Part shown: piece after piece, positions 1 to 64,000 of the stretch
Position numbering within the stretch: position 1 is the stretch's first letter
Layout: each line of letters opens with the position of its first letter
From: an uncultured Candidatus Saccharibacteria bacterium
Lineage (GTDB): Bacteria; Patescibacteriota; Minisyncoccia; Phycocordibacterales; CAYSCM01
Assembly: GCA_964429815.1 (NCBI GenBank)
Contig: CAYSCM010000001.1
Location: 437,705-501,704, forward strand
Length of the DNA: 64,000 nucleotides
Direction of reading: 5' to 3'
Notes under the pieces: model-generated
What the model was told of the DNA's origin: nothing
Database searches by the model: none
Seen by the model: only the letters and a program-made list of their open reading frames with translations
Translations under genes and position numbers: made by a program

Positions 1-2
1 TC

Positions 3-1898
3 AAGAATGTTATGAAAGAGGTGGAACGCGCGGAAGGGAAGGTCATTCTCTTCATCGATGAGCTTCACACGATCGTCGGTGCTGGGGCCGCTGAGGGCGC
101 CATGGATGCTAGCAATATGCTCAAGCCCGCTCTTGCGCGCGGCGAGCTTCGTGTTGTCGGGGCGACGACTCTCAAGGAGTATCAAAAGCACATCGAACGC
201 GATCCGGCGCTTACGCGACGCTTCCAGCCGATCTACGTCCAAGAGCCGAGCCTCGACGATGCTATCGCCATTTTGCGGGGTCTCAAGGAGAAATACGAGC
301 TTTTCCATGGCGTGCACATCACCGATGACGCCATCGTCGCGGCGGCACAGCTCAGCTCCCGCTACATCAGCGATCGCTATCTCCCCGACAAAGCCATCGA
401 CCTCATCGACGAAGCCGCTTCCGGACTGCGCATATCGCTTGAGAACAAGCCTCCCATCCTCGAAGAAGCCCATCGGAAAATCTTGCGCCTCGAAATAGAG
501 AAGGAAGCGCTCAAAAAGGATGTCGAAGCAGGCACCAATTCCGCCAAAAATCGCGTTAAGAAAATAGACAAAGAGATCGCCGACCTCAAGGAGAAAACTT
601 CCGAGCTCTCGCTCAAGTGGAGCAACGAAAAGGCGACCCTCGGGGAAATAAAGGAGGCAAAAAAGACGCTCGAGAGTTTGCGCGTCGAAGCGGACGCTGC
701 GGAAGCGCGCGCCGACCTCGCCCGTGCGGCCGAGATCCGTTACGGCCGCATCCCGAACCTCGAAAAGGACCTCGATGCAAAAAGCAAGCGCCTCAAGAAG
801 CTCCAGAGCTCGCGTCGCATACTTAAGGAAGAAGTCACTGAGTCCGATATCGCCTCGGTCGTCGCGCGTTGGACCGGCATTCCGGTCGCCCGCATGCTCG
901 AGGAGGAGGCCGCGAAGCTCTCTCGCATGGAGGAGGAGCTCAGGAAGCGCATCATCGGCCAGGACGATGCCGTGAAGCGCGTCGCGGACGCCGTGAAGCG
1001 CTCACGTGCCGGCATCTCCGACCCCCACCGCCCCATAGGCTCTTTTCTCTTCCTTGGCCCCACCGGAGTGGGAAAGACCGAGCTCACCAAGGCGCTTGCT
1101 GAGTTTATGTTCGACGACGAGAAAGCTCTCATCCGCGTCGATATGTCGGAGTATATGGAGCGCCACGCGGTCTCTAAGATCATCGGGGCTCCTCCGGGCT
1201 ACGTCGGGCACGACGAAGGAGGCTCGCTCACGGAGATGATCCGTCACCGACCGTACTCGGTGGTCCTCTTCGATGAGATAGAGAAGGCTCACCCGGAGGT
1301 CTTCAACATCCTTCTCCAAGTGCTCGACAACGGCCGCCTCACGGACGCAAAAGGACGCGTGGTGAACTTCAAAAACACCATAATCATCCTCACGAGCAAC
1401 ATCGGTGCCGAATTCATGGACAAAGGGAGCTCTATCGGCTTTGCCGCGAAGGGGGGCGAGGTTGCCGAATACGAGCAGATAAAAGAGAAAGTGACGGGCC
1501 GCCTCAAGGATTACTTCCGTCCCGAGTTCATCAATCGCCTCGACGAGATCATCAACTTCAACATTCTTTCGCAGGAAGCTATAGCCAATATCGTAAAGCT
1601 TCAGGTCGAGGTCGTGCGCAAGCGGCTCCTCGAAAAAGAAATCGAGCTCGAGATTGCGCCGGAGGTTTATGCCTACCTCGGCAAGGAGGGCTATAACCCG
1701 CAGTATGGTGCTCGACCACTGAAGCGCTTGATCCAGAACAAAATTCTCACCCCCATTGCCTCACTTATGGTGTCCCACGGAGTCATGGAAGGAGGTCTTA
1801 TCTCGATCGGCCTCAAGGGCGAAGAGTTTACCTTCGAGGTAAAGAAAGGGAAGATCCGCTCGCACTTCTCGGCAAAGAAGCAAAAAGCCACAGCATAG
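3..1898 (+). CDS. clpB: ATP-dependent chaperone ClpB, C-terminal ~630 aa. The 5' end lies upstream of the window.
   Basis: Second AAA+ module with Walker A GPTGVGKT and sensor region, a ClpB middle coiled-coil and the C-terminal D2 small domain. The open frame continues to window position 3 with no start codon. Confidence 0.9.
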
Positions 1899-1960
1899 GT
1901 GGGGTTTGTAAAAAGAAAGCCGCCCAATGTGGGACGGCCTTTAGTCGGTCATCACGATGC

Positions 1961-2452
1961 CTAAAGTGGTACAGCTTCGTGAGCGATGTTCTCCATGAAG
2001 TTTGAATCGCGGTGGGGGAGTAGACATTGGAGTGTCGACAGATTCTGCCTCCAGTTTGGAGGAAAGCAGAATATATCGAGGACTCCACAGTAGTGAGCGC
2101 TCAGTTTGTAAATGAGGTCATCGGCCGTGGGGCCAAAGGTATCACGAAGAAGTTCTCTCCAGGCCCCGAAGTCTTCATGTTGGAAGGTGGGATCTTGGTT
2201 GTCGTCGTAGTCATCGAGATCGCTGATTTCAAACGAGGTCCATCGCGTCTCGACCCCAGCTGCTATGTGAGCAGCTTCCTGGCGTTTTGCGACAAAAAAA
2301 TGGGCAGCGATAAAATCTGGGACGGTCAGGATGATGTCAATATCGCCACCCCTTCCTTCGCGCGCGATGCTACCGAACAACTCTACCGATTGCACGTATG
2401 GACAACTGCGCAGTACCTCGGCCACCTTTTTTGCGTCCGCAAGTGTAGGCAT
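1961..2452 (-). CDS. Pol-beta-superfamily nucleotidyltransferase domain protein (163 aa)
   Basis: Contains LFGSIAREGRGGDIDIIL, the classic GS-x9-DxD nucleotidyltransferase motif. The C-terminal ~90 aa are unassigned. No HEPN partner gene is adjacent. Confidence 0.55.
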   Translation of the reverse strand: MPTLADAKKVAEVLRSCPYVQSVELFGSIAREGRGGDIDIILTVPDFIAAHFFVAKRQEAAHIAAGVETRWTSFEISDLDDYDDNQDPTFQHEDFGAWRELLRDTFGPTADDLIYKLSAHYCGVLDIFCFPPNWRQNLSTLQCLLPHRDSNFMENIAHEAVPL

Positions 2453-2569
2453 GCTAGCCTCCTTACATGTTCATTCTCTGAAAAATATTATATCAATAAA
2501 AATTTAAAATGTCAAAGCTCGCCAGCGAGGGATTTTAAAAAGACAAAAAAAATGCTAGCCTAGCTTCGC

Positions 2570-2653
2570 GCGTCGGTGGCGGAGTGGTCAATCGCACCTG
2601 ACTGTAAATCAGGCGGCTTTATGCCTACGGGGGTTCGAATCCCTCCCGGCGCA
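2570..2653 (+). tRNA. tRNA-Tyr (anticodon GTA), long variable arm, CCA not encoded
   Basis: Cloverleaf folded by hand. Acceptor GCGTCGG pairs with CCGGCGC (one G-U). Anticodon stem CCTGA/TCAGG carries loop CTGTAAA. T-loop is GGTTCGAATCC. The long extra arm is typical of Tyr. Confidence 0.8.
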
Positions 2654-2785
2654 CTACGTGACAAGTACTCTAAATAAGAGTACTGTTAAGAGCAGAGTAC
2701 CTGTAGCGCGACGCTGCAGGTGCGTTCCTAGGGCAAGCGTGATGCTTGTCTAACAATACGGCGCGATGCCGTAAGGAGTAGTACC

Positions 2786-3211
2786 ATGAGACGTTCGAAT
2801 GTTGACGCAATTTATGCGGAAAATCCCTTTCTGTCGAAAGTGATCGCGAGAGTCAAGGTTCCAGATGCGCAGGTGAAGCGCTGGAACGAAGATTTCCTCG
2901 GCAGCACACCCGACACCTACCCTGATTCAGGAACTGAAAAGATTTACCTGATCGACGGACAAGGCAACAAGATCGTACGCGTGGGAAGTCTTTCTGATCG
3001 AATCACTGGATTCTTTGGACTCCACCAGAACAGCGAAACGGTCGGACAGGCCTTAGCGCGTATCGGCGACAAAACTCGCCAGGTGCAGTACGCGGTCGGA
3101 GAGTGGAACGGGAGGGTCATTTTGTGGAAACTCCCGAACGGCTACAACAACGCAGCCGATTGGTTGAGGTCGCGGATTGCGGAAGCTCGGGCTGAGCTGA
3201 AAGCATCCTGA
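2786..3211 (+). CDS. hypothetical protein (141 aa)
   Basis: SD AAGGAG lies 7 nt upstream of the ATG. Two rho-independent terminators follow. No recognisable domain. Confidence 0.6.
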   Translation: MRRSNVDAIYAENPFLSKVIARVKVPDAQVKRWNEDFLGSTPDTYPDSGTEKIYLIDGQGNKIVRVGSLSDRITGFFGLHQNSETVGQALARIGDKTRQVQYAVGEWNGRVILWKLPNGYNNAADWLRSRIAEARAELKAS

Positions 3212-3236
3212 TCAACCTACCAGAATAATTGTTTGA

Positions 3237-3270
3237 CCCCAGGCAATCCGGCCTGGGGTTTTATGTTTTC
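3237..3270 (+). terminator. rho-independent terminator
   Basis: Stem ccccaggc / gcctgggg with loop aatccg, followed by ttttatgtttt. Confidence 0.6.
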
Positions 3271-3310
3271 TGATCTAAAACCATTCCGATATCGTTCCAT
3301 ACGGCGCACC

Positions 3311-3352
3311 AAAACAAAAACCCACAGCGAAAGGCTGTGGGTTTTTGTTTTG
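3311..3352. terminator. bidirectional rho-independent terminator
   Basis: Stem cccacagc / gctgtggg with loop gaaag. It is flanked by aaaacaaaaa on the 5' side and tttttgtttt on the 3' side. Confidence 0.6.
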
Positions 3353-3369
3353 GCTCTATACTTAACTCA

Positions 3370-4662
3370 ATGAGCAAAAAGCTCGCCTTCTTTATATTTA
3401 TTGTGTCTGTCGTTGCCGTGTTGGTCGCGACAGCAGTGCAGACATCCGCGGCTCCCATCGTGCCGCAGGTATCCGCCCAGCCCGGCTCTGTTGAAGGCGG
3501 TCCGCTTCGCGCCTGCGACCTCCTCACCCTCTACAACAACATCCTCCGGTTCGGGATCTATGCTGCGACGGTTATTGCGACCCTCATGCTTACCTACGCG
3601 GGCTTCCTCTACATCACCTCCTCGGCCAAGATAGGAAACATTGAAAAGGCACACGGGATTTTTACCAATGTCATCATCGGCTTCATCATTGTCCTCGTCG
3701 CGTGGCTTATCGTCTCGACTCTTTTGCGCGTGTTTACCGCGCAATCGAACTACAATCCGTTCGCCGCGATACAGTGCAATGTTGAAACACCGACGACGAC
3801 GCGCAACGTCACCCCTGCCGGATTTGAAACACAGTCCTATTCTGACTATCCCACCGGTCTTCCCGCCGGAGAGGTTCCGGTGTGCCTCACCGCCGATAGC
3901 GACAGCAATTGCACCACCTACGCTTCCATCGGGCTGCAAGACTCGACCCTTCTTGAGTGCCAGGATCCCGGAGCAACCGGCGAGCAGTACTGTTGCTCGA
4001 TGACTAACGCCGACGGCTCATGTAAGCTAGCGGTCACGGTCGGGCCAAATGGCCAACCTTCCTACAACAACGATGTGGGTGAGAATCTCTACGTAAATCC
4101 GAATGTGGGGCTCACTGGCGTTGCCCCGACAGAAGGTATTTGCTCCCCGGATGCGCTCCAGAGCGTGTGGGGAGATAACGCCGCAACCGCTGGGTGCATA
4201 TGCGCTTCAGAAAGTGGTGGGGGGCTCTACAACGGCATTACGGGCCCGCGCACGGACGTCATGCTCATCGATCAACAGCAGCCAGATGGTTTTTATCCAG
4301 GTTTTTCGGCATGCCCATTCCAGCTCAACGTCACGAGCCTTCCGGCACAATATGGTGGATGTGGCGCGTATACCTGCAATACCAACACACAGGCGTGTAT
4401 GATAAACGGTGTATTAACGCCACCCAATCCCACGAAATGCGATACAAATGTATCAGCCTATGAGCAAACCCTTGGATACAAGGAAGGGGCTCTGAGTCGA
4501 AACGGAGGCTATTGCCATGTGATAACCAATCAACCCGCCTTTAACTCCTGCGTGCAAAACCTTCTTACACCCGGGGGATGTGCCAAGGGAGCTCAATATC
4601 TTCTTGCCAATGGCGGCTGGGCGCACTGGAGTACGAGCGCTAAAAAATGCCGAGCTATATGA
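3370..4662 (+). CDS. TrbC/VirB2-type (T4SS-pilin-like) membrane protein with a Cys-rich extracytoplasmic C-terminal domain
   Basis: A signal peptide is followed by the conserved block ACDLLTLYNNILRFGIYAATVIATLMLTYAGFLYITS...KAHGIFTNVIIGFIIVLVAWLIVSTLLRVF, i.e. two TM helices. Then comes a ~300 aa domain rich in Cys, Gly, Asn and Thr. The true start is taken at MSKKLAFF because the ORF-track start at 3337 lies inside the terminator. Confidence 0.65.
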   Translation: MSKKLAFFIFIVSVVAVLVATAVQTSAAPIVPQVSAQPGSVEGGPLRACDLLTLYNNILRFGIYAATVIATLMLTYAGFLYITSSAKIGNIEKAHGIFTNVIIGFIIVLVAWLIVSTLLRVFTAQSNYNPFAAIQCNVETPTTTRNVTPAGFETQSYSDYPTGLPAGEVPVCLTADSDSNCTTYASIGLQDSTLLECQDPGATGEQYCCSMTNADGSCKLAVTVGPNGQPSYNNDVGENLYVNPNVGLTGVAPTEGICSPDALQSVWGDNAATAGCICASESGGGLYNGITGPRTDVMLIDQQQPDGFYPGFSACPFQLNVTSLPAQYGGCGAYTCNTNTQACMINGVLTPPNPTKCDTNVSAYEQTLGYKEGALSRNGGYCHVITNQPAFNSCVQNLLTPGGCAKGAQYLLANGGWAHWSTSAKKCRAI

Positions 4663-5219
4663 GAAAACTATTACTCACCATCGTGCTCCTTCTTGTAGCG
4701 GTTGTCATCGGTGGTGGAATCTACGTATTCCTCGTTTCGCGCAGCACCCAGCCGGCAAGCGTACAAAACGAAACGGGAACTTCGCCTTTTGGCAGCGGCG
4801 CAGGAGCTATTCCTTCTGGCGGCAGCGGGCAAGGAAATACCACGTCCAGCCAAACCTCGGAGCAATTCATCGTCCTGGGAGCTGACGGTAGCATGATTTC
4901 GGTAGCTGACTTCCGCTCAGAGCCGGGAGTGCAAGAGCTTTCTGACGGGAGCTATCGGCTCGGTCCATTCACCGGAAGCTCGACGTATCAAATTCTCTAC
5001 TATGCCGCCGACAAGAGCTTCACGGTGACTCTTCTCGAGGAGCCACTGGGAGCCACGAGAGAGAGCGCAGAGCAGTACCTCATGAATGCTCTCCAAATCG
5101 GCAAACCCCAGATGTGCAGATTGCGCTATGGTGTCTACGTGCCCATCAAGATCAGCCAGTTCTATGCGGCCACCAATCTCGGATTTAGTTTCTGTCCTCG
5201 CGCGATAAAACTACCATGA
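4659..5219 (+). CDS. membrane-anchored hypothetical protein
   Basis: One N-terminal TM helix (LLLTIVLLLVAVVIGGGIYVFLV). ATGA overlap with the upstream gene. Its stop overlaps the next start, so the three genes are translationally coupled. Confidence 0.6.
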   Translation: MRKLLLTIVLLLVAVVIGGGIYVFLVSRSTQPASVQNETGTSPFGSGAGAIPSGGSGQGNTTSSQTSEQFIVLGADGSMISVADFRSEPGVQELSDGSYRLGPFTGSSTYQILYYAADKSFTVTLLEEPLGATRESAEQYLMNALQIGKPQMCRLRYGVYVPIKISQFYAATNLGFSFCPRAIKLP

Positions 5220-6109
5220 TACGCACCGCCGCAATCGCGCTCATTCTCTTGTGCGTCTTTGTCGTGACACCCTTTGCGCACGCGCAGAGTTTTGCTGGTC
5301 CCATAGTCCCCGATTGTGGTGGTGGCCCGTGCCAAGCCTGCCACCTCGTAAAGCTTGCGGACAACCTCCTGCGTTTCGGCATCTATCTGGCGACCGTCAT
5401 TGCGACTCTAATCCTTGTCTATGCGGGTATTCTCTACATCACCTCAGCGAGCAACCCCAGCAATATTTCGAAAGCACACAGTTTATTTGGGAATGTCATT
5501 CTCGGTTTTATCATCATACTCATCGCTTGGATCGTCGTTGCTACGCTGCTGCGGGTTTTTCTCGGACAGGGCAAAGCTCTTCCGTGGGAGCAGCTCACCT
5601 GTAACGTCACGGCGAATCCTGGCCCGACACCCTCGACCACGCCTCCAGGACTAACCGTAGCACCCCTTGCAGCTCCGCCAGGGGAAGGACAGCTCACTGA
5701 TCCGCAGGCGCGCCTTTCAATTGCCGCCTATAATGAGTCTCATCCTGACGCGCAGGTGTTAACTTGTGGTGATACAGCTTCCTGCCCGGCAATTCGCGAC
5801 CGCGTCCTGTACGGCGGTATTGATAACGGCCTTCTCCAAAATGTCCTTGATACTACCTCTGCGGCCAATAGGGGGAACACCATTGTTACCTCCGCGGCAA
5901 ATGAGCGTACTTCAGCTTCCAATCACCCAAGCGGCAATGCAATTGATATATACGGCACAAGCGCTTTCAATGCCTATGTTCAAAGCTTTCCGGCGGTCCC
6001 AGGTCTTTCAAACACATACCAGGTCGGGAATTATCGATACTGGTGGGAGCCATCAGGCACGGCTAATTCAACAGGGGACCATTGGCATATCTCAAAGACC
6101 GGACGTTGA
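5216..6109 (+). CDS. TrbC/VirB2-type pilin-like membrane protein fused to an LAS/M15-type metallopeptidase domain
   Basis: The N-terminus is paralogous to the protein at 3370-4662 (CHLVKLADNLLRFGIYLATVIATLILVYAGILYITS...KAHSLFGNVILGFIIILIAWIVVATLLRVF). After a Pro/Thr linker the C-terminus carries SNHPSGNAID (H-x6-D) and DHWH (H-x-H). These are the zinc-ligand signature of LAS / peptidase M15 cell-wall peptidases. Confidence 0.6.
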   Translation: MIRTAAIALILLCVFVVTPFAHAQSFAGPIVPDCGGGPCQACHLVKLADNLLRFGIYLATVIATLILVYAGILYITSASNPSNISKAHSLFGNVILGFIIILIAWIVVATLLRVFLGQGKALPWEQLTCNVTANPGPTPSTTPPGLTVAPLAAPPGEGQLTDPQARLSIAAYNESHPDAQVLTCGDTASCPAIRDRVLYGGIDNGLLQNVLDTTSAANRGNTIVTSAANERTSASNHPSGNAIDIYGTSAFNAYVQSFPAVPGLSNTYQVGNYRYWWEPSGTANSTGDHWHISKTGR

Positions 6110-6169
6110 CGCCTTCCTCGCGGTCTTGTATATTCTCCTTCACAGGGCAAGGCCCTTATTTTAATTTTC

Positions 6170-6328
6170 ATGTCACAAGATAGGCTTCTCAGGCTCAATT
6201 GCAGCGTCTGTAAGAACACCAATTATTGGACGAGCAAAAATAAAAAACTTGTCGAGCGCAAACTCGAGTTTAAAAAGTATTGCAAATTCTGCCGCAAGCA
6301 GACTATCCACAAGGAGGCAAAGAAATAA
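6170..6328 (+). CDS. rpmG: 50S ribosomal protein L33 (52 aa)
   Basis: Hand translation gives MSQDRLLRLNCSVCKNTNYWTSKNKKLVERKLEFKKYCKFCRKQTIHKEAKK. The C-x2-C...C-x2-C knuckle and the NY.T.KNKK / LE.KKYC..C.K.T.HKE pattern match L33. It is under 60 aa, so absent from the ORF track. Confidence 0.85.
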   Translation: MSQDRLLRLNCSVCKNTNYWTSKNKKLVERKLEFKKYCKFCRKQTIHKEAKK

Positions 6329-6330
6329 TC

Positions 6331-6358
6331 AAAACACCGCCCCCAGGGGCGGTGTTTT
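6331..6358. terminator. rho-independent terminator after rpmG
   Basis: aaaacaccgcccc-cag-ggggcggtgtttt: a 13-bp GC-rich stem flanked by A and T runs. Confidence 0.6.
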
Positions 6359-6394
6359 GATTTGAGGAGGGGAGTAAGGTAATTTAGATACGTT

Positions 6395-6466
6395 GGGCCT
6401 ATAGTTTAATTGGTAAAACAGCGGTCTCCAAAACCGCCATTCCCCGTTCAAGTCGGGGTGGGCCCG
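6395..6466 (+). tRNA. tRNA-Trp (anticodon CCA)
   Basis: Acceptor GGGCCTA/TGGGCCC. Anticodon stem GCGGT/ACCGC with loop CTCCAAA. T-arm CCCCG-TTCAAGT-CGGGG. Confidence 0.8.
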
Positions 6467-7367
6467 CCTGGAATTTATACGAGAGCGCTTTCTTCGCGGA
6501 CGAAAACCAACGTATGCCGTTGTCACGTTTCCACCACGTCATCTGTCGACGCGAGAACTGCCAAATGGCAGCCTCAAGCCGCGTGAGCATCTCCTCTTTG
6601 GATAGTTTCCCCTCAAGGTAGTCGGCGAGATAGCGATACTCAAGTCCAAGCTCACGCATGCGCTTCAAGCGGAGCCCCCTTCGTCGTAGGCGCTTCGCCT
6701 CAGCGACCATTCCCTCTCGTATACGGGCATGAAGACGTTTCGCAATGTTGGCTCGGAGTTGCGAGTCTTTTGGCCGTATCCCGATTGTTACTGCCTCGTA
6801 GCGTGGTTTCGGGAGCTCTGCGGTTTTTTCTGCTGCGAGTGCGACCTCGATGGCGCGAATGAGACGCACGGGATTTTGCTTGTCGATAGTGAGATAGCGA
6901 CGCGGGGCGAGCTCTTTAAGGAGTGTTTTGAGTTCTGGGAGCGTCTTCTTTCTTAAATGATGTCTGAGAGCGGCGTCTGGCCGGACATTGGCAAGCTTTG
7001 TCTTACCGAGTGCGGCATCGATGTAAAACGCCGAGCCGCCGACCATGATGGGCAGTTTACCGCGCCGCGCTATATCCTCGATAGCGGCGCGGGCAGCGAT
7101 AGCGAAATCATACGCAGTGAAGACCCGCTTAGGGTCAGCGATGTCGAGGAGGTGATGGCGGACACCTTTCATCTCACGTTTCGTAATTTTGCCCGTGCCA
7201 ATCGTGAGACCGCGATATACCTGTCGAGAATCCGCGGAAATTATCTCGCCGTTAAGTTTTTTTGCCAGTCGCACACCCAGGCCGCTTTTCCCAGAGGCTG
7301 TGGGGCCGACTATAACGAGCACTTTTGTTCTTACGGACCTGTTTTTGTATACTTCTTTCGTACTCAT
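6399..7367 (-). CDS. miaA: tRNA dimethylallyltransferase
   Basis: P-loop VIVGPTASGKSGL, then EIISADSRQVYRGLTIGTGK and the rest of the MiaA core. The 3' ~65 nt of the ORF are antisense to tRNA-Trp. Confidence 0.85.
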   Translation of the reverse strand: MSTKEVYKNRSVRTKVLVIVGPTASGKSGLGVRLAKKLNGEIISADSRQVYRGLTIGTGKITKREMKGVRHHLLDIADPKRVFTAYDFAIAARAAIEDIARRGKLPIMVGGSAFYIDAALGKTKLANVRPDAALRHHLRKKTLPELKTLLKELAPRRYLTIDKQNPVRLIRAIEVALAAEKTAELPKPRYEAVTIGIRPKDSQLRANIAKRLHARIREGMVAEAKRLRRRGLRLKRMRELGLEYRYLADYLEGKLSKEEMLTRLEAAIWQFSRRQMTWWKRDNGIRWFSSAKKALSYKFQAGPPRLERGMAVLETAVLPIKL

Positions 7368-7380
7368 TAACTACATACTT

Positions 7381-7959
7381 ATGGAAACCATCACACCGAT
7401 CCACATCGGACAAAAAGTCCCAGATCTAGCCTTCAATGTCTACCACAATGATAAGGAGAAGAAAATGAGCCTCTCTGATTTCAAAGGGAAGTGGCTTATC
7501 CTCTTCTTCTATCCAAAGGACTTTACCTTCGTGTGCCCGACCGAGCTCGAAGAGATGGCCGGCCTTTATGATAAGTTCAAAAAAGAGGGGGCAGAGATCG
7601 TCTCGGTCTCAACCGATACCGTGCAGGTGCATAAAGCCTGGCATGACACGTCCGAAGCTATCAAAACGATAACCTTTCCGATGGCTGCGGACCCAACGCA
7701 CGCCCTCACGCACACCTTCGGTGTCCATATCGAGGAGGAGGGTGTGGCACTACGCGGCTCATTCGTGGTTGACCCTGAGGGAGTGCTTCAGGCGCTTGAG
7801 ATAAACCCCGATGGGGTAGGGCGTAATGCGAAGGAACTTTTGCGCAAGGTGCAGGCGCTCAAATTCGTCCGGGAGCACGGGGACAAAGTGTGTCCGGCGA
7901 GCTGGGAACCGGGGGACGAGACTCTTACTCCCGGAATGGACCTTGTCGGGAAAATATAG
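7381..7959 (+). CDS. ahpC: 2-Cys peroxiredoxin (AhpC/TSA family)
   Basis: Peroxidatic-Cys motif FTFVCPTE and resolving Cys in VCPASW. The true start is METITP; the ORF-track N-terminus is a read-through. Confidence 0.85.
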   Translation: METITPIHIGQKVPDLAFNVYHNDKEKKMSLSDFKGKWLILFFYPKDFTFVCPTELEEMAGLYDKFKKEGAEIVSVSTDTVQVHKAWHDTSEAIKTITFPMAADPTHALTHTFGVHIEEEGVALRGSFVVDPEGVLQALEINPDGVGRNAKELLRKVQALKFVREHGDKVCPASWEPGDETLTPGMDLVGKI

Positions 7960-8012
7960 CCGCTAGAGAAGTACCCTCTCCGGGTCTTCTGATCTACTAA
8001 CTCCATATTCTA

Positions 8013-8047
8013 GTTTTTTGCAAAAAACTAGAATATGAGATTTCTAT
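8013..8047. promoter_or_regulatory. perfect 34-bp palindrome, copy A of a motif that also flanks the ArsR gene
   Basis: catattctagtttttt-gc-aaaaaactagaatatg. Confidence 0.5.
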
Positions 8048-8068
8048 TATATATAGCGTCGCGGTCGG

Positions 8069-8104
8069 GGAATAAAAAGAAAAGCGGCGGCTCGTGAGAG
8101 CCGC
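8069..8104 (-). terminator. rho-independent terminator for pyrF
   Basis: Stem gcggcggctc / gagccgccgc with loop gtga. An A-run on the + strand gives a U-run for the minus-strand transcript. Confidence 0.55.
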
Positions 8105-8111
8105 CGCGGCA

Positions 8112-8855
8112 TTACCGGCGGTACAAATCCGTGTACTTGGTGATTATCTCAAGGGGTGACTTTTCATACCTTGGGTGAAAGAGCATTCGTCCCAAAATAT
8201 GATTCACCACTCGACCGTCCATGAGTGCAATAAGTTCTTCGGGCGTGATGGTATGGATTTGGTCGTCCTCCGCGATCCACGTGACCCACGTCGGGCGAAT
8301 AGCGGGGATCCAAAAGATAACCTTATCGAAGCGAGGCTTTTCGAGCAGTGTCGGCAGATCCCTTCCCGAACAAACAATGTCATTGATACCGGCGTTGACT
8401 GCCTCGGTCGCGAGGAGTTCCACCGCCTCAGCTCGTGTCTCGACCTTGTGAAGTCGTCTGGTCTCAACAAGGGGCTGCGTCGTCGGAACCGTGACTGCAA
8501 TCAGGGTAAGGTCGTGAGCTTTGGCAAGTGCGGCTCGCATCATGTGCTGCCCACCGACGGCAGCGACCGTGAGGTACTTCGCTCCAGCAAAGCGCGCTTT
8601 TTCAACGCGCTCCACCACGTCACTGTCGGCGCCATATCCTTTGTCGTCAACGAACACTCCTAGTGGGTCGAGTGGTCTTGCCGAGTGGATCGCGTTGACA
8701 CCTCCTTTTAGGTTATGAGAGCGAAAGGGTCCGTGGATCTTGATACCCCGAACATGTGGATTCCTCGCGAGTTCAACTGCGAGGTTTTCATGCGTGTCTG
8801 GGAGCGGATGACCCAATCGCTCGTCAAGCGCTGGCCAAATTCTGAGTTCCTGCAT
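8112..8855 (-). CDS. pyrF: orotidine 5'-phosphate decarboxylase (putative)
   Basis: Blocks align by eye with B. subtilis PyrF: PALD (IALD), LTVAAVGGQHMMRAAL (VNVHAAGGKKMMQAAL), TLIAVTVPTT (SLIAVTQLTS), DIVCS (GVVCS) and a C-terminal GR region. The catalytic D-x-K-x-x-D block is atypical (DDKGYGADSD). Confidence 0.55.
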   Translation of the reverse strand: MQELRIWPALDERLGHPLPDTHENLAVELARNPHVRGIKIHGPFRSHNLKGGVNAIHSARPLDPLGVFVDDKGYGADSDVVERVEKARFAGAKYLTVAAVGGQHMMRAALAKAHDLTLIAVTVPTTQPLVETRRLHKVETRAEAVELLATEAVNAGINDIVCSGRDLPTLLEKPRFDKVIFWIPAIRPTWVTWIAEDDQIHTITPEELIALMDGRVVNHILGRMLFHPRYEKSPLEIITKYTDLYRR

Positions 8856-8921
8856 TTCTCACCTCAGATGAACAGAGAATCTCGCGGTATAGTACGCTCC
8901 AAGAAAGGAAATGCAAGTTTG

Positions 8922-9005
8922 TGCCGGGGGAGAGAATCGAACTCTCATGACCGTGAGGTCGCACGATTTTGAGTCGTGTGCGTCTACCAATTCCGCCACC
9001 CCGGC
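8922..9005 (-). tRNA. tRNA-Leu (anticodon CAA), long variable arm
   Basis: The reverse complement folds with acceptor GCCGGGG/CCCCGGC. Anticodon stem CACGA/TCGTG with loop CTCAAAA. Long extra arm. T-loop GTTCGATTC. Confidence 0.8.
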
Positions 9006-9106
9006 AATTGGCTCCAATCTACACCACGCTGGATATTAAAGAAAATTCTTGCCGGCAGCGATAAGTTCGTGTAGATTCGGCGTAGCAGCTCTTAAGGGAG
9101 ATCAAG

Positions 9107-9916
9107 ATGTCAGAGTCACTCACTAAGCGGCTCCGATTCGTGGAGACGTTTCAACGTCAAGCTGAACGAGAAAGTGAGAGGGACGAGTTTCAAATCGGGC
9201 GCCTCAAAGAACAACAGAGGCGGCGCAAGGAACGTGTCTATCAAATCCTTCGTCGCCTGAAGAGCGATCTGTCGACTGGAAGAATCCCGGTTCACAACCG
9301 ATTTCTCGCGTACGCCGCGCAGACGACCCACGCCGAAGGTCTGCACAATATTCCCTATCATTCCGCAGCTCTGAAGGCTCTCCACGGCGACTTATTGAAA
9401 AAGGAAGGGGAGTTGGCACTGGTAGCCACACTCTACATGCCCGAGTACCGACCGAGCGTCATAGTGGGTGTAATTGCTGCCGGCGGGTTACTAATCGGAG
9501 TAAACTCGCGAGGCGATCGCACCTGCTTCATTGATACTTCAAAACTCTCTCTCTGCTTCGGCGAGGAGGCTCATGATATGCCGGACGGACCGATGGCGAT
9601 TGATGTTCCCCTTAGTCCCAGGTGGAGCAAGGATGACGGTCCACGACCTGAAGCGGGGTTTAACTGGCACTTTAAATTTTTCTTGGAGAACCACTTTGGT
9701 TGGCCAAAGCGGCGTGGGATTAAGGCGTTCGTCGCCGAATTACGTCGGGTGTGGTCCGGAGAAGGGATGCCGGAGAAAGGGTCTCAGTACCTTCTTTTGG
9801 GAAATGACGCCATCCGTAAAGCACAATACTTACTACAGCGTAGTGGAGTTGATCTTGGTCAGGTCAAAAAACTTTTTGGAGTCGATCTGAGCAAATCAAT
9901 TTCGGCGGCAGCCTAA
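9107..9916 (+). CDS. hypothetical protein (269 aa)
   Basis: SD AAGGGAG upstream of the start. A terminator hairpin (gcccagtgcgcaagcgctgggc + T5) follows at about 9927-9960. No recognisable domain. Confidence 0.6.
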   Translation: MSESLTKRLRFVETFQRQAERESERDEFQIGRLKEQQRRRKERVYQILRRLKSDLSTGRIPVHNRFLAYAAQTTHAEGLHNIPYHSAALKALHGDLLKKEGELALVATLYMPEYRPSVIVGVIAAGGLLIGVNSRGDRTCFIDTSKLSLCFGEEAHDMPDGPMAIDVPLSPRWSKDDGPRPEAGFNWHFKFFLENHFGWPKRRGIKAFVAELRRVWSGEGMPEKGSQYLLLGNDAIRKAQYLLQRSGVDLGQVKKLFGVDLSKSISAAA

Positions 9917-9968
9917 TTCACCTACAAGCCCAGTGCGCAAGCGCTGGGCTTTTTGTTACAATATCGAA

Positions 9969-10886
9969 ATGACCCCCTACGTCGGAGACTCCATTTTTTG
10001 GGTCGAGCTCGATCGCATCAAGCCCAACCCCTACCAGCCGCGGCGAGAGTTCGACGAGGGGAAACTTTCCGACCTCGCTGAGTCGATACGGCAGTACGGC
10101 GTGTTGCAGCCCATCGTCGTTACGCGCAAAGAGGTCCGCAAGGAGGACGGTGGCATCGTAAGCGAGTACGAGCTCATCGCTGGCGAGCGTAGGCTCCGCG
10201 CCAGCAGGCTTGCTGGCCTTTCCCAAATTCCGGCCATTATTCGCAACGAAGCGGAAAGTGATCGGATGAAGCTCGAGCTCGCCATCATCGAAAATTTGCA
10301 GCGCGAAGACCTCAATCCCATGGACCGCGCTCGCGCGTTCGAGCGCCTCGTGAAGGAATTCGGCTTCAAGCAATCACAGATCGCGGACAAGGTGGCCAAG
10401 AGCCGCGAATATGTCGCCAACACCGTCCGCCTCCTCATGCTTCCCGCGCATATGCAGCAAGCCCTCTCGGAGGGGAAAATGACCGAGGGTCACACGCGGC
10501 CGCTTCTCATGCTTATCGACCGTAAAGACGAGCAGGAGGTCCTTTTCAAGGAAATACTCCTCAAGAAGCTTACCGTGCGCGAGGCGGAGGGTATCGCACG
10601 CCGCATTGCGGTCGACCGCGTCCGCAAGCGCGAGCTAGAGCCGGAACTCATTGAGCTTGAAAAAGCCCTCACCGAGCGTCTTGGCACGCGCGTGAAGATA
10701 GAAAAAAAGGAAGTTGGCGGCAAGCTTGTTATCGACTACTTTGACGCCAAGGACCTCCAGAGCATCGCCGATACGCTTTCGGCTAAAACCAGTTCTTCCG
10801 GTGGGGCGGAACCCGAAGTTCCGATCAATGACAAGCCGGAAAACGAGGAGGACGGCCTCTACTCGATAAAAAACTTCAGCGTTTAG
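9969..10886 (+). CDS. parB: chromosome partitioning protein ParB/Spo0J
   Basis: ParB box GERRLRASRLAGL..IPAI, then the HTH and C-terminal dimerisation region. Start chosen at MTPYVGD because the upstream in-frame ATG lies inside the preceding terminator. Confidence 0.8.
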   Translation: MTPYVGDSIFWVELDRIKPNPYQPRREFDEGKLSDLAESIRQYGVLQPIVVTRKEVRKEDGGIVSEYELIAGERRLRASRLAGLSQIPAIIRNEAESDRMKLELAIIENLQREDLNPMDRARAFERLVKEFGFKQSQIADKVAKSREYVANTVRLLMLPAHMQQALSEGKMTEGHTRPLLMLIDRKDEQEVLFKEILLKKLTVREAEGIARRIAVDRVRKRELEPELIELEKALTERLGTRVKIEKKEVGGKLVIDYFDAKDLQSIADTLSAKTSSSGGAEPEVPINDKPENEEDGLYSIKNFSV

Positions 10887-12471
10887 TCGAGACCTTCCCG
10901 CCCGCGGCTTCTTTACGTGCGATGGCGGCACGGATATGCTTCTGCGCGAACGACGTTTTGGCGACGTCGAGCCATTTGGCGTTCGGATGGGCCGATTCTT
11001 TTGTCATGATTTCGACAATGTCGCCGTTATGAAGAGGGGTGTCGATGGAGACAAGCTTGCCGTTCACCTTGGCACCTGTGAGGTGATCGCCGATGTCGGA
11101 GTGGATGGCGTAAGCAAAGTCGACGGGAGAGGCGCCGATGGGGAGGTCGACGACGTCACCCTTGGGGGTGAAAGCAAAAACGCGGTGGCTGAAAAAGTCG
11201 GTTTTGAGCTTATCCATGAATTCTTTTCCTTGACCTGCTTCGTCCACTCCAGCCAGGTCTTCGACCCATCGGGGCACGGTCGAGATGCTGTACTTCGTAC
11301 GTGATGCATGAGGCAGGTCTTTTTTTGGGTTTGCTTTTGGAGTCACTGCGGTTTTGCGTGAGCCCACGAACGGGATAAGGCTCCGAAGCCAGTTGATGCT
11401 TTGTCGCTCGATCGTCCCGCCCGGCCGCTCTTTGTAGAGAACGTGCGAGGCGATACCATACTCGGCCTCCTGATGCATTTTTTCGGTCCGTATCTGTATC
11501 TCGACAAGGGAGCCATCTCCGGTAAAAACCGTGGTATGGATAGATTGGTAGCCGTTCGGTTTCGGAAACGCGATATAGTCCTTGATCTTGTTTGGAAGCG
11601 GGCGAAAATTGGCGTGCACGATGCCGAGCACTTTGTAGCAATCCTCGACGGAGGGCACAACAATGCGCAGCGCAGCAAGATCGTATATCTTGTCGACATC
11701 CCCATCCTTGCGCTCGAGCTTTCGGTAGAGGCTGTAGAGCCCTTTTATGCGGTAGTCTGTTTTGAAATTCGTGATGCCGCCCGACGCAAGTTTTTTCTTA
11801 AGGTCCTTGAGAACCTTCGCGAGCCGCTCGGTCGTTGGGGTCGCGCGCTCTTTGCGTAGCTTCTCCGTCTCCTCGTACTCTTTTGGTTGAACATATTTAA
11901 ACGAAAGATCCTCAAGCTCGCGACGGAGGAGTCCCATACCGAGCCGATGAGCGATAGGCGCGAATATCTCGAGGGTCTCAAGTGCTATACGCCGCTGTTT
12001 GTCGGAGGGCACATGCTCGAGCGTCTTCATGTTGTGGAGCCGGTCCATGAGCTTGATGAGGAGGACCCTGATGTCCTGTGAGGTCGCGACCATAAGGCGG
12101 CGCAAGCTCTCGGTATGGCGCTCTAGGCCGCGGTACTTGAGATGCCCAAGCTTGGTGACCCCGCGGATAAGGAACAATATTTCATCCCCGAACTCTTTCT
12201 CAATAGTCTCCTCGGTCACCCCGACGTCCTCGATGGTGTCGTGGAGGAGCCCTGCGGAGATGGTGCGTGGACCGAAGCCCAGTTCTGCGAGGCTTTTTGC
12301 GGTTTCGAAAAGGTGGTTGAAGTAAGGCTCCCCGGAGAAGCGCTTATGGTCCTTGTGGGCGTTTTCAGCAAACGAGTAAGCTTTTTCAACGAGTTTTATA
12401 TCCTCGGCGGAGGGGTCGTGCATCAGGGATGTGATGTCTTTGACAGATGCCATGTTTTCTAGTATAGTCAC
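10876..12471 (-). CDS. rel: bifunctional (p)ppGpp synthetase/hydrolase (RelA/SpoT family, short form)
   Basis: HD hydrolase (HLFETA...LLHDTIED), synthetase (RFKTDYRIKGLYSLYRK...YQSIHTTV) and TGS domains. Confidence 0.85.
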   Translation of the reverse strand: MTILENMASVKDITSLMHDPSAEDIKLVEKAYSFAENAHKDHKRFSGEPYFNHLFETAKSLAELGFGPRTISAGLLHDTIEDVGVTEETIEKEFGDEILFLIRGVTKLGHLKYRGLERHTESLRRLMVATSQDIRVLLIKLMDRLHNMKTLEHVPSDKQRRIALETLEIFAPIAHRLGMGLLRRELEDLSFKYVQPKEYEETEKLRKERATPTTERLAKVLKDLKKKLASGGITNFKTDYRIKGLYSLYRKLERKDGDVDKIYDLAALRIVVPSVEDCYKVLGIVHANFRPLPNKIKDYIAFPKPNGYQSIHTTVFTGDGSLVEIQIRTEKMHQEAEYGIASHVLYKERPGGTIERQSINWLRSLIPFVGSRKTAVTPKANPKKDLPHASRTKYSISTVPRWVEDLAGVDEAGQGKEFMDKLKTDFFSHRVFAFTPKGDVVDLPIGASPVDFAYAIHSDIGDHLTGAKVNGKLVSIDTPLHNGDIVEIMTKESAHPNAKWLDVAKTSFAQKHIRAAIARKEAAGGKVSTKR

Positions 12472-12510
12472 TTTCGGAATTTAGGCAAAACAACCTTAAG
12501 GGAGGGCAGT

Positions 12511-12804
12511 ATGCCCCTATGTAAGACGAAGGGGATGAAAACGCCTTTCTCCGCGACGCCCCCCGAGGGCGAGAAGGACGGTGTGCATCCGGCGGAGCTT
12601 CCGGCCAACGCGAATCTCCCAATCGGTCAAACGAGTTTCTCGACCGACAAGGAGTCGATCGAGATAGCTGCACAACGCAGCCTCGTCGAGAACTCCGGGG
12701 GCATCTTCAATGCTCCGACGACCTGTTCATGCCGTCCGCCCAAATCGCGCGTCAGCAAGGACGGCGGCGGCCGCCCGGGGGATACGGAAGACCCCGAATG
12801 CTAA
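12511..12804 (+). CDS. small hypothetical protein (97 aa), possibly a peptide precursor
   Basis: Strong SD AAGGGAGG lies 5 nt upstream of the ATG, and a + strand terminator follows immediately. The gene is embedded between two minus-strand genes. The product is Pro/Gly/Ser-rich with terminal Cys residues. Confidence 0.4.
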   Translation: MPLCKTKGMKTPFSATPPEGEKDGVHPAELPANANLPIGQTSFSTDKESIEIAAQRSLVENSGGIFNAPTTCSCRPPKSRVSKDGGGRPGDTEDPEC

Positions 12805-12822
12805 CTAATAAGCCTCGCACGA

Positions 12823-12860
12823 ACGACCGGTCCAAGGCGCCCGGTCGTTTTCTTTTCGTT
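12823..12860 (+). terminator. rho-independent terminator
   Basis: acgaccgg-tccaaggcgc-ccggtcgt followed by tttcttttcgtt. Confidence 0.55.
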
Positions 12861-12959
12861 CAAAGGGCCACTTCGAGCAAAATAAATCAATCCTTTTGCC
12901 GCCCCTTCGTATCGATCCCGTCGTCGCTTACTGTCCATACTTCCTCTCGCACGCTCCGA

Positions 12960-15131
12960 TCACTCCGCGAGTTTCGAGAGCTTATGTGGGTTGTGCATTT
13001 TGCAGGCTTTATTTGAGCATCTCTCAGGTATCGTTTTCGTGCCTTCCATCATGAGGGAGCCGCACTCTTTACAGATATTGCCGGTCGGACGCGCCTTGAT
13101 GGCGTTCTTGCAATCAGGATAGTTGCTGCAGGAAAAAAACGGTCCAAAACGACCGCGACGCTCCACCATCTCACCCTTGCCGCAGGTGGGGCACTTCACG
13201 CCGGTTGAGTTGAGGAGAGCATCGCGCTTTATGTACTTGCACTTTGGATAGTTGCTGCAAGCGATGAACTTACCGAAGCGTCCTTCGCGCTCGATGAGCT
13301 TTCCATCTTTGCACTGCGGGCAGGGCTCCCCGGTGTCCTTGGGAGGCTCGAGTTCCTTACCCTCCGCTGTGCGCGCGCCCTGGCACTCAGGGAAGCGCGA
13401 GCAGCTCATGAATTTGCCGCCCCGCGAGAGCTTGTAGACCATGGGGCCGTCGCAGATAGGGCAGGGGAATTCCTTCGGCGCGTTCCCGATGTTGGTGAGC
13501 TTTTGTGCCGTTTTGTCCTTACTCTTCACTTCCTTGCGAAAGGGCGTATAGAAATCCCTGAGCGTTTTCTCATAGTCGCGCTTTCCCTCGGCGATCTGAT
13601 CGAGCTCATCCTCCATCTCCGCGGTGAACGTGTCGCTTATGTAGTCGGTAAAATTTTTTTCGAGAAACGTTGAAACGACGTCGCCCACATCCGTGGGGAA
13701 AAGAGTCTTTCCTTCTTTGGTGACGTAGCCGCGGTCCGCGAGTGTCTTCATGATGGACGCGTACGTCGAGGGACGTCCGATCCCGCGCTTCTCGAGCTCC
13801 TTGATGAGCCCCGCTTCGGTGTAGCGGGAGGGCGGCTGCGTTTGCTTTCCTTCAGCATTTGCATCGATAAGCGCGAGCGGCTCACCCCCTGCGACCTTGG
13901 GAACCTCGACGTCCTCGCCGCGCGCCGCTGGGTCTGCCTTGAGCCACCCCTCAAAGAGCACGCGCGAACCAACAACGGAAAAGTCCGGAATTTTTCCCTC
14001 TGAAACATTTGCCGAAATTTTGGTCTTGAGCAGTTTCGCATCCGCCATTTGAGAGCTTATGGCTCTCTGCCAGATGAGGCGGTAGAGCTTTTTCTGCTCC
14101 TCGGTCGAGCCGGCGTTTCTGACGTTCGGATTGCTCGGTCGGATGGCCTCGTGCGCTTCCTGGGCAGATTTGCTCTTGGTCTTGTAGACGCGACTCTCCG
14201 CGTACTCTTTGCCGTACTCCTTCTCTACTATAGAGAGCATAGTGCGGCGGGCTCCCTCGGATAGATTCGTGCTATCAGTGCGCATGTAGGTTATGTGACC
14301 CGCCTCATAGAGTTTTTGGGCTATGGACATCGTGCGAGAAGGGGCGAATCCGAGTCGGCTGGAGGCGGATTGCTGAAGCGTTGAGGTTGTATAGGGGGCT
14401 CGCGCCGAGCGCTTCGTCTCGCTCTCCGAGACCTCGGTAACGCTCCACGAGCCCGTACGGACGATTTTGAGAATGCGTTCTACCTCCTTCTCGTCTCGCG
14501 GCTCTTCCTCGCAAATAAGGGTGAGCGCGTCGCCCTTCTTGGTTTTGACGTTCACGGTAAGCACCCAAAAATTTTCCGGCACGAATGCGCGTATCTCGCG
14601 CTCGCGCTCCATGAGAATGCGAAGCGCAGGGGACTGGACGCGTCCTGCCGAAAGGCCGTAACGCACCTTCTTCCAAATGAGGCCAGAGAGATCGTACCCA
14701 ACGAGTCTATCAAGGACGCGCCGCGCTTCCTGGGCGCGCTTAAGGTTCTCATCTATGGTGCGGGGGTGTTTCATCGCTTCCTGGACCGCCTCCTCTGTTA
14801 TCTCGTGGAAAACGATGCGTTTCGGCCGCTTGAGCTTGAGCGCCTGTGCAAGATGCCACGCGATGGCCTCACCCTCGCGATCGGGGTCGGTCGCAAGGAC
14901 CACCTCGTCGGCTTTTTCGGCAATGTCGGTGAGCTCGTCGATGACGTGCTGTTTGCCCTTTACGATCTCGTAGTGCGGCACAAAACCGCCCTCGATGTCG
15001 ATGGCTTTTTTGTTGCTCTTCGGAAGATCTCGCACGTGCCCCACGGAGGCTTTGACCGTGTACTTGTTGTCGAGATATTTCGAGATGGTCTTCGCTTTTG
15101 CGGGCGACTCAACTATGAGAAGTTTCGCCAT
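12960..15131 (-). CDS. topA: DNA topoisomerase I
   Basis: TOPRIM N-terminus (LLIVESPAKAKTI, DPDREGEAIAWHL), catalytic-Tyr region and three to four C-terminal C4 zinc ribbons. Confidence 0.9.
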   Translation of the reverse strand: MAKLLIVESPAKAKTISKYLDNKYTVKASVGHVRDLPKSNKKAIDIEGGFVPHYEIVKGKQHVIDELTDIAEKADEVVLATDPDREGEAIAWHLAQALKLKRPKRIVFHEITEEAVQEAMKHPRTIDENLKRAQEARRVLDRLVGYDLSGLIWKKVRYGLSAGRVQSPALRILMEREREIRAFVPENFWVLTVNVKTKKGDALTLICEEEPRDEKEVERILKIVRTGSWSVTEVSESETKRSARAPYTTSTLQQSASSRLGFAPSRTMSIAQKLYEAGHITYMRTDSTNLSEGARRTMLSIVEKEYGKEYAESRVYKTKSKSAQEAHEAIRPSNPNVRNAGSTEEQKKLYRLIWQRAISSQMADAKLLKTKISANVSEGKIPDFSVVGSRVLFEGWLKADPAARGEDVEVPKVAGGEPLALIDANAEGKQTQPPSRYTEAGLIKELEKRGIGRPSTYASIMKTLADRGYVTKEGKTLFPTDVGDVVSTFLEKNFTDYISDTFTAEMEDELDQIAEGKRDYEKTLRDFYTPFRKEVKSKDKTAQKLTNIGNAPKEFPCPICDGPMVYKLSRGGKFMSCSRFPECQGARTAEGKELEPPKDTGEPCPQCKDGKLIEREGRFGKFIACSNYPKCKYIKRDALLNSTGVKCPTCGKGEMVERRGRFGPFFSCSNYPDCKNAIKARPTGNICKECGSLMMEGTKTIPERCSNKACKMHNPHKLSKLAE

Positions 15132-15182
15132 AGTCAAACACTAGTACGTTAGTTCAAATTATTTGTCAAATTCTTCGCTCCC

Positions 15183-16037
15183 TCACGCGCGGCGGATTTC
15201 GCCCATTTCTTCTTTGATAAGACCGCGAAGTTCTAGCCGTGCGAGCGTGACTTGTATCTCGCTAGTGGGTAGCGATAGCGTATCGATAAGTTCATCCCGT
15301 GAGAGGGGATTTTCGAGGCTCGCGAGGATTTTCTGCTCAAGCTCGGAGAGGTTCTCGACGCTCGCCTGTCGCGCTTCACTCTTGAGACCAAGCGCGTCAA
15401 GAATCTCCTCGCTTTTTATCACTGGTGTGGCACCGAGTCGCAGGAGCATGTGCGGTCCAAACGAATTTCCGGAAAAAATAGAACCCGGTACTGTGAGCAC
15501 GTCGCGATTGTAGTCAGTTGCGAGTTTGCTCGTGATGAGCGTTCCTGATTTTTCACTGGCCTCGACGACAAGGACCGCATGGGAAAGTCCGGCCATAATA
15601 CGATTGCGCAGCGGAAACGAGTAGGGAGTTGCCTTAAAATCATCGGGGAAGGGAGAAAGAAGGCAGCCGCCGGCCTTGAGGATGCGCTTCGCGAGGGCGC
15701 GGTTGCTGGCGGGGTAGAGGACGCTCCCGCCAAGTCCGGAGCCGGGCACGGCTACCGTCGTAAGACCCGCCTCCAGAGCTGCCTCGTGAGCGATGGCGTC
15801 TATGCCGAGGGCGAGTCCGGAGACAATAACGATTGGATAGCCGGCAAGTCCCGCGATAAGTTTTTGCACAGCCTGCTTGCCATAGGGGGTGTATTTGCGG
15901 GAGCCGACGACCGCGAGGAATTTATTCTCCGCTTTAGGAAGGGTTCCACGCGCATAGAGCTTCTCGGGTGGATCTGTAATCTCTCGCAAAAGCGGCGGAA
16001 ATTGGGAGGGTTTGAGGACTATGGAGCCGCTATGCAT
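15183..16037 (-). CDS. dprA: DNA processing protein DprA (Smf)
   Basis: Rossmann-like DprA core (VVGSRKYTPYG...IVSGLALGIDAIAHEAAL) and a C-terminal winged-helix region. Confidence 0.8.
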   Translation of the reverse strand: MHSGSIVLKPSQFPPLLREITDPPEKLYARGTLPKAENKFLAVVGSRKYTPYGKQAVQKLIAGLAGYPIVIVSGLALGIDAIAHEAALEAGLTTVAVPGSGLGGSVLYPASNRALAKRILKAGGCLLSPFPDDFKATPYSFPLRNRIMAGLSHAVLVVEASEKSGTLITSKLATDYNRDVLTVPGSIFSGNSFGPHMLLRLGATPVIKSEEILDALGLKSEARQASVENLSELEQKILASLENPLSRDELIDTLSLPTSEIQVTLARLELRGLIKEEMGEIRRA

Positions 16038-16092
16038 ACCGTGATACTACTGTAAAAGAAAACAGGCCGCACGAAGCGACCTGTTCTATCCC

Positions 16093-16296
16093 TTACGCGT
16101 TTAGGGGATCATCGTCGTAGAGCTGTTCGGCTCGCTTACGACTCATTTGGGGATTTGAGAGCATCAGTTGGCCGATGACGTAGGAACGACGTTGCGCCCT
16201 ACGCTCTTCCGGAGTCATCTGGTGCTGCCGTGCGCTCTCGAGGAGTGCATCGAGTGCAGGACGCTTCGGGCTCGAGGGAATACGCATAGGAACCAT
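16093..16296 (-). CDS. small hypothetical protein (67 aa)
   Basis: Begins MVPMRIPSSPKRP with an AAAGG-type SD upstream. It lies divergent from serS. The longer ORF-track version overlaps serS and was rejected. Confidence 0.35.
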   Translation of the reverse strand: MVPMRIPSSPKRPALDALLESARQHQMTPEERRAQRRSYVIGQLMLSNPQMSRKRAEQLYDDDPLNA

Positions 16297-16365
16297 CCTT
16301 TCTGGCCTCACTATACTAGTGAAGCGACGCCTATAAAAATCAAAAAAGCCGGCTATACTGTAGCT

Positions 16366-17634
16366 ATGCTCGATATTAAGTTCATCCGAGAAAACCTTGA
16401 TCTCATCAAAGAAGGAGCTCGCAAAAAGCGCATTAAAGTCGATTTTGACCGGCTGACCTCCGTCGACGATGAGCGCAAAAAACTCCTCGCGGCGGTTGAG
16501 GAAAAACGCAGCAAGCAAAATGCCGCCTCCGAGACCATTACCCGGGCCTCTTCAGGGGACCGAGTTGTTCTCCTTAGCGCTATGAAGGTGCTCAAAGAGG
16601 AGCTTCGAAGGGAGGAGGAAAAGCTCAAAGAGATTATGAAGGAATGGCAAGGGCTCATGGTGCAGGTTCCCAACATTCCGGATATGTCAGTCCCGGAAGG
16701 GGATTCGGATGCAGATAATAAGGAAGTTCGGACTTGGGGAAAGCCAACGAAATTTTCTTTTAAGCCCAAAAGTCACATCGAACTCATGGAGGGGCTCGGG
16801 ATGGTTGACCTCGAGCGCGGCACCAAGGTAGCTGGTTTCCGAGGGTACTTTCTCAAGGGTGCTGGCGTCGAGCTTAACTTTGCTATCTGGAATTTCGTCA
16901 ATGAAATGTTCCGTGCGCGTGGTGACTTCACGCCTATCATCGCGCCCTCACTCGTGAAGCGCGAACCGTTCCTCGGCACCGGGTACCTCCCGCAGAGCGA
17001 GGAAGATCTCTACAAAACGCAAGACGGCGAATACCTCGCGGGTACCGCGGAGGTGGGGGTGATGGGCTACTACATGGACGAGACACTCGAGACAAAAGAC
17101 CTTCCGGTAAAATTTTTCGGTTTTTCCCCATGTTTTCGCCGAGAAGTGGGAAGTCACGGCAAGGACACCAAGGGCATTATGCGGGTCCACGAGTTTTTCA
17201 AGTTCGAACAGGTGGTGCTCTGTGCCGCCTCGCACGAGGAGTCGGTGAAGCACCATGAAGCGCTCACGGAAAATTCTGAGAAGCTTCTTCAGGCGCTCGA
17301 AATACCCTATCACGTCGTCATCAACTGCGGCGGAGACTTAGGGCTCGGCCAGGTGAAAAAGTATGACATCGAGGCGTGGGTGCCCTCGGAAAATAAATAT
17401 CGCGAGACGCACAGCTCCTCCTACTTCCACGATTTCCAGACGCGTCGCCTCAACATCCGCTACCGCGACGAGGAGGGGAAGTTGCGTTTCGCCCACTCGC
17501 TCAACAACACGGCCCTTGCGACCCCGCGCATTCTCATTCCGCTTATTGAAAACAACCAGCAGGAGGATGGCTCCATCATGATCCCGAAAGCGCTCCAGAA
17601 GTATCTTGGCCGCGAAAAAATAGCGGCGACATAG
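16366..17634 (+). CDS. serS: seryl-tRNA synthetase
   Basis: N-terminal coiled-coil arm (MLDIKFIRENL...) and class II core motifs (FRRE, GLGQVKKYDIEAW, TALATPRILI). Start set at MLDIKF. Confidence 0.9.
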   Translation: MLDIKFIRENLDLIKEGARKKRIKVDFDRLTSVDDERKKLLAAVEEKRSKQNAASETITRASSGDRVVLLSAMKVLKEELRREEEKLKEIMKEWQGLMVQVPNIPDMSVPEGDSDADNKEVRTWGKPTKFSFKPKSHIELMEGLGMVDLERGTKVAGFRGYFLKGAGVELNFAIWNFVNEMFRARGDFTPIIAPSLVKREPFLGTGYLPQSEEDLYKTQDGEYLAGTAEVGVMGYYMDETLETKDLPVKFFGFSPCFRREVGSHGKDTKGIMRVHEFFKFEQVVLCAASHEESVKHHEALTENSEKLLQALEIPYHVVINCGGDLGLGQVKKYDIEAWVPSENKYRETHSSSYFHDFQTRRLNIRYRDEEGKLRFAHSLNNTALATPRILIPLIENNQQEDGSIMIPKALQKYLGREKIAAT

Positions 17635-17635
17635 C

Positions 17636-18472
17636 ATGATCGAGAACCGCTGGCGCAAAAAGGCTAAGCCGGCGAAACTGGGCCGCCGCCGCCGCCGCCT
17701 CTTCTACATAAGAAGCGCGCTTATAACTACTGCAGCTCTCACGCTGGTAGCCAGCTCGATTCTCCTTTCGCACACCCCGGGGCTTCAGGTAAAGGAATTT
17801 TCGGTTTCAGGCAACAGTACGGCGCTTACGGACGATATCGTCGCTCTTGCTCGTAAGATTGGGCGAGGAGCATATTTGTTCGTATTTCCGAAAATGAACA
17901 TCGCATTGTATCCGCGCGAAGCGCTTGCCTCCGCGATTCTCTCCGAATTTCCCCAGCTCAAAGCCGCGAACATAAGCGAGCGAGGATTCACCGGACTTTC
18001 GATCGCAGTCACTGAGCGCACCCCGATCGGGCTTTGGTGTGGACGGCAGACGTCGGAAGGGAGTCCGGCAGCGAACGATTGCTACTTTCTCGATGAGGAT
18101 GGCTATATTTACGGCAAGGCGCCCGGCTTTTCTGGCCCCGTCTTTGTGCGCTTCTATGGACTTGATTTTGATGGCGAGGCAGTGGCAACACAGTACCTTC
18201 CGCCCGGCACCTTCAGGTCTCTTGAGGCATTTTTTTTGCAGATGCGCCGCCTTGGTCTTACGGTGAGTTCGTTCACGATAAAAGACCGCTACGATTACGA
18301 GGTCGATTTCAGCGAAGGGCCGTACCTCCTCTTTGCGCGCGCGAGCGACCTTACGGCGGTGCTCCAAAACCTGGAATCTGTCGCCGACTCCGATGCGCTC
18401 CGAGGCAAACTGAGTACGCTCGAATACCTTGACCTGCGTTTCGGCAATCGGGTCTACTACAAGGAACGATAA
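17636..18472 (+). CDS. FtsQ/DivIB-like cell division protein (putative)
   Basis: Basic N-terminus, a single TM helix, then a POTRA-like beta-rich periplasmic domain. Confidence 0.45.
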   Translation: MIENRWRKKAKPAKLGRRRRRLFYIRSALITTAALTLVASSILLSHTPGLQVKEFSVSGNSTALTDDIVALARKIGRGAYLFVFPKMNIALYPREALASAILSEFPQLKAANISERGFTGLSIAVTERTPIGLWCGRQTSEGSPAANDCYFLDEDGYIYGKAPGFSGPVFVRFYGLDFDGEAVATQYLPPGTFRSLEAFFLQMRRLGLTVSSFTIKDRYDYEVDFSEGPYLLFARASDLTAVLQNLESVADSDALRGKLSTLEYLDLRFGNRVYYKER

Positions 18473-18722
18473 GAGGCGGTCCGTCGAGGACCGCCTCTTC
18501 ACTTGTTGCTCCTGCGTATGCGCTTGAAATTTTCTCTGCGGCGCTCTTCTCGTTCGATTTCCTCGAGCTGGCCGCGAAGAGACCCGCTTTTGAATATGTC
18601 GAGCGCCACTTTCGGCAATCGAACGATGAGAGCGAGCATTCTGCGTATGCCCATGGAAGAACTCCTTTCACGGTCATAGTAGCGTCTTCCAAAGAAGGCA
18701 GGCAAGTGTTACGGTCATAACC

Positions 18723-19691
18723 GTGCAGAAAAACTTTTGGCTTACGCTCCCACGACCGTTTTTCCTCCTCGCGCCGATGGCGGACGTCACCGACGCGGCG
18801 TTTCGGCGCGTCATAGCCCGCTATGGCAAGCCCGATGCGATGTTCACCGAGTTCGTCTCCGCTGACGGACTCCTTCTGGCGGACGAGGAAAGCAGAAACA
18901 AGCTCATGAAGGACCTCATCTTTACGCAAGCGGAGCGGCCCATCGTCGCCCAGTTTTTCACAGCGACCCCGGATCATTTGGAACAGGCGGCCGCACTTGC
19001 CCGGGATATGGGCTTTGACGGCGTCGATATCAACATGGGGTGTCCCGATCGTGCTATAGAAAAACAAGGCGCCGGGGCGGCGCTCATAAAAAATCCCGCG
19101 CTCGCGCGGCAGCTCATCCGCGCCGCTAAGCGCGGCGCGGCCCCTCTTCCCGTCTCAGTGAAAACCCGCATCGGCTTCAATAAGAATGAGCTCGATACAT
19201 GGCTCCCTGAGCTTCTTGCCGAGGAGCCGGTCGCCATTACCCTCCACGCGCGCACGCGAAAAGAAATGTCCAAAGTTCCGGCACAGTGGGATCAAGTTAA
19301 GCGCGCGGTCGAGATTCGCGATTCGCTCAATTCCAAAACGTTCATTGTGGGGAATGGCGATGTGCTTACACTCGCGCAAGCTCGGGAAAAAATTGAACAT
19401 ACCGGCTGCGATGGGGTCATGATAGGCAAGGGAATCTTCGGTAACCCATGGCGATTCAATCGAAAACGCGATGAACCGACCCGACAGGAGCGACTCTCCG
19501 CGCTCGTCGAGCACGCAAGACTCTTTGAAGAGCTTCTCGGCGACACCAAAAGTTTTGCGGTCATGAAAAAGCACATCAAGGCGTACGTTGAAGGATTCCC
19601 CGGGGCGAAAGAGCTTCGCATGCGCCTCATGGAGGCGGCGGACGCTGCAACGGTCGCGCGCGCGATTGAGGAAACCCCGATTGCTCCGTAG
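18723..19691 (+). CDS. dus: tRNA-dihydrouridine synthase
   Basis: LAPMADVTDAAFR, DGVDINMGCP and KTRIG motifs of the Dus TIM barrel. Confidence 0.85.
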   Translation: MQKNFWLTLPRPFFLLAPMADVTDAAFRRVIARYGKPDAMFTEFVSADGLLLADEESRNKLMKDLIFTQAERPIVAQFFTATPDHLEQAAALARDMGFDGVDINMGCPDRAIEKQGAGAALIKNPALARQLIRAAKRGAAPLPVSVKTRIGFNKNELDTWLPELLAEEPVAITLHARTRKEMSKVPAQWDQVKRAVEIRDSLNSKTFIVGNGDVLTLAQAREKIEHTGCDGVMIGKGIFGNPWRFNRKRDEPTRQERLSALVEHARLFEELLGDTKSFAVMKKHIKAYVEGFPGAKELRMRLMEAADAATVARAIEETPIAP

Positions 19692-19746
19692 CGCGACTGG
19701 TGTTAGCGTGGCGTCAGAAATCAGGGAAATCCAGACAGGAGGTCTT

Positions 19747-20619
19747 ATGTCACAGATCCCCGTTCATGCAGTACGGCTCGTGAGCCGCTGCTCGGGCGTC
19801 GAGAGTGGTGGCAACGCGTACGCGACCATCCTCGTATCGGTGCACGAAAAAGAGTATACCCCTGCGTATGCGTGGATTCTCTACCGCGCGTACGGCAGTT
19901 CAACTAAGTCCGCGGAGAAGTACCTTATGCAGTGCTTCACGGACCAGGGCGAAGCGCTACGAAGCTTTCCGTGCGGCTATCCGGATCGACCATGGGAGGC
20001 GCAGAACGCGTGGCTCGCCGAGGTCGCATTCGACGAAGATCCGACTGTCATGCAGCGCACGTACTATCGCAAGATACCGGATTGGCTGTTTGGCCAAGAG
20101 CGAACGCTCGTCACACACCGGCCGTCTCTTTCTCCGGAGGAACCGATCGTGTGGCACTTTCCCGACTTCACGAAGGAAGAGAGCCGAATGCTCGAGGAGC
20201 TTGATATCGTTGTGCACGCGGCGTGTCGTGTCGCGATGGATGAACGTGCTCAAGAGCTTTCGGAGGAAGGGAAGCAGGAACACATTCTGGTCTTTTCCTC
20301 TCCAGAGCCGTTTGCCATCACAGAAGAGGCCCTGACGCGCGTATGGCTTCTCGAAGCTCGCAGTACGGTCGCACAGGACTACCGCAGTGCACGTTACTTC
20401 GATCCCGGTGATACGCTCTTTCTGGTTTACGTCGAGTACACGGCAATGCGAGAGGAGTTTCGTAAAAAGCATGTCCTCTACGCATGGAGGGACGGATTCC
20501 CGAGGGCGGCGCGGAAACAACTCATCAAAGGCGTTCGCGCCTGGGCGCGAACGCACGGGTTCAACTCTTCGTTCAAGCACTTCGGCCTTATCCTCAGGAG
20601 CGTTCACCGCTCGTCATGA
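19747..20619 (+). CDS. hypothetical protein (290 aa)
   Basis: SD AGGAGG upstream of MSQIPV. No recognisable domain. Confidence 0.55.
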   Translation: MSQIPVHAVRLVSRCSGVESGGNAYATILVSVHEKEYTPAYAWILYRAYGSSTKSAEKYLMQCFTDQGEALRSFPCGYPDRPWEAQNAWLAEVAFDEDPTVMQRTYYRKIPDWLFGQERTLVTHRPSLSPEEPIVWHFPDFTKEESRMLEELDIVVHAACRVAMDERAQELSEEGKQEHILVFSSPEPFAITEEALTRVWLLEARSTVAQDYRSARYFDPGDTLFLVYVEYTAMREEFRKKHVLYAWRDGFPRAARKQLIKGVRAWARTHGFNSSFKHFGLILRSVHRSS

Positions 20620-20678
20620 TCTATCAAGGCGCGCCTTGCGGCGCGCCTTTTTGTTTTTTCACCTATATAATGAGAGCC

Positions 20679-21719
20679 ATGTCGGAAAATCTCGCGCTCT
20701 ACCGTAAGTACCGTCCGCGCTCCTTTACGGAAGTGCTCGGTCAGGATCAGGTCGTGAAGGTGCTTCAAGGGGCCATCAAGAAGGGTAACATCGCGCACGC
20801 GTACCTTTTCGCCGGCTCGCGCGGCACGGGGAAGACTTCCATCGCGCGCATTTTCGCTCGAGAAATAGGCACTTCCGATAAGGATCTCTACGAGATAGAT
20901 GCGGCAAGCAATCGCGGCGTCGATGACATTCGCGAACTTCGCGAGGGTGTCCATGCCCTCCCATTCGGTTCCGCTCACAAGGTCTACATTGTTGATGAGG
21001 TACACATGCTCACGAAGGAGGCGTTCAACGCGTTTCTGAAAACACTCGAAGAGCCTCCGAAGCATGCGGTATTCATTCTCGCCACCACCGAGATGGAAAA
21101 ACTTCCCGAGACTATTATTTCGCGCTGCCAGGTATTTACCTTCAAAAAACCGACGCAGAAGATCCTCAAGGACATGGTGAGTGTGGTCGCCAAAAAAGAA
21201 GGCTTCAGCATAGAGCCGGCCGCAGCAGAGCTCATGGCATTGCTCGCTGACGGTTCGTTTCGCGACGCGCTGGGAGTTCTCCAAAAGATCCTGAGCTCCT
21301 CTAAAGACAAAAAGGTAAGCCTCTCTGAGGTCGAGCTCGTGACCGGCGCGCCCAAAGCAGGGCTCCTCGTCGGAGTCCTTTCCTCCATCGGCTCCGGCGA
21401 TGCATCCGCAGGCCTCAGGGCGGTCAAACGAGCCGCCGTGGAGAACATTGACATGAGGGTTTTTCTCACGATGCTCCTCGAGCGCGTCCGCACTGTACTT
21501 CTCTTGCGCTTCGCGAAAGATATGGAAAGCGCTCTTGCCGAAGAATTTAACGAAGACGAGTTCGCAACGTTAAAAAAAATCGCTGCGACGAAAGACTCCA
21601 AAATAAACGCCGCAACCCTAAAACGCCTCCTCGAGGCGTACACGGAATCCGCTCGCGCCTACATCCCCGAGCTGCCGCTCGAGCTCGCGCTTATCGACCT
21701 TGCGGGGGAAGAGAATTAG
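20679..21719 (+). CDS. dnaX: DNA polymerase III subunit gamma/tau, short gamma-like form
   Basis: YRKYRPRSF, AYLFAGSRGTGKTS (Walker A) and DEVHML (Walker B); the tau C-terminal domains are absent. Confidence 0.85.
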   Translation: MSENLALYRKYRPRSFTEVLGQDQVVKVLQGAIKKGNIAHAYLFAGSRGTGKTSIARIFAREIGTSDKDLYEIDAASNRGVDDIRELREGVHALPFGSAHKVYIVDEVHMLTKEAFNAFLKTLEEPPKHAVFILATTEMEKLPETIISRCQVFTFKKPTQKILKDMVSVVAKKEGFSIEPAAAELMALLADGSFRDALGVLQKILSSSKDKKVSLSEVELVTGAPKAGLLVGVLSSIGSGDASAGLRAVKRAAVENIDMRVFLTMLLERVRTVLLLRFAKDMESALAEEFNEDEFATLKKIAATKDSKINAATLKRLLEAYTESARAYIPELPLELALIDLAGEEN

Positions 21720-21758
21720 CCTGATGTGACACTCGCACTTTTTCACACGCCGTAGGGT

Positions 21759-23621
21759 ATGCATAAGACTTCGCTGCAAACGGGATTCGAAATAGTATTG
21801 AGCGCGGCTCTTGGCGTTATACTGCTCCTCCACTACCTACACCATCTCTCGGATCTGCCCGCGCTCATCATGTACGCGGCACTTGCCGGCACTGTGCCGG
21901 TCATCGTCGGCGCAGTGCTCGACCTCTGGAGAGGGGAGTGGGCATCGATGGACATGCTCGCCTCCATCGCCCTTATCTTTTCGCTCGCCGATCATGAGTG
22001 GGGGCCTGCTGCGTTCATCGCGCTCATGCTCGCAACCGCGCGTCTCCTCTCCCTCTACACGGCCACCCGCGCAGAGAAGAGTATCGACAGTCTCTTCAAG
22101 CTGCGTCCCGAGTCGGCCAGGATCGAGCGCGCCGGAGCGATAGAGATTGTGCCGCTTGAAAAAGTGGTACCTGGCGACACCGTCCTCCTCGACGTGGGCG
22201 AGCGCATACCTGTTGACGGCGTTGTCGTCTCGGGGGAAGCCGCTGTCGACGAGTCCTCCCTCACCGGGGAGTCGCTCCCAGTCGATAAGGAGAAAGACTC
22301 GCAGGTCTTCAGCTCGACCCTCGTTTCCTCTGGCGGTCTCCGGGTGCGCACGGAGCGGGTCGGCAAGGACACGACGCTCGAGAAAATCATCGAGCTTGTA
22401 AAATCCGCCCGCGCCAAGCGCCCCGCGATCGAAACAGCCGCCGAGCGCTTCGGCAAAGCCTATCTCGTGGGCATGATAGCCCTCTCCGCCAGCCTCCTTT
22501 ATCTCACGCGCGACATTCATCTGGTGCTCTCCGTCGTCCTCGTCGTCTGCGCGGACGATGTTGCGGTCGCCATACCGCTTGCGTTCATGGGTGCCATCGG
22601 CTCGGCCGCCAAGCGCGGAGTAGTCGTAAAGGGAAGTGCCCACCTCGAGGCGCTGCGGCGCGCGACGACGTTCGTCTTCGACAAGACCGGCACCCTCACG
22701 ACGGGCAAACTCACTGTCTCAGGCATTTCCTGCACGAAGGGCTGCGACGAAGGAGAGCTCCTCAGCTACTCCGCGCTCGCCTCGCGCGGCTCGAAGCACC
22801 CGCTCTCCCGCGCCATTACCGCCTACGCAAATGAGCGCGGCATTCCCCCGCTTACCCCCGATGAATCGCACTCGGTCGGCGGCAAGGGCGCGATCGCGAC
22901 CTACCAAGGTTCGCGTATACTCATCGGGCGCCGCGCATTCATGCGCTCAGAAAAAATTGAGATACCGGAGGAAATAGAAAAAGCCATCGCCTCCTACGGC
23001 GATGAGGGCAAGAGCATTTCCCTTACCGCCAAGGACGGAAAAATCCTCGGTATCATTGCGCTCCACGACGAGATACGCCCCGAGGCCAAAGACTCCCTCA
23101 TGGCGCTCCGAGAGCTCGGCGCGAAGCGCCTCGTGATGCTCACGGGAGATAATGAGCACGTCGCGCGCGTCGTCGCGCGCGAGCTTAGCATCGACGAGTT
23201 CCACGCGGGACTTATGCCGCAGGACAAAGTCGCTCGCATCGAGTCTTTCGTAAAGGAAGGGTCGGTCGTCATGGTGGGGGACGGGGTGAACGACGCGGCG
23301 GCCCTCTCCGCAGCCACGGTGGGTATCGCGATGGGCGCCATCGGCTACGACACCGCCATCGAGTCGGCAAGCATCGTCCTTATGACCGACGATCTCGAGC
23401 GCATGGTGGAGACAGTGCGGCTCTCGCGGCGGGTCCAGCACATCGCGACAGAGGATTTCTGGATATGGGGCGCCACCAACGCGCTCGGGCTCGCGCTTGT
23501 CTTTCTGGGCTTTATCGGGCCGGCGGGTGCGGCGGCCTACAACTTCATTTCAGACTTTTTCCCGCTCGGGAATTCCGTGCGCGCGTGGTTCCCCGCGCGC
23601 CTCTCTACGAAAACGAGATAA
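21759..23621 (+). CDS. cation-transporting P-type ATPase, P1B-like, lacking an N-terminal metal-binding domain
   Basis: TGES, DKTGTLT and VGDGVNDAAAL motifs. The TM motif reads VVCADD where CPC/CPx is expected. Confidence 0.75.
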   Translation: MHKTSLQTGFEIVLSAALGVILLLHYLHHLSDLPALIMYAALAGTVPVIVGAVLDLWRGEWASMDMLASIALIFSLADHEWGPAAFIALMLATARLLSLYTATRAEKSIDSLFKLRPESARIERAGAIEIVPLEKVVPGDTVLLDVGERIPVDGVVVSGEAAVDESSLTGESLPVDKEKDSQVFSSTLVSSGGLRVRTERVGKDTTLEKIIELVKSARAKRPAIETAAERFGKAYLVGMIALSASLLYLTRDIHLVLSVVLVVCADDVAVAIPLAFMGAIGSAAKRGVVVKGSAHLEALRRATTFVFDKTGTLTTGKLTVSGISCTKGCDEGELLSYSALASRGSKHPLSRAITAYANERGIPPLTPDESHSVGGKGAIATYQGSRILIGRRAFMRSEKIEIPEEIEKAIASYGDEGKSISLTAKDGKILGIIALHDEIRPEAKDSLMALRELGAKRLVMLTGDNEHVARVVARELSIDEFHAGLMPQDKVARIESFVKEGSVVMVGDGVNDAAALSAATVGIAMGAIGYDTAIESASIVLMTDDLERMVETVRLSRRVQHIATEDFWIWGATNALGLALVFLGFIGPAGAAAYNFISDFFPLGNSVRAWFPARLSTKTR

Positions 23622-23907
23622 GAAGATAGCTAAGGTAAAGGCCGACCAAGAGCGCAAAGGAGCCGACGGTCCTGCCGAAGAAGACGAGTGCCTCAGGGCG
23701 CTTCTCATCGAGGTAGAGCTCGATGGGCACGGCAAGAAATAGGTAGCCCATGACCACCGCGGAGAGGACGAAAAATCCCAGTAAAAGTATGGGGAGAAAA
23801 AGCGTTTGCTGGAGCGCGTGCATCGAGGAGATAAGGTTAATTATAAAGACGATGCCGACGATATAGAGGCCGGCTAGGAGCGTGCGCACATAGGGGTTTC
23901 TGCTCAT
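23605..23907 (-). CDS. small integral membrane protein (100 aa)
   Basis: Three predicted TM helices. Convergent with the ATPase gene. Confidence 0.4.
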   Translation of the reverse strand: MSRNPYVRTLLAGLYIVGIVFIINLISSMHALQQTLFLPILLLGFFVLSAVVMGYLFLAVPIELYLDEKRPEALVFFGRTVGSFALLVGLYLSYLLISFS

Positions 23908-24093
23908 GGTCTTTACAACTGTGCCGATAACTAAAAGTTATTTCTTGAACCTAAGAGGTATCTAGGCTTTCACTTTCATCATAGGGCCTGCCGCAAGCGC
24001 TTTACACAAATCCATAGGTGTCTTTCCCATCAGGAGTTGTAGCAAATCGACTGCTACGCCAGGCGCGCTGCTGAAGTCCCTGAAAAGGGTGTA

Positions 24094-25317
24094 TCAGGGA
24101 TTATTGAGCGCCGTCAAAAGTGTCTGCAAGGCCACTTTGGCGGTTTGTGCGTTCGGATTCACTGCGCGAATTTCGCGCAGCACTGTATCGATCGCTCCAT
24201 CTATATGTGTCCAAGCGGTCGGGTCCAACGGCTTCATTTGAGCCTGCGCATGGTCCCAATCGTACTCGAGGTCGTTGGCATGGCCATTTGCGCCTGGCCA
24301 ATCCGCGGCATTCACGGAATCAAGAATGGCCTGCGTGACAGACTTCAACATAGATAGATCGCCGAGCGGTGAAAGGGTAGTATTTCCTAAAGCCACGGCG
24401 GTTGATTTTGCAGCTTGCTGCTTGGTTTGGAGCTCATGGGTTCGCCAGATGTATCCGCCTATAGCCGCAATCGCAAGGAGCACAGTCACGATGACGACTT
24501 GAATGAAAATGCGTCCCCCAGGCTCTCCCGAGGGTTTCTCCGCCGCAACGGTCTCACTGGTTATGTCTGGCTTGGCGATGATGAGGTAGAGGACAGTGAG
24601 CGCTATGGCGGCCGTAAAGATACCGGTCGTAAGAGTCGCACCGAACCCAAGGCCTCCATGCGCCTGTGTTTGCGTGAGAAAATCGCCGATCGATGCTCCT
24701 AGGGGCCGCGTAAAAATATAGATTATCCAAAACGCCAGTATCGAGTTGAGTCCCGCTCGCCAGGCGACGGCAAAAACCGCGATGAGAAGGGCGACGATGA
24801 CCCCGGTCGTGAAGTAGCCAAGCCCGAGCGCCTCGGCGTACAGATCGCCTGTTGCAGTACCAAGTGCAAATGTGAATAGAACCGCAAGCCAATAAAATGC
24901 TTCGCGCTTAGTAGTAAAGATCGAATGAATCGAGAGTGTCTTTTCCTGCCAATACCAAACGGCAAAAGTAATAAGCAGGAGCGCACTAAAGATCATTGTG
25001 CTGTACTCGAGCGGGAATCCGAGCGCGTCGGTGAGGTTGTCGGTCACCAGCGTGCCAAAGACGCTGATGAGGACGACGTTGAGCCAGTAGACGACAGGTA
25101 TATATCGCTTGGCGCGGAATTGAACGGCGAGCGCTATAGCAAGCACTATGCCCATAACAAACGACGTGCCGCGGAGACCGAAATTCAGACTGACGTTGAG
25201 GAAATCCGACGCCGTTTCCCCGACCGTCGTGCAGAGGACCTTAATAATCCAGAAATACAGGGTGATTTCCGGAACCTTATTGAGCATCTTGCGTATTATT
25301 TGAGCGTTCGTCGGCAT
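24094..25317 (-). CDS. integral membrane protein with an internally duplicated multi-TM module
   Basis: Two repeats carry GTATGD/GASIGD and LGLGYFTTG/HGGLGFGATLTTG motifs. The ORF-track N-terminal extension reads through tRNA-Gln, so the start is set at MPTNAQ. Confidence 0.55.
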   Translation of the reverse strand: MPTNAQIIRKMLNKVPEITLYFWIIKVLCTTVGETASDFLNVSLNFGLRGTSFVMGIVLAIALAVQFRAKRYIPVVYWLNVVLISVFGTLVTDNLTDALGFPLEYSTMIFSALLLITFAVWYWQEKTLSIHSIFTTKREAFYWLAVLFTFALGTATGDLYAEALGLGYFTTGVIVALLIAVFAVAWRAGLNSILAFWIIYIFTRPLGASIGDFLTQTQAHGGLGFGATLTTGIFTAAIALTVLYLIIAKPDITSETVAAEKPSGEPGGRIFIQVVIVTVLLAIAAIGGYIWRTHELQTKQQAAKSTAVALGNTTLSPLGDLSMLKSVTQAILDSVNAADWPGANGHANDLEYDWDHAQAQMKPLDPTAWTHIDGAIDTVLREIRAVNPNAQTAKVALQTLLTALNNP

Positions 25318-25353
25318 AGGGGAGATGCTATCACGGCGATTGTGCAGAATTTG

Positions 25354-25424
25354 CTGGGGGACAGGGATTCGAACCCCGATTAATGGCTCCAAAGGCCACT
25401 GTCCTACCGTTAGACGATCCCCCA
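25354..25424 (-). tRNA. tRNA-Gln (anticodon TTG)
   Basis: The reverse complement is TGGGGGA-TC-GTC-TAACGGTAG-GAC-A-GTGGC-CTTTGGA-GCCAT-TAAT-CGGGG-TTCGAAT-CCCTG-TCCCCCA-G. The 7-bp acceptor pairs perfectly, and the architecture parallels E. coli tRNA-Gln. Confidence 0.75.
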
Positions 25425-25505
25425 ATGGAGAGATACTAACCCGTGAGTGGTGTCGAGGCAAAGTTGTAAAAAATCTTCAAACGGGTAGATTCGGGAGAGG
25501 AACGT

Positions 25506-25991
25506 ATGAGGAACAAGATGACGCTCGAGTATCTCTTGGTGCTACCCGTCGACCCGATGCCGGTCGGGGCAACCTATCGACGCAATGAGTCGCTGCCGCT
25601 TCACTGTACGCTGATGCCGTGGTTTCCGCTGAGCCTTGAGACGAGCTTTCAGATGCTCGAGGAGGTCTTGGGGCAGATCGCGCTTCGCACACCTCCTCTT
25701 GCGCTGGTGTCGGAGCGAAGTGAACTTTTCGGGCCCAACAAGAACGTGCATGTCCACACACTTCGGATGCCCGACGCGCTCGAGGACCTTCACTACCGCG
25801 TTTGTGAGAAGCTCCTGGACTTTGGCAGTCTGCCGAAGAGCCCGTGGATAGGCGATGGGTACCGCCCGCATGTCTCCGACCACAATGGAAGGACGTATCT
25901 CCCGGGCACGGTCACCATCGCCAAAAGGATTACACTTCTTTCGCGCAATGCCGTCGAAAAGAGCGTCATTCGAGAATTTGCCCTCGATTGA
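25506..25991 (+). CDS. 2H phosphoesterase superfamily protein (LigT-like)
   Basis: Two H-x-T/S-x motifs (LHCTLM and RPHVSD) at the spacing typical of 2H enzymes. Confidence 0.5.
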   Translation: MRNKMTLEYLLVLPVDPMPVGATYRRNESLPLHCTLMPWFPLSLETSFQMLEEVLGQIALRTPPLALVSERSELFGPNKNVHVHTLRMPDALEDLHYRVCEKLLDFGSLPKSPWIGDGYRPHVSDHNGRTYLPGTVTIAKRITLLSRNAVEKSVIREFALD

Positions 25992-26070
25992 GTACGCTGC
26001 GCCGCCCAGGGAACCTGGGCGGCGCTTTTTCTACACTGGCGCTTCAGGCTCGCGGCGGTACACTACTCTC

Positions 26071-26670
26071 ATGCGCAACATTATCGTTCTCTCGTTTATC
26101 AGCCTTGATGGTATCATGCAAGCCCCCGGCGGACCGCAGGAGGATACCTCGGGCGGATTTACATATGGCGGTTGGACCGTGCCGTACTTTGACGAGGTAG
26201 CAGGACAGATGATGGGAGAGCAAATGAAGGAGCCATTCGAGCTTCTCCTTGGCAGGAAAACGTTTGATATCTTCGCCGCCTACTGGCCGCAGCATGAGAG
26301 TACATGGCCCGGCATCAATAGTTCAAAAAAGTATGTTGCTTCAACTATAAAAAGCTCGCACACGTGGGAGAACTCCATTTTCCTTAAAAATCCGGTCGTC
26401 GAGGAAGTAAAGAAACTTAAAGAGGGAAGCGGCCCCGATCTGCAGGTTCACGGCAGCGGCAATTTTATCCAAACGCTCCTCAAAAATGACCTCGTCGATG
26501 AGCTTTGGCTCAAAACATTTCCCCTCACCCTAGGCTCCGGCAAGCGCCTCTTTGCGGAAGGCACCATCCCCGCCGCCTTCTCGCTTGTAGAGACCAAAGT
26601 GACCCCGGCTGGTGTTATCTTTGCCAACTACAAACGCGCGGGCGAAGTCAAAACCGGTTCATTCGAATAG
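26071..26670 (+). CDS. dihydrofolate reductase family protein (RibD C-terminal domain-like)
   Basis: MRNIIVLSFISLDGIMQAPGGP...ELLLGRKTF...VHGSGNFIQTLLKNDLVDEL matches the RibD_C / DHFR-like fold. Confidence 0.6.
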   Translation: MRNIIVLSFISLDGIMQAPGGPQEDTSGGFTYGGWTVPYFDEVAGQMMGEQMKEPFELLLGRKTFDIFAAYWPQHESTWPGINSSKKYVASTIKSSHTWENSIFLKNPVVEEVKKLKEGSGPDLQVHGSGNFIQTLLKNDLVDELWLKTFPLTLGSGKRLFAEGTIPAAFSLVETKVTPAGVIFANYKRAGEVKTGSFE

Positions 26671-26676
26671 TGCGGG

Positions 26677-27852
26677 CTATTTGAGCGCCAAGAAGGCGTT
26701 CAGGTAGTGGAGCGAAATGCCGCCGAAGTCGGAAGCGCTTGCAAACGCTTTTTCGACGGCGGCAATCTGCCGTTCGTAGCGAGCCCGTGAGGTATTGAAG
26801 TAGGTGGTATAGGGAGGGGGAACATCGCCAAACTCGCTTGCAATGACTATTTTTGCGGTATGTCCCTGCGCTTCACGCAGCTCGCCCTGCGAGATATCTA
26901 TGGCGCCATCGTGTCCTTGCGCAAAATTGCGGTACGCCATGACGATTATCGAGCTGCCCGGCCGGCGGTCGAGGAGTCGCACCAGCTGGTTGATGGTGTC
27001 GCCACGATGGAAACCGTAGAAAAATTTTCCGGCTGAGAGTGTGTCATAAAAATCAGGAACGACCACCGCAAAACGCAAATCCGAGCCGTAGAGCCACTCG
27101 AGGCTCTGGTCAACAAGTGCTGTAAAACGCCGCAAGACAACGCGCGGCTGACTCTGGTACTCTGAGAGAAGGTAGGGTTCGACATCGTACTGAAAACCGC
27201 GCAGTTTTTCCGTATTCATTTTATTGAAGTCGATGGCGTAGGCGACAACAGCCGCAGGTTTGTAGGTGTGGCCGGGCTCAGCCCAATTGCGCCAGCCCCC
27301 CTCTGCATCGACCGCGATGCCGGCCGCATGGGCGTGCGTCACGAAATCCTCAAGCGTTTCATCAAACTGTTTCTTCAAGGCACTCTTTTGCGACCCCTCA
27401 GGCATGATGAAAATATCGAGATACGAATCGATCGAAAGATAGATAGCCTTGATGCCCTCCTGTTTTGCCCCAGCGATTACGGTGTCGCGGTAGGTCGGCG
27501 TAATCTCGAGCACAGGAGTCCACAGCCACGTGCCTTTTTCAGCTGCCGTGTCGGTAGGGAGGATTTGCGTATGTCGCGGTGCAAAGGCGCTCAAAATGCT
27601 GGCGATTTGTCCGCCGCCTTCGATGGTGACCGAGTCGGCGAAGTGCGGATCGGAGAGCTTGGCGTTTTCCGTGATGTGAGTATCGGAGTACAGATGGGGG
27701 AGGACCGCAGGGAGGGAGAGAGTGAGCGCGGAGGAGCTCGGGGAGCTCGAACGCACCACGTAGTAGTACGCGCCGACGACGAGCCCGACGAGGAAAAGGG
27801 CGACGTAGAGTTGGTGCTTTGGACTGCCCCGAGGATGTCGAGCTTTGTGCAT
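26677..27852 (-). CDS. membrane-anchored putative glycoside-hydrolase-like (TIM-barrel) protein
   Basis: N-terminal TM anchor followed by a ~330 aa domain with glycosidase-like composition. The family assignment is uncertain. Confidence 0.35.
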   Translation of the reverse strand: MHKARHPRGSPKHQLYVALFLVGLVVGAYYYVVRSSSPSSSALTLSLPAVLPHLYSDTHITENAKLSDPHFADSVTIEGGGQIASILSAFAPRHTQILPTDTAAEKGTWLWTPVLEITPTYRDTVIAGAKQEGIKAIYLSIDSYLDIFIMPEGSQKSALKKQFDETLEDFVTHAHAAGIAVDAEGGWRNWAEPGHTYKPAAVVAYAIDFNKMNTEKLRGFQYDVEPYLLSEYQSQPRVVLRRFTALVDQSLEWLYGSDLRFAVVVPDFYDTLSAGKFFYGFHRGDTINQLVRLLDRRPGSSIIVMAYRNFAQGHDGAIDISQGELREAQGHTAKIVIASEFGDVPPPYTTYFNTSRARYERQIAAVEKAFASASDFGGISLHYLNAFLALK

Positions 27853-27924
27853 TCGCTCTATTTTATCCTATTTATCCTACGGCCAACCTTCCCACCCCAG
27901 CCTCCCCACCCCAGCCTCGTGTAT

Positions 27925-27953
27925 ATTCCAGTATTTTGCAAAATACTAGAATG
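27925..27953. promoter_or_regulatory. palindrome copy B, in the divergent promoter region upstream of the ArsR-family gene
   Basis: attccagtattttgcaaaatactagaat, a near-perfect inverted repeat centred on TTTTGCAAAA, about 30 bp upstream of the ArsR ATG. Confidence 0.5.
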
Positions 27954-27981
27954 AGTTGTCTTCCTGGGGTACGATACAGCC

Positions 27982-28257
27982 ATGGCTCAGCACACTTTCC
28001 GTTCACTTGAGCGCATTATCAAAGGATTTGACAACCATCGACGGCTCGGGATTCTCGACCTTCTTAAGCGTAAACCTGAACTCTCCGTGGACGAAATTGC
28101 GGAGCAACTTCGGATCGGCTACCAAAACGCCTCTGATCACATACGCAAAATGGCCATCGCAGGGTTGGTAGCTAAACGATATGAAGGGACGACCGTGCGA
28201 CACAAACTCACGCCGCGGGCTGAGGATATTCTAATATTTTGCAAAAAACTGGAATAA
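27982..28257 (+). CDS. ArsR/SmtB-family transcriptional regulator
   Basis: Winged HTH (LGILDLLKRKPELSVDEIAEQLRIGYQNASDHIRKMAIAGLV). The last nine codons (ILIFCKKLE) overlap palindrome copy C. Confidence 0.75.
   Translation: MAQHTFRSLERIIKGFDNHRRLGILDLLKRKPELSVDEIAEQLRIGYQNASDHIRKMAIAGLVAKRYEGTTVRHKLTPRAEDILIFCKKLE
28230..28256. promoter_or_regulatory. palindrome copy C, inside the 3' end of the ArsR gene
   Basis: ttctaatattttgcaaaaaactggaat has the same TTTTGCAAAA core and arms as copies A and B. Confidence 0.45.
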
Positions 28258-28372
28258 GGAAACAATAATAAGGAAACAATGAGGATACGAGAGGACGAAA
28301 ATGGAAAAACTTGAATAAAGAAGTAAGGAAAAGCGCAAAGGGGGAAACGCAGAGTCATACAAAATAAGTGAG

Positions 28373-29839
28373 CTATTTGAGAACGCTCCACATGCCCTGA
28401 TCCTCGCCGCCGTCCATTTTAAAGACGGCAACGCCGCGCACGCCGAGGCCCCGTGCGAGGTCGACTTTGTCTTTGATAGCCTGCGCGTCGTTCCAGGTCA
28501 TGTAGTTGAAAGGTTTGCTCGCATCGATTTGTGAGCCGAGATTTTGTGCAACGGAAGTTGTCGCGACCTCTTGCTGCGTTTGCGTGATGTTACCATCGGC
28601 CGGCGCCTGCGGAAGCGTCGCTTTGTCGTAGATGAAACCTACCTCGTTCGCGCTTGTGCGATGCACGGCGATGCCAAGCCGCGCGGCGATGTCGGTCGCA
28701 TATCCGGGGTTAAACGGCCAGAGCACTTCATACTGAAAACCCGAGCCGGAAAGTGGCGTCACGTGGTACTCGTAGCCGTAGGTCGGAATGCCGATGATGA
28801 GCTTATTGCGGGAAATGGTTTGTGCTGCAAGACGCACAAGATCTTCAACCCAGCCGGGGTCCGCGACCGGTGCGTACGGGGCGGAGCGTGCGACGTTTAA
28901 GCGCTTATCGACCGTCGTCTGATCATAGGCCATGATCTCGACGCGATCGCAGTACTTATTGAGCGCGACGTAGTCGTTGGCGTAGTCGGTCGCGTCCGGC
29001 GGAATGGTGTCGCCCGGAAGATAGCGGTCCTCAAGCGGCATGCGGGCTTCGACGGTGCAGTACACCCACTTTTGCCCCATGCGCTGGTAGAGGCCTTTGA
29101 GGAAGGTCGAGAAGTAGTTGATGGTCTCATGCTTTTTGGCTTCAAAGTCGATGTCTATGCCGTCAAAGCCCATGCCCTTCACGGTCGCCGCGATCTCGTC
29201 TTCCAGCGCGATACGCTTTGTGGTATTGCTCAATACCGCCTGCATCGCATCTGCGTTGCCCCAGAGAATGCTCGGCACCACGCGCACCTTGGTGGCCTTT
29301 GCCTGTGCGATAAAATCGCTCCAAGGTTCAAAGCCAAGTTGTGCGGTATCGATAAGATGACCATCTGAGCTCACGTTGTAGGAGAAGGGCATTACACTTG
29401 CTAGCTGAGGCAGGTGGGGGATGACGTCTCGGGTCGCTGTCGCTACTCGCCAGTAGGGAACCCAGCCGCTTATTTCAAATTTTCCGGTGGCAGCGGGTGT
29501 AAGAGTGAGGGAAATTTTTGCAGGATTTTTGGGGTACGTGGTCCCAAGCGTGAGAGCAGCTTGCGTTCTTGGGCCATACACACCGTAGCCGGTCGCATCT
29601 TCTGTACAGATGACCTCCTGCGCGCACTGGAACTTTTTAATCGCTGCTTGTGTGAGAGGACCAAAGTAGCCGGAGTCTTTTCCGGAGGCAAGATAACCCT
29701 GCGCGATGAGTTTTTGCTGGAGAGTAGCCACATCGCTTCCTGAATCGCCAAGCGATAGGGAGCGAGTCGCTGCGGAGGCCGTGGGCGCGATGAGGAGTAC
29801 GAAGAAAAGCGGAAGTGCAAATAAAAAACGTCGTGGCAT
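28373..29839 (-). CDS. secreted GH18 family protein with an N-terminal peptidoglycan-binding domain
   Basis: Signal peptide. PG_binding_1-like region (DSGSDVATLQQKLIAQGYL...FGPLTQAAIKKFQ). GH18 catalytic motif GFDGIDIDFE (DGxDxDxE). Confidence 0.75.
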   Translation of the reverse strand: MPRRFLFALPLFFVLLIAPTASAATRSLSLGDSGSDVATLQQKLIAQGYLASGKDSGYFGPLTQAAIKKFQCAQEVICTEDATGYGVYGPRTQAALTLGTTYPKNPAKISLTLTPAATGKFEISGWVPYWRVATATRDVIPHLPQLASVMPFSYNVSSDGHLIDTAQLGFEPWSDFIAQAKATKVRVVPSILWGNADAMQAVLSNTTKRIALEDEIAATVKGMGFDGIDIDFEAKKHETINYFSTFLKGLYQRMGQKWVYCTVEARMPLEDRYLPGDTIPPDATDYANDYVALNKYCDRVEIMAYDQTTVDKRLNVARSAPYAPVADPGWVEDLVRLAAQTISRNKLIIGIPTYGYEYHVTPLSGSGFQYEVLWPFNPGYATDIAARLGIAVHRTSANEVGFIYDKATLPQAPADGNITQTQQEVATTSVAQNLGSQIDASKPFNYMTWNDAQAIKDKVDLARGLGVRGVAVFKMDGGEDQGMWSVLK

Positions 29840-29922
29840 GTTCACATAGTAGCAGACGAACATAAAGAGGGGCGCTTACTCTTCGGCATCGGGTACTAGC
29901 AGCAATTTGCTAGAATTGACCC

Positions 29923-30378
29923 ATGCAAAAGATAACGCCGTTTTTATGGTTTGATACAGAAGCGGAAGAGGCTGCGCGTTTTTACACGTCGCTTTTTAAG
30001 AACTCAAGCATTACCCATGTGACCAAGGGGCCAGAGGGGAGAGTTGAGTGGATTTCCTTCACCCTCGCGGGAGAAGAGTTTATGGCCCTCAACGGGGGCC
30101 CTGTGTTCACGTTCACCGAAGCGATATCGTTGTTCGTTTCCTGCGAAACTCAGGAGGAAGTGGACGAATTGTGGGGAAAGCTCTCGGCAGAACCCAAAGC
30201 GGAGCGATGCGGCTGGCTCAAAGACCGCTACGGCCTCTCCTGGCAGATAATCCCGACTGCACTTTCGAGACTTCTTGCATCGAAGGACAAGGCGGCCGCA
30301 GGGCGCGTGATGCAGGCGATGCTCCAGATGAAAAAAATCGATATTGCAAAGCTACAAGAAGCCCACGACCATGCCTGA
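29923..30378 (+). CDS. VOC / PhnB-like (3-demethylubiquinone-9 3-methyltransferase-domain) protein
   Basis: ITPFLWFD...ALNGGPVFTF...CGWLKDRYGLSWQI matches the PhnB-like glyoxalase-fold family. Confidence 0.7.
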   Translation: MQKITPFLWFDTEAEEAARFYTSLFKNSSITHVTKGPEGRVEWISFTLAGEEFMALNGGPVFTFTEAISLFVSCETQEEVDELWGKLSAEPKAERCGWLKDRYGLSWQIIPTALSRLLASKDKAAAGRVMQAMLQMKKIDIAKLQEAHDHA

Positions 30379-31048
30379 ACTGGTCAAACACACGCCGAGG
30401 TGGCAGTGGATAGCTCTTATTCTTATCATCGTCGCGTTCGGCACGTATCTGTGGTGGAACAAGATCGGAAAAGGGGCATCAAATTCCACGGGGAGTGCCT
30501 CGACAACGGCTACCATGGTCTCCGACGGTACCATTACGTTGTTCCGTCCGGGCGACTTTGGACTTGCGGTCACGAAGGAGCGGGTACTCGTGCGCACCTA
30601 CACTCCGCCTTGTGAGGAAGGCTTCGACTACTGTCTCTACTACAACGGCTCCGCGTATAAAAACACCAACTTCGAGAGTGCCGGCCTTTCTATCCGCAGG
30701 CGCACTGATCTTGCCGACAAAGCACGCTGTCTCTCGGCGCAGCCCTCCGGCTACAGCGGCGTGCCAATACGGATCCTTGACAAACCGAACTATTCCGTAA
30801 GCGTCGCGCAAACGGGGGAGGGCGCCGCAGGACACTACGCTACCGGCGAAGAATTCCGCCTCTTCACGGCCAGGAAATGCTACCAATTCGACACGCAGGT
30901 GGGGGAGTCGCAATTCGCCAACTATCCTGCCGGCTCCATAGAGGAGTTTTCCAAAGACAGTCGCACCGGAATGCTTCTCGTTCTCCGAAACCTCGTGCAG
31001 TCAGTGAAGCTCAACGCGACGGGAGAGTCGCTTACCCTCCCGCAGTAG
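30371..31048 (+). CDS. membrane-anchored hypothetical protein
   Basis: 8-nt ATGCCTGA overlap with the upstream gene. N-terminal TM helix (WIALILIIVAFGTYLWW). Confidence 0.55.
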   Translation: MPELVKHTPRWQWIALILIIVAFGTYLWWNKIGKGASNSTGSASTTATMVSDGTITLFRPGDFGLAVTKERVLVRTYTPPCEEGFDYCLYYNGSAYKNTNFESAGLSIRRRTDLADKARCLSAQPSGYSGVPIRILDKPNYSVSVAQTGEGAAGHYATGEEFRLFTARKCYQFDTQVGESQFANYPAGSIEEFSKDSRTGMLLVLRNLVQSVKLNATGESLTLPQ

Positions 31049-31133
31049 ATCTCACCCAGGCTTATTTGGTATACTTGCCTCACGGTGTCGTTCACATTCG
31101 CATCGTCAATCGAGTAAATACTCTAAATACTCC

Positions 31134-31595
31134 ATGACGCTCAAACGCATCGGCATAGTCATTGTAGTCGTCCTTATCCTTGGATTCGGGTATTATGCTA
31201 TTTCGCCGCTTTTTATAAATGTCAAAGTAGATGAGGCGCTCCCACAGCAATCCTCATCGCTTGCCACAACCTCTCACGCCATGGCAGGAGCCGCAGCGGG
31301 AGATGTTATGGGAACCCTGGGGCACCCAGCAAGCGGAACGGCGCGCATAGTAAGCTCGGAGGGTAAAAACTATCTTCGCTATGAAAATTTCAAGACCATT
31401 AATGGTCCGGACATTTACGTGTATCTTGCGAAGGATCTCGACGCAAAGGAGTTTGTAAGTTTGGGAAAGGTGCGGGCGACTGAAGGAAATATTAACTACG
31501 AAATCCCCGCGGGTGTTGATCCCAAAGACTACCCGTATGCGCTTACCTGGTGCAAAACGTTTGCGGTGCTCTTCAATTCAGCAAAACTCTTTTAG
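31134..31595 (+). CDS. DM13-like domain protein with an N-terminal TM anchor
   Basis: GTARIV..EGKNYLRYENFKTINGPDIYVYL resembles DM13-domain proteins. The family call is tentative. Confidence 0.35.
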   Translation: MTLKRIGIVIVVVLILGFGYYAISPLFINVKVDEALPQQSSSLATTSHAMAGAAAGDVMGTLGHPASGTARIVSSEGKNYLRYENFKTINGPDIYVYLAKDLDAKEFVSLGKVRATEGNINYEIPAGVDPKDYPYALTWCKTFAVLFNSAKLF

Positions 31596-31639
31596 ACGCG
31601 ACGGTCTCGGCTTGGTATAGTGGGCAGAAATAATTTCAT

Positions 31640-33061
31640 ATGGCCGATTCACAAAAGTGGTACGCACTTGCATTCTTGGTTCTTGCTCAGTTTATGATCG
31701 TGCTCGACGTTGCGATCCTCAATGTCGCCATCCCCTCCATTGAGCGCACCTTCGGCTTCAGTGTGGAAAATCTGCAGTGGCTGGTGACCGGCTATACGCT
31801 TGCATTTGGCGGATTTCTCCTCCTCGGTGGCCGAGCTTCCGATCTCTATGGCCGCAAACGAGTCTTCATCGCGGGGGTCCTCGGATTCACGATGGTTTCC
31901 TTCCTTATCGGTGCCCTCAACTCAGGGTCCCTCATCGTTCCGATGCGGGTCTTGCAGGGGTTTTTCGCGGCGTTCATGTCACCCGCCGCCCTCTCCCTCG
32001 TGCTGACGCTCTTTAGCGACCATCGCCGACGCAGCATCGCCATATCGCTGTGGGGTGCTGTCTCCGCTGGAGGAGCCACGGTTGCGCTCTTGCTCGGAGG
32101 TCTCTTGACGCAGTATCTCGGGTGGCGATGGAATTTCTTTGTCAACGTGCCGATAGGGATCATCGTGATCGCCGCTGCATGGAGGCTGCTACCTGCGCAT
32201 GTGGCGGAGGAAACGGACAAGACCCTCGACCTTCCCGGCGCTGCTCTGGTCACCTCGGGACTTATGCTCCTGGTCTACACACTCACCAAGGCGAACGCGT
32301 GGGGATGGAGGTCGTCTCTCACGGTAGGGCTCCTGGCCCTTTCGGTAGTACTACTCGCGGGTTTTGTGGTGAACGAGTGGGTCGCGCGACATCCCCTCAT
32401 GCCGCTCTCCATGTTCCGCATAGGAAATATCGCAGCCGCGAACCTCTACATGCTTCCCGTCGTCGGGAGCCTCTTTTCGGCGTTCTTTTTTCTCACGCTC
32501 TACGCGCAGAACATACTTCACTACTCCCCGTTCGAGGCGGGACTCGCGTTTTTGCCGATGAGCCTTCTTATCGGCGTGTTCGCGATACTCGCTCCGAGAG
32601 TGTTGCGATTTATGAGCTACCGATGGCTTTTGGTCATAACACCTCTATTCCCGGCGTTCGGTCTCTTCCTTCTCACCTACATTCCGGTCGCGGGGAGCTA
32701 CGCGACCCACATGTTGCCAGCGCTCCTTATCATGCCGATCGGCATGGGACTTTCATTCGTAGCGACCACCGTCGCGGCGACCTCCGGCATTCCTCCGCAG
32801 GAATCCGGACTTGCCTCGGGACTTCTCACCACATCTCAGCAGATAGGCGGATCCGTCGGCCTTGCGATCCTCACAGCCATCTCGACCTCCACGATCACCG
32901 ATGCGCTTGCGGGAGGAGCTTCTCAAGCACAAGCCGCGGTTTTCGGGTTCCATAGCGCGTTTTACACCGGGGTCGTCTTTGCGCTTCTGGCATCGGCCAT
33001 GGCGCTTTTCTTTCTTAGGCGAGTCCCAACAAGCGGGGAAGTCTCTGTAGTGCAAGGATAG
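31640..33061 (+). CDS. MFS transporter, DHA2 (EmrB/QacA) family
   Basis: Fourteen predicted TM helices; signature GRASDLYGRKR; N-terminal LAQFMIVLDVAILNVAIPSI. Confidence 0.85.
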   Translation: MADSQKWYALAFLVLAQFMIVLDVAILNVAIPSIERTFGFSVENLQWLVTGYTLAFGGFLLLGGRASDLYGRKRVFIAGVLGFTMVSFLIGALNSGSLIVPMRVLQGFFAAFMSPAALSLVLTLFSDHRRRSIAISLWGAVSAGGATVALLLGGLLTQYLGWRWNFFVNVPIGIIVIAAAWRLLPAHVAEETDKTLDLPGAALVTSGLMLLVYTLTKANAWGWRSSLTVGLLALSVVLLAGFVVNEWVARHPLMPLSMFRIGNIAAANLYMLPVVGSLFSAFFFLTLYAQNILHYSPFEAGLAFLPMSLLIGVFAILAPRVLRFMSYRWLLVITPLFPAFGLFLLTYIPVAGSYATHMLPALLIMPIGMGLSFVATTVAATSGIPPQESGLASGLLTTSQQIGGSVGLAILTAISTSTITDALAGGASQAQAAVFGFHSAFYTGVVFALLASAMALFFLRRVPTSGEVSVVQG

Positions 33062-33104
33062 TTCGCTTGTGGAAGAGAGGGCTTTTCGATAGCGTCAGTA
33101 GTGT

Positions 33105-34097
33105 ATGAGCGCGGATACGTGGGAATGGGTCGGCAGTGGCGTCGCACTTCTTGGGGTGCTGGCGATCGGTCTCGCCATTTATCTCGTGCCCTACGCTGCG
33201 CCTAAGCCGGTCCAGATCCCCTCTGCCGGGCCTATCTCCGTTCACGGACAGCTCGTGTGCTTACCGCACAAAAACGAGCGCGGCCCACAGACCCTCGAAT
33301 GCGCGTTTGGCATTCAGGACGTCGAGAACCGCTACTTTGCGCTGCGCGATAGCGACCCTACCTACCACAACCTCACCGGCGTCCCCACCAATGTCCCCAT
33401 TGTGGTCGACGGCACGTTCACCCCGCGGGAGGATCCGAAGTACCAGAGTATCGGTGTCATTGAGGTGACGAGGATTGCACGCACCGACACGGAGGAGCGC
33501 GCCACTCTTTCAGGAACGTTCGTTTGTCTGCCGCACAAAGATGGAACACCGACCGAGAGCGAAGAGTGCGCCTATGGGCTCCTCACGGATACCGGCGCCT
33601 TTTACGGCCTTGACCTCGGTATCACCAACACCGCAGTCCCGAACCTCACGGTGGGAGACCGCATATCAGCCTCGGGCGCGGTCATTCCCATCGACGAGCT
33701 TCCGGCGTCGTCGTGGGCGCGCTATCGCGCAGCCGCGATTTTTACCGTCACTGACTCGTTCACTTTTCTTAGTCCCGACGACTTAAAAAGTGGCATACGA
33801 GGAAGCGTACTCCTTGGTCCAACCTGTCCGGTGCAAAGGGTTCCGTCGGACCCGGCGTGCGCCGATAAACCCTATAAAGCGACCCTCTCGCTCACGAGCG
33901 CGGACGGCTCGCGGGTCATCACCACGTTCACCTCCGACGAGGAAGGCAACTTCAGCCTTTCGGTGACGCCGGGAACCTACCGCATACGGTCCGCCTCCTC
34001 TTCGTCCGTCTGGCCGCGCTGTGCCAGCGGCGATATCCTCGTCCCTCCCGACGTCTACGCCAAAGTGAGAGTCTCGTGCGATACCGGCATCCGCTAG
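33105..34097 (+). CDS. membrane-anchored hypothetical protein with two ~110 aa internal repeats
   Basis: Repeats begin HGQLVCLPHKNERGPQTLECAFG and SGTFVCLPHKDGTPTESEECAYG. The C-terminal domain is Cys-containing and beta-rich. Confidence 0.6.
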   Translation: MSADTWEWVGSGVALLGVLAIGLAIYLVPYAAPKPVQIPSAGPISVHGQLVCLPHKNERGPQTLECAFGIQDVENRYFALRDSDPTYHNLTGVPTNVPIVVDGTFTPREDPKYQSIGVIEVTRIARTDTEERATLSGTFVCLPHKDGTPTESEECAYGLLTDTGAFYGLDLGITNTAVPNLTVGDRISASGAVIPIDELPASSWARYRAAAIFTVTDSFTFLSPDDLKSGIRGSVLLGPTCPVQRVPSDPACADKPYKATLSLTSADGSRVITTFTSDEEGNFSLSVTPGTYRIRSASSSSVWPRCASGDILVPPDVYAKVRVSCDTGIR

Positions 34098-34172
34098 GAA
34101 TCCGCGAGCACTACGAGAGGCTAGACACAAAACACGCCCGCAGGTGTGGGCGTGTTTTCGTAATCGCTACGC

Positions 34173-34523
34173 TTAGAAGGTGAAATATTTTGAGAACCCT
34201 CCCACTAGCGGTAACTCCTTTTCTTTTCCTTGAACGACGTTCACGATGCCGACGATAGAGAGGACCACGCAGCCCAGGTTGACGAGTTGCCAGAGCGTCC
34301 AGAGTTGCCAGAGTGTCATGCCGAGCACCCATACGATGATCTCGATGACGACGAGCACGAGCCCCTGCTTGATGTGAAATTTCACGACCGGATCGTCTTT
34401 CGCGACGATAAGGGGGACAACGACCAAAATACCAAGGTAGGCGAGGATTCCCATAAGGGTATTCGATTTTCCCTTAGCGCCCATTCCCGAGGCCGGAGCA
34501 GCCTGCTGTTTCTGTGGATCCAT
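34173..34523 (-). CDS. DUF4870-like small membrane protein
   Basis: ILAYLGILVVVPLIVAKDDPVVKFHIKQGLVLVVI matches the DUF4870 pattern. Confidence 0.5.
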   Translation of the reverse strand: MDPQKQQAAPASGMGAKGKSNTLMGILAYLGILVVVPLIVAKDDPVVKFHIKQGLVLVVIEIIVWVLGMTLWQLWTLWQLVNLGCVVLSIVGIVNVVQGKEKELPLVGGFSKYFTF

Positions 34524-34591
34524 GAAAAAAAGTTATGTATTAAAGCTCTTTCAGTATAGCGCCTCGCTAGGTCGCGTTTCAACAGGCGGTC

Positions 34592-34936
34592 CTAGAGGTC
34601 GCGGCCATTATAGGGCTTGATGGTGAGCTTCCCGAAGTCGATGCCGTCGAGACAGCGCACGTTGATGGCCGCCTTGGGAAAGGTGACCCCTTCGGCAAAA
34701 CTCTCGACGCCGCAGGTTCGGCAGAAGAGGTGGCGGATGCTTTTTTTGTTAAACCTGTAGTCGCTGAGGGCGTCTGCACCCGAGAGCAGGGTAAATGTAT
34801 CGTTATCGACGAAGAGGAGCAGGAGCCCTTTCATTTCGCAGTGGGAGCAGTTGCAGGAGAGGACCGGCACTGAAAGATTGAGCTCAACCTCGTAGCGTAC
34901 TTTTTTGCAGTGACAGCCGCCCGAGTAGGATTTCAT
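34592..34936 (-). CDS. GFA family protein (glutathione-dependent formaldehyde-activating enzyme / CENP-V-like)
   Basis: Cys pattern GGCHCKKV...CNCSHC...CRTCG typical of the GFA domain. Confidence 0.7.
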   Translation of the reverse strand: MKSYSGGCHCKKVRYEVELNLSVPVLSCNCSHCEMKGLLLLFVDNDTFTLLSGADALSDYRFNKKSIRHLFCRTCGVESFAEGVTFPKAAINVRCLDGIDFGKLTIKPYNGRDL

Positions 34937-34952
34937 AGCTGTCTATGTTAGC

Positions 34953-36584
34953 ATGACGGCTCACACCCGTATCGCTATGCTGTATTTGCGCCTCATTTGG
35001 AGACAATTGAAAATAGTCGGAGCGCACCTTAAGACCATCGGCAAAATTGTCTGGTCGTTCGCTAAATCGCACAAAATCGTGAGCTCGATCGTAGCGGCCG
35101 CCTTGGCCACAGGCCTTGGTGCGGCCGCTTATTTTGGCGCCAGCAAGGCCGCGACGACGATAGCGGAGGGTCCTGCCGTCCACCTCGTGCGCGTCGGCGA
35201 CGTGTCCGCCTCAGCTCCCATTTCGCTCATCGGCATCGTGCGCGCCACGCGGGAGGCCAATGTCGCTCCGGATATTTCTGGCACGGTCTCGGCCGTGTAC
35301 CGCAACCTCGGTGACTACGTGCCCGCCGGGACCATCATCGCGGAGCTTAAAAACGACACGCAGCGCGCTGCCGTGGCGGCTGCTCGCGCGGCGCTCCAAA
35401 AAGCCCAAAGCGGCAGCGTCGTCGGCGGCATCAGCGTCGAGAACGCCCAGAATTCCTACGCCGCAGCCATCGATACCGCACGGTCAACGGTACAAAGCGC
35501 ATACTCGACCATTGATGACGCTATCGCACGAAAAGCGGATCAAACGTTTTCAAACCCCAACAGCCCGCAGCCGCATTTCAACGTCTCAAGCTCTAATTCG
35601 CAGCTCGTCGTCAATGTTCAAAATGACCGTTTGGCTATGCAGGCCATTCGGGCGCGCGAGAGCACGGTAGTGGTAGCTACACTCTCTCCAGGCGATCTCC
35701 TTGCCGAACTCTCCTTACTTGGAAGTGAAGTAAAGTCCGTTCAAAACTTCATGCAGGACCTGGTCGCCGCACTTAATGCCGCCGTTCCCACCTACGGGAT
35801 CACTGAAGCGACTATCGCAGGCTATCGTGCGGACGTATCAGCAGGGCTCGCCAGCATTAATGCGCTTGCGAGCTCACTGCCGGGAGTATCCGAGATGCTC
35901 AAAACAAAACGTGCCGCGGTCGACATCGCTCAGACGTCGCTTGCAACCGGCTCCACGGGAGAGAGCGCCGACGTTGCGGCTGCGGAGGCGAACCTCGCGC
36001 TCCAACTCGCCGGACTTGAGAAAACGCTCATCCGAGCCCCCATCTCCGGGACCGTCAATAGGCTCGATCTCGACGTCGGCTCTTTCGTCAACGCATCGGT
36101 CCCAATCGTCTACATCACGAGCGCCGGTGGTCTTGAAGTGGTCGCCTTCGTTTCGGGAAATGACATCGCTGACATCGCCGTCGGAGCCAAAGCGAAGGTA
36201 GGCGCCAGTGTTGACGGGGTAGTCGCACGCGTCGCAAGCGCCCTCGACCCTCTGACGAAAAAGGCGGAAGTGCGGGTCTTTGTACCGCCGTCCGCTCCGC
36301 TGGTCGCAGGACAGTCGGCGACCGTCTCTGTAGAGCGCTCCGCGCCAAAGGTCCCGTCGGCAAATCCGACCCTCACCGTCCCCCTCACCGCGATCAAGAT
36401 AACGCCGCAATCTCCCTTGGTGTTCACCGTGAACGACGCGCACCAGCTCGTCGGAAATCCCGTGGTTCTCGGAACCCTGCGCGGGGACAGCGTCGACATT
36501 GTAAGCGGCGTTACCGCCACCATGCAGATAGTCGAGGACGCCCGCGGGCTTAAGGAAGGACAGGCAGTTATCGTAAATCCCTAA
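34953..36584 (+). CDS. RND efflux periplasmic adaptor (membrane fusion protein, HlyD family)
   Basis: TM anchor, long coiled-coil (AARAALQKAQ...), and lipoyl and beta-barrel segments. Immediately upstream of the RND permease. Confidence 0.75.
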   Translation: MTAHTRIAMLYLRLIWRQLKIVGAHLKTIGKIVWSFAKSHKIVSSIVAAALATGLGAAAYFGASKAATTIAEGPAVHLVRVGDVSASAPISLIGIVRATREANVAPDISGTVSAVYRNLGDYVPAGTIIAELKNDTQRAAVAAARAALQKAQSGSVVGGISVENAQNSYAAAIDTARSTVQSAYSTIDDAIARKADQTFSNPNSPQPHFNVSSSNSQLVVNVQNDRLAMQAIRARESTVVVATLSPGDLLAELSLLGSEVKSVQNFMQDLVAALNAAVPTYGITEATIAGYRADVSAGLASINALASSLPGVSEMLKTKRAAVDIAQTSLATGSTGESADVAAAEANLALQLAGLEKTLIRAPISGTVNRLDLDVGSFVNASVPIVYITSAGGLEVVAFVSGNDIADIAVGAKAKVGASVDGVVARVASALDPLTKKAEVRVFVPPSAPLVAGQSATVSVERSAPKVPSANPTLTVPLTAIKITPQSPLVFTVNDAHQLVGNPVVLGTLRGDSVDIVSGVTATMQIVEDARGLKEGQAVIVNP

Positions 36585-36590
36585 ACCGCC

Positions 36591-39500
36591 ATGTCCGGCC
36601 TCTGGAACTTTTTTATTGAACGACGGCAGTTCACGATACTCGTCATGATAGCGCTCACCGCGGCAGGCCTTGTCGCGGTCATCGCCATACCCAAGGAAAA
36701 CGCACCCGAGGTTAAGGTGCCGGTCGCGGTCATCGCGACGACGCTCCGAGGCGCTTCTGCCGCGGACGTTACCAAGCTCGTCACCAAAGAGATCGAGAAG
36801 GAGGTTGGGACGGTCGAAAATCTTCACAAGCTCACCTCCTCTTCGCGGGAGGGAGTGTCGGTCGTGACCGCGGAATTCGAAGCCTCCGCCAACCTTGACA
36901 AATCTATCCAGAACATCAAAGACGCGGTCGACCGCGCCAAGCCGAACCTGCCGCGCGACGCCGACGAGCCCGTCATAACCCGTGTTTCTTTCAGTGATCA
37001 GCCCATTCTCATCATTTCGATCTCGGGCGGGCTTCCGCCGACGGAGTTTGCCTCGCTTGCGAAGGACGTGAAAGACCAACTCGAGCTCGTTGCCGGCGTT
37101 TCCTCTGTTGACGTGGCCGGGACACGCGAGCGCGAAGCGGACGTCGTCGTGCGCCGCGAGGCGCTCGACGCCTACGGACTTACGCTCTCCGATGTCGTCG
37201 GTGCGATCGGCGCCGCGAACGCCTCGCTCCCCATCGGCACCATTACCGTCGACAAGGTCGAGTACGCCATCGCCTTTCACGGCGATCTCAATGACCCTGA
37301 AGACCTCCTCGGGGTGACCGTGGGACAGGTTGGCGGGCGGCCCGTGTATCTGCGCGACATCGCGGACATCGTTAACGGCATCGAAAGGGCGAAGACCATC
37401 TCTCGCGCGTCGGTGCACGGGTCGCCCGCCGAGCCTGCCGTGACGCTTTCCGTCCATAAGCGCGCCGGTGCAAACATTTTCCTCACCGGAAGCGCCGTCA
37501 AGAAGAAACTTTCCGAACTCAGCGCAACGACCCTCTCGGGCCTTACGACCTCGATATCGATAGACCTCGGAGCGGAAGTCTCCAAGAGCCTCGGCGAGCT
37601 CACTCGGGTCGGCGTCGAAACGGTCATTCTCGTTATTTTGTGCCTCCTTCTCACGATAGGCTGGCGGGAATCGATCGTCGCCGGACTCTCTATCCCGCTC
37701 TCCTTTGTCATCGCATTCTCCGGACTTTATCTTTCCGGCAACACCATCAATTTCGTTTCGCTCTTCTCGCTCATTCTCGCGATAGGAATCCTCGTCGACT
37801 CCGGCATCGTCGTCACGGAAGCCATCCACACGCGCCTCAAGCGTTTCGGAGAGCCGATCTTTGCCGCAAAGGAAGCGATACGCGAGTATGCCTGGCCGCT
37901 CACCGCGGGGACCCTTACGACGGTCGCGGTGTTTGCGCCTCTCTTTTTCATCTCCGGCATAACGGGGCAGTTCATCGCCTCCATCCCATTCACGGTAATT
38001 TTCGTCCTTATCGCGTCCATTTTCGTCGCGCTTGGCCTCGTGCCGCTTATTGCGATCATGTTCACGAAGACGGAGCTCAACGGCCTCGAGCGGCTTCAGG
38101 AGGAGTGGAACCTCAAGCTCCAGAGGCGCTACCGGGCGTGGCTGCTTCGCATACTCGGCGACGGAGCGTTCCAGCGGAAGTTTTTGCGCGGCATGACCGC
38201 GGGTTTCATCATCGCCCTCATCCTGCCCATGACGGGGCTCGTCAAGGTCATCTTCTTTCCCCAAAGCGATTCCGAGTATGCGTACCTTGAAATAGAGACC
38301 AAGCAAGGGACGCCGCTTGCGCAAACCGATCTCGCCGCGCGTGGGGTCGAGGAGCTTCTCTATGGAGACCCGCGCATCGCCTCCTTCGTAACGACGATCG
38401 GCGCCACCTCGCCGCTCTCCCAAAGCCCGACTTCGGGCACTAAGTACGCCAACATCACGATTCGCCTCGTGCCCGAAAAAAATCGCGCGCAAAGCTCAAC
38501 GAAGATCGTGAACGAGCTGCGCAACAAGGTCGCAGTCTTCCACGATTTCACCGTGCGCGCGCTTGAGCCGCAGGGCGGCCCGCCGACCGGCGCGCCGGTT
38601 GTTATCACCTTCTCGGGGGAGAATCTCGATGATTTGGAGAAGGCGGCCGACCTCGGAGAGCGAACCCTCAAGGAAATCCCAGGGGCGATCGAGGTGACGA
38701 CCTCGACGAAAGATAATGGGACGCAGTTTGGGCTCACTATAGACCGAGGAAAAGCGGCGGAAGTAGGGTTGACCCCTGTCCAAGTCGCCTCCGCGCTTCG
38801 CACGGCGGTCTCCGGCACTATCGCGACTACCATCAAGAGCGATGCGCGGGACATCGACGTGCTCGTCCTTTCCAATCTCAACCCGAACTGGCGCGATCCG
38901 ACGGATACGACCGAGGCGACGATAGATTCCGTCATGAACCTTTCGATAAAGACACCGCGGGGGAGCGTGTTGCTCGGCTCCATTCTCGCCTCCGGCATCG
39001 AGCGCAACAGCGCCATCATTAAACGCGAAGACCAAAAGAACATCGCGACGGTTTCCTCGTACTTGTTGCCGGGGAAGACGGCAGGAGAGGTTTCGTCCGC
39101 CTTTTCCACGGCGATAAAAAAGGTCGATTTTCCGAAGGGAGTGGCTATGAAGATAGGAGGCGAAACAGCAAATGTCGACCAATCGTTCCAGGAAATGTTC
39201 TATGCCCTCATCGGCGGCATGGTTCTCATGCTCGCCATACTTGTTCTTGCATTCAACTCTTTCCGCTACTCCTTCTACCTCCTGATGCTCGTGCCGCTTG
39301 CGCTCATCGGCGTTTTTGCCGGGCTTGCGATAACGCGCCAGCCGCTCTCGTTCCCTTCGCTTCTCGGCGTCATCGCGCTCGCTGGCGTCATCATCAACCA
39401 TGCCATCATCCTTGTTGATTCAATGATCGTGCGCATGAAAAACCCGGAGGGCAGAGGGCTCCCCGAGGTCGTCGCGGACGCCGCCGTTTCGCGCTTCCGG

Positions 39501-39716
39501 CCAATAATCCTCACCACGCTTACGACCGTCATCGGCATGGTGCCGCTCGCGGGCGCGTCAGCGCTGTGGGGCCCGCTCGCGTTTGCCATTATGTTCGGCC
39601 TCGCCTTCGCGATGGTGCTCACGCTTGTATTGACACCCATCCTTATTTTCCGACATCCCGGTAAAGAGTTTTGGAAGGAGCCTCAATCTGCAGCGCACGG
39701 TAGTGCAAACGCTTAA
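36591..39716 (+). CDS. RND efflux transporter permease (AcrB/HAE family)
   Basis: 1041 aa with 12 TM helices and two large periplasmic loops. N-terminal FFIERRQFTILVMIALTAAG. Overall AcrB architecture. Confidence 0.85.
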   Translation: MSGLWNFFIERRQFTILVMIALTAAGLVAVIAIPKENAPEVKVPVAVIATTLRGASAADVTKLVTKEIEKEVGTVENLHKLTSSSREGVSVVTAEFEASANLDKSIQNIKDAVDRAKPNLPRDADEPVITRVSFSDQPILIISISGGLPPTEFASLAKDVKDQLELVAGVSSVDVAGTREREADVVVRREALDAYGLTLSDVVGAIGAANASLPIGTITVDKVEYAIAFHGDLNDPEDLLGVTVGQVGGRPVYLRDIADIVNGIERAKTISRASVHGSPAEPAVTLSVHKRAGANIFLTGSAVKKKLSELSATTLSGLTTSISIDLGAEVSKSLGELTRVGVETVILVILCLLLTIGWRESIVAGLSIPLSFVIAFSGLYLSGNTINFVSLFSLILAIGILVDSGIVVTEAIHTRLKRFGEPIFAAKEAIREYAWPLTAGTLTTVAVFAPLFFISGITGQFIASIPFTVIFVLIASIFVALGLVPLIAIMFTKTELNGLERLQEEWNLKLQRRYRAWLLRILGDGAFQRKFLRGMTAGFIIALILPMTGLVKVIFFPQSDSEYAYLEIETKQGTPLAQTDLAARGVEELLYGDPRIASFVTTIGATSPLSQSPTSGTKYANITIRLVPEKNRAQSSTKIVNELRNKVAVFHDFTVRALEPQGGPPTGAPVVITFSGENLDDLEKAADLGERTLKEIPGAIEVTTSTKDNGTQFGLTIDRGKAAEVGLTPVQVASALRTAVSGTIATTIKSDARDIDVLVLSNLNPNWRDPTDTTEATIDSVMNLSIKTPRGSVLLGSILASGIERNSAIIKREDQKNIATVSSYLLPGKTAGEVSSAFSTAIKKVDFPKGVAMKIGGETANVDQSFQEMFYALIGGMVLMLAILVLAFNSFRYSFYLLMLVPLALIGVFAGLAITRQPLSFPSLLGVIALAGVIINHAIILVDSMIVRMKNPEGRGLPEVVADAAVSRFRPIILTTLTTVIGMVPLAGASALWGPLAFAIMFGLAFAMVLTLVLTPILIFRHPGKEFWKEPQSAAHGSANA

Positions 39717-39860
39717 TGCGCGTGGCGTTCGATCATCACCGGGAGGGAAACCTGGGTCGCTTCTGCTCATTTCCACGACCAGCCCCTTGCCGCATAGGTA
39801 CGTCGTACTCAGTAGTTGACCCGGTATCCTCCTTGGAGCAGGGAAGGTGGCGAGAGGTCT

Positions 39861-39889
39861 ATTGACCGTCGTGAATAAATATGCTTTAA
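39861..39889 (+). promoter_or_regulatory. sigma70-like promoter of paralog cassette copy 1
   Basis: TTGACC - 17 nt - TTTAAT. The spacer core ATAAATATG is shared with copy 2. Confidence 0.4.
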
Positions 39890-39923
39890 TTTCCCTCAGT
39901 TCTTTGGCATTCAAGAGTACCGT

Positions 39924-39970
39924 GAGATGAGCTTTTTGTGGCTGAAAAGTCGGCCCCAAAAAGCTCGTCT
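39924..39970 (+). promoter_or_regulatory. conserved 5'-leader hairpin, copy 1
   Basis: gagatgagcttttt / aaaaagctcgtctc form a 14-bp stem with one G-U pair. The loop is gtggctgaaaagtcggcccc. An AAGGAGG SD follows. Confidence 0.5.
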
Positions 39971-40029
39971 CATCAGAGACAGTCGCCAGTCCGAGCGCCA
40001 CGGGCATCACACCACTAAGGAGGTATGCG

Positions 40030-40797
40030 ATGGAAACCATCGTGAGCCGCACCTTGTCGGTACACAAGGAACACGAAGTCCTTCTGAAGCTCGAAGCGGC
40101 GGGGTTCAGCGACGATCTCGCACAGAAGGTCATCGAATCGAGGGACAACGACCTCGCCAAAAAGGTCGTGCGCCTCATTCGGAGCGGCGGCCTCGAGCCG
40201 TCGACCTCACAGCAGAAGGCCCGCGAGATCATGGGCACGAACATGTTCGGCATCGAGGACGCGATCAAGCATTTCGACGTCAACCCGTCGAAGACCCAGC
40301 TTGCCGCACTCTGCGAAATCCCGTTCAGTGAGGAAGTGCTCGTGGCCTCTAAGGACACGCACGTTCTTGTGGCGCTGTTTCCACTTTCAATCCTCGACGT
40401 TCGAGGCGAGGCCGACTGTAGGCTCTTCTACTTCCACGAAGGCACCTGGTACAACAAGAAGCAGGCGTTCGCGAAAGACAGGGGCGAGATCGGCTGGCAG
40501 CTCGTTCGCAAGACCCCGGTTGACAACTCGACGAGCAAGTCTTGGGGCGAGCAGCAGAAACTGCTCGGTAAGGACGAGGAGACGCCGAAGGCGCAGGTAA
40601 TTGTCTATACGATCATTGCCCACTTTCTCTCAACCGGCGAGCGATTGTTCGAAAGCATCTACGTCAGATGTTCCGATCTCGGCTCGGACGGCTTCCGCAT
40701 CAACGTCGGCCGTTTTAACGTCATAGGTCTCCACATCAACCACTACTGGGACGACCGCCGCCACGACAACCTCGGCTTATCCTCTGCCCGGAAGTAA
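40030..40797 (+). CDS. hypothetical protein, paralog 1 (255 aa)
   Basis: C-terminal ~150 aa are about 60% identical to paralog 2 (GW.L.RK.PV..STSK.W.EQ...RLFE.IYVRCSDL...YWDD.RHD.LGLSSARK). The N-terminus is unrelated. Confidence 0.7.
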   Translation: METIVSRTLSVHKEHEVLLKLEAAGFSDDLAQKVIESRDNDLAKKVVRLIRSGGLEPSTSQQKAREIMGTNMFGIEDAIKHFDVNPSKTQLAALCEIPFSEEVLVASKDTHVLVALFPLSILDVRGEADCRLFYFHEGTWYNKKQAFAKDRGEIGWQLVRKTPVDNSTSKSWGEQQKLLGKDEETPKAQVIVYTIIAHFLSTGERLFESIYVRCSDLGSDGFRINVGRFNVIGLHINHYWDDRRHDNLGLSSARK

Positions 40798-40833
40798 CCT
40801 TGAATCTTGGGGCCTCGGTCTCTTGTTCCCTTG

Positions 40834-40873
40834 AGCCCCTGCGAATTTTTTTTGCGGGGGCTCTTTGTTTTTG
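40834..40873 (+). terminator. rho-independent terminator of paralog 1
   Basis: gagcccctgcg-aattttttt-tgcgggggctc followed by tttgttttt. Confidence 0.6.
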
Positions 40874-40882
40874 GCACTGAGA

Positions 40883-40911
40883 TTGACTAGAGTCTATAAA
40901 TATGATAAAGT
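40883..40911 (+). promoter_or_regulatory. sigma70-like promoter of paralog cassette copy 2
   Basis: TTGACT - 17 nt - TAAAGT, with the same ATAAATATG spacer core as copy 1. Confidence 0.35.
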
Positions 40912-40953
40912 GCGTCCGGCGTTCTTTTCCATTTACTACAAAGGTTACTTATG

Positions 40954-41000
40954 AGGCGAGCTTCCTGCGGCTGAAAAGTCGGCCCCAAAAAGCTCGTCTC
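40954..41000 (+). promoter_or_regulatory. conserved 5'-leader hairpin, copy 2
   Basis: gaggcgagctt / aagctcgtctc with a G-U pair at a different stem position from copy 1. The loop ggctgaaaagtcggcccc is identical. Confidence 0.5.
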
Positions 41001-41048
41001 AATCAAGAGGTAGCCGCTCGCCCAAGCGTAGGGCACAGGAGAACGACG

Positions 41049-41834
41049 ATGACGACCGCCAGGTCTATCACGTCCGAACAGCGTACCCAGTACAATCGCT
41101 TCGTGCAGGATGGAGGCCGCAAGGCTCTTCGCCAAGCCGGTCTCGACAGGGAGGGTCTGCAACGGCTCTTCAAACGCGGCGGCGAATTCCAAGCCCATAT
41201 CTTGGAAGGCGTCAAGCGTTTTTCGGCGAAGCAGCCGGACTACACGCTGGCGCAATCCATCCTCGGCGTCGATTTCATCACGCCGGAGGAGCTCATGAAA
41301 GTGTCGGCGGTAATTTACGAGGACAAGCACCTCGCTTCGCTCCACGACACTGTCCCGCCGGAAGACGTTCTGCGTTGGTGCAAAGACCATAATTACGTCG
41401 TGGTCGCGGCCCCACCCTATCCGATAAACTTGCTCAACATCCGCATGCTCGACAGCAGCCTCTTCTATTCCAAAACGGGCGGCTGGTATTCCGAGCAGAA
41501 GTTCGCGAGCGAGAACAAGACCAACACGGGCTGGCTCATGATCCGCAAGGATCCTGTGCCGAAATCGACCAGCAAGAACTGGGACGAGCAGAACCAGCTC
41601 GTCTTCGGCGTCGAGCACGTTCCGAATTCGGCCGAGGTGAGTTGGCTTGTCACGACCTATTTCAAGGTTCGCGGCGTCCGGCTCTTCGAGAACATCTACG
41701 TCAGATGTTCCGATCTCGACTCGGGCGGCAACCGCGTCTACGTCGGCTACTTCGACTCGGAGGGTCTCCGCGTCAGCTTCTACTGGGACGACTTCCGCCA
41801 CGACCTCCTCGGGTTGTCCTCCGCCCGGAAGTAA
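41049..41834 (+). CDS. hypothetical protein, paralog 2 (261 aa)
   Basis: Start placed after the SD-like caggag, by analogy with copy 1. The ORF-track start at 40902 reads through the leader. Confidence 0.65.
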   Translation: MTTARSITSEQRTQYNRFVQDGGRKALRQAGLDREGLQRLFKRGGEFQAHILEGVKRFSAKQPDYTLAQSILGVDFITPEELMKVSAVIYEDKHLASLHDTVPPEDVLRWCKDHNYVVVAAPPYPINLLNIRMLDSSLFYSKTGGWYSEQKFASENKTNTGWLMIRKDPVPKSTSKNWDEQNQLVFGVEHVPNSAEVSWLVTTYFKVRGVRLFENIYVRCSDLDSGGNRVYVGYFDSEGLRVSFYWDDFRHDLLGLSSARK

Positions 41835-41863
41835 CCTTGAATCTTGAGGCCTCGGCCTCTTGT

Positions 41864-41900
41864 TCCCTTGAGCCCCCGCGAAATTTTTCGCGGGGGCTCT
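41864..41900 (+). terminator. rho-independent terminator of paralog 2
   Basis: gagcccccgcg-aaattttt-cgcgggggctc followed by tttgttttt. Confidence 0.6.
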
Positions 41901-41940
41901 TTGTTTTTAGAGTGAAAAATTTGTTCTTAAGGAATGGTCA

Positions 41941-41969
41941 TTGACGCAATAGAAGCTATGTGTCATAAT
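41941..41969 (+). promoter_or_regulatory. near-consensus sigma70 promoter driving a leaderless small gene
   Basis: TTGACG - 17 nt - CATAAT. The ATG lies 7 nt downstream of the -10 element. Confidence 0.5.
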
Positions 41970-41975
41970 TGAGGC

Positions 41976-42152
41976 ATGACAGGCAAGCGAGCCCATAACC
42001 CGACCCGAGGCCCCATCAAGACTTTTATGGAGAATGGCCACTGGAGCGTTAAGCGCCACAAGACGGTCATTTTGGTGTGCCGCTCATGCGGCGGGAAATA
42101 TGTAAAGACGCGTGATCGGCAGACCATGTGTTTGCGCTGTCTCCTCGCCTAA
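41976..42152 (+). CDS. small zinc-ribbon protein (58 aa)
   Basis: MTGKRAHNPTRGPIKTFMENGHWSVKRHKTVILVCRSCGGKYVKTRDRQTMCLRCLLA, with a CxxC-x14-CxxC arrangement. Absent from the ORF track because it is under 60 aa. Confidence 0.5.
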   Translation: MTGKRAHNPTRGPIKTFMENGHWSVKRHKTVILVCRSCGGKYVKTRDRQTMCLRCLLA

Positions 42153-42233
42153 CGGGATCACAAACGAGCGCCGCGCATCAAAACGATGCGCGGCGCTTTG
42201 CGTTTACGACACACTCTGCCAGTATAGGAAAGC

Positions 42234-42653
42234 ATGGACGTCTGCAGCAAAAGAAAAACGGCCGGCTTTGTGCCCTATCGGATGGGCGGCCACTCCATCG
42301 AGTTCTATCTCCAGAAAAAAACCGCCGACGCGCCCTTCGGTTCCGGACAGTATCACCTGTTTGGGGGAGGCTTGGAGGACGGCGAGACTCCCGAGCAGGC
42401 GCTTCTTCGCGAAATCGAAGAGGAGCTTCGTATTACGCCGAAGAACTATAAGTACCTGGGCGACGTCGACACCGAGAGCGCCGTCGTGAGCGTCTTTTAT
42501 GCGCAGGTCGCACCCGATTTTGAATCGAAAGTTCAGGTTATGGAGGGGGAGTATGGCCGTTTCCTCTCTCTTCCCGAAGCTCTAGCGACCGCGAGCGTTC
42601 CGGAAGGAACGCGAGCGATACTCCAGGCCGTCGCGAAGAAAGTAGCGGCATGA
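42234..42653 (+). CDS. NUDIX hydrolase
   Basis: Nudix box GGGLEDGETPEQALLREIEEELRI. Confidence 0.8.
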   Translation: MDVCSKRKTAGFVPYRMGGHSIEFYLQKKTADAPFGSGQYHLFGGGLEDGETPEQALLREIEEELRITPKNYKYLGDVDTESAVVSVFYAQVAPDFESKVQVMEGEYGRFLSLPEALATASVPEGTRAILQAVAKKVAA

Positions 42654-43051
42654 GGGTACTGAAGAAGACGGCGCTTGTCTTCTTTCTCTCCTTTGCCCTT
42701 AATCTCGTCTGGGAGAACCTTCACGCGACGCTCTATACGAACTACCAGGGCGGCCCCATAAGCAATACAATTCTCCTTCATGCGACGCTTGCTGATGCGC
42801 TCATCATTACCGCGGGAGCATTCCTCTTTCTTTATGTGCCATATCTGCGCCGCAATCTGTGGCTTTCCTTGGTGCTTGGCATACTGATCGCGATCGGCGT
42901 CGAGATGTGGGCCCTCGAGACTGGCCGTTGGGCGTACAGTGCGCTCATGCCCCTCACTCCGTTCGTCAAAACCGGGCTCACGCCCACACTTCAGCTGGGC
43001 CTCTTAGGATATGTGACTTACCGCATTGTCGATCTTGGTAGGGCGCCGTAA
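42650..43051 (+). CDS. integral membrane hypothetical protein (133 aa)
   Basis: Four predicted TM helices. ATGA overlap with the NUDIX gene. Confidence 0.5.
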   Translation: MRVLKKTALVFFLSFALNLVWENLHATLYTNYQGGPISNTILLHATLADALIITAGAFLFLYVPYLRRNLWLSLVLGILIAIGVEMWALETGRWAYSALMPLTPFVKTGLTPTLQLGLLGYVTYRIVDLGRAP

Positions 43052-43086
43052 ACTGAAAGCGGTGGTTTATTATTTTTTAAAACGAT

Positions 43087-43353
43087 ATGCATAAACTCAA
43101 GGAACGCAACGTGGCTTTGGTGTTTTCCTTCGCGCTCGGCGGATGGCATCTCCTGTGGTCAGTGCTCGTCGCCCTCGGTGTCGCGCAGTCGATCCTCGAT
43201 TTCATTTTCCGCCTCCACATGATACAGCCGGTCTACAAGGTCGCGCAGTTTAATTTCGGCACGGCTCTCGCCCTCATCGTCGTGACGGCGATCATCGGTT
43301 ATGCGATGGGATGGGCGATCGCGTGGATCTGGAACCGCGTGCATCGCGGCTAG
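43087..43353 (+). CDS. small membrane protein (88 aa)
   Basis: Two TM helices (LVFSFALGGWHLLWSVLVALG and ALALIVVTAIIGYAMGWAIAWIW). Confidence 0.45.
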   Translation: MHKLKERNVALVFSFALGGWHLLWSVLVALGVAQSILDFIFRLHMIQPVYKVAQFNFGTALALIVVTAIIGYAMGWAIAWIWNRVHRG

Positions 43354-43411
43354 AGGAGCAAAGTCGCAAAAGAAATGCTCCGCTTGCGCGGAGCATGAGG
43401 TGAACATCGTC

Positions 43412-43846
43412 TCAGTAGGCGGTCGGTACGGCGCGTTGAGGCGACGATGGCGGAGCTTCACCGATGCCGCTCGGGCGTTTGAAGCACTGGACGACCGGGT
43501 CCGGATTCACGAGGATGGTCCCTCCGAGCGGACCGCGTATTGGCTTACGCGGCCAGCACGCGTGGGCGACCTCGGAGGGCGACAGCTCCTTCAGGTACGC
43601 TTTCGGGTCCACCGTTACCCACTTGCCATCGATGCGGATTTGGTAGGAAGAGCCGATGATGCGGTAGCGATCCGGGGCTATAGGCTCGCAGTCCGTAGCA
43701 TTGCAGCAACTTGACGTAGTCCCCGGGATCAACCAATTGCTGTAGTCTTCGTAATTGCCATACTCACCGAAGTAATCGTGAGCCACAGCAGGACCGGTCC
43801 CAAGCGCAAGGGCGGCGATGGCACCGAGAGTTCCAAAGAGCATGCG
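43412..43846 (-). CDS. secreted hypothetical protein
   Basis: Signal peptide MRMLFGTLGAIAALALGTGPAVA. The mature part is Cys-containing (CCNATDC). Confidence 0.45.
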   Translation of the reverse strand, partial: RMLFGTLGAIAALALGTGPAVAHDYFGEYGNYEDYSNWLIPGTTSSCCNATDCEPIAPDRYRIIGSSYQIRIDGKWVTVDPKAYLKELSPSEVAHACWPRKPIRGPLGGTILVNPDPVVQCFKRPSGIGEAPPSSPQRAVPTAY

Positions 43847-44064
43847 CATGAGGAACCTCCTTTCATCTTCATGCACTCTTAATGAGACCGTACTGCGCCA
43901 TTCTCTCCTTGTAAATGGGGATAAATGTCGCAGGACAGAAACGGCATCTTGTCCAGTTCTCCTCCGCTACCTTCGAGCGAACGCATCATCTGCTATACTC
44001 GTCTCATTACCTGTCCCCGGAATGACGCTCGGGGTTAGGCGTTGAGTTGCCCCAAAAGCACGTG

Positions 44065-44496
44065 ATGAACCGAAACATTCTTTACGTACTAGGAGCGTTT
44101 GGTGTCGGAGGCCTTATTGATGCGCTCTATCTCTACAGTAAGTCCATCACAGGCTCGCCGCTCTCCTGCTCGCTCATTAAGGGGTGCAACATCGTTGCGG
44201 CGAGCTCGTACTCGAAGGTTTTTGGCGTCCCGCTCTCCCTTTTCGGCGTCTTCTTTTACATAGGCGTGCTAGGACTTGTCGCACTCTCTCTGTACCGGCC
44301 AACCCCAACGCTGCGGAAGCTTCTCTTCATGGTGACCATCGTCGGCGTGCTCTTTTCCGCGTACTTTACCTACCTTCAGGCGTTCGTGATACAGGCGTTT
44401 TGTCAGTATTGCCTCATCTCCGCCACCACTTCGCTTATACTCTTCGGGCTCACTGCATGGTACGTGCGCACCAGGACCTATGGACTCCAAAACTGA
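44065..44496 (+). CDS. vitamin K epoxide reductase (VKOR) family protein
   Basis: Loop cysteine pair C-x6-C (LSCSLIKGC), TM CxxC (FCQYC), four TM helices. The ORF-track start is a TTG; an ATG start was chosen instead. Confidence 0.65.
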   Translation: MNRNILYVLGAFGVGGLIDALYLYSKSITGSPLSCSLIKGCNIVAASSYSKVFGVPLSLFGVFFYIGVLGLVALSLYRPTPTLRKLLFMVTIVGVLFSAYFTYLQAFVIQAFCQYCLISATTSLILFGLTAWYVRTRTYGLQN

Positions 44497-44962
44497 GAGA
44501 GCGACGTTCGCGGCAGGGTGCTTCTGGGGCGTCGAGGAAGCGTTCCGGAAAGAGCGCGGCGTCATAGATGTGGAAGTGGGTTACACCGGCGGGCACACAA
44601 AGAACCCAACCTATGAGGACGTCTGCACCGACACGACGGGTCATGCAGAGGCTGTGCGTGTGGAGTTTGATCCTACACAGACCACGTATGAGAAGCTCGT
44701 GAGGAAATTCTACGAGATACACGACCCAACCACGATGAATCGCCAGGGACCCGACGAGGGGAGTCAGTATCGCTCGGCGATCTTCTTCCACACGAGCGAG
44801 CAGGAGAAGGTTGCGCGGGCCGTGACGGAGGAACTCGGCAATTCGTCGAAGTATCCCGATCCTATCGTTACGGAACTTGTAGCCGCCGGGCCATGGTACC
44901 GTGCCGAGGAGTATCATCAGCGCTACTTCGAGAAAAACGGAGGCGGTGTGTGCCACGTATAA
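44480..44962 (+). CDS. msrA: peptide methionine sulfoxide reductase MsrA
   Basis: GCFWG active-site motif and full MsrA fold. 17-nt overlap with the VKOR gene. Confidence 0.9.
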   Translation: MDSKTERATFAAGCFWGVEEAFRKERGVIDVEVGYTGGHTKNPTYEDVCTDTTGHAEAVRVEFDPTQTTYEKLVRKFYEIHDPTTMNRQGPDEGSQYRSAIFFHTSEQEKVARAVTEELGNSSKYPDPIVTELVAAGPWYRAEEYHQRYFEKNGGGVCHV

Positions 44963-45162
44963 TCGATATATGGGCGGCGGAAAAAAGAGAAACGAAAAAC
45001 CTCGGAATATCCAGGTCCACAAAATAAACCCCAACACGGTACGACGACGCCAGGGGGCGGTCGCTCGGTGGGCGAATCGTACGCAGCGTCACAAGAAGTG
45101 GTGACTAGACACATAGACGACACTGTTGCATAATACTTTTCGGTAGCACGAGAGGAGGGAAC

Positions 45163-45516
45163 ATGGCAAATGTTGTGGCGCTGCCTCAGCGTAAATCCAC
45201 GCTCGAGATCCAGCGCGAGATGAAGCTCCACGGAAAGCGAGGCAATGTGTTCGTACGGATCAGGAGGGAACGGGACGTTCTTCCGTGGCGAGTCTGGTAT
45301 GTGGTCGAGATACACCATTGGCGGTTCAACGACCCGGAAGAGCATCCGATTGAGGAGCATCGTCTTTCGGTACGCGGCCTCGTCCCGGAGCTTGTGGTGG
45401 CAGCGCAAGAGCGCGCCATCCACGAACAGGCGCTCTTCGATCTGAGAAACGAAACTGGCGAGCCGGACGAGCTCTTCATGTATCCGGTACAATATCTGGT
45501 ACAAAACGTTACTTAG
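45163..45516 (+). CDS. hypothetical protein (117 aa)
   Basis: Strong SD GAGGAGGG. A rho-independent terminator (aaacggcggccc-acgg-ggccgccgttttt) follows at 45518-45550. Confidence 0.6.
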   Translation: MANVVALPQRKSTLEIQREMKLHGKRGNVFVRIRRERDVLPWRVWYVVEIHHWRFNDPEEHPIEEHRLSVRGLVPELVVAAQERAIHEQALFDLRNETGEPDELFMYPVQYLVQNVT

Positions 45517-45652
45517 GAAACGGCGGCCCACGGGGCCGCCGTTTTTACGTGTTGCAATTCCGCGAATTAGCAGTACAGTTACCGAAACTTTTGCTCAGTC
45601 TCTCGTTGTTAAGCCGTTTTTCATTTACTAACGTTAGAATTTTAGAAGCAGT

Positions 45653-46861
45653 ATGACCTCGATCAAGAAAGGTTTTGGTATCTCGCTTGCGCTACTTGTA
45701 GGGGCTTTTATCCTTCCGCTGGCGCTTGTTGGCAGCGCTCACGCCCAGACTTCGGTCGGACAGCTTACCGTCATCGTCGTTGGGGGCGGCAGCAATTATG
45801 CAAACCCGCAGATCACCGTGAACGGCACCAACGTCGGCTACGGCGCGACGACGGGCTCGGGCAATTCCTACACGTACTCGCCCTCGTGGAATTCGACGAC
45901 GCAGTTCACGATGTACCCCGGTTCGTACTCCGTCACGATGTCTTCGATGAACGGGCTCTCCATTTCCTACGGCAATGATTGTTTCGGCACCGTGAGCGCA
46001 GGAAACGCCCGTACCTGCGTCGTCACCGTTTCCGGCGCTACAACGAGCGGATATGGGCTTCTCAACGTGTACGTGGACATCAACAACCTCTATGGCTACA
46101 TCAACCCGAGCAACTTCACTATCTATGTGTCGGGCAACAACGCTAATCCATCAAGCTTCCAGGCTTCGACGAACTACCGCACCGTGACGCTCTCGCCGGG
46201 TTCCTACAGCATCTCCATCGGCAACTACGGCAGCTACACGCAAAACTACTCCGGCGACTGCTCGGGCTACATCAGTGGCGGCGATTCAAAGACTTGTACC
46301 ATTACGCTCAACTATCAAAACTACGCCGGAAACTACACGTACAACTACAGCACCTGCCCGAGCGGCTACTGGTACAACGGCTATTGCAACTACAACACGT
46401 ACTATCCGTACTACCAGAACACGAATCTCACCTGTTCGCCGGCAACACAGAGCGCCTATGTCGGGCAGACGGCAAGCATCACGGCTTCCGGAGGCCTCGG
46501 CACGTACTCATGGAGCGTAATGGGGAGCTCCTACCCGAACGTAGGATCATCTTTCTCATACGTCGTCTCCTCGGGAGCGACCCCGCAGGGTATTACCGTG
46601 ACGAGCGGCTCGCAGACGGCCACCTGCTACGTGACCGTGCTTCCGAGTACCGGCTACGTGAGCACGACCTACACCGGCGGCGGCATCGTCAAAGGTGCCT
46701 ACATCGCGCCAGGGCTTCCGGCGACGGGGGAGGGCGGAGAGACCGGAAAGCTCATCTCGACGCTTTTTGGCCTCTTCCTCATCGTCCCGGTTGCGCTCGT
46801 CCTTGCCTACCGCTTTGGCCGCCGCAGCCTCTCGTCTATCCTCTCCGCTGACCTCTCCTGA
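45653..46861 (+). CDS. LPXTG-anchored surface protein rich in Tyr/Ser/Thr/Gly/Asn, with two ~95 aa repeats
   Basis: Signal peptide. Repeats end in DC.G..S.G....C.VT. C-terminal sorting signal LPATG + hydrophobic stretch + RRS. Confidence 0.75.
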   Translation: MTSIKKGFGISLALLVGAFILPLALVGSAHAQTSVGQLTVIVVGGGSNYANPQITVNGTNVGYGATTGSGNSYTYSPSWNSTTQFTMYPGSYSVTMSSMNGLSISYGNDCFGTVSAGNARTCVVTVSGATTSGYGLLNVYVDINNLYGYINPSNFTIYVSGNNANPSSFQASTNYRTVTLSPGSYSISIGNYGSYTQNYSGDCSGYISGGDSKTCTITLNYQNYAGNYTYNYSTCPSGYWYNGYCNYNTYYPYYQNTNLTCSPATQSAYVGQTASITASGGLGTYSWSVMGSSYPNVGSSFSYVVSSGATPQGITVTSGSQTATCYVTVLPSTGYVSTTYTGGGIVKGAYIAPGLPATGEGGETGKLISTLFGLFLIVPVALVLAYRFGRRSLSSILSADLS

Positions 46862-46882
46862 GTGGGCGAGCGGACAACCGCT

Positions 46883-47518
46883 ATGGCCTACACGCGTCGA
46901 CAAACACTGAACTTTCTTAAAGTATTTTTGATCGTGCTCCTCATTACATTGGGACTCCTCGACCTCCTATCGCGCATTTTCACCGGAACGGGAGCATTTA
47001 CTCCGGAGGTCAACGCGGAAGCATCGACTGAGCTTACATCGCAGCAGAGAGCCCGGCCATCCTCCGCGATAGGGATCGTTCCGTATCGCATCGCCATCCC
47101 CGCGATAAGCGTCGACACAAACGTAGAAGCGGTGGGGAAACGTCCCGACGGGACGATGGGCCTTCCGAGCTCCATGAAGACGACTGCGTGGTACAAGGAC
47201 GGGTACAAGCCCGGTGAAAAAGGGAACGCGGTCATCGATGGTCACCTCGACAACGCGCTCGGTACGGACGCGGTCTTTAAACATCTGGGAGACCTCGCGG
47301 CGGGGGACAGCGTGTATGTGAGCGATTCCTCAGGCAGAACACTTCGGTTCGTGGTCGAAAAAAGCGCAAGCTACGACTACCGCGACGCACCTACCTCTGA
47401 TATTTTCGGCTCTCAAGGAAGGCAGGAGCTTCTCCTTCTGACATGCGATGGCGATTGGAATCCGCGTGAGAAGAGCTACGAAAAGCGGCTCGTTGTTTTT
47501 GCCGAACTTGCATCGTAG
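46883..47518 (+). CDS. sortase
   Basis: TM anchor, catalytic His in VIDGHLD, the TLxTC motif as LLLTCDGD, and a conserved Arg near the C-terminus. Immediately downstream of its predicted substrate. Confidence 0.75.
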   Translation: MAYTRRQTLNFLKVFLIVLLITLGLLDLLSRIFTGTGAFTPEVNAEASTELTSQQRARPSSAIGIVPYRIAIPAISVDTNVEAVGKRPDGTMGLPSSMKTTAWYKDGYKPGEKGNAVIDGHLDNALGTDAVFKHLGDLAAGDSVYVSDSSGRTLRFVVEKSASYDYRDAPTSDIFGSQGRQELLLLTCDGDWNPREKSYEKRLVVFAELAS

Positions 47519-47567
47519 TGTGCATTAGTCCTGTTGCCTTCATCTTCGTTCGCGCTAAAATGACGGC

Positions 47568-48104
47568 ATGGGAAGAAATGAATGGATAGCCGTCGCCGCG
47601 GGGCTTGCGCTCGTCGTCGTGTTTTTCGGGTTCCTCGGTCCGGCTCGCAGTCTTTTTACTGGTTCATCTAAACGCACTGCTTCAGTGACCACCGCCAACT
47701 CATCGCCGTCGCAGAAAAAAACGGCACCGTTCTCGTTTGACCAGAGCAAACTTCGCACGAAACCATCGGGACTCCTGGTTGAAGACCAGACCGCAGGTAC
47801 CGGCGCTGTCGCAGCGGCCGGGAAAACGCTGACCGTGCACTATATCGGTGCGCTCGCGGACGGCACCAAGTTCGACAGCTCTCGCGATCGCGGGGCGCCT
47901 TTCACGTTCACGCTCGGTGCCGGACAGGTCATCAAGGGTTGGGATGAAGGTGTCGCCGGCATGAAGGTCGGCGGCACGCGCATTTTGGTCATTCCCTCCG
48001 ATCTCGCCTACGGGGACTCTGGCATTCCCGGCCCCAACGGCACCTATGTCATCCCGCCGAAAGCGACCCTCGTCTTCCAAGTCGAGCTTCTCAACGTGAA
48101 ATGA
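47568..48104 (+). CDS. FKBP-type peptidyl-prolyl cis-trans isomerase, membrane-anchored
   Basis: FKBP core ([46 protein letters not shown]...LVFQVELL). Confidence 0.85.
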
Positions 48105-48149
48105 TGCAGTACGCCTCGATCGAGGCGCGCGGTGCGCTATGCTAGGCGG

Positions 48150-49334
48150 ATGTTTCGCATTGAAGGAAAAGGCGGAAGACTCGCTCGTGCCGGAGCGATA
48201 CACACTCCCCACGGCACCATCCTGACCCCGGCGTTCATTCCGGTAGGTACCAAAGCGACCGTGAAAGCTCTCACGCCCGGGGAGGTGCGCGGGCTAGGCG
48301 CGCAGGCGGTACTTGCGAACACCTACCACCTCTACCTTCAACCCGGGCCCAACCTGGTCGCTGAATCCGGAGGAGTCGCTACATTTATGGGTTGGGAAGG
48401 GCCAACCTTTACGGATTCCGGAGGCTTTCAGGTGTTTTCGCTTGGCGTCGCGTTTGGCAAAAATATTTCAAAATTTGCCGCCGAAGAGAAAGAGCAGCTT
48501 CTTGAGGAAAAAGACGATGAGGAAACTGAGCACGTAAAACTCGCAAGGATCGCCGAAGAAGGAGTGCTTTTTCGCTCCCACATCGACGGTTCTGAGCACT
48601 TTCTTTCCCCGGAGCGTTCCATGGAAATCCAGCACAAGCTTGGCGCCGACATCATCTTTGCGTTCGATGAATTCACGCGCCCCACCGCGGGGCCAAGCGA
48701 ACTTCGCGACTCGATGGAGCGCACGCATCGATGGGCGAAGCGCTGTCTCGATGCGCACGAGAAGGCGCGCACCGGTCAAACCCTCTACGGCATCGTTCAG
48801 GGAGGACGCTCCAAAGAGCTTAGGGAGGAGAGCGCGCGCATCATCGGCTCGATGCCCTTCGGCGGCTTTGGGGTAGGAGGTACATTCACCAAAACCGATC
48901 TCACGGAAGCTCTCGCGTGGGTCAATTCGCTCCTGCCTGAGGATAAACCGCGGCACCTCCTTGGCATCGGTGAGCCAGAGGACCTCTTCATCGGCGTCGA
49001 AAACGGCATTGATACCTTCGACTGCGTCGCGCCGACCCGCATGGGCCGCAACGGCTCGCTCTACACATCCGCGGGGAAGGTAAACATTCAAAACGCGGCG
49101 TTCGTATCGAAACTATCGCCCGTAGAAGAAGAGTGCGATTGTTACACCTGCCAACATTTTTCCGCAGCGTACCTGGCGCACTTGTTCCGAGCCAAAGAAA
49201 TGCTCGCCGCGACGCTCGCAAGCGTACACAACCTCCGCTTTCTCGTCCGGCTCGTCGCGGAGATGCGAGAGGCGCTTCTTGCGGGAACATTCGCAACGCT
49301 GCGAAGGGACTTCATGACGGCGTACCACGGGTAA
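48150..49334 (+). CDS. tgt: queuine tRNA-ribosyltransferase
   Basis: GAIHTPHGTILTPAFIPVGT N-terminus and zinc site CDCYTCQHF, with an acidic insertion (EEKEQLLEEKDDEETEH). Confidence 0.85.
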   Translation: MFRIEGKGGRLARAGAIHTPHGTILTPAFIPVGTKATVKALTPGEVRGLGAQAVLANTYHLYLQPGPNLVAESGGVATFMGWEGPTFTDSGGFQVFSLGVAFGKNISKFAAEEKEQLLEEKDDEETEHVKLARIAEEGVLFRSHIDGSEHFLSPERSMEIQHKLGADIIFAFDEFTRPTAGPSELRDSMERTHRWAKRCLDAHEKARTGQTLYGIVQGGRSKELREESARIIGSMPFGGFGVGGTFTKTDLTEALAWVNSLLPEDKPRHLLGIGEPEDLFIGVENGIDTFDCVAPTRMGRNGSLYTSAGKVNIQNAAFVSKLSPVEEECDCYTCQHFSAAYLAHLFRAKEMLAATLASVHNLRFLVRLVAEMREALLAGTFATLRRDFMTAYHG

Positions 49335-49420
49335 TGTCGATACTCTTGTGCACAGCGCGAGTGCGTGCAGAGCACATGTCCGATTTATACTGAGGGCATT
49401 ATTAAGGTGGCTCGTATGCG

Positions 49421-51661
49421 ATGTTCATGAGACTTCATAGCCGCTTGATGGAAACAAGCCGGTTTTATAATTGGTGGCATCATCTCCCCATCGTTTCCAT
49501 TGTTCACTTTGCCGCCGTCATCGCGGTGGGATCAGTACTCGCGACGACCATCCAAAACGAGGCGGCCGACCAGCTGATCGAGAGCCAGCTCGCGCAAACC
49601 ATCCTCAGCGTCGGCTCCGGTTCGGCCTCGCTGGGCTCTTTGACGTCGCAGCTGCTTATGCTCGCTAAACACTACGATGGGACGGCCGGCGAAGCGGATA
49701 CCCAGCTTCGAAAAATGAGGCAAGTCGCCAACATGCGCACACAACTACTGCTCTCGCTCGCACAAGGGAACCCAAAAGCCTTCATTCTCAATGCGTTGCC
49801 GGAGAGTATCAGCAGACAGCTGCCGAGTGCCCTCGCCGGCTTAGTAGAGGAGCCGATCGACGTGGAAGGCGCGCTGACGGTCATCCACTTCGACGCGCCT
49901 CCCAACCAGGCTGGGGAAAAGACGGAGTACATTTTGACAAGTGGCAGCAAACGATACCAGCTGCATTTCGCTGGCTTTGTCCCCGAGGGTATGCGCACCG
50001 GTGCAACCGTGCGGGTCCACGGCCTTGCGCTGAGCTCCGAGCTAGTTCCGATCGCCACTGCGGGCGGTAGCGGCACTGCCCTCACTAGCCCCGCCACGGC
50101 GGGTGCACCAACGGGCCCGCAAAAAACGCTTGTCATTCTTTTTAATTTCACCGACAACGCCAGCCAGCCCTTCACCCCGGCGGACGTCGCGTCAACGGTG
50201 TTCACGGCACCGAGCTCGACTAATAGTTACTACAAAGAAGCTTCCTTTGGAACGCTCTCCATGGCAGGGGACGTGGTCGGCTGGTACACCATTCCCTACG
50301 GCGCTGCCGGATGCGACGCCAACTACAACACCTGGAGCAGTGCCGCGCAGCAGGCGGCGATCGTCGCTGGAGTTCCGGTCAACACCTATAGCCACATAAT
50401 CTACATGTGGAACAATTCCTCCGGCTGCTCCTGGGGTGGCATAGGTACCATCGGAGGAGCCCCTTCCTCTGCATGGATACCGGATTGGTATCTCACCCCG
50501 ACGGTCATCGCGCACGAGTTCGGACACAACATTCTCGCTCACCACGCGCAGCTCCTCTCCTGCGCCCCCGGAACCGTCGGACCGTACTCGACCTGTACGC
50601 TCAGTGAATATGGCGACCCTTCCGACTGCATGGGCAGTTGCTGGACGCAATATTTCCAGTTTGTCGGAGCCCGGAAACTAGGAGAAAATTGGCTGCCCGC
50701 AAGCAGTGTACAGACGATAACGGGGAGCGGGACCTATACGGTTACCGCAGAAGAAGTGAACGATGGAGGCATTAAATTGCTGAAGGTGGCAAAGCCGGAC
50801 ACCGCGGAGGCCTACTATGTGTCGCTGCGACGGCCAGCGGGTTTTGACGCCCTCATCCCCGCCGCATACACAACCGGTGCGAACATTCACATCTGGAACG
50901 GGGACGTCAGCACCCAAACAAAACTGGTCAACGGGCCGCTCTCCGACGGGGGAGCGCTCGTCGATGCGGGGAACGGCATCACGTTCACTCAGGTAAGCCA
51001 TACCCCGACGTCGGTGACTGTCAGCATTCAGTTCACCGGCGCGAAGTGCGTACCTGCCGCCCCGACAGTGACGCTTTCTCCGGCAAGCCAGGGTTCGAGC
51101 GCCGGCGGGACGCTCACCTACGGCGTCACCGTGAAAAACAACGACAGCTCGATCTGCTCAGGCTCCATCTTCAACCTGACGAGCACTGTCCCCTCTGGAT
51201 GGGCCGATGCGTTTGGTCAGAGCTCGCTTAGCATAAACGCCGGCAACTCCGCGAACACGACGCTCAGCCTCACCTCCCAAATGGGCGTAGCAGATGGGAC
51301 GTATCCTATTTCTACGACGGCGGTAGGAGGCACCGGGACCGGCTCAGCCTCGGGCTCCTACGTGGTGTACACCGACACCGTCGGACCCCTCCTCTCCATC
51401 AATGCACCCGCTGATGGGACTAACGTCAACTCCGTCAAGGGAAACAATCTGAAAATCTCAACAACCGCGACTGACCCCTCGGGTGTAGGAAACATCGTGA
51501 TATTCTTTGACGGAAAAATGGTGCAAACCTGCGCGGGAGCGACGTCATGCGTTGGGAGTGTCCCTGTCCGACAACTGTCGCCTGGGTCGCACGCGATCTC
51601 GGCTACCGCGACCGACAAAGTCGGAAACACTTCGACCAAATCCGTGTCGGTCACGAAATAG
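49421..51661 (+). CDS. secreted zincin metalloprotease-like protein with C-terminal Ig-like (Big) domains
   Basis: HEFGHNILAHH (HExxH with a third His at +6) within a ~350 aa catalytic region. C-terminal repeats resemble bacterial Ig-like domains. Confidence 0.6.
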   Translation: MFMRLHSRLMETSRFYNWWHHLPIVSIVHFAAVIAVGSVLATTIQNEAADQLIESQLAQTILSVGSGSASLGSLTSQLLMLAKHYDGTAGEADTQLRKMRQVANMRTQLLLSLAQGNPKAFILNALPESISRQLPSALAGLVEEPIDVEGALTVIHFDAPPNQAGEKTEYILTSGSKRYQLHFAGFVPEGMRTGATVRVHGLALSSELVPIATAGGSGTALTSPATAGAPTGPQKTLVILFNFTDNASQPFTPADVASTVFTAPSSTNSYYKEASFGTLSMAGDVVGWYTIPYGAAGCDANYNTWSSAAQQAAIVAGVPVNTYSHIIYMWNNSSGCSWGGIGTIGGAPSSAWIPDWYLTPTVIAHEFGHNILAHHAQLLSCAPGTVGPYSTCTLSEYGDPSDCMGSCWTQYFQFVGARKLGENWLPASSVQTITGSGTYTVTAEEVNDGGIKLLKVAKPDTAEAYYVSLRRPAGFDALIPAAYTTGANIHIWNGDVSTQTKLVNGPLSDGGALVDAGNGITFTQVSHTPTSVTVSIQFTGAKCVPAAPTVTLSPASQGSSAGGTLTYGVTVKNNDSSICSGSIFNLTSTVPSGWADAFGQSSLSINAGNSANTTLSLTSQMGVADGTYPISTTAVGGTGTGSASGSYVVYTDTVGPLLSINAPADGTNVNSVKGNNLKISTTATDPSGVGNIVIFFDGKMVQTCAGATSCVGSVPVRQLSPGSHAISATATDKVGNTSTKSVSVTK

Positions 51662-51691
51662 ACCGGCCTTTCCGCACCATCGTTTCGTATA

Positions 51692-51721
51692 GAAAAAAAG
51701 CGAGCCCTCGCAGAGGGCTCG
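51692..51721 (-). terminator. rho-independent terminator
   Basis: gcgagccctc-gcag-agggctcgc, with an A-run on the + strand. Confidence 0.5.
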
Positions 51722-51730
51722 CGTCGGAGT

Positions 51731-52030
51731 CTAGGTGGCGGCGTAGGAACTGTAGCGGCTCGCCTGGACGATGATCCTCGCGATTTTCTCCGCGGTCGCT
51801 CGTTTCATGGACGAACCGAGGAGAACGTTCGTAAGCGTCGTGTGGATCTGGCCGGACCCGTCATCGCCGATAGTTTTGAAGATGGTGACGGCCGACTCCA
51901 TGGCACACTCGTAGCGCTCGGCGGCGTGGGTTTGCGCCAACTCAAGCGAACGATCATAAAGCGAGAACGCAAGGTGCTCCAGAATTTCCGCTATCGCAGT
52001 ATCCCGAAGCGCAGGAAGATCGTGGTGCAT
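51731..52030 (-). CDS. hypothetical protein (99 aa), predicted helical
   Basis: ORF with a downstream terminator; no recognisable domain. Confidence 0.4.
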   Translation of the reverse strand: MHHDLPALRDTAIAEILEHLAFSLYDRSLELAQTHAAERYECAMESAVTIFKTIGDDGSGQIHTTLTNVLLGSSMKRATAEKIARIIVQASRYSSYAAT

Positions 52031-52113
52031 GGCTTCCCCCGATAGATAAGAACATTATGGCGCAATAGTGCCGCATTTTTTATATTTTGTCAAATTTGGT
52101 ATACTCGACGTTC

Positions 52114-54153
52114 ATGAACGGGAAATTCATCCTCGCTTCGACCTACAAACCGCAGGGCGACCAGCCGCAAGCCATCAGGAAATTGGTGGAGGGTGTCACG
52201 GAGGGAAACAGACTCCAGACGCTTCTTGGCGTGACCGGCTCGGGAAAGACCTTCACCGTCGCGAACGTCATCGAGAAAATCCAAAAACCAACGCTCGTCA
52301 TTGCGCACAACAAAACGCTTGCGGCGCAGCTCGCGCAGGAGTACCGGGAATTTTTCCCGAACAATGCGGTTCACTACTTCGTTTCCTACTACGACTTCTA
52401 CCAGCCGGAAGCCTATCTCCCTATATCCGACACGTACATCGAAAAGGAGGCAGAGATCAACGAAGAAATAGACCGGCTGCGACATGCCTCGACGCAGGCC
52501 CTCCTTACTCGCAGGGACGTCATCATCGTCGCCTCCGTTTCCTGCATTTACGGGTTGGGGAGCCCAGTCGAGTACGAAAAGGTGCACATTAAATTTGAGC
52601 GGGGGATGAAAGCCGATCGCGCCGAGGTTGTGCGCAGGCTCGTCAATGTCTATTTCGAGCGCACCAACGCCGATCTTATGCCGGGAAAATTTCGTGCGCT
52701 TGGGAATACGGTCGAGATAATGCCGACCAACGAGAAAGTAATTTACCGCGTCACTTTCGACGGCTCCACGATGGCTAGTGTTGAAAAAATCGACGGTGTT
52801 TCGCGAAAAATAATCGATGAACCCAAGACCTTTTTTCTCTTTCCCGCCAAGCACTACGTAACGCCGGAAGATGAGCGGGAGCGAGCGCTCAAGCAAATAA
52901 AGGAAGAGCTCAAAGGCCAGCTTAAAAAACTCGAGCGCTCGGGCCGAACGCTCGAGGCGGAGCGCCTCAAGCGTCGCACTAACTACGACCTCGCACTTAT
53001 ACGCGAAATCGGCTACTGCAACGGCATCGAGAACTACTCCCGCCACTTCGACGGCCGCGAGCCGGGCGAGCCTCCCTACACGCTTCTCGACTACTTTCCG
53101 CACAAAAAAGACGCCACCCCCGATTTCCTCACGGTCATCGACGAGTCGCACGTCACCGTCCCGCAGATCGGCGGCATGTACGCGGGGGATAGATCACGAA
53201 AAGACACCCTCGTCTCGCATGGGTTCAGGCTTCCCTCTGCCGTTGACAATCGTCCGCTTACCTTCGATGAGTTCGAGAAACGGGTGGGGCGGGTCATCTT
53301 TACCTCGGCAACTCCGGCTGCGTACGAGAAAGAGCACAGCTCCCAAATCGTCGAGCAGGTCATCCGCCCGACGGGGCTTATCGATCCGGAGATCGTCGTG
53401 CGTCCTATCGCAGCGAAAGCGTCCTACGAGGGCCAAGTCCAGGACTTTATACAAGAGGCCGAAAAAGCAGTGAAAGCGGGCGGACGTGTTCTCACCACGA
53501 CGCTCACCAAAAAAATGGCGGAGGATCTCGCCGAGTACCTCAAAGAGCGGGATATCAAAGCCGAGTATCTGCATTCTGACGTCGAGACCATCGACCGCAT
53601 CACCATTCTCACAGAGTTCCGCAAGGGCAAATTTGATGTGCTCGTGGGCGTGAACCTTTTGCGCGAAGGCCTCGACCTTCCCGAGGTGACCCTCGTCGGC
53701 ATCCTCGATGCGGACAAGGAAGGGTTCCTGCGCTCCGAGACGTCGCTCGTCCAGACCATCGGACGAGCGGCACGCAACGTCGAGGGGCGCGTCATTCTCT
53801 ACGCGGATTCGGTGACCGGCTCCATGGAGCGTGCGATTTCCGAAACGAACCGGCGACGTGCGCTTCAGATGGAATTCAACAAAAAGCACGGCATTACACC
53901 TAAAACGATCAGCAAAAATATTCGTGATATCACCGACCTCATCCAGAGCGAGCACGAGAGAGCGGTCGGCGCTATTCTTGGCGTCGATGAGGACCTCTAC
54001 AGGAAAAACCCGCGAAAGTTCATCGCCGAAAAGAAACGGCAAATGAACGAGGCCGTTAAAGAACTCGATTTCGAGACGGCGGCGCTCATTCGCGACGAGA
54101 TCCGCGCGCTTCAAGGCAAGAGAGAGGGAAAGAAGTCCGTGCTACAGTCGTAG
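52114..54153 (+). CDS. uvrB: excinuclease ABC subunit B
   Basis: YKPQGDQPQAIRKL, GVTGSGKTF, helicase motifs and a C-terminal UVR domain. Start set at MNGKF, 10 nt after a TATACT -10 element, so the mRNA may be leaderless. Confidence 0.9.
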   Translation: MNGKFILASTYKPQGDQPQAIRKLVEGVTEGNRLQTLLGVTGSGKTFTVANVIEKIQKPTLVIAHNKTLAAQLAQEYREFFPNNAVHYFVSYYDFYQPEAYLPISDTYIEKEAEINEEIDRLRHASTQALLTRRDVIIVASVSCIYGLGSPVEYEKVHIKFERGMKADRAEVVRRLVNVYFERTNADLMPGKFRALGNTVEIMPTNEKVIYRVTFDGSTMASVEKIDGVSRKIIDEPKTFFLFPAKHYVTPEDERERALKQIKEELKGQLKKLERSGRTLEAERLKRRTNYDLALIREIGYCNGIENYSRHFDGREPGEPPYTLLDYFPHKKDATPDFLTVIDESHVTVPQIGGMYAGDRSRKDTLVSHGFRLPSAVDNRPLTFDEFEKRVGRVIFTSATPAAYEKEHSSQIVEQVIRPTGLIDPEIVVRPIAAKASYEGQVQDFIQEAEKAVKAGGRVLTTTLTKKMAEDLAEYLKERDIKAEYLHSDVETIDRITILTEFRKGKFDVLVGVNLLREGLDLPEVTLVGILDADKEGFLRSETSLVQTIGRAARNVEGRVILYADSVTGSMERAISETNRRRALQMEFNKKHGITPKTISKNIRDITDLIQSEHERAVGAILGVDEDLYRKNPRKFIAEKKRQMNEAVKELDFETAALIRDEIRALQGKREGKKSVLQS

Positions 54154-54154
54154 G

Positions 54155-54769
54155 GTGCTTCTATCGTCCATTCTTCACCTCGATCTGACCGCGTTTGCCA
54201 AAACCGTCGGGTACGTCGGCCTGTTTCTCGTCATTTTCGCCGAGTCGGGGCTTTTCTTTGGTTTTTTTCTTCCCGGCGGGAGTCTTCTCTTCGTCACGGG
54301 ACTTCTCGCGTCACAAGGAGTCTTTGACATCGGACTCATTGTGCCGCTCTTAGCGCTCGCCGCTATCCTCGGCGACAACGCCGGGTACTGGTTCGGTGCC
54401 AAAGTCGGCACGAGAGTGTTCGCTCGGGAGGATTCGTTTTTTTTCCATAAACGACACGTCGAGACCACCAGGCGTTTTTATGGACGCTACGGGGCGCGCG
54501 TAATTTTTGTCGGCCGCTTCGTCCCTATCGTCCGCACATTCGCCCCCATTCTTGCCGGAGTCGCGGGTATGCGCTATCGGACGTTTTTCCTCTACAACGT
54601 CGCAGGCGCTCTTGCATGGGGAGCGGGCGTGGCGCTTGCTGGGTATTTTTTCGGTACGGTCATCCCAGGTATCGAGCACTACATCACCTATGTCATACTT
54701 GGCATTATCTTTCTTTCTCTCGTACCGCTTGTTCGTGATATCGTGCGGCCTGTGCAAAAAGGACCGTAG
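54155..54769 (+). CDS. DedA family (VTT/SNARE-associated) membrane protein
   Basis: G(x)2GDNAGYWFG and the FVGRFVPIVRTFAPILAG core. Confidence 0.8.
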   Translation: MLLSSILHLDLTAFAKTVGYVGLFLVIFAESGLFFGFFLPGGSLLFVTGLLASQGVFDIGLIVPLLALAAILGDNAGYWFGAKVGTRVFAREDSFFFHKRHVETTRRFYGRYGARVIFVGRFVPIVRTFAPILAGVAGMRYRTFFLYNVAGALAWGAGVALAGYFFGTVIPGIEHYITYVILGIIFLSLVPLVRDIVRPVQKGP

Positions 54770-54799
54770 AGCGGCCTGCCGTTCGTTATACTGAGAGAG

Positions 54800-56851
54800 A
54801 TGCTTGTCTTCTCCCTCACTCCTGCCGAAGTTCAGGCAACGACGTTCGGGTTTCTCTTTTTCGTTCTTGCTATCGCGACCTTTTTCATTCTGACGTCAAA
54901 CTACCGTGACGAAATGGCACGGCGATATGCCTACGTCGCCCTTTTCGGCGCGCTCGTCAATCTTTTCGCGTTCCTTTACGGCACCACGGATAACCTCTGG
55001 CTTGCGCGTTTCTTCCGGATACTTTCCCAAGGCATCGTGATGCCGTTCGTCGCGCTGCTGCTCCTCTTCTCGGTCGCCTTGTACGAAAAGTACATGCCAA
55101 AAGATACCACTTTGCGCTACCTTGCGTACCTGTTTTCCCTCGGACTCGGCTTGTTTTTTCCGCTCTTCCTCAGTGATGCGGTGTATGGGACCCATTTTCT
55201 TTTCGGTGAGCTAACACTGCCGCCCTCCATCCAGCTCACTCCGCAGCCGGGACCGTACTTTTTCTACTACATCATCGTTTTTACACTAAGCGCGCTCTAC
55301 TCGCTCTACCTCATGGTCGATTTGTGGCGCCACGGCAGGACGCACGAGGCGAAGCTCATGGGGTTTCTCATGGTAATCGCCATGAACATCCCCGTGCTCA
55401 CCCGCACCGTGGGCTACGCTCCCTGGTACGGACTTACGGAGGGAGGAGGATACTCGCTTTTGTTTGTATCCCTTCTTACGGGACCGCTTTTCGCTTTCGG
55501 CGTGACGTACGCCATTTTGCGCCACAAAGTATTTAACCTGCGCCTCATCACCGCCGAACTCCTCATATTCGCCCTATGGAGCTTCATTTTCCTTCGCGCG
55601 CTCCTTGCGCGCTCGTGGAGCGCAGCGTTTCCCGACATCGCGCTCCTCGCGGCGACCATCATTCTAGGCTCGCTTCTTATTCGCTCCGTTCTCAAAGAGG
55701 TAGAACAGAAAGAGCGTCTCGAACAATTGGCGGGGGAGCTGCGGGACCTCAATGAAAACCTTGAGGGGCGCGTCAGGGAACGCACGGCTGAGCTTGCGCG
55801 CTCAAAAGCTCATATAGAAGCCGTCGTTGAAAATCTCACAGTCGGTCTTGTCGAATACGATGACTCGGGCCGCGTCTATCGTCTCAATCGCCGTGCTGAA
55901 GAGCTCCTCGATCTGTCACGCACGAAAGTTTTGGGCAAAGCTGGAGGAAGACTGCCGCTTGCGGTGTATATGGTTCTCTCGGCGAACAAGGAACATGATG
56001 ACTCCGCGAAGGAAAGCCCTCTGCCGGAAAATACGATAGAAATTCTCCTTGAAACGCCGCACAAGCGCAACCTCCAGATAACGACCGTCCCCATCGAGCT
56101 GGAGGACGGCGGTAAGGGACATGTGAAGCTCCTGCGCGATATCACCCGGGAGCGCACCATCGAGCGCAATAAGAGCGAGTTCATCTCGACGGCGGCCCAT
56201 CAGCTGCGCACACCGCTCGCCGCACTTCGGTGGTCGTTCGAAACATTCCTCGGCGGCGGTATGAAGCGCCTCACTAAATCGCAGCGCGAGATACTTGAGC
56301 AGGGGAAGAGCGCGTCGATCAACATGATCCGGGTCGTGAACGATCTTCTCAATGCGGCGCGCATCGAGGAAGGACGTTTTGAATACGAATTCAAAAGGGA
56401 GAAGCTTTCCAAGGCGCTCGAATTGGTTGAGCCCACGCTCCTCGCACTGGCTATACCCAAAAACATAGCGCTGACGTTCGGCGGGTTCGATAAAATCCCG
56501 GCGTTTATGTTCGACGCGAACAAGCTCATGCTTGCGATACAAAATCTTGTCGACAACGCCATAAAATATTCCCCCGAGCACGGTAGGGTGGCGGTGCGGG
56601 CACACGCGGACTCGAGCAAAGTCTCGATCGCGGTCTCTGACGCCGGCATCGGCATTCCGGAGGCGGATATGGACCGTCTCTTTACCAAGTTTTTTCGGAG
56701 CAAAAAAGCTACCATGATGTTTACAGACGGCTCAGGCCTCGGTCTTTTCATTGTTAAAAACATTGTGGACAAACACGGAGGTACTATCGTGGTAGACTCG
56801 AAGGTGGGGAAGGGTACGACGTTTACCATCACCATCCCCACCAAACGATAA
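54800..56851 (+). CDS. sensor histidine kinase with an N-terminal multi-TM sensor module
   Basis: About 7 TM helices, a coiled-coil/PAS-like linker, HisKA (STAAHQLRTPL) and HATPase_c (GSGLGLFIVKNIVDKHGG). Confidence 0.8.
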   Translation: MLVFSLTPAEVQATTFGFLFFVLAIATFFILTSNYRDEMARRYAYVALFGALVNLFAFLYGTTDNLWLARFFRILSQGIVMPFVALLLLFSVALYEKYMPKDTTLRYLAYLFSLGLGLFFPLFLSDAVYGTHFLFGELTLPPSIQLTPQPGPYFFYYIIVFTLSALYSLYLMVDLWRHGRTHEAKLMGFLMVIAMNIPVLTRTVGYAPWYGLTEGGGYSLLFVSLLTGPLFAFGVTYAILRHKVFNLRLITAELLIFALWSFIFLRALLARSWSAAFPDIALLAATIILGSLLIRSVLKEVEQKERLEQLAGELRDLNENLEGRVRERTAELARSKAHIEAVVENLTVGLVEYDDSGRVYRLNRRAEELLDLSRTKVLGKAGGRLPLAVYMVLSANKEHDDSAKESPLPENTIEILLETPHKRNLQITTVPIELEDGGKGHVKLLRDITRERTIERNKSEFISTAAHQLRTPLAALRWSFETFLGGGMKRLTKSQREILEQGKSASINMIRVVNDLLNAARIEEGRFEYEFKREKLSKALELVEPTLLALAIPKNIALTFGGFDKIPAFMFDANKLMLAIQNLVDNAIKYSPEHGRVAVRAHADSSKVSIAVSDAGIGIPEADMDRLFTKFFRSKKATMMFTDGSGLGLFIVKNIVDKHGGTIVVDSKVGKGTTFTITIPTKR

Positions 56852-56853
56852 CC

Positions 56854-57243
56854 ATGGCCTCCTCCGCCTCATCCGTACGTGTCCTTGTTGTCGAAGACGA
56901 CAAGCTTTTAAGCTCGCTTGTCGTGCGAAAACTTAAGTCGGATAAGTTCGACGTTCTCTACGCTCCGAACGGGGAGGAAGCGCTCAAAATCCTCGAGAAA
57001 GAGAGGCCTCAGATCATTCTCTTGGACATCCTCCTTCCCGGCATCGACGGCTTTGAAGTGCTGAAGCGCGTGAAAGCAGATGAAAAATTGAAAGACATCC
57101 CGGTCGTCATCCTCTCTAATCTCGGGCAAGAGAGCGATATTGAAGAAGGAAAAAGGCTCGGCGCCATCGCATTTTTGGTCAAAGCATCCCTCACGCTCGA
57201 CGAGATCGCCAAGGAGATAAAACGGGTCGTCGGCGCCGCATAG
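56854..57243 (+). CDS. single-domain response regulator (CheY-like receiver)
   Basis: VLVVEDD...LLDILLPGIDGFEV...K motifs. No output domain. Confidence 0.8.
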   Translation: MASSASSVRVLVVEDDKLLSSLVVRKLKSDKFDVLYAPNGEEALKILEKERPQIILLDILLPGIDGFEVLKRVKADEKLKDIPVVILSNLGQESDIEEGKRLGAIAFLVKASLTLDEIAKEIKRVVGAA

Positions 57244-57314
57244 CCTTCACTGCCCGCTCGTGCTAGACTCTAGCGGTCACCCTAGCGGCACACGCTGGGG
57301 CCGATTGCATTTTC

Positions 57315-59921
57315 ATGAGCAAAACGCAGTTTAATCCCGGCGCGGAGAAAATCGTGGTGAAGGGCGCGAGAACCCACAACCTTAAGAACATCACGGTCGA
57401 AATGCCGCGCAATACCGTGGTCGTCTTTACGGGGCTTTCCGGCAGCGGCAAGTCTTCATTGGCGTTCGATACCATTTTTGCCGAAGGACAGCGGCGCTAT
57501 GTCGAGTCGCTTTCGGCCTACGCGCGGCAGTTCCTGCGACAAATGCAAAAGCCTGATGTCGATGAGATAGCGGGCCTCTCCCCGGCCATTTCGATAGATC
57601 AAAAGAGCCGCTCCAATAATCCTCGCTCCACCGTCGCCACCACGACCGAGATCTACGATTATCTGCGCGTTCTCTATGCGCGCGTAGGAAAGCCTCACTG
57701 TCTCCTTTGCGGCAGAGAGATAAAAAAACTTAGCAATGAGGAAATTTTGGAGCGCATCGTCAAGACCGCGGAAGGGTTCGACGTTGGACCAGTGTCGAAG
57801 GAGGTCATGGGCGTCAAAGTGTCCGATGCCAAAGTCCGTATTTACGCGCCGCTCGTCGTCGGGCGCAAGGGCGAGTATTATCAACTGCTCTACGACCTCC
57901 TCGGAAAGGGCTTCGAGCGGGTCAAGATAGATGGGGTCGACCGGAAGCTGCGCGAGAGGATCATTCTGGCGAAAAACAAGAAGCACGATATCGATGTGCT
58001 CGTCGATGAGATTTTCGTCACGGAGTTCCGCGACAATAGAGCGAACGCGCGCGAGCGTCTGTCGGAGGCCATAGAACGCTCGCTCCACGAGTCCGATGGG
58101 CTCATCAAACTCATGGAGCCGGACGGGAGCGAGCACCTCATTTCCGCCAAGTTTATGTGCCCCTATGACGGTTTTTCGTTCCCCGAAGTAGAGCCCAGGC
58201 TTTTCTCCTTCAACTCGCCATATGGAGCATGTCCGGTTTGCAATGGTCTCGGTTCAAAATATTTTTATGGCGACGAGCCATGCGATGAATGCAAGGGGGC
58301 TCGCCTGCGCAAAGAGGCGCTCAGTGTGTTTTTGGGCCAGGGAGACGGGCGCAAGAACGTCGTCGAGCTCACCTCGCTTTCTATCAAAGATGCCCAGGCG
58401 TTTTTCGATGAGCTTTCCCTGACCAAGAAGGAGACTGAGATATCGAAGGTCATCATTCGGGAAATAACGAGCCGGCTCCAGTTCATGCTAAACGTCGGCA
58501 TCGACTACCTGACACTCAATCGTCGCTCCAATACGCTCTCCGGCGGGGAGGCGCAGCGCATTCGGCTTGCCTCTCAGCTCGGAAGCGGGCTCGTGGGGGC
58601 GCTCTACGTGCTTGACGAGCCGACTATCGGACTCCATCAGCGTGACAATGACCGTCTCATCAAGACGCTTCTTAGTCTGCGCGATCTTGGCAACACCATA
58701 CTCATCGTCGAGCATGACGAAGACACCATTTTCGCCTCGGACTATCTTGTGGATATCGGACCAGGCGCCGGCGTGCATGGCGGGGATATCGTGGTTTCTG
58801 GATGGCTTGAAAAACTTTTGACCGCTAAGAAAAACGATTCCGGCTCTCTTACGCTTTCGTACTTGCGCGGAGAGTCAATGATTGAAACCCCGTCCAAGCG
58901 GCGAGGGTCAGAAAAAGGAGCGCTCAAAATACGCGGCGGGAAGCTCTTCAACATACGGAACATGGACATCGACGTCCCGCTCGGCCGGCTTGTCGGGGTC
59001 ACCGGCGTTTCGGGTTCAGGTAAGTCAACGTTTCTCTATGAAATCCTCCACAGGAACCTCCAAGCTCGCTTCGAGCGCAAGTATCGCTCCGCTGAGATTT
59101 TCAATTGCGCACGGTTCGAGGGGACTGAATACCTCGGTCGGGCTATTCTCATCGACCAGTCTCCGATAGGGCGCACTCCGCGCAGCAATCCCGTCACCTA
59201 TACCGGCGCGTTCACCCACATGCGCGACCTTTTCGCGGCAACAAGCGAAGCGCGAGCGCGCGGCTGGAAATCAAACCGGTTCTCTTTCAACGTGAAAGGG
59301 GGACGCTGCGAAAACTGCGAAGGTAACGGCGAGATTGCCGTGGAGATGCATTTTCTGCCGACCGTCTATGTGACGTGTGATGTGTGCAACGGAAAGCGCT
59401 TTATGAAAGAGACGCTTGAGGTGAAATACAAGAAAAAAAGCATCCATGACGTCCTCACTATGACCATTGAAGAGGCCTTGACCTTCTTTGAGGACATCCC
59501 GGCTATCTACGACCGTTTAAAGACGCTCTCCGACGTTGGTCTTGGCTATCTGGAGCTTGGGCAGTCGGCGACGACCCTCTCCGGCGGGGAGGCACAGCGC
59601 GTGAAGATATCTTCCGAGTTGTATCGCCCGCATACACAAAAGACGATATACCTCCTCGATGAACCGACCATCGGGCTCCACTATGAGGACGTCCGAAAAC
59701 TCATCGAAATCCTCCAGGAGCTCGTCAATCGAGGTAATACCGTCGTCGTCATCGAGCACAATATGGACGTCATCAAGTCCTGCGACTACCTCATCGATAT
59801 CGGTCCCGAGGGGGGGGATCGCGGAGGTGCCATTGTCGCGAAAGGCACTCCCGAGGAAGTAGCCGACGCTAAGGGTTCCCATACGAGCAAATATCTAAAA
59901 AAGGTGCTCCGAAAACGCTAG
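57315..59921 (+). CDS. uvrA: excinuclease ABC subunit A (compact, 868 aa)
   Basis: Two ABC modules ([10 protein letters not shown] and [17 protein letters not shown] twice) and zinc-finger cysteines. Confidence 0.9.
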
Positions 59922-60035
59922 ATATGCACACCACTGTCGCAGAAAATCCTCTGTGGTGGGTTACACTGAGGCTTTAGGAGCGTTCTCTTGAAACTCTCTC
60001 GGGCCGATTAGGCCGCTATTCAACAGGAGGGAACC

Positions 60036-60362
60036 ATGGCCGGAGCATACGGCTACGATTCGACGTGCATGGCCTACCGCATCGGCAGCAAAACCGTAAC
60101 ACTTGCACAGTTGCGGAAGTTTTTCCGCCTCCGTTTCAGGGCGGACGGGATCGCGGCGATGCTCACGGAAGCGTATCGTCGCTACACCAAGTACTTCGGC
60201 AGCGAGCGGGTGCTTCCTGATGCGATCGAAGAGTGGACTATCGCCCTTAAATTCCAAAACAAGATCCCACCCTTCGTGCTCGCCGTTTGGTACGCGGAGG
60301 AACACGCCGCGGGGAACCTCGAGGTCGGCTTTCGGGTGGCCCGCGAAGGCCTCGAGACATGA
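60036..60362 (+). CDS. hypothetical protein (108 aa) between uvrA and uvrC
   Basis: Strong SD AGGAGGG upstream. No recognisable domain. Confidence 0.55.
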   Translation: MAGAYGYDSTCMAYRIGSKTVTLAQLRKFFRLRFRADGIAAMLTEAYRRYTKYFGSERVLPDAIEEWTIALKFQNKIPPFVLAVWYAEEHAAGNLEVGFRVAREGLET

Positions 60363-60416
60363 TATCGCCGGCAGCGTTTATTCGCTGCCGGCTCTATCTT
60401 TTGTTAAGGTAGCTTC

Positions 60417-61643
60417 GTGACCATCCGGCACTTCAAAGCAAAAGCGCTTCCCCGAAAACCCGGCGTCTATCTTTTCAAGGACAAAAAAGGGGGCATCCTC
60501 TACATCGGTCGGGCGACAAATTTGCGCGAGCGCGTTCGCTCCTACTTCGCACCCGATCTTATCGCGACCCGTGGGCCGCTTCTCGTTGATATGGTCACTA
60601 AAGCCCGGGGCATACGGACGCAGACCACGGACTCTGTGCTGGAGGCGATCATTCTGGAGGCGAACCTCATTCGGAAGCGGCAGCCTTATTACAACACCAA
60701 GGAAAAGGACGACAAGAGTTTCAACTACGTGATGTTCACGGAAGAAGAGTACCCCCGAATACTCGTGATGCGCGGCAAGGACCTCGCCAACCGCGACCGT
60801 AAGGAGTTTAAAGCGGTGTACGGCCCGTTCCCGCACGGGCTCTTGTTCAAAGACGCGCTAAAGCTCATTCGGAAGCTCTTCCCGTTTCGGGATACCTGCG
60901 TACCGAACTCGGGGAAGCGTTGCTTTAACGCGCAGATAGGGCTTTGCCCGGGAGTCTGTAGCGGCGAGATGGGAAGCGCGGCGTACCGGCAGCGCGTCCG
61001 GAATCTCGAGCTCTTCTTCCAGGGGAAAAAGAAAAAGTTGCTCGCCGAGCTTAAGCGGCAGATGCGTGTCGCTATCAAAGCGGAAGAGTTCGAAAAAGCC
61101 GACGTGCTCAAGCGCCAGATATTCGGTCTTACCCACATTCAGGATGTTTCGCTCATCCGAAATGAGTATCGTGCTCCTCTCGGAGGTCTATTTCGCATAG
61201 AAGCCTATGACATAGCGCACCTCGGCGGTACCTCAACCGTCGGGGTTTTCACCGTCGTCGAAAACGGAGAGCCAAACAGAGCCCAGTACCGTATGTTCCG
61301 GATTCGGCAATCAACCCAAGGAAGCGACACCGCGGCGCTTTCGGAAGTTCTTTCACGACGTCTCGGTCACCCCGAGTGGGGCTATCCACGTCTTATCGTT
61401 GTTGATGGCGGTATCGCGCAAAAGAACGTAGCCGAGCGGGTTTTGCGCGGGGTTGGAATAGAGATTCCGGTCGTGGGCGTCGTCAAAGACGACCGGCATC
61501 GCCCGCGACGGATCATCGGCGAAAAAAAATATACTGAAGGGTACGGAAAAGCAATTCTTCTCGCCAATGCGGAGGCCCATCGCTTTGCCATTTCTTATCA
61601 CCGCCGCAGGCGCGCGTTGCTTCCGGGTTCACGAAGGAGGTAG
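60417..61643 (+). CDS. uvrC: excinuclease ABC subunit C, short form (408 aa) lacking the C-terminal HhH domain
   Basis: GIY-YIG (GVYLFKDKKGGILYIGRATNLRERV), UVR motif and RNase H-like endonuclease domain. The protein ends before the usual (HhH)2 region. Confidence 0.8.
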   Translation: MTIRHFKAKALPRKPGVYLFKDKKGGILYIGRATNLRERVRSYFAPDLIATRGPLLVDMVTKARGIRTQTTDSVLEAIILEANLIRKRQPYYNTKEKDDKSFNYVMFTEEEYPRILVMRGKDLANRDRKEFKAVYGPFPHGLLFKDALKLIRKLFPFRDTCVPNSGKRCFNAQIGLCPGVCSGEMGSAAYRQRVRNLELFFQGKKKKLLAELKRQMRVAIKAEEFEKADVLKRQIFGLTHIQDVSLIRNEYRAPLGGLFRIEAYDIAHLGGTSTVGVFTVVENGEPNRAQYRMFRIRQSTQGSDTAALSEVLSRRLGHPEWGYPRLIVVDGGIAQKNVAERVLRGVGIEIPVVGVVKDDRHRPRRIIGEKKYTEGYGKAILLANAEAHRFAISYHRRRRALLPGSRRR

Positions 61644-61657
61644 GGTATACTGAAACG

Positions 61658-62563
61658 GTGAATCGCCTGAGCTTCAAAGAGGCCGCGCCCTATCTTTTTT
61701 TCTTCCTCGTCACTGCCGGCCTCATCGCTCTCTCCCACTGGAGCGACGCCGTATCGTCCTATCTTCGAGGTATTTCACTCCTGGGGCCTTACCGTGTGGT
61801 TCTAACAGGGGAAAATCTTTTTTACCTTGCGCTGGCGCTCATGCTCATTGACATCCTCGTGTTGTGGGGGCGCGAGCATTCGCGCCAGGCGCTTCAGTAC
61901 TCCTTTCTCACCATCATCACCCACAAGTTCCGTACGCCGCTTTCTGGCATCAAGTGGGCCCTCAACGGTCTGCGGGAAGAAAAGACTCTCGAGGAACGTG
62001 AGGCGCTTCTCCAGGAAATCGAAAATGCCGCTGAGCGCATTACTCAGACCGTGGATACCCTTGCGGGACTGGCAAAATTCAATGATTCAATGGACTACGC
62101 GTTTGCCGCTATAGCGCTGCGGCAGATCGTTGAGCAGAGTATGCGGAAATTCGCCTCAATGAGCACGAAGCGCGGCATTATCTTCAAACTCGAACCGTCG
62201 GCTGACGTTCCGCTCATCATCATTGACCGCACGAAGGTGCAGTTTGTCAGCGATGTGCTCCTTGAAAACGCCATTAAATACTCAAGAGACGGCGGCGAGG
62301 TGCGGATCGCCATCGAAAAGCGCAGGAGAGGCGTCATGTTAACGATATCTGACGAGGGCGTCGGACTCACCGTGGGTGAGCGTCGGAAAATATTTGGCAG
62401 ATTCTACCGCTCGAAAGAAGCTCAGCGTCGCGATCCGGATGGCATGGGGCTTTCCTTATCGCTTGCGCACACCGTCATGCGCCATCACCGCGGCTCGATC
62501 GAGGCGTACTCGCGCGGTCGCGGAAAAGGGGCCACGTTCGTCGCCACCTTTCCGCTCAGGTAG
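61658..62563 (+). CDS. sensor histidine kinase (two TM helices, HisKA + HATPase_c)
   Basis: ITHKFRTPL H-box and a C-terminal ATPase region (DGMGLSLSLAHTVMRHHRG). Confidence 0.75.
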   Translation: MNRLSFKEAAPYLFFFLVTAGLIALSHWSDAVSSYLRGISLLGPYRVVLTGENLFYLALALMLIDILVLWGREHSRQALQYSFLTIITHKFRTPLSGIKWALNGLREEKTLEEREALLQEIENAAERITQTVDTLAGLAKFNDSMDYAFAAIALRQIVEQSMRKFASMSTKRGIIFKLEPSADVPLIIIDRTKVQFVSDVLLENAIKYSRDGGEVRIAIEKRRRGVMLTISDEGVGLTVGERRKIFGRFYRSKEAQRRDPDGMGLSLSLAHTVMRHHRGSIEAYSRGRGKGATFVATFPLR

Positions 62564-62589
62564 CGCGGTCTCGATGGTATACTTCTCGT

Positions 62590-63558
62590 ATGTCGCGCGT
62601 CCGCGTCGGCGTTCTTCGGGGTGGTCCCAGCAGCGAGTACGATGTATCGCTTCGGACCGGCGCGTCCGCTCTCAGGCATTTGCCCGAGGAGAAGTATGAG
62701 GGCATTGAGATTTTCATAGATAGGGAGGGGGTATGGCATATCAAGGGGCGTCCTTACGATCCAGGACGCGCGCTTTCCCACGTGGACGTCGCGCTCAACG
62801 CGATGCACGGAGAGTACGGCGAAGACGGCACCGTGCAGCGCATCCTCGAGTCCTTCGGGGTTCCCTACACTGGGTCAACTTCGTTTAGCTCGGCTCTTGC
62901 CATGAATAAACCGAGAACGCGTGACGTTGTCTCGCGAGCTGGGATACGTGTGGCACGGGGCGTTGTCCTCAATGTCGGGGATGACCTCAACAAGAGAATA
63001 TTCGAGCTTTTCCGTACCTTTCCGCAGCCCTCCGTCATCAAGCCCGCCAGTGCTGGTTCTTCGATCGGAGTTTTTATCGCGCGAAGTTTTCAAGATTTCG
63101 ATAGCGGCATTCGCGACGCATTCTCATACTCGCCGAAAGTTTTGATCGAACAGTACGTGCCGGGGAGGGAGGCCACTGTAGGAGTCGTCGACGCCTTCCG
63201 CGGCGAGCGGTTCCATGCGCTTATGCCCGTCGAAATAATTCCTTCGAATAAGGAGCGTTTTTTCAGCTACGACGCCAAGTATGGCGGTACAACGCAGGAG
63301 CTTTGTCCGGGAAATTTTCCGAACGGCATAAAAGAGGAGCTGGCGCGAACGGCGATACTCGCGCACGAGGCGCTTGGATTGCGGCACTATTCTCGCTCGG
63401 ACTTTATTGTTTCTCCGCGGGGCGTCTACTTTTTAGAAATAAACACGCTCCCCGGACTCACCGAACATTCGCTTCTGCCTAAGGCGCTCGCCGCGGGGGG
63501 GACGACAATGCCGCAGTTCCTCGACCATCTACTCCGAATGGCGCTCGGGCGGGCATGA
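62590..63558 (+). CDS. ddl: D-alanine--D-alanine ligase
   Basis: VGVLRGGPSSEYDVSL, HGEYGEDGTVQ and an ATP-grasp C-terminal half. Confidence 0.9.
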   Translation: MSRVRVGVLRGGPSSEYDVSLRTGASALRHLPEEKYEGIEIFIDREGVWHIKGRPYDPGRALSHVDVALNAMHGEYGEDGTVQRILESFGVPYTGSTSFSSALAMNKPRTRDVVSRAGIRVARGVVLNVGDDLNKRIFELFRTFPQPSVIKPASAGSSIGVFIARSFQDFDSGIRDAFSYSPKVLIEQYVPGREATVGVVDAFRGERFHALMPVEIIPSNKERFFSYDAKYGGTTQELCPGNFPNGIKEELARTAILAHEALGLRHYSRSDFIVSPRGVYFLEINTLPGLTEHSLLPKALAAGGTTMPQFLDHLLRMALGRA

Positions 63559-63899
63559 GCGAGTTCCTCAAAAAACGCTGCGTTCCCTGCGAGGGGAACA
63601 CTCCGCCACTCGGCGAAAAAGATATTCGCAACTATTTGCCTGAAGTATCGGGGTGGACCGTGCGGGACGATAATAAAGAGATTTGGCAAGAATGGGAGTT
63701 TAAAGATTTCAGACGTGCAATGCGCTTCGTAAGCGCCGTCGCCATGCTTGCGGAGTTTGAAGGACATCATCCGGACATTCACGTACGATACAACAGAGTG
63801 CGTCTCGAACTTTCGACGCATGCGATCAAGGGACTTTCGATCAATGATTTTATTTTGGCCGCCAAAATAGATGAGATTTTGACGGAACAACAAAGTTAG
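63555..63899 (+). CDS. pterin-4-alpha-carbinolamine dehydratase
   Basis: EGHHPDIHVRYNRVRLELSTHA core motif of PCD/DCoH. ATGA overlap with ddl. Confidence 0.8.
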   Translation: MSEFLKKRCVPCEGNTPPLGEKDIRNYLPEVSGWTVRDDNKEIWQEWEFKDFRRAMRFVSAVAMLAEFEGHHPDIHVRYNRVRLELSTHAIKGLSINDFILAAKIDEILTEQQS

Positions 63900-63934
63900 A
63901 CCTATTGGAGAAAATATTGTATAGTTTTTCCCTC

Positions 63935-64000
63935 GGGCCCGTAGCTTAGTTGGTAGAGCGCCTCATTTGCAATGAGGAGGTCAGGAGTTCGAATCTCCTC
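63935..64000 (+). tRNA. tRNA-Ala (anticodon TGC), 3' end truncated by the window edge
   Basis: GGGCCCG-TA-GCTTAGTTGGTAGAGC...stem CCTCA / loop TTTGCAA / TGAGG...GGTCAGGAGTTCGAATCTCCTC. The acceptor 3' strand lies beyond position 64000. Confidence 0.65.

Follow-up and report, generated by a model that had tools for sequence, protein, structure and literature searches.

Patescibacteria possess an unusual type IV secretion system (T4SS) with pilins that was essential in the one system tested (PMC12102498), and arrays of pilin genes have already been published for this group (Wang et al. 2023, PMC10633639; Quinonero-Coronel et al. 2025, PMC12102498). Of 1948 assemblies, only 1135 have the pilin gene close to virB4, and at least three Candidatus Adlerbacteria assemblies in Table S1 of the later study are marked VirB4-positive (PMC12102498). 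A recognisable VirB1 hydrolase is missing from most Patescibacteria genomes with T4SS pilins (PMC12102498); in S. epibionticum, peptidase and lysozyme genes adjoining virB4 are essential (PMC12102498; PMC10633639). In conjugative T4SS of Gram-positive bacteria, VirB1-type wall hydrolases such as TraG of pIP501 and PrgK of pCF10 combine an SLT with a CHAP domain (PMC12102498). Here we describe a three-gene operon within a 64-kb stretch of DNA (the window) in which two pilin-like modules are fused to large C-terminal domains, one of them a putative peptidoglycan peptidase.

Operon layout and genomic position

The operon and the elements upstream of it are as follows.

2570-2654: tRNA-Tyr
2786-3211: ORF of 141 aa, without match in a family search
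3235..3260, plus strand: terminator-like hairpin 1, whose 10-bp GC-rich stem precedes a U-run, 3' of the 141-aa ORF
3309..3353, terminator-like on both strands: hairpin 2, a 20-bp perfect stem between an A-run and a U-run
3370..4662, plus strand: gene of protein 1, ORF of 430 aa
4659..5219, plus strand: gene of protein 2, ORF of 186 aa
5216..6109, plus strand: gene of protein 3, ORF of 297 aa

The independently made gene calls of the public contig give identical lengths for all three ORFs. Both gene junctions read ATGA, as the preliminary description of this DNA had stated, and the tRNA-Tyr gene, the single hypothetical gene and, as strong terminator-like hairpins, the two terminators that it placed before the operon were all located in the sequence. 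Hairpin 2 ends 16 nt before the ATG of protein 1, and the span of both hairpins (3225-3372) folds with a z of -7.4. A match of Rfam Thr_leader to the upstream hairpin occurred on both strands and below the gathering threshold, and reflects terminator or hairpin likeness only. The gene 3' of protein 3 is rpmG (L33).

The view that this is a typical accessory-region position needs a correction, as the site is no free-floating accessory island. Housekeeping genes (ClpB, MiaA, ParB, RelA, TopA) surround the locus, which occupies a syntenic slot, ClpB - pilin genes - MiaA - ParB, whose position is kept in four genomes and whose content differs between related genomes; in one relative the slot holds a bare pilin alone. 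Pfam scans of 20 further ORFs revealed no VirB4, VirD4 or VirB6 in the 64 kb, in line with the T4SS machinery having been reported as missing from the window.

The pilin modules of proteins 1 and 3

The N-terminal parts of proteins 1 and 3 are 49% identical over 138 aa (BLASTP, E=6e-39), a likeness which is not due to chance, and past residue ~138 the same comparison finds no significant similarity; a shared module followed by different C-terminal domains had indeed been proposed. In both proteins the signal peptide leads into a short segment with a Cys, which is succeeded by a membrane hairpin of two helices, a second conserved Cys and the extra domain. Hydropathy analysis indicates a signal-like N-terminus in each, with hydrophobic segments at residues 62-83 and 91-126 of protein 1 and at residues 50-79 and 84-119 of protein 3. 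When read by eye, the sequences suggest AXA-type signal cleavage after A28 (protein 1) and A23 (protein 3). Besides these two, no further copies of the module were found in the window. Matches to a pilin family cover the hairpins:

3526..3723, plus strand: aa 53-118 of protein 1, matched by PF18895 T4SS_pilin at 31.0 bits (cut-off 26.6)
5375..5542, plus strand: aa 54-109 of protein 3, matched by PF18895 T4SS_pilin at 24.1 bits (cut-off 26.6)

Protein 3 falls just under the cut-off, yet judged by its sequence it is unambiguously homologous to protein 1. The classical TrbC/VirB2 family PF04956 (cut-off 27.9 bits) reaches an insignificant 11.2 bits (E=0.46) in protein 3, and the Pfam search of protein 1 gave no match to it. 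Thus, of the earlier assignment to TrbC/VirB2-type pilins the relation to T4SS pilins stands and the classical family does not, which makes the CPR T4SS_pilin family the accurate label.

The resemblance to the published VirB2-like pilin arrays of Patescibacteria (PMC10633639, PMC12102498) extends from the signal peptide, the two-helix hairpin and the PF18895 match to the arrangement of the genes, divergent paralogues standing in tandem or one non-pilin gene apart. The identity of the present pair lies within the range of those arrays (mean 25%, maximum 54%). By contrast, in neither paper are extra C-terminal domains mentioned for the array pilins (PMC10633639, PMC12102498), whereas the proteins of 297 and 430 aa described here carry globular C-terminal heads, and the pair resides in the ClpB-MiaA slot within 64 kb devoid of T4SS genes rather than adjoining virB4. 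Proteins 1 and 3 probably belong to the VirB2-like pilins of Patescibacteria (PF18895) as members with an extension, a degree of confidence that applies jointly to our explanation of the locus as a whole.

The C-terminal domain of protein 3

The Hedgehog/DD-peptidase (LAS) superfamily comprises the peptidases of MEROPS family M15 (the Zn DD-carboxypeptidase of S. albus, 1lbu; VanY; phage L-Ala-D-Glu peptidases), MepA and the Hedgehog N-domains. The zinc signature attributed to protein 3, SNHPSGNAID (H237-x6-D244) together with DHWH (H289-x-H291), was found in the protein; motif definition and residue roles in Shh follow PMC6027127.

5606..5692, plus strand: Pro/Thr/Ala/Gly-rich linker (aa 131-159)
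5693..6106, plus strand: LAS-type domain (aa 160-297)
5924..5947, plus strand: H237-x6-D244 in S-x-H-x-x-G-N-A-x-D, proposed zinc ligands 1 and 2
6047..6049, plus strand: E278, invariant, proposed general base
6080..6088, plus strand: the invariant H-x-H motif H289-W-H291, with a proposed second-shell/catalytic His (H289) and zinc ligand 3 (H291)

Proline makes up 27% of the 30-residue stretch analysed for the linker (aa 131-160), and residues 131-158 have a pLDDT below 50 in the structure model. Direct searches with the head of protein 3 returned no match in Pfam, NCBIfam, PHROGs or the PDB (phmmer). A word-indexed homologue search likewise gave none for the head, and with the full protein it retrieved only protein 3 itself and one bare pilin. 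Genome and metagenome scans were without match for protein 3 and P0008, both at full length, P0004 being the one of four scans to match, and tblastn with the LAS head and P0015 gave no match in phage genomes. An exhaustive HMMER search yielded eight non-self matches. Five are true relatives, all of which keep SxHxxGxAxD and HWH; P0003 (PE), P0005 (ankyrin) and P0007 (SHOCT/TrbI) were discarded as repeat-protein noise. Invariant in the LAS-head family are T225, S226, H237, G240, A242, D244, E278, H289 and H291. All five members with N-terminal information (protein 3, L002a, L005a, P0009 and L006a) are pilin-fused.

Assignment to the superfamily relies on profile comparison. Several family members give weak matches to VanY, M15_3 and M15_4. 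The family (A2) aligns with P0011-15 (A5) in hhalign at a probability of 98.2% (E=3.6e-14), and P0011 passes the threshold of Pfam HH_signal (25.8 bits, cut-off 22.1). When the merged profile (A6) was compared with the PDB, it matched the N-domains of Shh, Ihh and Dhh (E=4.4e-5 to 5e-4), and 27 of its 28 matches are LAS-fold; the family-only profile reached E values of about 0.2-0.6. Foldseek found nothing significant in the PDB or BFVD, the top BFVD match being 'Peptidase M15A, C-terminal'. Thus, the expected kinship of the C-terminal domain was recovered as a Hedgehog-type match of the merged profile, but not as a Pfam M15 match of protein 3 alone. In the profile alignment H237 and D244 stand opposite the H and D of Shh 'SLHYEGRAVDI', and we propose to equate them with Shh H141 and D148. 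By transitive alignment through P0011 ('LEKDHIH'), E278 would be the equivalent of Shh E177.

The head of protein 3 is therefore proposed to adopt the LAS fold (Hedgehog/DD-peptidase, M15-like), and all putative zinc ligands and catalytic residues (H237, D244, H291, E278, H289) are retained in it. It differs from described members of the superfamily in its fusion to a pilin and in a Cys-flanked loop inserted in protein 3. Three further peculiarities, namely scores below the threshold of every curated M15 model, the lack of conservation of the Arg aligned to R138 of 1lbu and an insertion of ten residues between E278 and H289, would also suit a non-catalytic adhesin head that binds peptidoglycan stems or another ligand, comparable to the Hedgehog ligands, whose status as peptidases is disputed. 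We regard such a role as very improbable. H237, D244, E278, H289 and H291 are invariant in ten family sequences which are 22-43% identical to protein 3, a pattern expected of a working active site and not of a binding scaffold, and exactly these residues were lost in Drosophila Hedgehog, the known inactive case (PMC6027127).

Related loci and putative function of the operon

Three related loci (L002, L005, L006) contain a pilin-LAS fusion gene with a second pilin-module gene directly after it. In L002 and L005 this second gene is a fusion of the pilin module to an SLT (lytic transglycosylase) domain, Pfam-confirmed in one: the L005 gene at 3040-4257 matches PF01464 SLT (37.3 bits, E=2.3e-9) as well as PF18895, and L002b is homologous to it (41% identity, z=24.8). 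Inside one genome the pilin modules are 100% identical in DNA sequence (over 461 bp in L002 and 446 bp in L005), but between these two genomes the identity is only 74.5%. Across loci the same module thus bears an LAS head, an SLT head, a Cys-rich head or none, which agrees with the suggestion of pilin-like carriers of variable domains and supports the module as a probable carrier for exchangeable heads.

The Cys-rich head is that of protein 1:

3775..4659, plus strand: C-terminal Cys-rich head, aa 136-430 of protein 1 (295 aa, 19 Cys)

Of the 20 Cys of protein 1, 19 lie at residue 136 or later, in agreement with the description of this part as a Cys-rich module of ~300 aa. No homologue of this head was detected among families, the PDB or the related loci, nor did a genome and metagenome scan produce a match; the single-sequence AlphaFold model (pLDDT 34) is unusable. 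The motifs 'ASESGGG...SACPFQLN' had prompted its reading as an SLT domain. This identity was rejected because MAFFT favoured another register, in which the catalytic Glu is lost, because hhalign gave a probability of 0.3% against the pilin-SLT heads, and because Smith-Waterman z values against the L005 and L002 SLT heads were 0.8 and 0.2 (positive control, 24.8). Pfam SLT gave no match to the head at E<=10. Protein 2 consists, by hydropathy, of a single N-terminal transmembrane segment and a S/G-rich domain of ~155 aa which is presumably extracytoplasmic. The searches made revealed no homologues of this orphan; a PDB match to Tako8 is an artefact of scores under 4 bits summed over a designed repeat.

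Peptidases and glycosidases that target the wall are typical antibacterial effectors of T6SS and of Xanthomonas-type T4SS. The locus might accordingly be read as a polymorphic effector or toxin system in which a constant pilin module serves trafficking and delivers interchangeable wall-degrading toxins to neighbours or a host, protein 2 being an immunity or accessory protein. Polymorphic toxin systems, built from a constant N-terminal delivery module, a variable C-terminal toxin and an immunity gene downstream, likewise have swapped heads on a constant module that bears traces of recombination or homogenisation, and here a constant N-terminal module, variable heads (LAS, SLT, Cys-rich) and a hypervariable site coincide with a membrane-anchored, presumably extracytoplasmic protein encoded directly after protein 1. 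We nevertheless consider this improbable: the constant part, a membrane pilin, is not among the known toxin-delivery domains, and behind the LAS and SLT genes of the window, L002, L005 and L006 there is no candidate for an immunity gene, since the genes directly adjoin each other. The sole candidate position, that after protein 1, is occupied by protein 2, which is without homologues, and in a monoderm the enzyme, once secreted, would encounter the wall of its own producer.

Housekeeping functions offer another reading, according to which the proteins are membrane-tethered autolysins whose hairpin is a mere two-helix anchor and whose LAS domains, and in relatives SLT domains, serve wall remodelling within the cell itself as it grows and divides, without involvement of a pilus or T4SS. 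The 64 kb without a T4SS gene, the conserved position among housekeeping genes in four genomes and the limited co-location of virB4 with pilin genes cited above all fit such a role, which we still judge unlikely. The family to which the anchor is homologous is defined by T4SS pilins, and protein 1 scores above its Pfam threshold; the bare pilin that occupies the slot alone in one relative argues that the pilin is ancestral and the enzyme was added on. Moreover, modules of identical DNA within a genome would imply more constraint than a simple anchor is expected to need.

Based on homology with VirB2 topology, the extra domains would lie outside the membrane, so that the locus would encode pilin-anchored peptidoglycan hydrolases, a peptidase here and in relatives also a glycosidase. 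In protein 3 the Pro/Thr-rich linker would tether the LAS domain to the pilin module. The likeliest task of this module is to bring the enzymes to the site of T4SS or pilus assembly, or to insert them as minor pilus subunits, and the hydrolases may cut peptide stems or cross-links to let the apparatus pass the wall, be it the cell's own, where they would act as a VirB1 surrogate, or that of the host. Protein 1 would contribute another surface head, the Cys-rich one, and protein 2 would be a membrane-anchored accessory protein. Service of pilin-anchored wall hydrolases in the passage of a T4SS or pilus through the wall is the explanation that we consider probable. The architecture of the locus is solid, and its function is what we infer from it; incorporation into a pilus, the substrate and the choice between own and host wall are speculative. 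It is a bolder and rather doubtful step to propose that a VirB2-like pilus polymerises with active LAS heads (in relatives SLT heads) on its subunits or tip and bores through the host wall, the heads being swapped by recombination and the modules kept identical for co-assembly by gene conversion.

TraG and PrgK provide a close functional parallel in that they are membrane-anchored and open the wall for a T4SS by means of a glycosidase (SLT) and a peptidase, a pair which, as predicted from their genes, L002 and L005 also carry. Unlike in those proteins, each of the two activities would have a polypeptide of its own with a pilin module fused to it, and the peptidase is by its sequence motifs a putative LAS zinc enzyme instead of a CHAP/NlpC-P60 domain. 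The window holds a predicted peptidase without a recognisable SLT, and a T4SS would here be a putative partner.

We found no published description of pilin-hydrolase fusions. The heads studied here define a small, earlier unannotated branch of the Hedgehog/DD-peptidase superfamily. Fusions of a pilin with a peptidase, and in relatives with a lytic transglycosylase, are candidates for the missing wall-opening function of Patescibacteria or for a device that attacks the wall of the host.

Organization of the locus and its two pilin modules

The locus comprises three genes encoding the proteins p1, p2 and p3, whose lengths were reproduced by an independent gene call on a public Logan contig:

3235-3260 and 3309-3353: two strong hairpins with U-runs, fold z = -7.4
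3370-4662, + strand: p1 gene, 430 aa
4659-5219, + strand: p2 gene, 186 aa
5216-6109, + strand: p3 gene, 297 aa

The p1/p2 and p2/p3 junctions both read ATGA, and these overlaps, already recognized in the preliminary description, are compatible with translational coupling. The upstream order given there also proved correct: tRNA-Tyr is followed by a 141-aa ORF (no match in a family search) and by the two terminator-like hairpins. GC content is 52-61%. None of the p1, p2 and p3 genes is preceded by a Shine-Dalgarno-like sequence. Within window 3357-3370 a TATACT hexamer ends 7 nt 5' of the p1 ATG, immediately past the second hairpin, so that a leaderless transcript is conceivable. Pfam scans of 20 other window ORFs revealed no T4SS component, as expected from the reported absence of VirB4, VirD4 and other T4SS machinery from the window, and a profile search of the window found no third copy of the module shared by p1 and p3.

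This module makes p1 and p3 paralogous at the N-terminus (49% identical across 138 residues in BLASTP, E=6e-39); outside it BLASTP detected no similarity, in agreement with the different C-terminal domains noted previously. Hydropathy confirmed the proposed layout of a signal-like N-terminus plus two hydrophobic segments in each protein. The assignment to TrbC/VirB2-type pilins held in part: the T4SS_pilin model PF18895 (cut-off 26.6 bits) scored 31.0 bits on p1 and a subthreshold 24.1 bits on p3, whereas the match of the classical TrbC/VirB2 model PF04956 to p1/p3 was not significant. PF18895 represents the VirB2-like pilin of Patescibacteria, which in 1135 of 1948 assemblies is encoded close to virB4 (PMC12102498), and the pilins of the T4SS cluster are essential in Southlakia epibionticum (PMC10633639; PMC12857230). 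In view of the published VirB2-like pilin arrays of Patescibacteria, a two-pilin array split by one gene is a known arrangement.

All seven pilin modules read (p1, p3, the homologous protein P0002, both genes of the related loci L002 and L005, and the second gene of L006, whose module is complete) carry one cysteine just N-terminal to helix 1 and another just C-terminal to helix 2, spaced by about 87 residues in p1 and p3. Plausibly, a disulfide staples the hairpin ends on the outer face. Some VirB2/TrbC pilins are cyclised head-to-tail, of which such a staple is loosely reminiscent.

p1 C49/C136, window 3514-3516 and 3775-3777: cysteine pair
p3 C42/C129, window 5339-5341 and 5600-5602: cysteine pair
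p1, C-terminal, 295 aa: Cys-rich head
p3 aa 131-159, 29 residues: Pro/Thr-rich linker between hairpin and LAS domain, low-confidence in the model

The Cys-rich module of about 300 aa ascribed to p1 was recovered, 19 of the 20 cysteines of this protein lying at or after residue 136. No relative of this head was found in Pfam, PDB, metagenomes or syntenic loci, and its single-sequence model (pLDDT 34) was unusable. Its reading as a divergent lytic transglycosylase (SLT) domain was rejected on the basis of hhalign (0.3%), the MAFFT register and a Smith-Waterman comparison with pilin-SLT heads. With one N-terminal TM segment by hydropathy, p2 is a bitopic membrane protein; it is an orphan in family, PDB and other homology searches.

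Elsewhere in the window, at 45653-47518, a sortase gene (PF04203, E=6e-21) comes directly after the gene of a 402-aa protein that has no Pfam match and whose hydrophobic N-terminus resembles a signal peptide; the two may represent a surface protein and its sortase. The product of 28373-29863 (- strand), with a similarly hydrophobic, signal-peptide-like N-terminus and with PG_binding_1 and GH18 domains, may be a further enzyme that acts on the wall or on chitin. The 746-aa protein at 49421-51661 matches gametolysin (Peptidase_M11) weakly and has a bacterial Ig domain (Big_7) at its C-terminus. tRNA-Trp (6395-6468, +) and the MiaA ORF (6399-7367, -) overlap by about 70 nt at the 3' end of the latter.

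The probable LAS head of p3

Direct searches with the p3 head (Pfam, NCBIfam, PHROGs, PDB phmmer, word-indexed homologue search) yielded no family. Exhaustive HMMER against 1.84 billion representatives retrieved five true relatives (P0004, P0006, P0008, P0009, P0010; E 1e-9 to 9e-4); three further matches were discarded as repeat-protein false positives. S-x-H-x-x-G-x-A-x-D and H-W-H are kept in all five, and several family members match VanY, Peptidase_M15_3 or M15_4 weakly. Against PDB, the family-only profile gave matches at E of only about 0.2-0.6; among the matches listed, 20 of 24 were LAS proteins aligned on the H-x6-D motif, namely Hedgehog N-domains and the Zn DD-peptidase of Streptomyces albus (1lbu). 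More distant proteins were also recovered, among them P0011, which passes Pfam HH_signal (25.8 bits, cut-off 22.1), and P0015, just short of Peptidase_M15_3 (22.4 bits, cut-off 23.2). hhalign links the family to the distant group at 98.2% (E=3.6e-14). Of the 28 PDB matches of the merged profile 27 were LAS-fold, and the N-domains of Sonic, Indian and Desert hedgehog were matched with E=4.4e-5 to 5e-4.

These profile results uphold the LAS/M15 domain with H-x6-D and H-x-H postulated for p3, and by homology and fold the head is very probably a divergent Hedgehog/DD-peptidase domain. The profile alignment matches H237 and D244 of p3 to the H and D in the Shh segment 'SLHYEGRAVDI'; we take these two Shh residues to be H141/D148, given as zinc ligands in PMC6027127. 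From the conserved residues we conclude that the active site is apparently intact, and peptidoglycan peptidase activity appears likely, if less so than the fold. A non-catalytic binding head is contradicted by the invariant active-site residues and highly improbable. An insertion with two cysteines, LTCGDTASCPAI (p3 C184-C190, window 5765-5785), occurs in the window LAS domain and in none of the five relatives closest to it; the p3 model has low confidence at this insertion.

A conserved slot with variable content

Between genomes the locus is a conserved slot of variable content. One recurrent flank is Aminotran_5 - (Trypsin_2) - ClpB and the other MiaA - ParB - RelA/SpoT - TopA - DprA - SerRS, found in whole or part in the window, L003 (270-kb JGI contig), L002 (Candidatus Adlerbacteria MAG) and L005 (JGI contig). 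The L003 slot holds a single bare pilin of 171 aa. In L002 a pilin-LAS fusion, of which P0004 is a truncated call, directly precedes a second pilin whose Cys-rich head (motifs E-S ... G-P-M-Q ... A-V-Y-S-G) is homologous to the SLT protein of L005 (41% identity, z=24.8). In L005 that 405-aa pilin-module protein, which passed Pfam SLT (37.3 bits, E=2.3e-9), follows the pilin-LAS fusion P0008. The seemingly stand-alone P0006 (L006) is the 3' part of a pilin-LAS gene truncated where the contig ends, directly 5' of another pilin-module gene. Every LAS-subfamily member for which the N-terminal part is available is therefore fused to a pilin.

Pilin-LAS is directly followed by another pilin-module gene in three loci, and in two of them (L002, L005) this second gene encodes a pilin-SLT glycosidase. 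The absence of immunity genes downstream of the LAS and SLT genes speaks against a polymorphic effector system with p2 as immunity protein, a reading we consider quite improbable.

The tandem pilin modules share 461 bp of 100% identical DNA in L002 (9827-10287 and 10829-11289) and 446 bp in L005 (2145-2590 and 3142-3587), beginning just past the differing signal peptides and stopping at the head start. Modules of L002 and L005 have only 74.5% DNA identity with each other, so that the within-genome identity suggests that the module was recently duplicated, or subjected to gene conversion, in each of the two lineages; at 49% amino acid identity, the p1/p3 pair is far more diverged than either.

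Further observations concern the related loci. A pilin-module protein at L006:617-1567 has an extension of about 200 aa N-terminal to the module, with a segment Ig-like by eye and then a Gly/Ser/Thr-rich linker; heads are therefore attachable at either end. Between ClpB and the bare pilin, the variable region of L003 contains a 1997-aa ORF (850-6843, -) without Pfam match, whose L004 counterpart has 2143 aa. ClpB of L002 (6861-9552) is broken into three overlapping ORFs, which indicates frameshifts, from assembly error or a pseudogene. Synteny and GC content, among other features, make the organism a probable Adlerbacteria-like member of Paceibacteria. At least three Candidatus Adlerbacteria assemblies are listed as VirB4-positive in a published survey (PMC12102498).

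A possible role as pilin-anchored hydrolases

VirB2-like pilin arrays have already been described and wall hydrolases associated with T4SS are known; the literature searched contained no description of a covalent VirB2-like pilin fusion to LAS and SLT hydrolase domains, or of this pilin-fused LAS subfamily. What we observe is a domain architecture with conserved catalytic residues, recurrent SLT partnering and modular reuse of the pilin module. Our analysis confirms the observation in the preliminary description; the interpretation given there is supported as regards structure and still speculative as regards function.

The topology of the homologous VirB2 would place the heads on the outside of the membrane, where a flexible linker would tether them and where they would cut peptidoglycan. 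Through the pilin module they would be directed to the site of T4SS/pilus assembly, or built into the filament as minor subunits, and might open either the wall of a host or, standing in for VirB1, that of the cell itself. That p1/p3-type proteins are instead housekeeping tethered autolysins seems unlikely. Most Patescibacteria with VirB2-like pilins are without VirB1 (PMC12102498), and in S. epibionticum the peptidase and lysozyme genes adjoining virB4 are essential (PMC12102498; PMC10633639). A wall-opening role of pilin-anchored hydrolases would fit both the absence of VirB1 and the essentiality of these virB4-adjacent genes.

Follow-up and report, generated by a model that had tools for sequence, protein, structure and literature searches.

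A palindrome in the promoter and in the closing codons of an ArsR-fold regulator gene of the Paceibacteria

The Patescibacteria are uncultured and possess few regulators. Within a 64-kb stretch of DNA, referred to here as the window, a gene for a small winged-helix protein has one palindrome in front of its start codon and a second that forms part of its own coding end. The arrangement raises the question of why a putative regulator should encode such a site at its C-terminus, and whether the site is maintained there as protein sequence or as DNA.

The palindromes and the gene that they bracket

Exactly three palindromes centered on TTTTGCAAAA are present in the window. The two copies that the first-pass annotation had described as bracketing an ArsR-family gene are real, with slightly corrected coordinates, and the third is an orphan located elsewhere. 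The features considered here are as follows.

8004..8037, no strand: orphan palindrome copy, a perfect 34-bp palindrome, CATATTCTAGTTTTTTGCAAAAAACTAGAATATG, between the convergent 3′ ends of two genes
26677..27852, minus strand: divergent neighboring gene; the encoded protein has 391 aa and a hydrophobic segment at its N-terminus, and the gene has a separate TAAAAT box (27860-27865) 7 nt before the ATG
27883..27918, no strand: C-rich tandem repeat (period 14 bp) in which CCCACCCCAGCCTC is present twice in exact form and once in degenerate form
27924..27953, no strand: upstream palindrome copy, the 30-mer TATTCCAGTATTTTGCAAAATACTAGAATG, presumed autoregulatory site, with its right arm over the -35 position of the regulator promoter
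27970..27975, plus strand: -10-like hexamer TACGAT, 6 nt before the ATG, assigned from the sequence and from the TAnAAT-6 nt-ATG layout in homologues
27982..28257, plus strand: gene for the 91-aa ArsR/SmtB-fold winged-helix protein without metal-ligand motifs (Pfam, PDB profiles, AlphaFold2, Foldseek, homologues)
28213..28254, plus strand: codons of the C-terminal helix alpha5 (residues 78-90 of the model, from its secondary structure) and of Glu-91
28227..28256, no strand: intragenic 3′ palindrome, which spans the nine final codons (ILIFCKKLE) and extends two bases into the stop codon
28257..28372, plus strand: spacer between the regulator gene and a convergent GH18 gene, 79% purine, starting with two copies of AATAAGGAAACAAT (28253-28280)
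28373-29863, minus strand: gene downstream of the regulator for a protein with GH18 and PG_binding_1 domains (Pfam)

The 28-mer core of the upstream copy, ATTCCAGTATTTTGCAAAATACTAGAAT (27925-27952), has arms that match at 13/14 positions and ends 29 nt from the ATG at 27982. The 3′ copy, ATTCTAATATTTTGCAAAAAACTGGAAT, lies inside the gene as had been proposed, but at 28228-28255 instead of 28230-28256. Its arms match at 11/14 positions, and it is read as ATT CTA ATA TTT TGC AAA AAA CTG GAA T(AA), that is, as Ile-83 to Glu-91 and the start of the stop codon (ORF 27982-28257). Of the 28 positions, 24 agree between the two copies. The consensus of the palindrome is (T/C)ATTCTAGTnTTTTGCAAAAnACTAGAAT(A/G). 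When the window was scored with a position weight matrix built from ~190 related sites, the three copies reached 50-53 bits compared to -8.7 for the best remaining position in the 64 kb, and no shuffled sequence matched the palindrome. Thus, the sites are not chance occurrences. The orphan copy is flanked by an AhpC-type peroxiredoxin gene (~7378-7959, plus strand) and a pyrF-like gene (8112-8855, minus strand). Its interpretation as a regulator pseudogene was rejected: stop codons are located two codons upstream in both reading directions, no remnant of a regulator gene was detected at 8004-8037 in either direction, and the tblastn match comprised the nine palindrome-encoded residues alone.

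The 91-aa protein matched the Pfam families HTH_20 (35.9 bits, cut-off 27) and HTH_5 (28.6 bits, cut-off 22), as well as PDB profiles of HlyU, CadC, CzrA, AspA, and SmtB. The AlphaFold2 model (pLDDT 81) has helices at residues 2-14, 19-30, 36-43, 47-59, and 78-90 and strands at 63-68 and 71-76, which is the alpha1-alpha2-alpha3-alphaR-beta-beta-alpha5 fold of the ArsR/SmtB type, and Foldseek returned TM-scores of 0.7-0.79 against SqrR, HlyU, CadC, and SmtB. Helix alpha5 is the dimerization helix of the ArsR family and the palindrome encodes its second half. The protein has in common with the ArsR/SmtB autorepressors SmtB, CzrA, CadC, HlyU, NolR, and SqrR the fold, the C-terminal dimerization helix, and a palindrome over the regulator's own promoter. 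It differs from them in lacking the Cys ligands of alpha3, where ELSVDE is found, and the His/Asp ligands of alpha5, and its score with the NCBIfam metalloregulator model NF033788 (50 bits) is under the cut-off of 55. The metal-sensor frame with a '12-2-12' operator is therefore a poor fit. Further differences are the 30-bp palindrome with an invariant 10-bp core, the second site in the protein's own coding end, and dozens more sites without a functional theme. More than 480 homologues were collected and all of those with a named source are from Patescibacteria. The recognition helix, GY(E/Q)NASDH, is invariant in the family and the C-terminal ILVFCKxLE is nearly so. Relatives were not found among viral contigs and a phage origin was dropped on that account.

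The -10-like hexamer located so close to the ATG implies, from the sequence layout, a leaderless mRNA. This layout was read by eye and is backed by comparison of homologues, whereas a consensus scan for promoters and terminators in positions 27700-28500 returned nothing. In most homologues the TTGCAA center of the palindrome is situated 15 nt upstream of the TAnAAT box, and the modal order is palindrome, 4 nt, TAnAAT, 6 nt, and ATG, with the center ~30 nt from the ATG. The upstream copy overlaps the -35 region and the spacer, with its right arm over the -35 position of the TACGAT promoter, and thus occupies the position expected of the putative autoregulatory operator that the first-pass annotation had suggested. 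The same annotation had extended this control to a divergent 'glycosidase-like' gene. That label is without support, as no Pfam or NCBIfam family matched ORF 26677-27852, and joint control is not favored because the divergent gene has a TAAAAT box of its own and the palindrome is ~72 nt or more upstream of its ATG, outside the core promoter. The direct repeat that had been noted in this region exists, but its period is 14 bp and not 13 bp: the exact copies occupy 27891-27904 and 27905-27918 and the degenerate copy precedes them from 27883. The repeat sits between the palindrome and the divergent gene, on whose strand it is G-rich. Pyrimidine-rich upstream flanks recur at homologous loci, and purine- and G-rich downstream flanks are enriched across them (p = 3e-8).

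Palindromes of this type could act in RNA as hairpins, either as intrinsic or bidirectional terminators or as stabilizers of 3′ ends, and a terminator-like role had been raised for the 3′ copy. The orphan at 8004-8037, between convergent genes, would fold strongly (-17 kcal/mol, z -8.2), and orphans generally are biased to the 3′ ends of genes. The 3′ copy in the window, however, attains just -4 kcal/mol (z -0.96), or -1.7 kcal/mol on the other strand, and has no T-run; the terminator scan was empty and no Rfam match was obtained for 27700-28500 at E-values up to 10. Moreover, mismatches between the arms display no G-U bias (33 GT vs 43 AC), the 10 nt that would be the loop and top of the stem are invariant, which a hairpin does not need, and copies occur within essential ORFs. 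A function as an RNA hairpin is therefore very improbable.

Selection on the 3′ copy and its co-variation with the upstream copy

Approximately 80 homologous genes across the Paceibacteria have the same architecture: one palindrome overlaps the predicted leaderless promoter and the other occupies the nine terminal codons and the stop. These genes derive from Kaiser-, Adler-, Nomura-, Taylor-, Lipton-, Niyogi-, and Moranbacteria. The upstream palindrome was identified in 75-79 of the ~80 genes and the 3′ palindrome is conserved in ~75, where it ends 2 nt before the end of the stop codon. Normalized synonymous entropy, calculated for 72 genes, is 0.906 in the first 71 scored codon columns vs 0.274 in the last 10, a contrast that none of 200,000 permutations equaled, and pairwise identity at third codon positions rises correspondingly from 0.35 to 0.76. 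The codons TCT (39/39), CTA (67/71), TGC (72/72), AAA (70/70), and GAA (40/40) are frozen in the 3′ end, as is TTT, which was used in 71/72 genes here vs 33/69 at another Phe column. Synonymous variation is thus unconstrained over the first 71 columns and suppressed over the last 10, which means that selection acts on the 3′ copy at the DNA level. The description of this copy as unusual is therefore borne out, both by its conservation throughout the family and by the selection at the nucleotide level. Furthermore, TTT TGC AAA constitutes the core of the DNA site, and so the invariance of Phe-Cys-Lys cannot be read purely at the protein level, for example as a redox-sensing cysteine.

Two members of the Liptonbacteria (loci L024 and L028) have lost the embedded copy. 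Their proteins terminate in FCRSLK and FCRSLT, respectively, specified by non-palindromic codons, and a perfect palindrome is positioned 45-56 nt downstream of the stop codon. These lineages, which have separated the two functions, provide a natural control for dual coding. The case is unusually clean, as ten codons specify both an alpha-helix and a putative protein-binding site and the effect can be measured in more than 70 genes.

Symmetry extends to positions +/-15, and compensatory changes are seen at +/-7, 8, 10, 12, and 15; one of them uses a synonymous Lys codon (GCT...AAG). Within a gene, the upstream copy varies together with the 3′ copy (z = 7-11 relative to shuffles). The C-terminal residue of the protein changes with the class of the half-site: LE corresponds to CTAGAAT, LQ to CTGCAAT, LA to CTAGCAT, and LV to CTAGTAT. 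The upstream arm shows the same pattern, with ATTGCA in 10/19 LQ genes vs 0/38 LE genes. No variation is seen in the core TTTTGCAAAA, and changes in the outer arm accompany changes in residues at the wing tip. The link between protein and site draws on this co-variation and on their co-occurrence, which shared ancestry or gene conversion could produce as well. The spacing between the two copies ranges from 283 to 340 bp with a Rayleigh R of 0.19 at a 10.5-bp period (p ~0.07), and the best period was 8.3 bp. No clear helical phasing of the copies is seen in these values, and phased looping between them is without support.

Direct 30-bp repeats at both ends of a gene whose genomic context varies are also what would be seen if the palindromes were sites of recombination (attC, dif, or pdif-module type) that bound a mobile 300-bp regulator cassette, with orphans as empty sites or scars of excision. 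The 28-mer can be read as 11-6-11, and 'solo' sites exist. Nevertheless, the central TTGCAA is symmetric, so that the site has no polarity, and no recombinase family was among the top 25 recurrent flanking families, a survey in which rare cases could be missed. Similarity across arms (7.35 and 7.41) is lower than within the same arm (8.32 and 7.78), which is the opposite of what recent integration predicts, and the 3′ copy is integral to a structurally required helix. An origin of this kind is highly unlikely. The dif/Xer reading in particular was rejected in view of the symmetric center and the many copies.

Copies of the palindrome elsewhere in the genomes

Most copies of the palindrome are not next to a regulator gene. 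Among 108 sampled sites, 76 were orphans, of which 18 were in convergent, 31 in tandem, and 6 in divergent intergenic regions and 21 were inside ORFs; these counts are approximate as genes were called crudely (longest ORF, greedy). The first-pass annotation had regarded a dispersed repeat at many sites unrelated to promoters as evidence against its proposal. In part this is what was found, with orphans in the majority, more in convergent than in divergent positions, and some in frame inside housekeeping genes. To describe the palindrome as the operator of a local regulon is therefore too narrow. Copies inside ORFs were found in genes for a class I tRNA synthetase (L161), TGT (L143), TsaD (L189), and an HhH-GPD glycosylase (L187, L167), and in a lactonase-like gene (L097). 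Those in housekeeping genes are in frame and use just the two frames that are free of stop codons. In-ORF copies at orthologous positions are intact while their flanks diverge, which implies either selection or continued conversion.

Copies within a genome often are identical over 34-40 bp and differ between genomes, which looks more like repeat copying than a set of independent operators. Orphans resemble the regulator-linked sites of their own locus (9.90 vs 8.46 of 15 positions, p = 5e-8). The idea of a regulon was pursued by Pfam profiling of 48 genes that start and 64 genes that end near palindromes; no family was enriched, and no shared function was found among the genes beside orphan sites. 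This pattern of orphans, with its convergent bias and lack of a common function, is unlike that of a normal regulon. The TA...TA that flanks the palindrome belongs to its inverted symmetry, since CA...TG variants also are present.

REP/REPIN repeats are short dispersed extragenic palindromes, and RAYT genes are flanked by REPs. The locus examined here resembles that system in its short palindromes, which are scattered mainly outside genes and near gene 3′ ends, and in a protein gene that is flanked by two copies, but the flanked gene is for a 91-aa winged-helix protein instead of a Y1/HUH transposase and one of the two copies falls within the coding sequence itself. In-frame insertions in protein genes are known for Rickettsia palindromic elements and other MITE-like repeats (reviewed in PMC10969869), and the palindrome is likewise tolerated as an in-frame peptide insertion in housekeeping proteins. 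It is, however, much shorter than those elements (30-36 bp vs ~100-150 bp), its core is invariant, and an evident, putatively cognate DNA-binding protein accompanies it.

The palindrome may in the first place be a dispersed repeat that propagates itself, of the same type as REP/REPIN, MITE, or Rickettsia palindromic elements, with the winged-helix gene as an associated gene flanked in the manner of a RAYT and with the operator position and C-terminal coding left by an ancient insertion or capture instead of being shaped as regulation. The abundance and distribution of orphans, the in-frame copies, the identity within genomes, and the fact that regulator genes have unrelated neighbors and number 2-4 copies in some genomes are all compatible with this explanation. 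However, no transposase is associated with the repeats. The sole IS200-type Y1 gene (Y1_Tnp) in 1.93 Mb adjoins one orphan and is not flanked by copies, a proximity that is treated as coincidence. Furthermore, viral matches are lacking, the intact orthologous copies in ORFs point to selection or continued conversion, and in regulator genes the palindromes keep a constant position with respect to the -10 box and the stop codon. The palindrome core and the protein (70-80% identical) also are conserved across class-level lineages, unlike fast-turning selfish repeats. On this evidence, an essentially selfish origin is conceivable but doubtful.

The palindromes are dispersed, some inside genes and with no functional theme among their neighbors, and might be sites for chromosome organization or segregation, like those of parS/ParB, NBS/Noc, matS/MatP, and the AspA centromere. 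The parS site lies inside spo0J. The palindromes could be bound by the winged-helix protein for a similar non-transcriptional purpose, with the copies in its own gene comparable to parS inside spo0J or to the AspA site upstream of aspA, which likewise are dispersed palindromic sites in or at the gene of a site-specific DNA-binding protein, here a putative one. AspA is among the best structural matches to the 91-aa protein (rmsd 0.9-1.4 Å over ~70 residues), and the conservation of the protein is far above that of a typical local regulator. Unlike in those systems, no ParA- or ParB-like partner adjoins the gene in the window, a single genome can contain several paralogues that differ in site class, and the fixed overlap of the site with the -35 region of the promoter indicates transcriptional autoregulation at least. 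A role principally in chromosome organization or segregation consequently is improbable.

A candidate operator and a second site in the coding end

The reading that we favor, with about even confidence, is that the palindrome is the cognate site of the ArsR-fold dimer, that the upstream copy is an autoregulatory operator, and that the 3′ copy is a second site, most likely an auxiliary operator or roadblock, for a protein that binds throughout the genome. On this reading, the 91-aa protein would bind the palindrome as a homodimer, and occupation of 27924-27953 over the -35 of the leaderless promoter would result in autoregulation, the sign of which probably is negative. The copy at 28227-28256 would be a second genuine site kept as DNA within the codons of the dimerization helix. 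If the protein is abundant, its occupation of the last 30 bp of its own gene may hinder RNA polymerase in finishing the stop codon or in continuing into whatever follows. The site has also spread as a repeat family to many genome locations, which would make the protein a genome-wide site-specific binder and not a local metal sensor.

A parallel for the 3′ site is lacI. According to the account of Abo et al. (2000) as summarized in PMC3711431, O3 lies in the 3′ end of that gene and Lac repressor bound there acts as an autoregulatory roadblock that leads to truncated transcripts and SsrA tagging. In both cases the site is at the 3′ end of the regulator's own gene, here codons 83-91 plus stop, and by analogy the palindrome could confer negative feedback after transcription initiation. 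Whereas O3 is a weak auxiliary operator of one species that depends on tetramer looping to O1, the 3′ site described here equals the promoter site in quality, has been conserved throughout a large clade with its synonymous positions frozen, and has no clear helical phasing with the upstream site. Two observations narrow the form that a roadblock might take. The copies inside essential genes for tRNA synthetase, TGT, and TsaD argue against a strong constitutive block, and in L024 and L028 stalling would occur after the stop codon, so that production of non-stop mRNA cannot be its universal role. No tmRNA gene was found in the 64-kb window, a result that is uninformative on a roadblock either way.

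A more far-reaching reading, offered tentatively and on balance unlikely, is that the Paceibacteria possess a clade-wide system in which a family of 30-36-bp palindromic repeats is physically interlocked with its binding protein. One copy would encode the dimerization helix and stop codon, another would form the promoter, and others would have spread and be actively maintained across the chromosome, even in frame inside essential genes, with changes in site specificity written into the C-terminal residues of the protein. No published description of such an arrangement of palindrome and regulator was found in the literature on Patescibacteria ArsR palindromes, on CPR transcription-factor motifs, or on the core sequence. 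If correct, the interlocked system would represent a new partnership between a repeat and a protein, either a counterpart of REP/RAYT without a transposase or a genome-wide system for transcription or chromosome marking.

The implications differ with the role of the palindromes. If the 3′ copy is a roadblock, the mechanism recognized at lacI O3 would be ancient and widespread and not peculiar to E. coli. Should the palindromes be mobile, they would add a repeat family with a non-transposase partner. For the Patescibacteria, the very conserved DNA-binding protein, its probable site, and the map of that site offer a first concrete handle on gene regulation or genome organization.

Palindrome copies and promoter layout at the regulator gene

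The ArsR-fold regulator gene (ORF 27982-28257, plus strand) is bracketed by two copies of a palindrome, and a third copy is located elsewhere in the window:

27925-27952, upstream palindrome of 28 bp, ATTCCAGTATTTTGCAAAATACTAGAAT, arms matching at 13 of 14 positions
28228-28255, second (3') palindrome, ATTCTAATATTTTGCAAAAAACTGGAAT, arms matching at 11 of 14 positions
8004-8037, third copy, a perfect 34-bp palindrome without a regulator gene nearby (orphan), located where the 3' ends of an AhpC-type peroxiredoxin gene and a pyrF-like gene converge

Between the upstream and 3' copies, 24 of 28 positions agree. The latter reads ATT CTA ATA TTT TGC AAA AAA CTG GAA T(AA), thereby encoding residues 83-91 (ILIFCKKLE) and the stop codon of the regulator. 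The pair of copies described in the first-pass annotation was borne out, with the coordinates of the second corrected by 1-2 nt. When scored with a weight matrix derived from about 190 related sites, all three window copies reached 50-53 bits and the runner-up position in 64 kb scored -8.7; shuffled sequence gave zero matches to the palindrome. A canonical G+C-rich terminator serving the minus-strand gene (about 8083-8107) is located 46 nt away from the orphan, which is followed by a 7-codon ORF and TATTAT and TATATA boxes.

The comparison set comprised 79 genome loci, with 2-4 paralogs per genome in several genomes. Nearly all of the genes possess a TTTTGCAAAA-centered palindrome upstream and a second copy that ends 2 nt short of the end of the stop codon. 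The modal upstream layout is palindrome, 4 nt, TAnAAT, 6 nt and ATG, which implies a leaderless mRNA with the center TTGCAA at the -35 position. The upstream copy in the window is 12 nt farther from the ATG than in the modal layout, and its right arm (27947-27952) occupies the -35 position of the sequence TACGAT (27970-27975). A TAnnAT-type box 6-7 nt 5' of the ATG, and no Shine-Dalgarno sequence, was noted for both the regulator gene (27970-27975) and the divergent neighbor (26677-27852, minus strand; box at 27860-27865). This box layout, common to most homologous loci, suggests that the two genes may produce leaderless mRNAs. In an Adlerbacteria contig (L013, 1337-1600), three palindromes 123 bp apart are positioned 5' of one regulator gene, and a second regulator paralog is 8 kb off.

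Selection on the 3' copy as DNA

Synonymous codon use was assessed across 72 distinct genes, aligned by codon without gaps. Use was near random in the first 71 scored codon columns with a normalized entropy of 0.906 (0.829 in the lowest 10-codon window), whereas the value fell to 0.274 in the last ten codons, a decrease that was matched by none of 200,000 permutations. The codons employed in this terminal stretch were Ser TCT (39/39), Ile ATT (52/61), Leu CTA (67/71), Cys TGC (72/72), Lys AAA (70/70), and Glu GAA (40/40). Phe TTT was used in 71 of 72 cases there compared to 33 of 69 at another Phe column, and third-codon-position identity was 0.76 in the last ten codons versus 0.35 in earlier codons. 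The codon test is decisive: the 3' copy is under selection as DNA.

In two Liptonbacteria loci, L024 (10328) and L028 (10339), the coding and DNA-site functions have come apart naturally. The C-termini of these proteins are FCRSLK and FCRSLT, respectively, and are specified by non-palindromic codons; the embedded copy is lost and a perfect palindrome is present 45-56 nt past the stop codon. Thus, the site at the gene end is required irrespective of coding, and the retention of Phe-Cys in both proteins reveals a separate constraint on the protein too. A terminator-like element also had been proposed for the 3' copy. An RNA element of this type, terminator or hairpin, is disfavored by the weak fold of the 3' copy in the window (-4 kcal/mol, z -0.96); the scan of the regulator locus detected no T-run or terminator, Rfam gave no match, and the arm mismatches showed no G-U preference (33 vs 43).

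Site symmetry extends to +/-15 around an invariant core at +/-1-5, with compensatory changes at +/-7, 8, 10, 12 and 15. Certain of these changes use codons that leave the protein unaltered (Ala GCT with Lys AAG), and others replace amino acids (Val to Thr along with Lys to Thr). Within a gene, the upstream and 3' copies are more alike than copies between genes (z = 7-11, a range that overstates independence as the shuffles ignore phylogeny). The last residue tracks the half-site class: proteins that end in LE, LQ, LA and LV are paired with CTAGAAT, CTGCAAT, CTAGCAT and CTAGTAT, respectively. The upstream arm ATTGCA was found in 10 of 19 LQ genes versus none of 38 LE genes.

Dispersed copies and cassette flanks

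Scanning of metagenome contigs for TTCTAGTNTTTTGCAAAANACTAGAA revealed at least 119 loci. Among the matches listed, 108 exact sites were flanked by 350 nt or more, and 76 of them had no regulator gene nearby; by crude gene calls, the listed orphans were in convergent (18), tandem (31) or divergent (6) contexts or inside ORFs (21). This bias to gene 3' ends is the reverse of operator behavior. The adjacent genes are ordinary and mixed (PPDK, GAPDH, sigma-70, ClpP, AlaRS, DnaB, and others), and no gene family was enriched beside the sampled orphans. Orphans are closer to the regulator-linked sites found in the same locus (9.90 vs 8.46 of 15, p = 5e-8), and same-locus copies can be identical over 34-40 bp. 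The behavior of the palindrome as a repeat family lends some weight to a REP- or RPE-like element as a less probable rival explanation, although no associated transposase was found.

In-frame copies were evident inside housekeeping genes for a class I tRNA synthetase, TGT and TsaD, at the same position in two orthologs of an HhH-GPD glycosylase, and at the same position in three orthologs of an unknown protein. A lactonase-like gene also is in the set, and linkers of variable length are present at the junctions in some cases.

In-frame copies, by comparison contig and position: L161 5346; L143 565; L189 2085; L187 7018; L167 1738; L111 2601; L148 7943; L197 5537; L097 651

Copies within ORFs use two stop-free frames only, which read ...SSILQNTRI... 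or ...ILVFCKxLE.... In the three-ortholog case the flanking codons are heavily diverged and the palindrome is identical bar a compensatory change at +/-6. Composite intergenic arrangements were observed in contigs L090, L139 (about 6340), L091, and L177, in which a half palindrome belonging to one class (...GGCAAAACGTTAGAATGA) precedes a purine-rich stretch of about 40 nt, after which comes a full palindrome from another class; in L177, a flank of about 55 nt is duplicated with the palindrome 816 bp apart.

Tandem repeats with a 14-bp period are located on both cassette flanks (27883-27918 and 28253-28280). The upstream repeat consists of two copies of the C-rich CCCACCCCAGCCTC and one degenerate copy; the first-pass annotation had recognized it correctly, but with a period of 13 bp instead of 14 bp (27891-27904, 27905-27918). 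The downstream repeat comprises two copies of AATAAGGAAACAAT, the first of which overlaps the palindrome end and stop codon; the second provides an AAGGA Shine-Dalgarno-like motif followed after 4 nt by an 11-codon mini-ORF (28279-28314). Purine content in the window is 28% in the 60 nt upstream (27864-27923) versus 79% in the spacer at 28257-28372. Across the regulator loci (L001-L079), purines and G are enriched in the downstream flank (GC skew +0.32 vs background +0.05, p = 3e-8) and the upstream flank has a mild pyrimidine excess. As a result of this asymmetry, transcripts that enter the cassette from either side would be C-rich, G-poor, and rut-like.

A co-directional gene is present within 200 nt 3' of the regulator in about half of the loci, and the ATG of the next gene overlaps a GAATGA stop in several. 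In loci L030, L071, L073, L048, L039, and L029 the overlapped stop codon is inside the palindrome end, with regulator endings of ...GAA TGA, ...CGA TGA, or an ATGA overlap (L030). The overlap suggests possible translational coupling to widely differing downstream genes, among them those for an FAD oxidoreductase, a HAD hydrolase, and an exonuclease-like protein. Elsewhere in the window, tRNA-Trp (6395-6468, plus strand) extends over the final 70 nt or so of a miaA-like stop-to-stop ORF (6399-7367, minus strand), which is either a real antisense overlap or a misjudged ORF 3' end.

The protein and its proposed action

Pfam models HTH_20 and HTH_5 both recognize the 91-aa product with scores over their thresholds, and the family profile matches HlyU, CadC, CzrA, AspA, NolR, and SmtB in the PDB. 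In an AlphaFold2 model (pLDDT 81) the structural elements follow the ArsR/SmtB order and residues 78-90 form the C-terminal helix alpha5, and Foldseek aligned the model with SqrR, HlyU, CadC, and SmtB (TM 0.7-0.79) and with AspA (rmsd 0.9-1.4 A). A role in chromosome organization like that of AspA or parS is possible, with low probability. The protein has neither Cys ligands in alpha3 nor His/Asp ligands in alpha5, and its score of 50 with the NCBIfam metalloregulator model is below the cut-off of 55. Thus, the protein has an ArsR fold, but is not a recognizable metal sensor. Among more than 480 homologs, every one with a source name is from Patescibacteria (Paceibacteria lineages); identity among those listed is about 70-80%, and the C-terminus ILVFCKxLE shows almost no variation. 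The recognition helix is invariant, as is the site core, and the wing tip deviates in a clade whose sites have AAC for AGT at +/-7-9, which is weak evidence from a single clade.

The most economical interpretation of these sequence patterns is that the palindrome is a putative binding site of the 91-aa protein. Binding to the upstream copy would result in autorepression, and the 3' copy would be a second real site over the last codons and stop. The placement of the 3' copy resembles that of lac O3 in lacI, for which truncation of the lacI transcript by bound repressor and SsrA-tagging of the product are described (PMC3711431). By analogy, a strong or universal roadblock at the palindrome copies might be envisaged, but would be difficult to reconcile with copies inside essential genes or with the lack of clear helical phasing between upstream and 3' copies; the displaced Liptonbacteria copies would stall polymerase past the stop codon. 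With the palindrome as binding site, protein on the 3' copy would also gate read-through into a co-directional downstream gene. There are precedents for each ingredient, namely autorepression, an operator within the 3' end of the regulator gene itself, genes flanked by repeats, and palindromes inserted in frame; nothing was found in the literature on this combination, the site of this protein family, or the core motif. There is an appreciable chance, though well below even, that the interlock of protein and repeat constitutes a system of its own kind.

Follow-up and report, generated by a model that had tools for sequence, protein, structure and literature searches.

Probable DGR target genes in tandem in a Patescibacteria genome, with a conserved, structured mRNA leader

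The two cassettes and their proteins

The window analysed here, a 64-kb stretch (64,000 nt) of a contig from an uncultured Candidatus Saccharibacteria bacterium, contains two adjacent genes, A and B, each with its own upstream and downstream elements (Table 1). The paralogy of the two genes, proposed in a first-pass annotation that was made from the sequence, is borne out by BLASTP (41% identity over 195 aa, E 1e-46). The distribution of the similarity is less simple than described there: identity of about 60% applies to the last ~60 residues and not to the whole C-terminal half, and the stretch that cannot be aligned is confined to the first ~65 residues, the rest of the N-terminal halves being alignable. 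Similarly, the claim that the non-coding parts are more conserved than the coding sequence holds for the leader hairpin (90% identity between the copies) and for the region from the stop codon to the terminator (91-93%), compared to 78% in the last 150 nt of the coding sequence and 53-61% in its remainder, but not for the other leader and promoter sequences (50-68%). The TTGAC-N17 promoter assigned to each copy passes a consensus scan in gene B; that of gene A fails the -10 rule of the scan, and orthologous loci carry TTGACA-N17-TATAAT at the same relative place.

Table 1. Positions of the features of the two cassettes within the window.
Feature	Position	Strand	Description
Putative promoter of gene A	39862-39890	+	TTGACC-N17-TTTAAT, read from sequence
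Conserved 5'-end motif	39898-39907	+	AGTTCTTTGG; family consensus AGTTCTTTGAA; 5-10 nt past the -10 box in most loci of both target families
Long-range helix, 5' strand, gene A	39909-39915	+	ATTCAAG, 7 nt, complementary to 40799-40805 (3' strand)
Leader hairpin, copy A	39923-39972	+	23 bp, one internal mismatch, AAAG loop; MFE -33.7 kcal/mol, z -9.7
Start-codon hairpin, gene A	40022-40048	+	GGU.UGCGAUGG-AAA-CCAUCGUG.GCC; covers the SD 3' end and AUG; MFE -13.4 kcal/mol, z -3.8
Gene A	40030-40797	+	255 aa; DGR variable (target) protein, N-terminal helical domain and C-type lectin fold
Variable-repeat-like region, gene A (VR_A)	40676-40794	+	ends GCCCGGAAGT, IMH-like; aligns to template repeats of L048 and L052
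3' element A	40795-40873	+	stop codon, YTTGA repeats, small hairpin (~40809-40822), terminator 40833-40863, T tract
Promoter of gene B	40883-40911	+	TTGACT-N17-TAAAGT, TG-extended
Long-range helix, 5' strand, gene B	40941-40950	+	AAGGTTACTT, perfect complement of AAGTAACCTT at 41829-41838
Leader hairpin, copy B	40952-41001	+	two C.A mismatches; MFE -30.1 kcal/mol, z -6.1
Gene B	41049-41834	+	261 aa; DGR variable protein paralogous to gene A, with a different N-terminus
Variable-repeat-like region, gene B (VR_B)	41713-41831	+	nearer than VR_A to the template repeats of relatives
3' element B	41832-41909	+	stop codon, YTTGA repeats, small hairpin, terminator 41870-41899, T tract

Neither protein has a significant match in Pfam. 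The family had been called uncharacterised; we find instead that genes A and B encode variable proteins of a Patescibacteria clade of diversity-generating retroelements (DGRs), bacterial systems in which error-prone reverse transcription rewrites a gene's end. Their variable repeat (VR) lies on a C-type lectin fold, in line with the C-type lectin or Ig fold that carries it in DGR targets. In 20 orthologous loci of relatives, a ~120-nt copy of the gene 3' end, the template repeat (TR), lies ~350-480 nt downstream, and 318 of the 362 mismatches between VR and template repeat in these loci fall on template adenines. Adjoining the template repeat are genes for bAvd (PF22296, 7e-15) and a reverse transcriptase (RVT_1, 1.7e-22) in whose sequence the IGNLTSQ motif can be read; both RT and Avd lie within 4 kb of the target in 44 of 79 related loci. 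A second DGR target family, F2, was recognized by its adenine-specific template repeats (five loci) and adjoining RT and Avd; tblastn does not align it with the A/B family, yet the two share an RT/Avd clade. Two 'hypothetical proteins' of a Patescibacteria genome thus become DGR variable proteins, and an assignment becomes available for a family that counts over 1,100 database proteins and has no Pfam domain listed. In the model that we propose, the two cassettes would be separately transcribed DGR target genes of this clade, each encoding a C-type lectin fold joined to an N-terminal module that varies between proteins; the last ~40 codons would constitute the VR.

The cassettes lie next to each other, are laid out alike and share a 33-nt identical tract and ~70-nt 3' tracts, all of which could be taken to indicate a recent tandem duplication followed by fast protein divergence, with the conserved non-coding blocks as slowly changing remnants devoid of function. 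Orthologs of gene A (60-73% identity) and of gene B (45-68%) each occur in many genomes, those of gene B adjoining TR, Avd and RT in L048, L052, L017, L022 and L032, which implies that the paralogy is old. Moreover, more than 100 genomes and metagenome contigs have kept both the leader hairpin and the 3' element, with covariation, whereas the remaining non-coding sequence of the two copies is just 50-68% identical. A recent duplication is already contradicted by the orthology pattern, and we give it almost no credence.

Variable repeats, 3' elements and the orphan state of the pair

The VRs of the window can be aligned with the template repeats found in relatives, and the codons at which they vary correspond to AAC in the template. 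They end in GCCCGGAAGT, compared to GCCCGGCAGT in the template repeats, and have GGAAGT in place of GGCAGT. Beyond the stop codon, a small GC-rich hairpin starts after ~12 nt and a 13-bp GC-rich stem-loop after ~35 nt. Phage BPP-1 depends on an IMH together with a GC-rich inverted repeat located 4-34 bp past the VR (PMC3240598); both parts are recognizable at the VR ends in the window, and, by analogy, the VR end here may be functionally equivalent to the BPP-1 IMH. The 13-bp stems, each followed by TTTGTTTTT, also have the form of intrinsic terminators.

The terminators and 3' flanks are indeed nearly identical between the copies, as first noted. When the 3' elements of related loci were gathered by tblastn-anchored extraction, the element proved to be kept in nearly all of them, and YTTGA repeats follow the stop codon in the F2 family as well. 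The 'conserved 3' element' of the first-pass annotation is therefore conserved family-wide; as a free-standing RNA element, however, it fits less well than as a set of DGR parts. Because the gene 3' end is copied as the template repeat in relatives, the conserved 3' block corresponds to the VR scaffold, the IMH-like end, the YTTGA repeats and the GC-rich hairpin/terminator, and the near-identity of the 3' ends of genes A and B follows from their status as DGR targets. Under the proposed model, all targets of one DGR would be rewritten from a single template repeat and would need common cis elements just 3' of the VR, here the IMH-like end, four YTTGA repeats, the small hairpin and the GC-rich stem-loop doubling as terminator. 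DGR biology thus best explains the conserved 3' coding end and its flank. Conservation of the YTTGA repeats and of the terminator base could nevertheless reflect an RNA function rather than recognition of the DGR target.

The window itself yielded no match to the RT and Avd of L034 used as tblastn queries, and it holds no template repeat or third VR copy. VR_A and VR_B differ at 17 template-A and 14 non-A positions, compared to totals of 134 template-A and 28 non-A differences between pairs of targets in eight genomes with an adjacent DGR; in addition, VR_A shows G>A and C>T changes relative to the L048 and L052 template repeats. Given the 14 non-adenine differences and the lack of RT, Avd and template repeat in the window, the VRs look orphaned or partly decayed, 'orphan' referring here to the 64 kb examined. 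The RT and template repeat may sit elsewhere on the 501,704-bp contig. A search of related genomes for the window's neighbours, which might have revealed a clean deletion of RT, Avd and TR, found no neighbours in common. Gene A, at least, has probably not been rewritten recently from the template of gene B. Our model accordingly allows for a pair that is either orphaned or supplied from a distance, in which VR_A would have gathered ordinary substitutions; retention of the cis elements beside a VR that accumulates such substitutions is the look of orphan targets.

The leader hairpin and the closing helix

The two leader hairpins are 50 nt long each, and their near-identical loop and 3' arm, as previously described, prove to be a fully identical 33-nt tract that is absent elsewhere in the window. 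What had been taken for the loop, GGCUGAAAAGUCGGCCCC, is in fact an apical stem of 6 bp capped by an AAAG tetraloop. The stems had also been thought to compensate for each other's changes; they do not: the 5' arm contains all five differences, two of which leave copy B with C.A mismatches. Compensatory changes are present across genomes: in an alignment of 53 sequences, 93% of the cells are paired, double changes occur in 18 of the 23 pairs, and 191 cells are compensatory. The covariation score of 0.50 compares with 0.20 for shuffled alignments (0/500 reach the observed values) and with at most 0.13 for slid partners. Since the hairpin is conserved with abundant covariation far beyond the duplication in the window, the proposal of selection on the leader is supported, and the finding that would have spoken against it, a hairpin confined to this duplication or one without covariation, was not obtained. 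Judged by the alignment, compensatory change maintains the 5' hairpin, which is a real structure of the sense strand.

The 5' arm of copy B resembles that of relatives such as L052 and its 3' arm is that of copy A, a combination that accounts for the C.A mismatches. Together with the exact identity of the 33-nt tract, this mosaic makes gene conversion between the hairpin copies plausible, as had been suggested; in our model, concerted evolution of this tract and of the 3' flank would be superimposed on constraint.

All strong hairpin matches with an identifiable neighbour lie upstream of a gene of the A/B or F2 family or of a similar C-terminal-variant gene; at L090, L103 and L173, strong matches have ambiguous neighbouring ORFs. 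Roughly 35-40% of orthologs have short leaders without the hairpin, among them some with complete DGRs (L026, L002, L010), which indicates that the hairpin is dispensable.

A gathering-threshold Rfam scan of the whole window reported only tRNAs, so that no Rfam family covers the leaders at or above its threshold, and a permissive scan of 39700-42000 gave chance hits, of which the highest-scoring on the hairpin, to mir-208, is spurious (26 bits, threshold 56). A 5' UTR of this length, structured and conserved ahead of a single gene family, is what a ligand-sensing riboswitch or a transcription attenuator would look like, and both had been suggested. The structure is at odds with either: the helix is near-perfect, with no conserved internal loop, junction or unpaired core, no U tract follows it, and in place of an alternative terminator/antiterminator pairing there is a single competing pairing of 5 bp (GUCUC/GAGAC). 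Considering also that many orthologs dispense with the element and that Rfam offers no match, a regulatory leader of this type is extremely improbable.

The hairpin is strand-specific. Covariance model R1 scores 65.2 bits on the plus strand and 41.9 bits on the minus strand for copy A, and 54.7 and 42.9 bits, respectively, for copy B. Across the window and 79 loci from GTDB genomes, the sense strand scores higher than the antisense strand, usually by ~10-30 bits, at all sites but one, the exception being L015 1065-1123, where the minus strand prevails. This asymmetry and the long-range covariation described below argue for RNA, although a sense-strand single-stranded DNA structure is also compatible with them.

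The hairpin could conceivably act as DNA, whether as a palindrome to which a dimeric regulator binds, as a cruciform or as a hairpin in single-stranded DNA that an HUH/integrase-type enzyme recognises, with the flanking complementarity representing the terminal inverted repeats (TIRs) of a mobile cassette. The stem base is a perfect inverted repeat conserved in sequence, with two outward-facing CGTCTC sites, and the cassettes occur in differing genomic contexts, often in tandem. Like integron attC sites and REP/RAYT or IS200/IS605 hairpins, the element is an imperfect palindrome with a conserved stem base and a variable, covarying interior that folds strand-specifically and occurs in cassette-like tandem arrays. 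Against a function at the DNA level, compensatory changes extend along the whole 23-bp stem, which contains many G.U pairs (columns 20/50 are predominantly G.U), antisense scores fall well below sense scores at almost all sites, and the spacing of the half-sites ranges from 25 to 45 nt. Conserved sequence outside both 'repeats', namely 5' AGTTCTTTGAA and the 3' YTTGA array, further indicates that the repeats are not termini. No transposase or integrase was found beside the cassettes: among the neighbouring ORFs of the window that were scanned against Pfam, five match HlyD, AcrB, NUDIX, VKOR and MsrA and four have no significant match, and no recombinase occurs in the ORF list of L034, the sole related locus with ORFs listed. 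Unlike the attC, REP and IS200/IS605 elements, the hairpin lies upstream of one functional gene class and within the transcription unit, lacks an R'/R'' core consensus, has no integrase or HUH transposase seen nearby and pairs with a site 900 nt away. The cassettes thus do not have the makings of a mobile element or integron cassette, and a DNA-level role appears very unlikely.

Directly 5' of the hairpin, and within 20 nt of it, lies the signal for a second, long-range helix whose partner is the stop-codon region ~900 nt away. Family-wide, matched leader and 3' segments pair at -11.2 kcal/mol compared to -9.0 for mismatched ones (0/5000 permutations), and 66 independent metagenome units give -10.8 versus -7.7 kcal/mol (0/5000), with many compensatory variants. 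The 3' strand of this closing helix comprises the stop codon and the first YTTGA repeat, exactly where TR-VR homology ends. Within the window, the duplex of gene B reaches -13.0 kcal/mol (rank 1 of 50), and the pairing of gene A is weak (-9.4 kcal/mol, rank 40 of 50). The AAGTAACCTT sequence is also present at 40792-40801. An extension to a three-way junction, between UUCCGAG after the hairpin and CUCGGAA in the last codons (p 0.006), is tentative. Another long-range pairing, of leader GAGACAAG with CUUGUCUC of the 3' small hairpin, was discarded, since L001-type loci do not support it and the same bases are accounted for locally by the small hairpin.

The start-codon hairpin of gene A occurs in 43 loci with five covarying variants; the corresponding hairpin in the start region of gene B is not significant. 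Leader hairpin, closing helix and start-codon hairpin all have the properties of conserved structured RNA. The position of the 5'-end motif relative to the promoter suggests that it is probably at or near the transcription start.

A candidate mRNA architecture and its relation to known systems

Taken together, these results translate into a model in which the hairpin belongs to a conserved mRNA architecture found in DGR target genes from two or more protein families. Under this model, the conserved 5' end AGUUCUUUGAA would be followed by a short leader segment that pairs with the region of the stop codon and first YUUGA repeat ~900 nt off, looping the mRNA, and by the 23-bp hairpin directly beside this closing helix; in A-type genes, a second hairpin would sequester the SD and AUG. 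The elements would govern the translation and/or stability of the variable-protein mRNA, which we consider their most likely role. For example, an untranslated, closed mRNA would expose the long hairpin, as double-stranded RNA, to RNase III or some binding protein, and ribosomes arriving at the stop codon would unfold the closing helix. With its 23 bp, the hairpin has the length of an RNase III substrate (about two helical turns of dsRNA). We assign a probability of roughly 0.7 to the explanation as a whole, that is, DGR target genes, a structured mRNA with a role in expression and an orphan state at this locus.

The same RNA parts might serve not gene expression but DGR retrohoming in cis: the folded target transcript, or sense-strand single-stranded DNA, would set the VR 3' boundary beside the conserved hairpin and thereby recruit RT-Avd and the cDNA or mark the recipient gene. 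How the cDNA of a DGR finds and enters its target is still unsettled (PMC12875486). The hairpin accompanies targets from two or more families that tblastn cannot align but that share an RT/Avd clade, the 3' strand of the closing helix falls precisely at the end of TR-VR homology, and the hairpin base, UGAGACGAGC/GCUCGUCUCA, is conserved in sequence, suggestive of a specific binding partner. Yet complete DGR loci exist without the hairpin, the hairpins of the window are intact although RT and TR are absent from the 64 kb, and the leader shows no complementarity to TR-flanking RNA, nor do the TR flanks to the 3' element. RNA-guided target recognition was examined in both forms and rejected, with no recurrent complementarity between leader and TR-flanking RNA and a best p of 0.078, not significant, for TR flanks and 3' element. 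We consider the purely retrohoming role unlikely; participation of the architecture (hairpin, helix to the VR 3' boundary and YUUGA repeats) in retrohoming, by co-transcriptionally marking or presenting the recipient site to RT, Avd and cDNA, is no less doubtful.

With control of expression as the preferred reading, the leader hairpin, the 5'-3' closing helix and the start-codon hairpin constitute a candidate RNA motif specific to DGR target genes. The leader architecture is not described in Rfam or in the DGR literature that we searched. Two questions of DGR biology, how the recipient gene is recognised and how expression of freshly randomised proteins is controlled, are those on which the element bears: being conserved and reaching exactly to the VR boundary, it offers defined sites for mutation.

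Base pairing between the 5' and 3' UTRs is known in other bacterial mRNAs, such as icaR of Staphylococcus aureus and hbs of Bacillus subtilis. Complementary segments at both mRNA ends and the proposed control of translation and/or RNase-dependent stability are common to these mRNAs and the one considered here. Unlike in icaR and hbs, the 3' partner is the stop codon with the first nucleotides of the 3' UTR rather than an anti-SD sequence, the pairing is backed by covariation over ~100 loci and abuts a 23-bp hairpin, and the SD/AUG region is masked by a separate local hairpin. Leader hairpins processed by RNase III occur in rnc, pnp and phage T7 R1.1, and the 5' and 3' flanks of rRNA form processing stems. 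The leader hairpin resembles the former in its dsRNA helix of ~22 bp within the 5' leader, and the closing helix resembles the latter in joining the flanks of a long RNA. RNase III is not known to need a helix base conserved in sequence. Here, by contrast, the base is so conserved, and the closing helix is just 7-15 bp long.

Genes A and B and their relatives share with the DGR targets of Bordetella phage BPP-1 (mtd), of the Legionella and Treponema DGRs and of the Patescibacteria 'DGR clade 2' a C-terminal C-type lectin fold with the VR (PMC3240598, PMC5758913, PMC8144416). The A-to-N differences of relatives from the template repeat, the bAvd and DGR-type RT, the IMH-like VR end one base off the template end, the GC-rich inverted repeat soon after the stop codon and the multiple targets per element with modular N-termini are likewise familiar from known DGRs. 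Distinctive of this clade are a template repeat downstream of the target, an avd divergent from RT and the YTTGA repeat array after the VR. A further departure is the conserved, structured 5' leader of the target genes; in BPP-1, upstream sequences are dispensable.

Paralogous cassettes and their neighbourhood

Genes A and B are indeed paralogs, their products being 41% identical across 195 aligned residues (BLASTP, E 1e-46). Their leader hairpins are 90% identical, the apical stem-loop and the entire 3' arm forming an identical tract of exactly 33 nt with no further occurrence within the 64-kb window, and the ~70 nt after each stop codon, up to and including the 13-bp terminators in which they end, are 91-93% identical; the near-identity of both elements noted in the first-pass annotation is thus borne out. 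Its broader statement, that the non-coding parts of the cassettes are more conserved than the coding sequence, applies to these two blocks and not to the promoters and remaining leader, because segment-wise identity falls to 78% in the last 150 nt of the coding sequence, 53-61% in its remainder, and 50-68% in the promoters and remaining leader.

The compensatory changes previously proposed for the two hairpins do not exist: all five differences lie in the 5' arm, and two of these yield C.A mismatches in copy B (predicted folding, -30.1 kcal/mol for copy B and -33.7 kcal/mol for copy A). The 5' arm of copy B is like that of relatives, such as locus L052, and its 3' arm is that of copy A, a combination that would account for the two mismatches. 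Judging from the sequences, gene conversion is the most likely source of the near-identity between the copies of this genome; near-identical 3' flanks are also found between paralogous targets of other genomes. Orthology contradicts the view that the cassettes arose by duplication only recently: relatives split into A-type proteins, with 60-73% identity to gene A, and B-type proteins, which implies that the paralogy is old.

The neighbours are ordinary chromosomal genes encoding HlyD, AcrB, NUDIX, VKOR and MsrA proteins, and we found none common to the window and the other loci. The antisense ORFs over both genes lie in GC-rich sequence and are most likely non-genic.

Features of the window and their coordinates
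Feature	Position	Strand	Remarks
Gene A	40030-40797	+	255 aa
Gene B	41049-41834	+	261 aa
Leader hairpin, copy A	39923-39972	+	50 nt, 5' of gene A
Leader hairpin, copy B	40952-41001	+	50 nt, 5' of gene B
Hairpin base, copy A	39923-39932 / 39963-39972		outward-facing inverted CGTCTC/GAGACG hexamers, present also in copy B
HlyD efflux gene	34953-36584		just upstream of cassettes
AcrB efflux gene	36591-39716		just upstream of cassettes
NUDIX, VKOR, MsrA genes			downstream of cassettes
Small ORF	41976-42152		58 aa, CxxC...CxxC; zinc-ribbon Pfam hints sub-threshold only
Small-ORF promoter	41941-41969		good; TTGACG-17-CATAAT
Antisense ORF over gene A	39558-40358	-	266 aa
Antisense ORF over gene B	40887-41801	-	304 aa
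Five dispersed tRNA genes	2570-2653, 6395-6466, 8922-9005, 25354-25424, 63935-64000

Targets of diversity-generating retroelements

A profile search returned more than 1,100 relatives; among the best 120 of these, none has a Pfam domain on record, and those with a named source come from Patescibacteria or Paceibacteria. We compared 79 related loci, one genome per GTDB species, many of which contain a ~40-codon match to the target C-terminus 350-480 nt downstream of the gene. At the nucleotide level, 318 of the 362 mismatches between the gene 3' end and this downstream copy (20 loci) occur where the copy has adenine, which is the signature of the template repeat (TR; for example GACAACCTSGGNYTNTCNTCYGCCCGGCAGT) of a diversity-generating retroelement (DGR). 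Just beyond the TR lie a gene for a bAvd-like accessory protein (PF22296, 7e-15) and a reverse transcriptase (RT) gene (RVT_1, 1.7e-22) with the IGNLTSQ motif, and RT/Avd are found at most 4 kb away in 44 of the 79 loci. At the sequence level, the identification of the A/B family as DGR targets is solid. L012 carries two target-gene copies (570-1328 and 2262-3020) with equal tblastn identity (66.0%) and score, identical 3' flanks of ~110 nt, an RT-like fragment in between and full RT/Avd beyond, and looks like a recent duplication within a DGR cassette; L008 has, besides the canonical downstream DGR, a second, divergent Avd/RT pair upstream of the target (1791-3204), whose RT and Avd share 36% and 28% identity, respectively, with those of locus L034.

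The last ~120 coding nucleotides of the window genes, their variable repeats (VRs), align with the TRs of L048 and L052, the closest DGR-bearing relatives. The codons at which the two genes diverge coincide with template AAC codons, and the VR ends in GCCCGGAAGT as opposed to GCCCGGCAGT in the TR, a distinction like that between IMH and IMH*. Nowhere in the 64-kb window did we find an RT, Avd or third VR-like copy; the place of the TR-Avd-RT module of relatives such as L048 is occupied by the small ORF. Between the two VRs, 17 differences fall on template-adenine positions and 14 on others, compared with totals of 134 and 28, respectively, in eight two-target genomes with an adjacent DGR, and the VR of gene A in particular shows additional G>A and C>T changes. 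The non-adenine differences together with these changes suggest that at least one copy has not been recently rewritten from a shared template.

Downstream of the VR, nearly all loci are built alike, the stop codon being followed by AACCTTGAA, N3, CTTGAG-(small covarying hairpin)-CTCTTGA, N3, CTTGAGCC-(GC stem-loop)-GGCTCTTT. Targets of a second family (F2), which give no tblastn alignment with A or B, have four to six YTTGA repeats directly after the stop codon and then a different terminator. Retrohoming in phage BPP-1, whose DGR has been reconstituted in E. coli (PMC12875486), depends on the IMH together with a GC-rich inverted repeat lying 4-34 bp past the VR, upstream sequence being dispensable (PMC3240598; PMC12875486). 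By analogy, the conserved 3' block can be read as VR scaffold, target-site elements and terminator; the YTTGA array may be a recognition element. In six loci (L006, L015, L036, L047, L048 and L052), the terminator base GAGCCNCCGCG...GGCTC is kept, and the loop contains an insertion of 20-40 nt that would seem capable of folding into a nested hairpin. Some 40 nt past the target terminator, before the TR, lies a conserved motif, either ..ATGTCTGCTAATG.. or ..TCTTGCTAATGC.. (L034:4860-5300 and equivalents in L019, L020, L021, L026, L038, L042, L064 and L072); the TR of these loci has a GC-rich hairpin of its own behind it, and avd is divergent from the RT gene. The TR RNA of the clade may accordingly be transcribed separately, as a small RNA with a structure of its own.

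Leader hairpin and closing helix

The hairpin is conserved outside the duplication: most orthologs are preceded by the same base (UGAGACGAGC...GCUCGUCUCA) with a variable, compensating interior. In a 53-sequence alignment, 93% of cells are paired and 18 of the 23 pairs show changes on both sides (191 compensatory cells), a level approached by none of 500 shuffles and no slid register. The proposed covariation is therefore real among relatives. The stem contains many G.U pairs, one pair being mainly G.U, and conservation is higher in the 3' than in the 5' arm. At nearly all sites a covariance model gives the sense strand the higher score, its usual margin over the antisense strand being ~10-30 bits; this asymmetry points to a single-stranded structure of the sense strand, for which RNA is the simplest candidate. 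Neither a DNA-level palindrome nor mobile-element repeats agree well with the strand asymmetry or with the continuation of conserved sequence past the repeats. An Rfam scan of the hairpin yielded no matching family. The base hexamers, in which the sequence of the element is most constrained, match the site recognised by Esp3I/BsmBI-type IIS enzymes, probably a coincidence. Among variant leaders, L033 keeps the 3' arm alone, paired with a downstream GAGAC (3880-3960), and L009 has a hairpin expanded to ~110 nt by a long insertion (3835-3944).

An exact-pattern scan of metagenome contigs recovered at least 120 further hairpin loci. Among the matches listed, ~60% precede A/B-family genes and many others precede different proteins, including F2, for which A-specific TRs and adjoining RT/Avd were confirmed at five loci; the hairpin is thus tied to DGR target genes of the clade rather than to one protein family. 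It is also non-obligatory, ~35-40% of orthologs, some with complete DGRs, having short leaders without it. At L090, L103 and L173, hairpins scoring 57-65 bits precede called ORFs unlike DGR targets, which may reflect wrong ORF calls or orientation, or other hairpin contexts.

Leaders of the family begin with a conserved AGTTCTTTGAA shortly past a canonical promoter, and the ~10 nt adjoining the hairpin on its 5' side show complementarity to the gene's own stop codon and first YTTGA repeat. Compensatory variants of this closing helix (5' segment with stop region) occur, among other loci, in L001 (AAGGTTCAG with CTGAACCTT), window gene B (AAGGTTACTT with AAGTAACCTT), L047 (AAGCATCACT with AGTGATGCTT), L107 (CGAGGTTC with GAACCTCG) and L179 (ACAAGAATCACT with AGTGATTCTTGA); in window gene A the pairing extends over only 7 nt. 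Predicted binding is -11.2 kcal/mol for matched and -9.0 kcal/mol for mismatched segments (0 of 5000 permutations), the signal being confined to the 20-nt stretch adjoining the hairpin. This result was reproduced in 66 independent metagenome units (-10.8 versus -7.7 kcal/mol; 0 of 5000 permutations), 25 of which rank their own stop region within the top 10%. A three-way-junction extension, in which the post-hairpin segment pairs with the last codons (p 0.006), is possible. A-type genes have a further hairpin, which takes in the AUG and the end of the Shine-Dalgarno sequence and occurs in five covarying variants among 43 loci (gene A, -13.4 kcal/mol, z -3.8); predicted folding of the gene B start region is not significant.

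Proposed function and relation to known systems

These comparisons demonstrate the DGR-target identity of the family, its cis layout and the conserved structures, and the RNA architecture is statistically well supported. Its elements would most likely govern how the variable-protein mRNA is translated, how stable it is, or both. In a closed, untranslated mRNA, the AUG would be masked and the 23-bp helix would suit RNase III or a specific binding protein; ribosomes terminating at the stop codon would need to unwind the closing helix. A role of the hairpin and closing helix in retrohoming itself is less likely, though it would be the most interesting outcome; it is weakened by the existence of complete DGRs without the hairpin, and neither the leader nor the 3' element proved complementary to TR-flanking RNA. 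As for an attenuator or riboswitch, the leader lacks every defining feature.

For the conserved mRNA structure of the cassettes, we found no description in Rfam or in those DGR papers that were searched. The cassettes themselves are of a known kind, namely DGR variable-protein genes, here without a retroelement in the 64 kb examined. The A/B family agrees with published descriptions of Patescibacteria DGRs, which are cell-encoded, belong to 'clade 2' and have targets with modular N-termini and without recognisable domains (PMC8144416), their variable repeats being mostly unclassified (PMC5758913).
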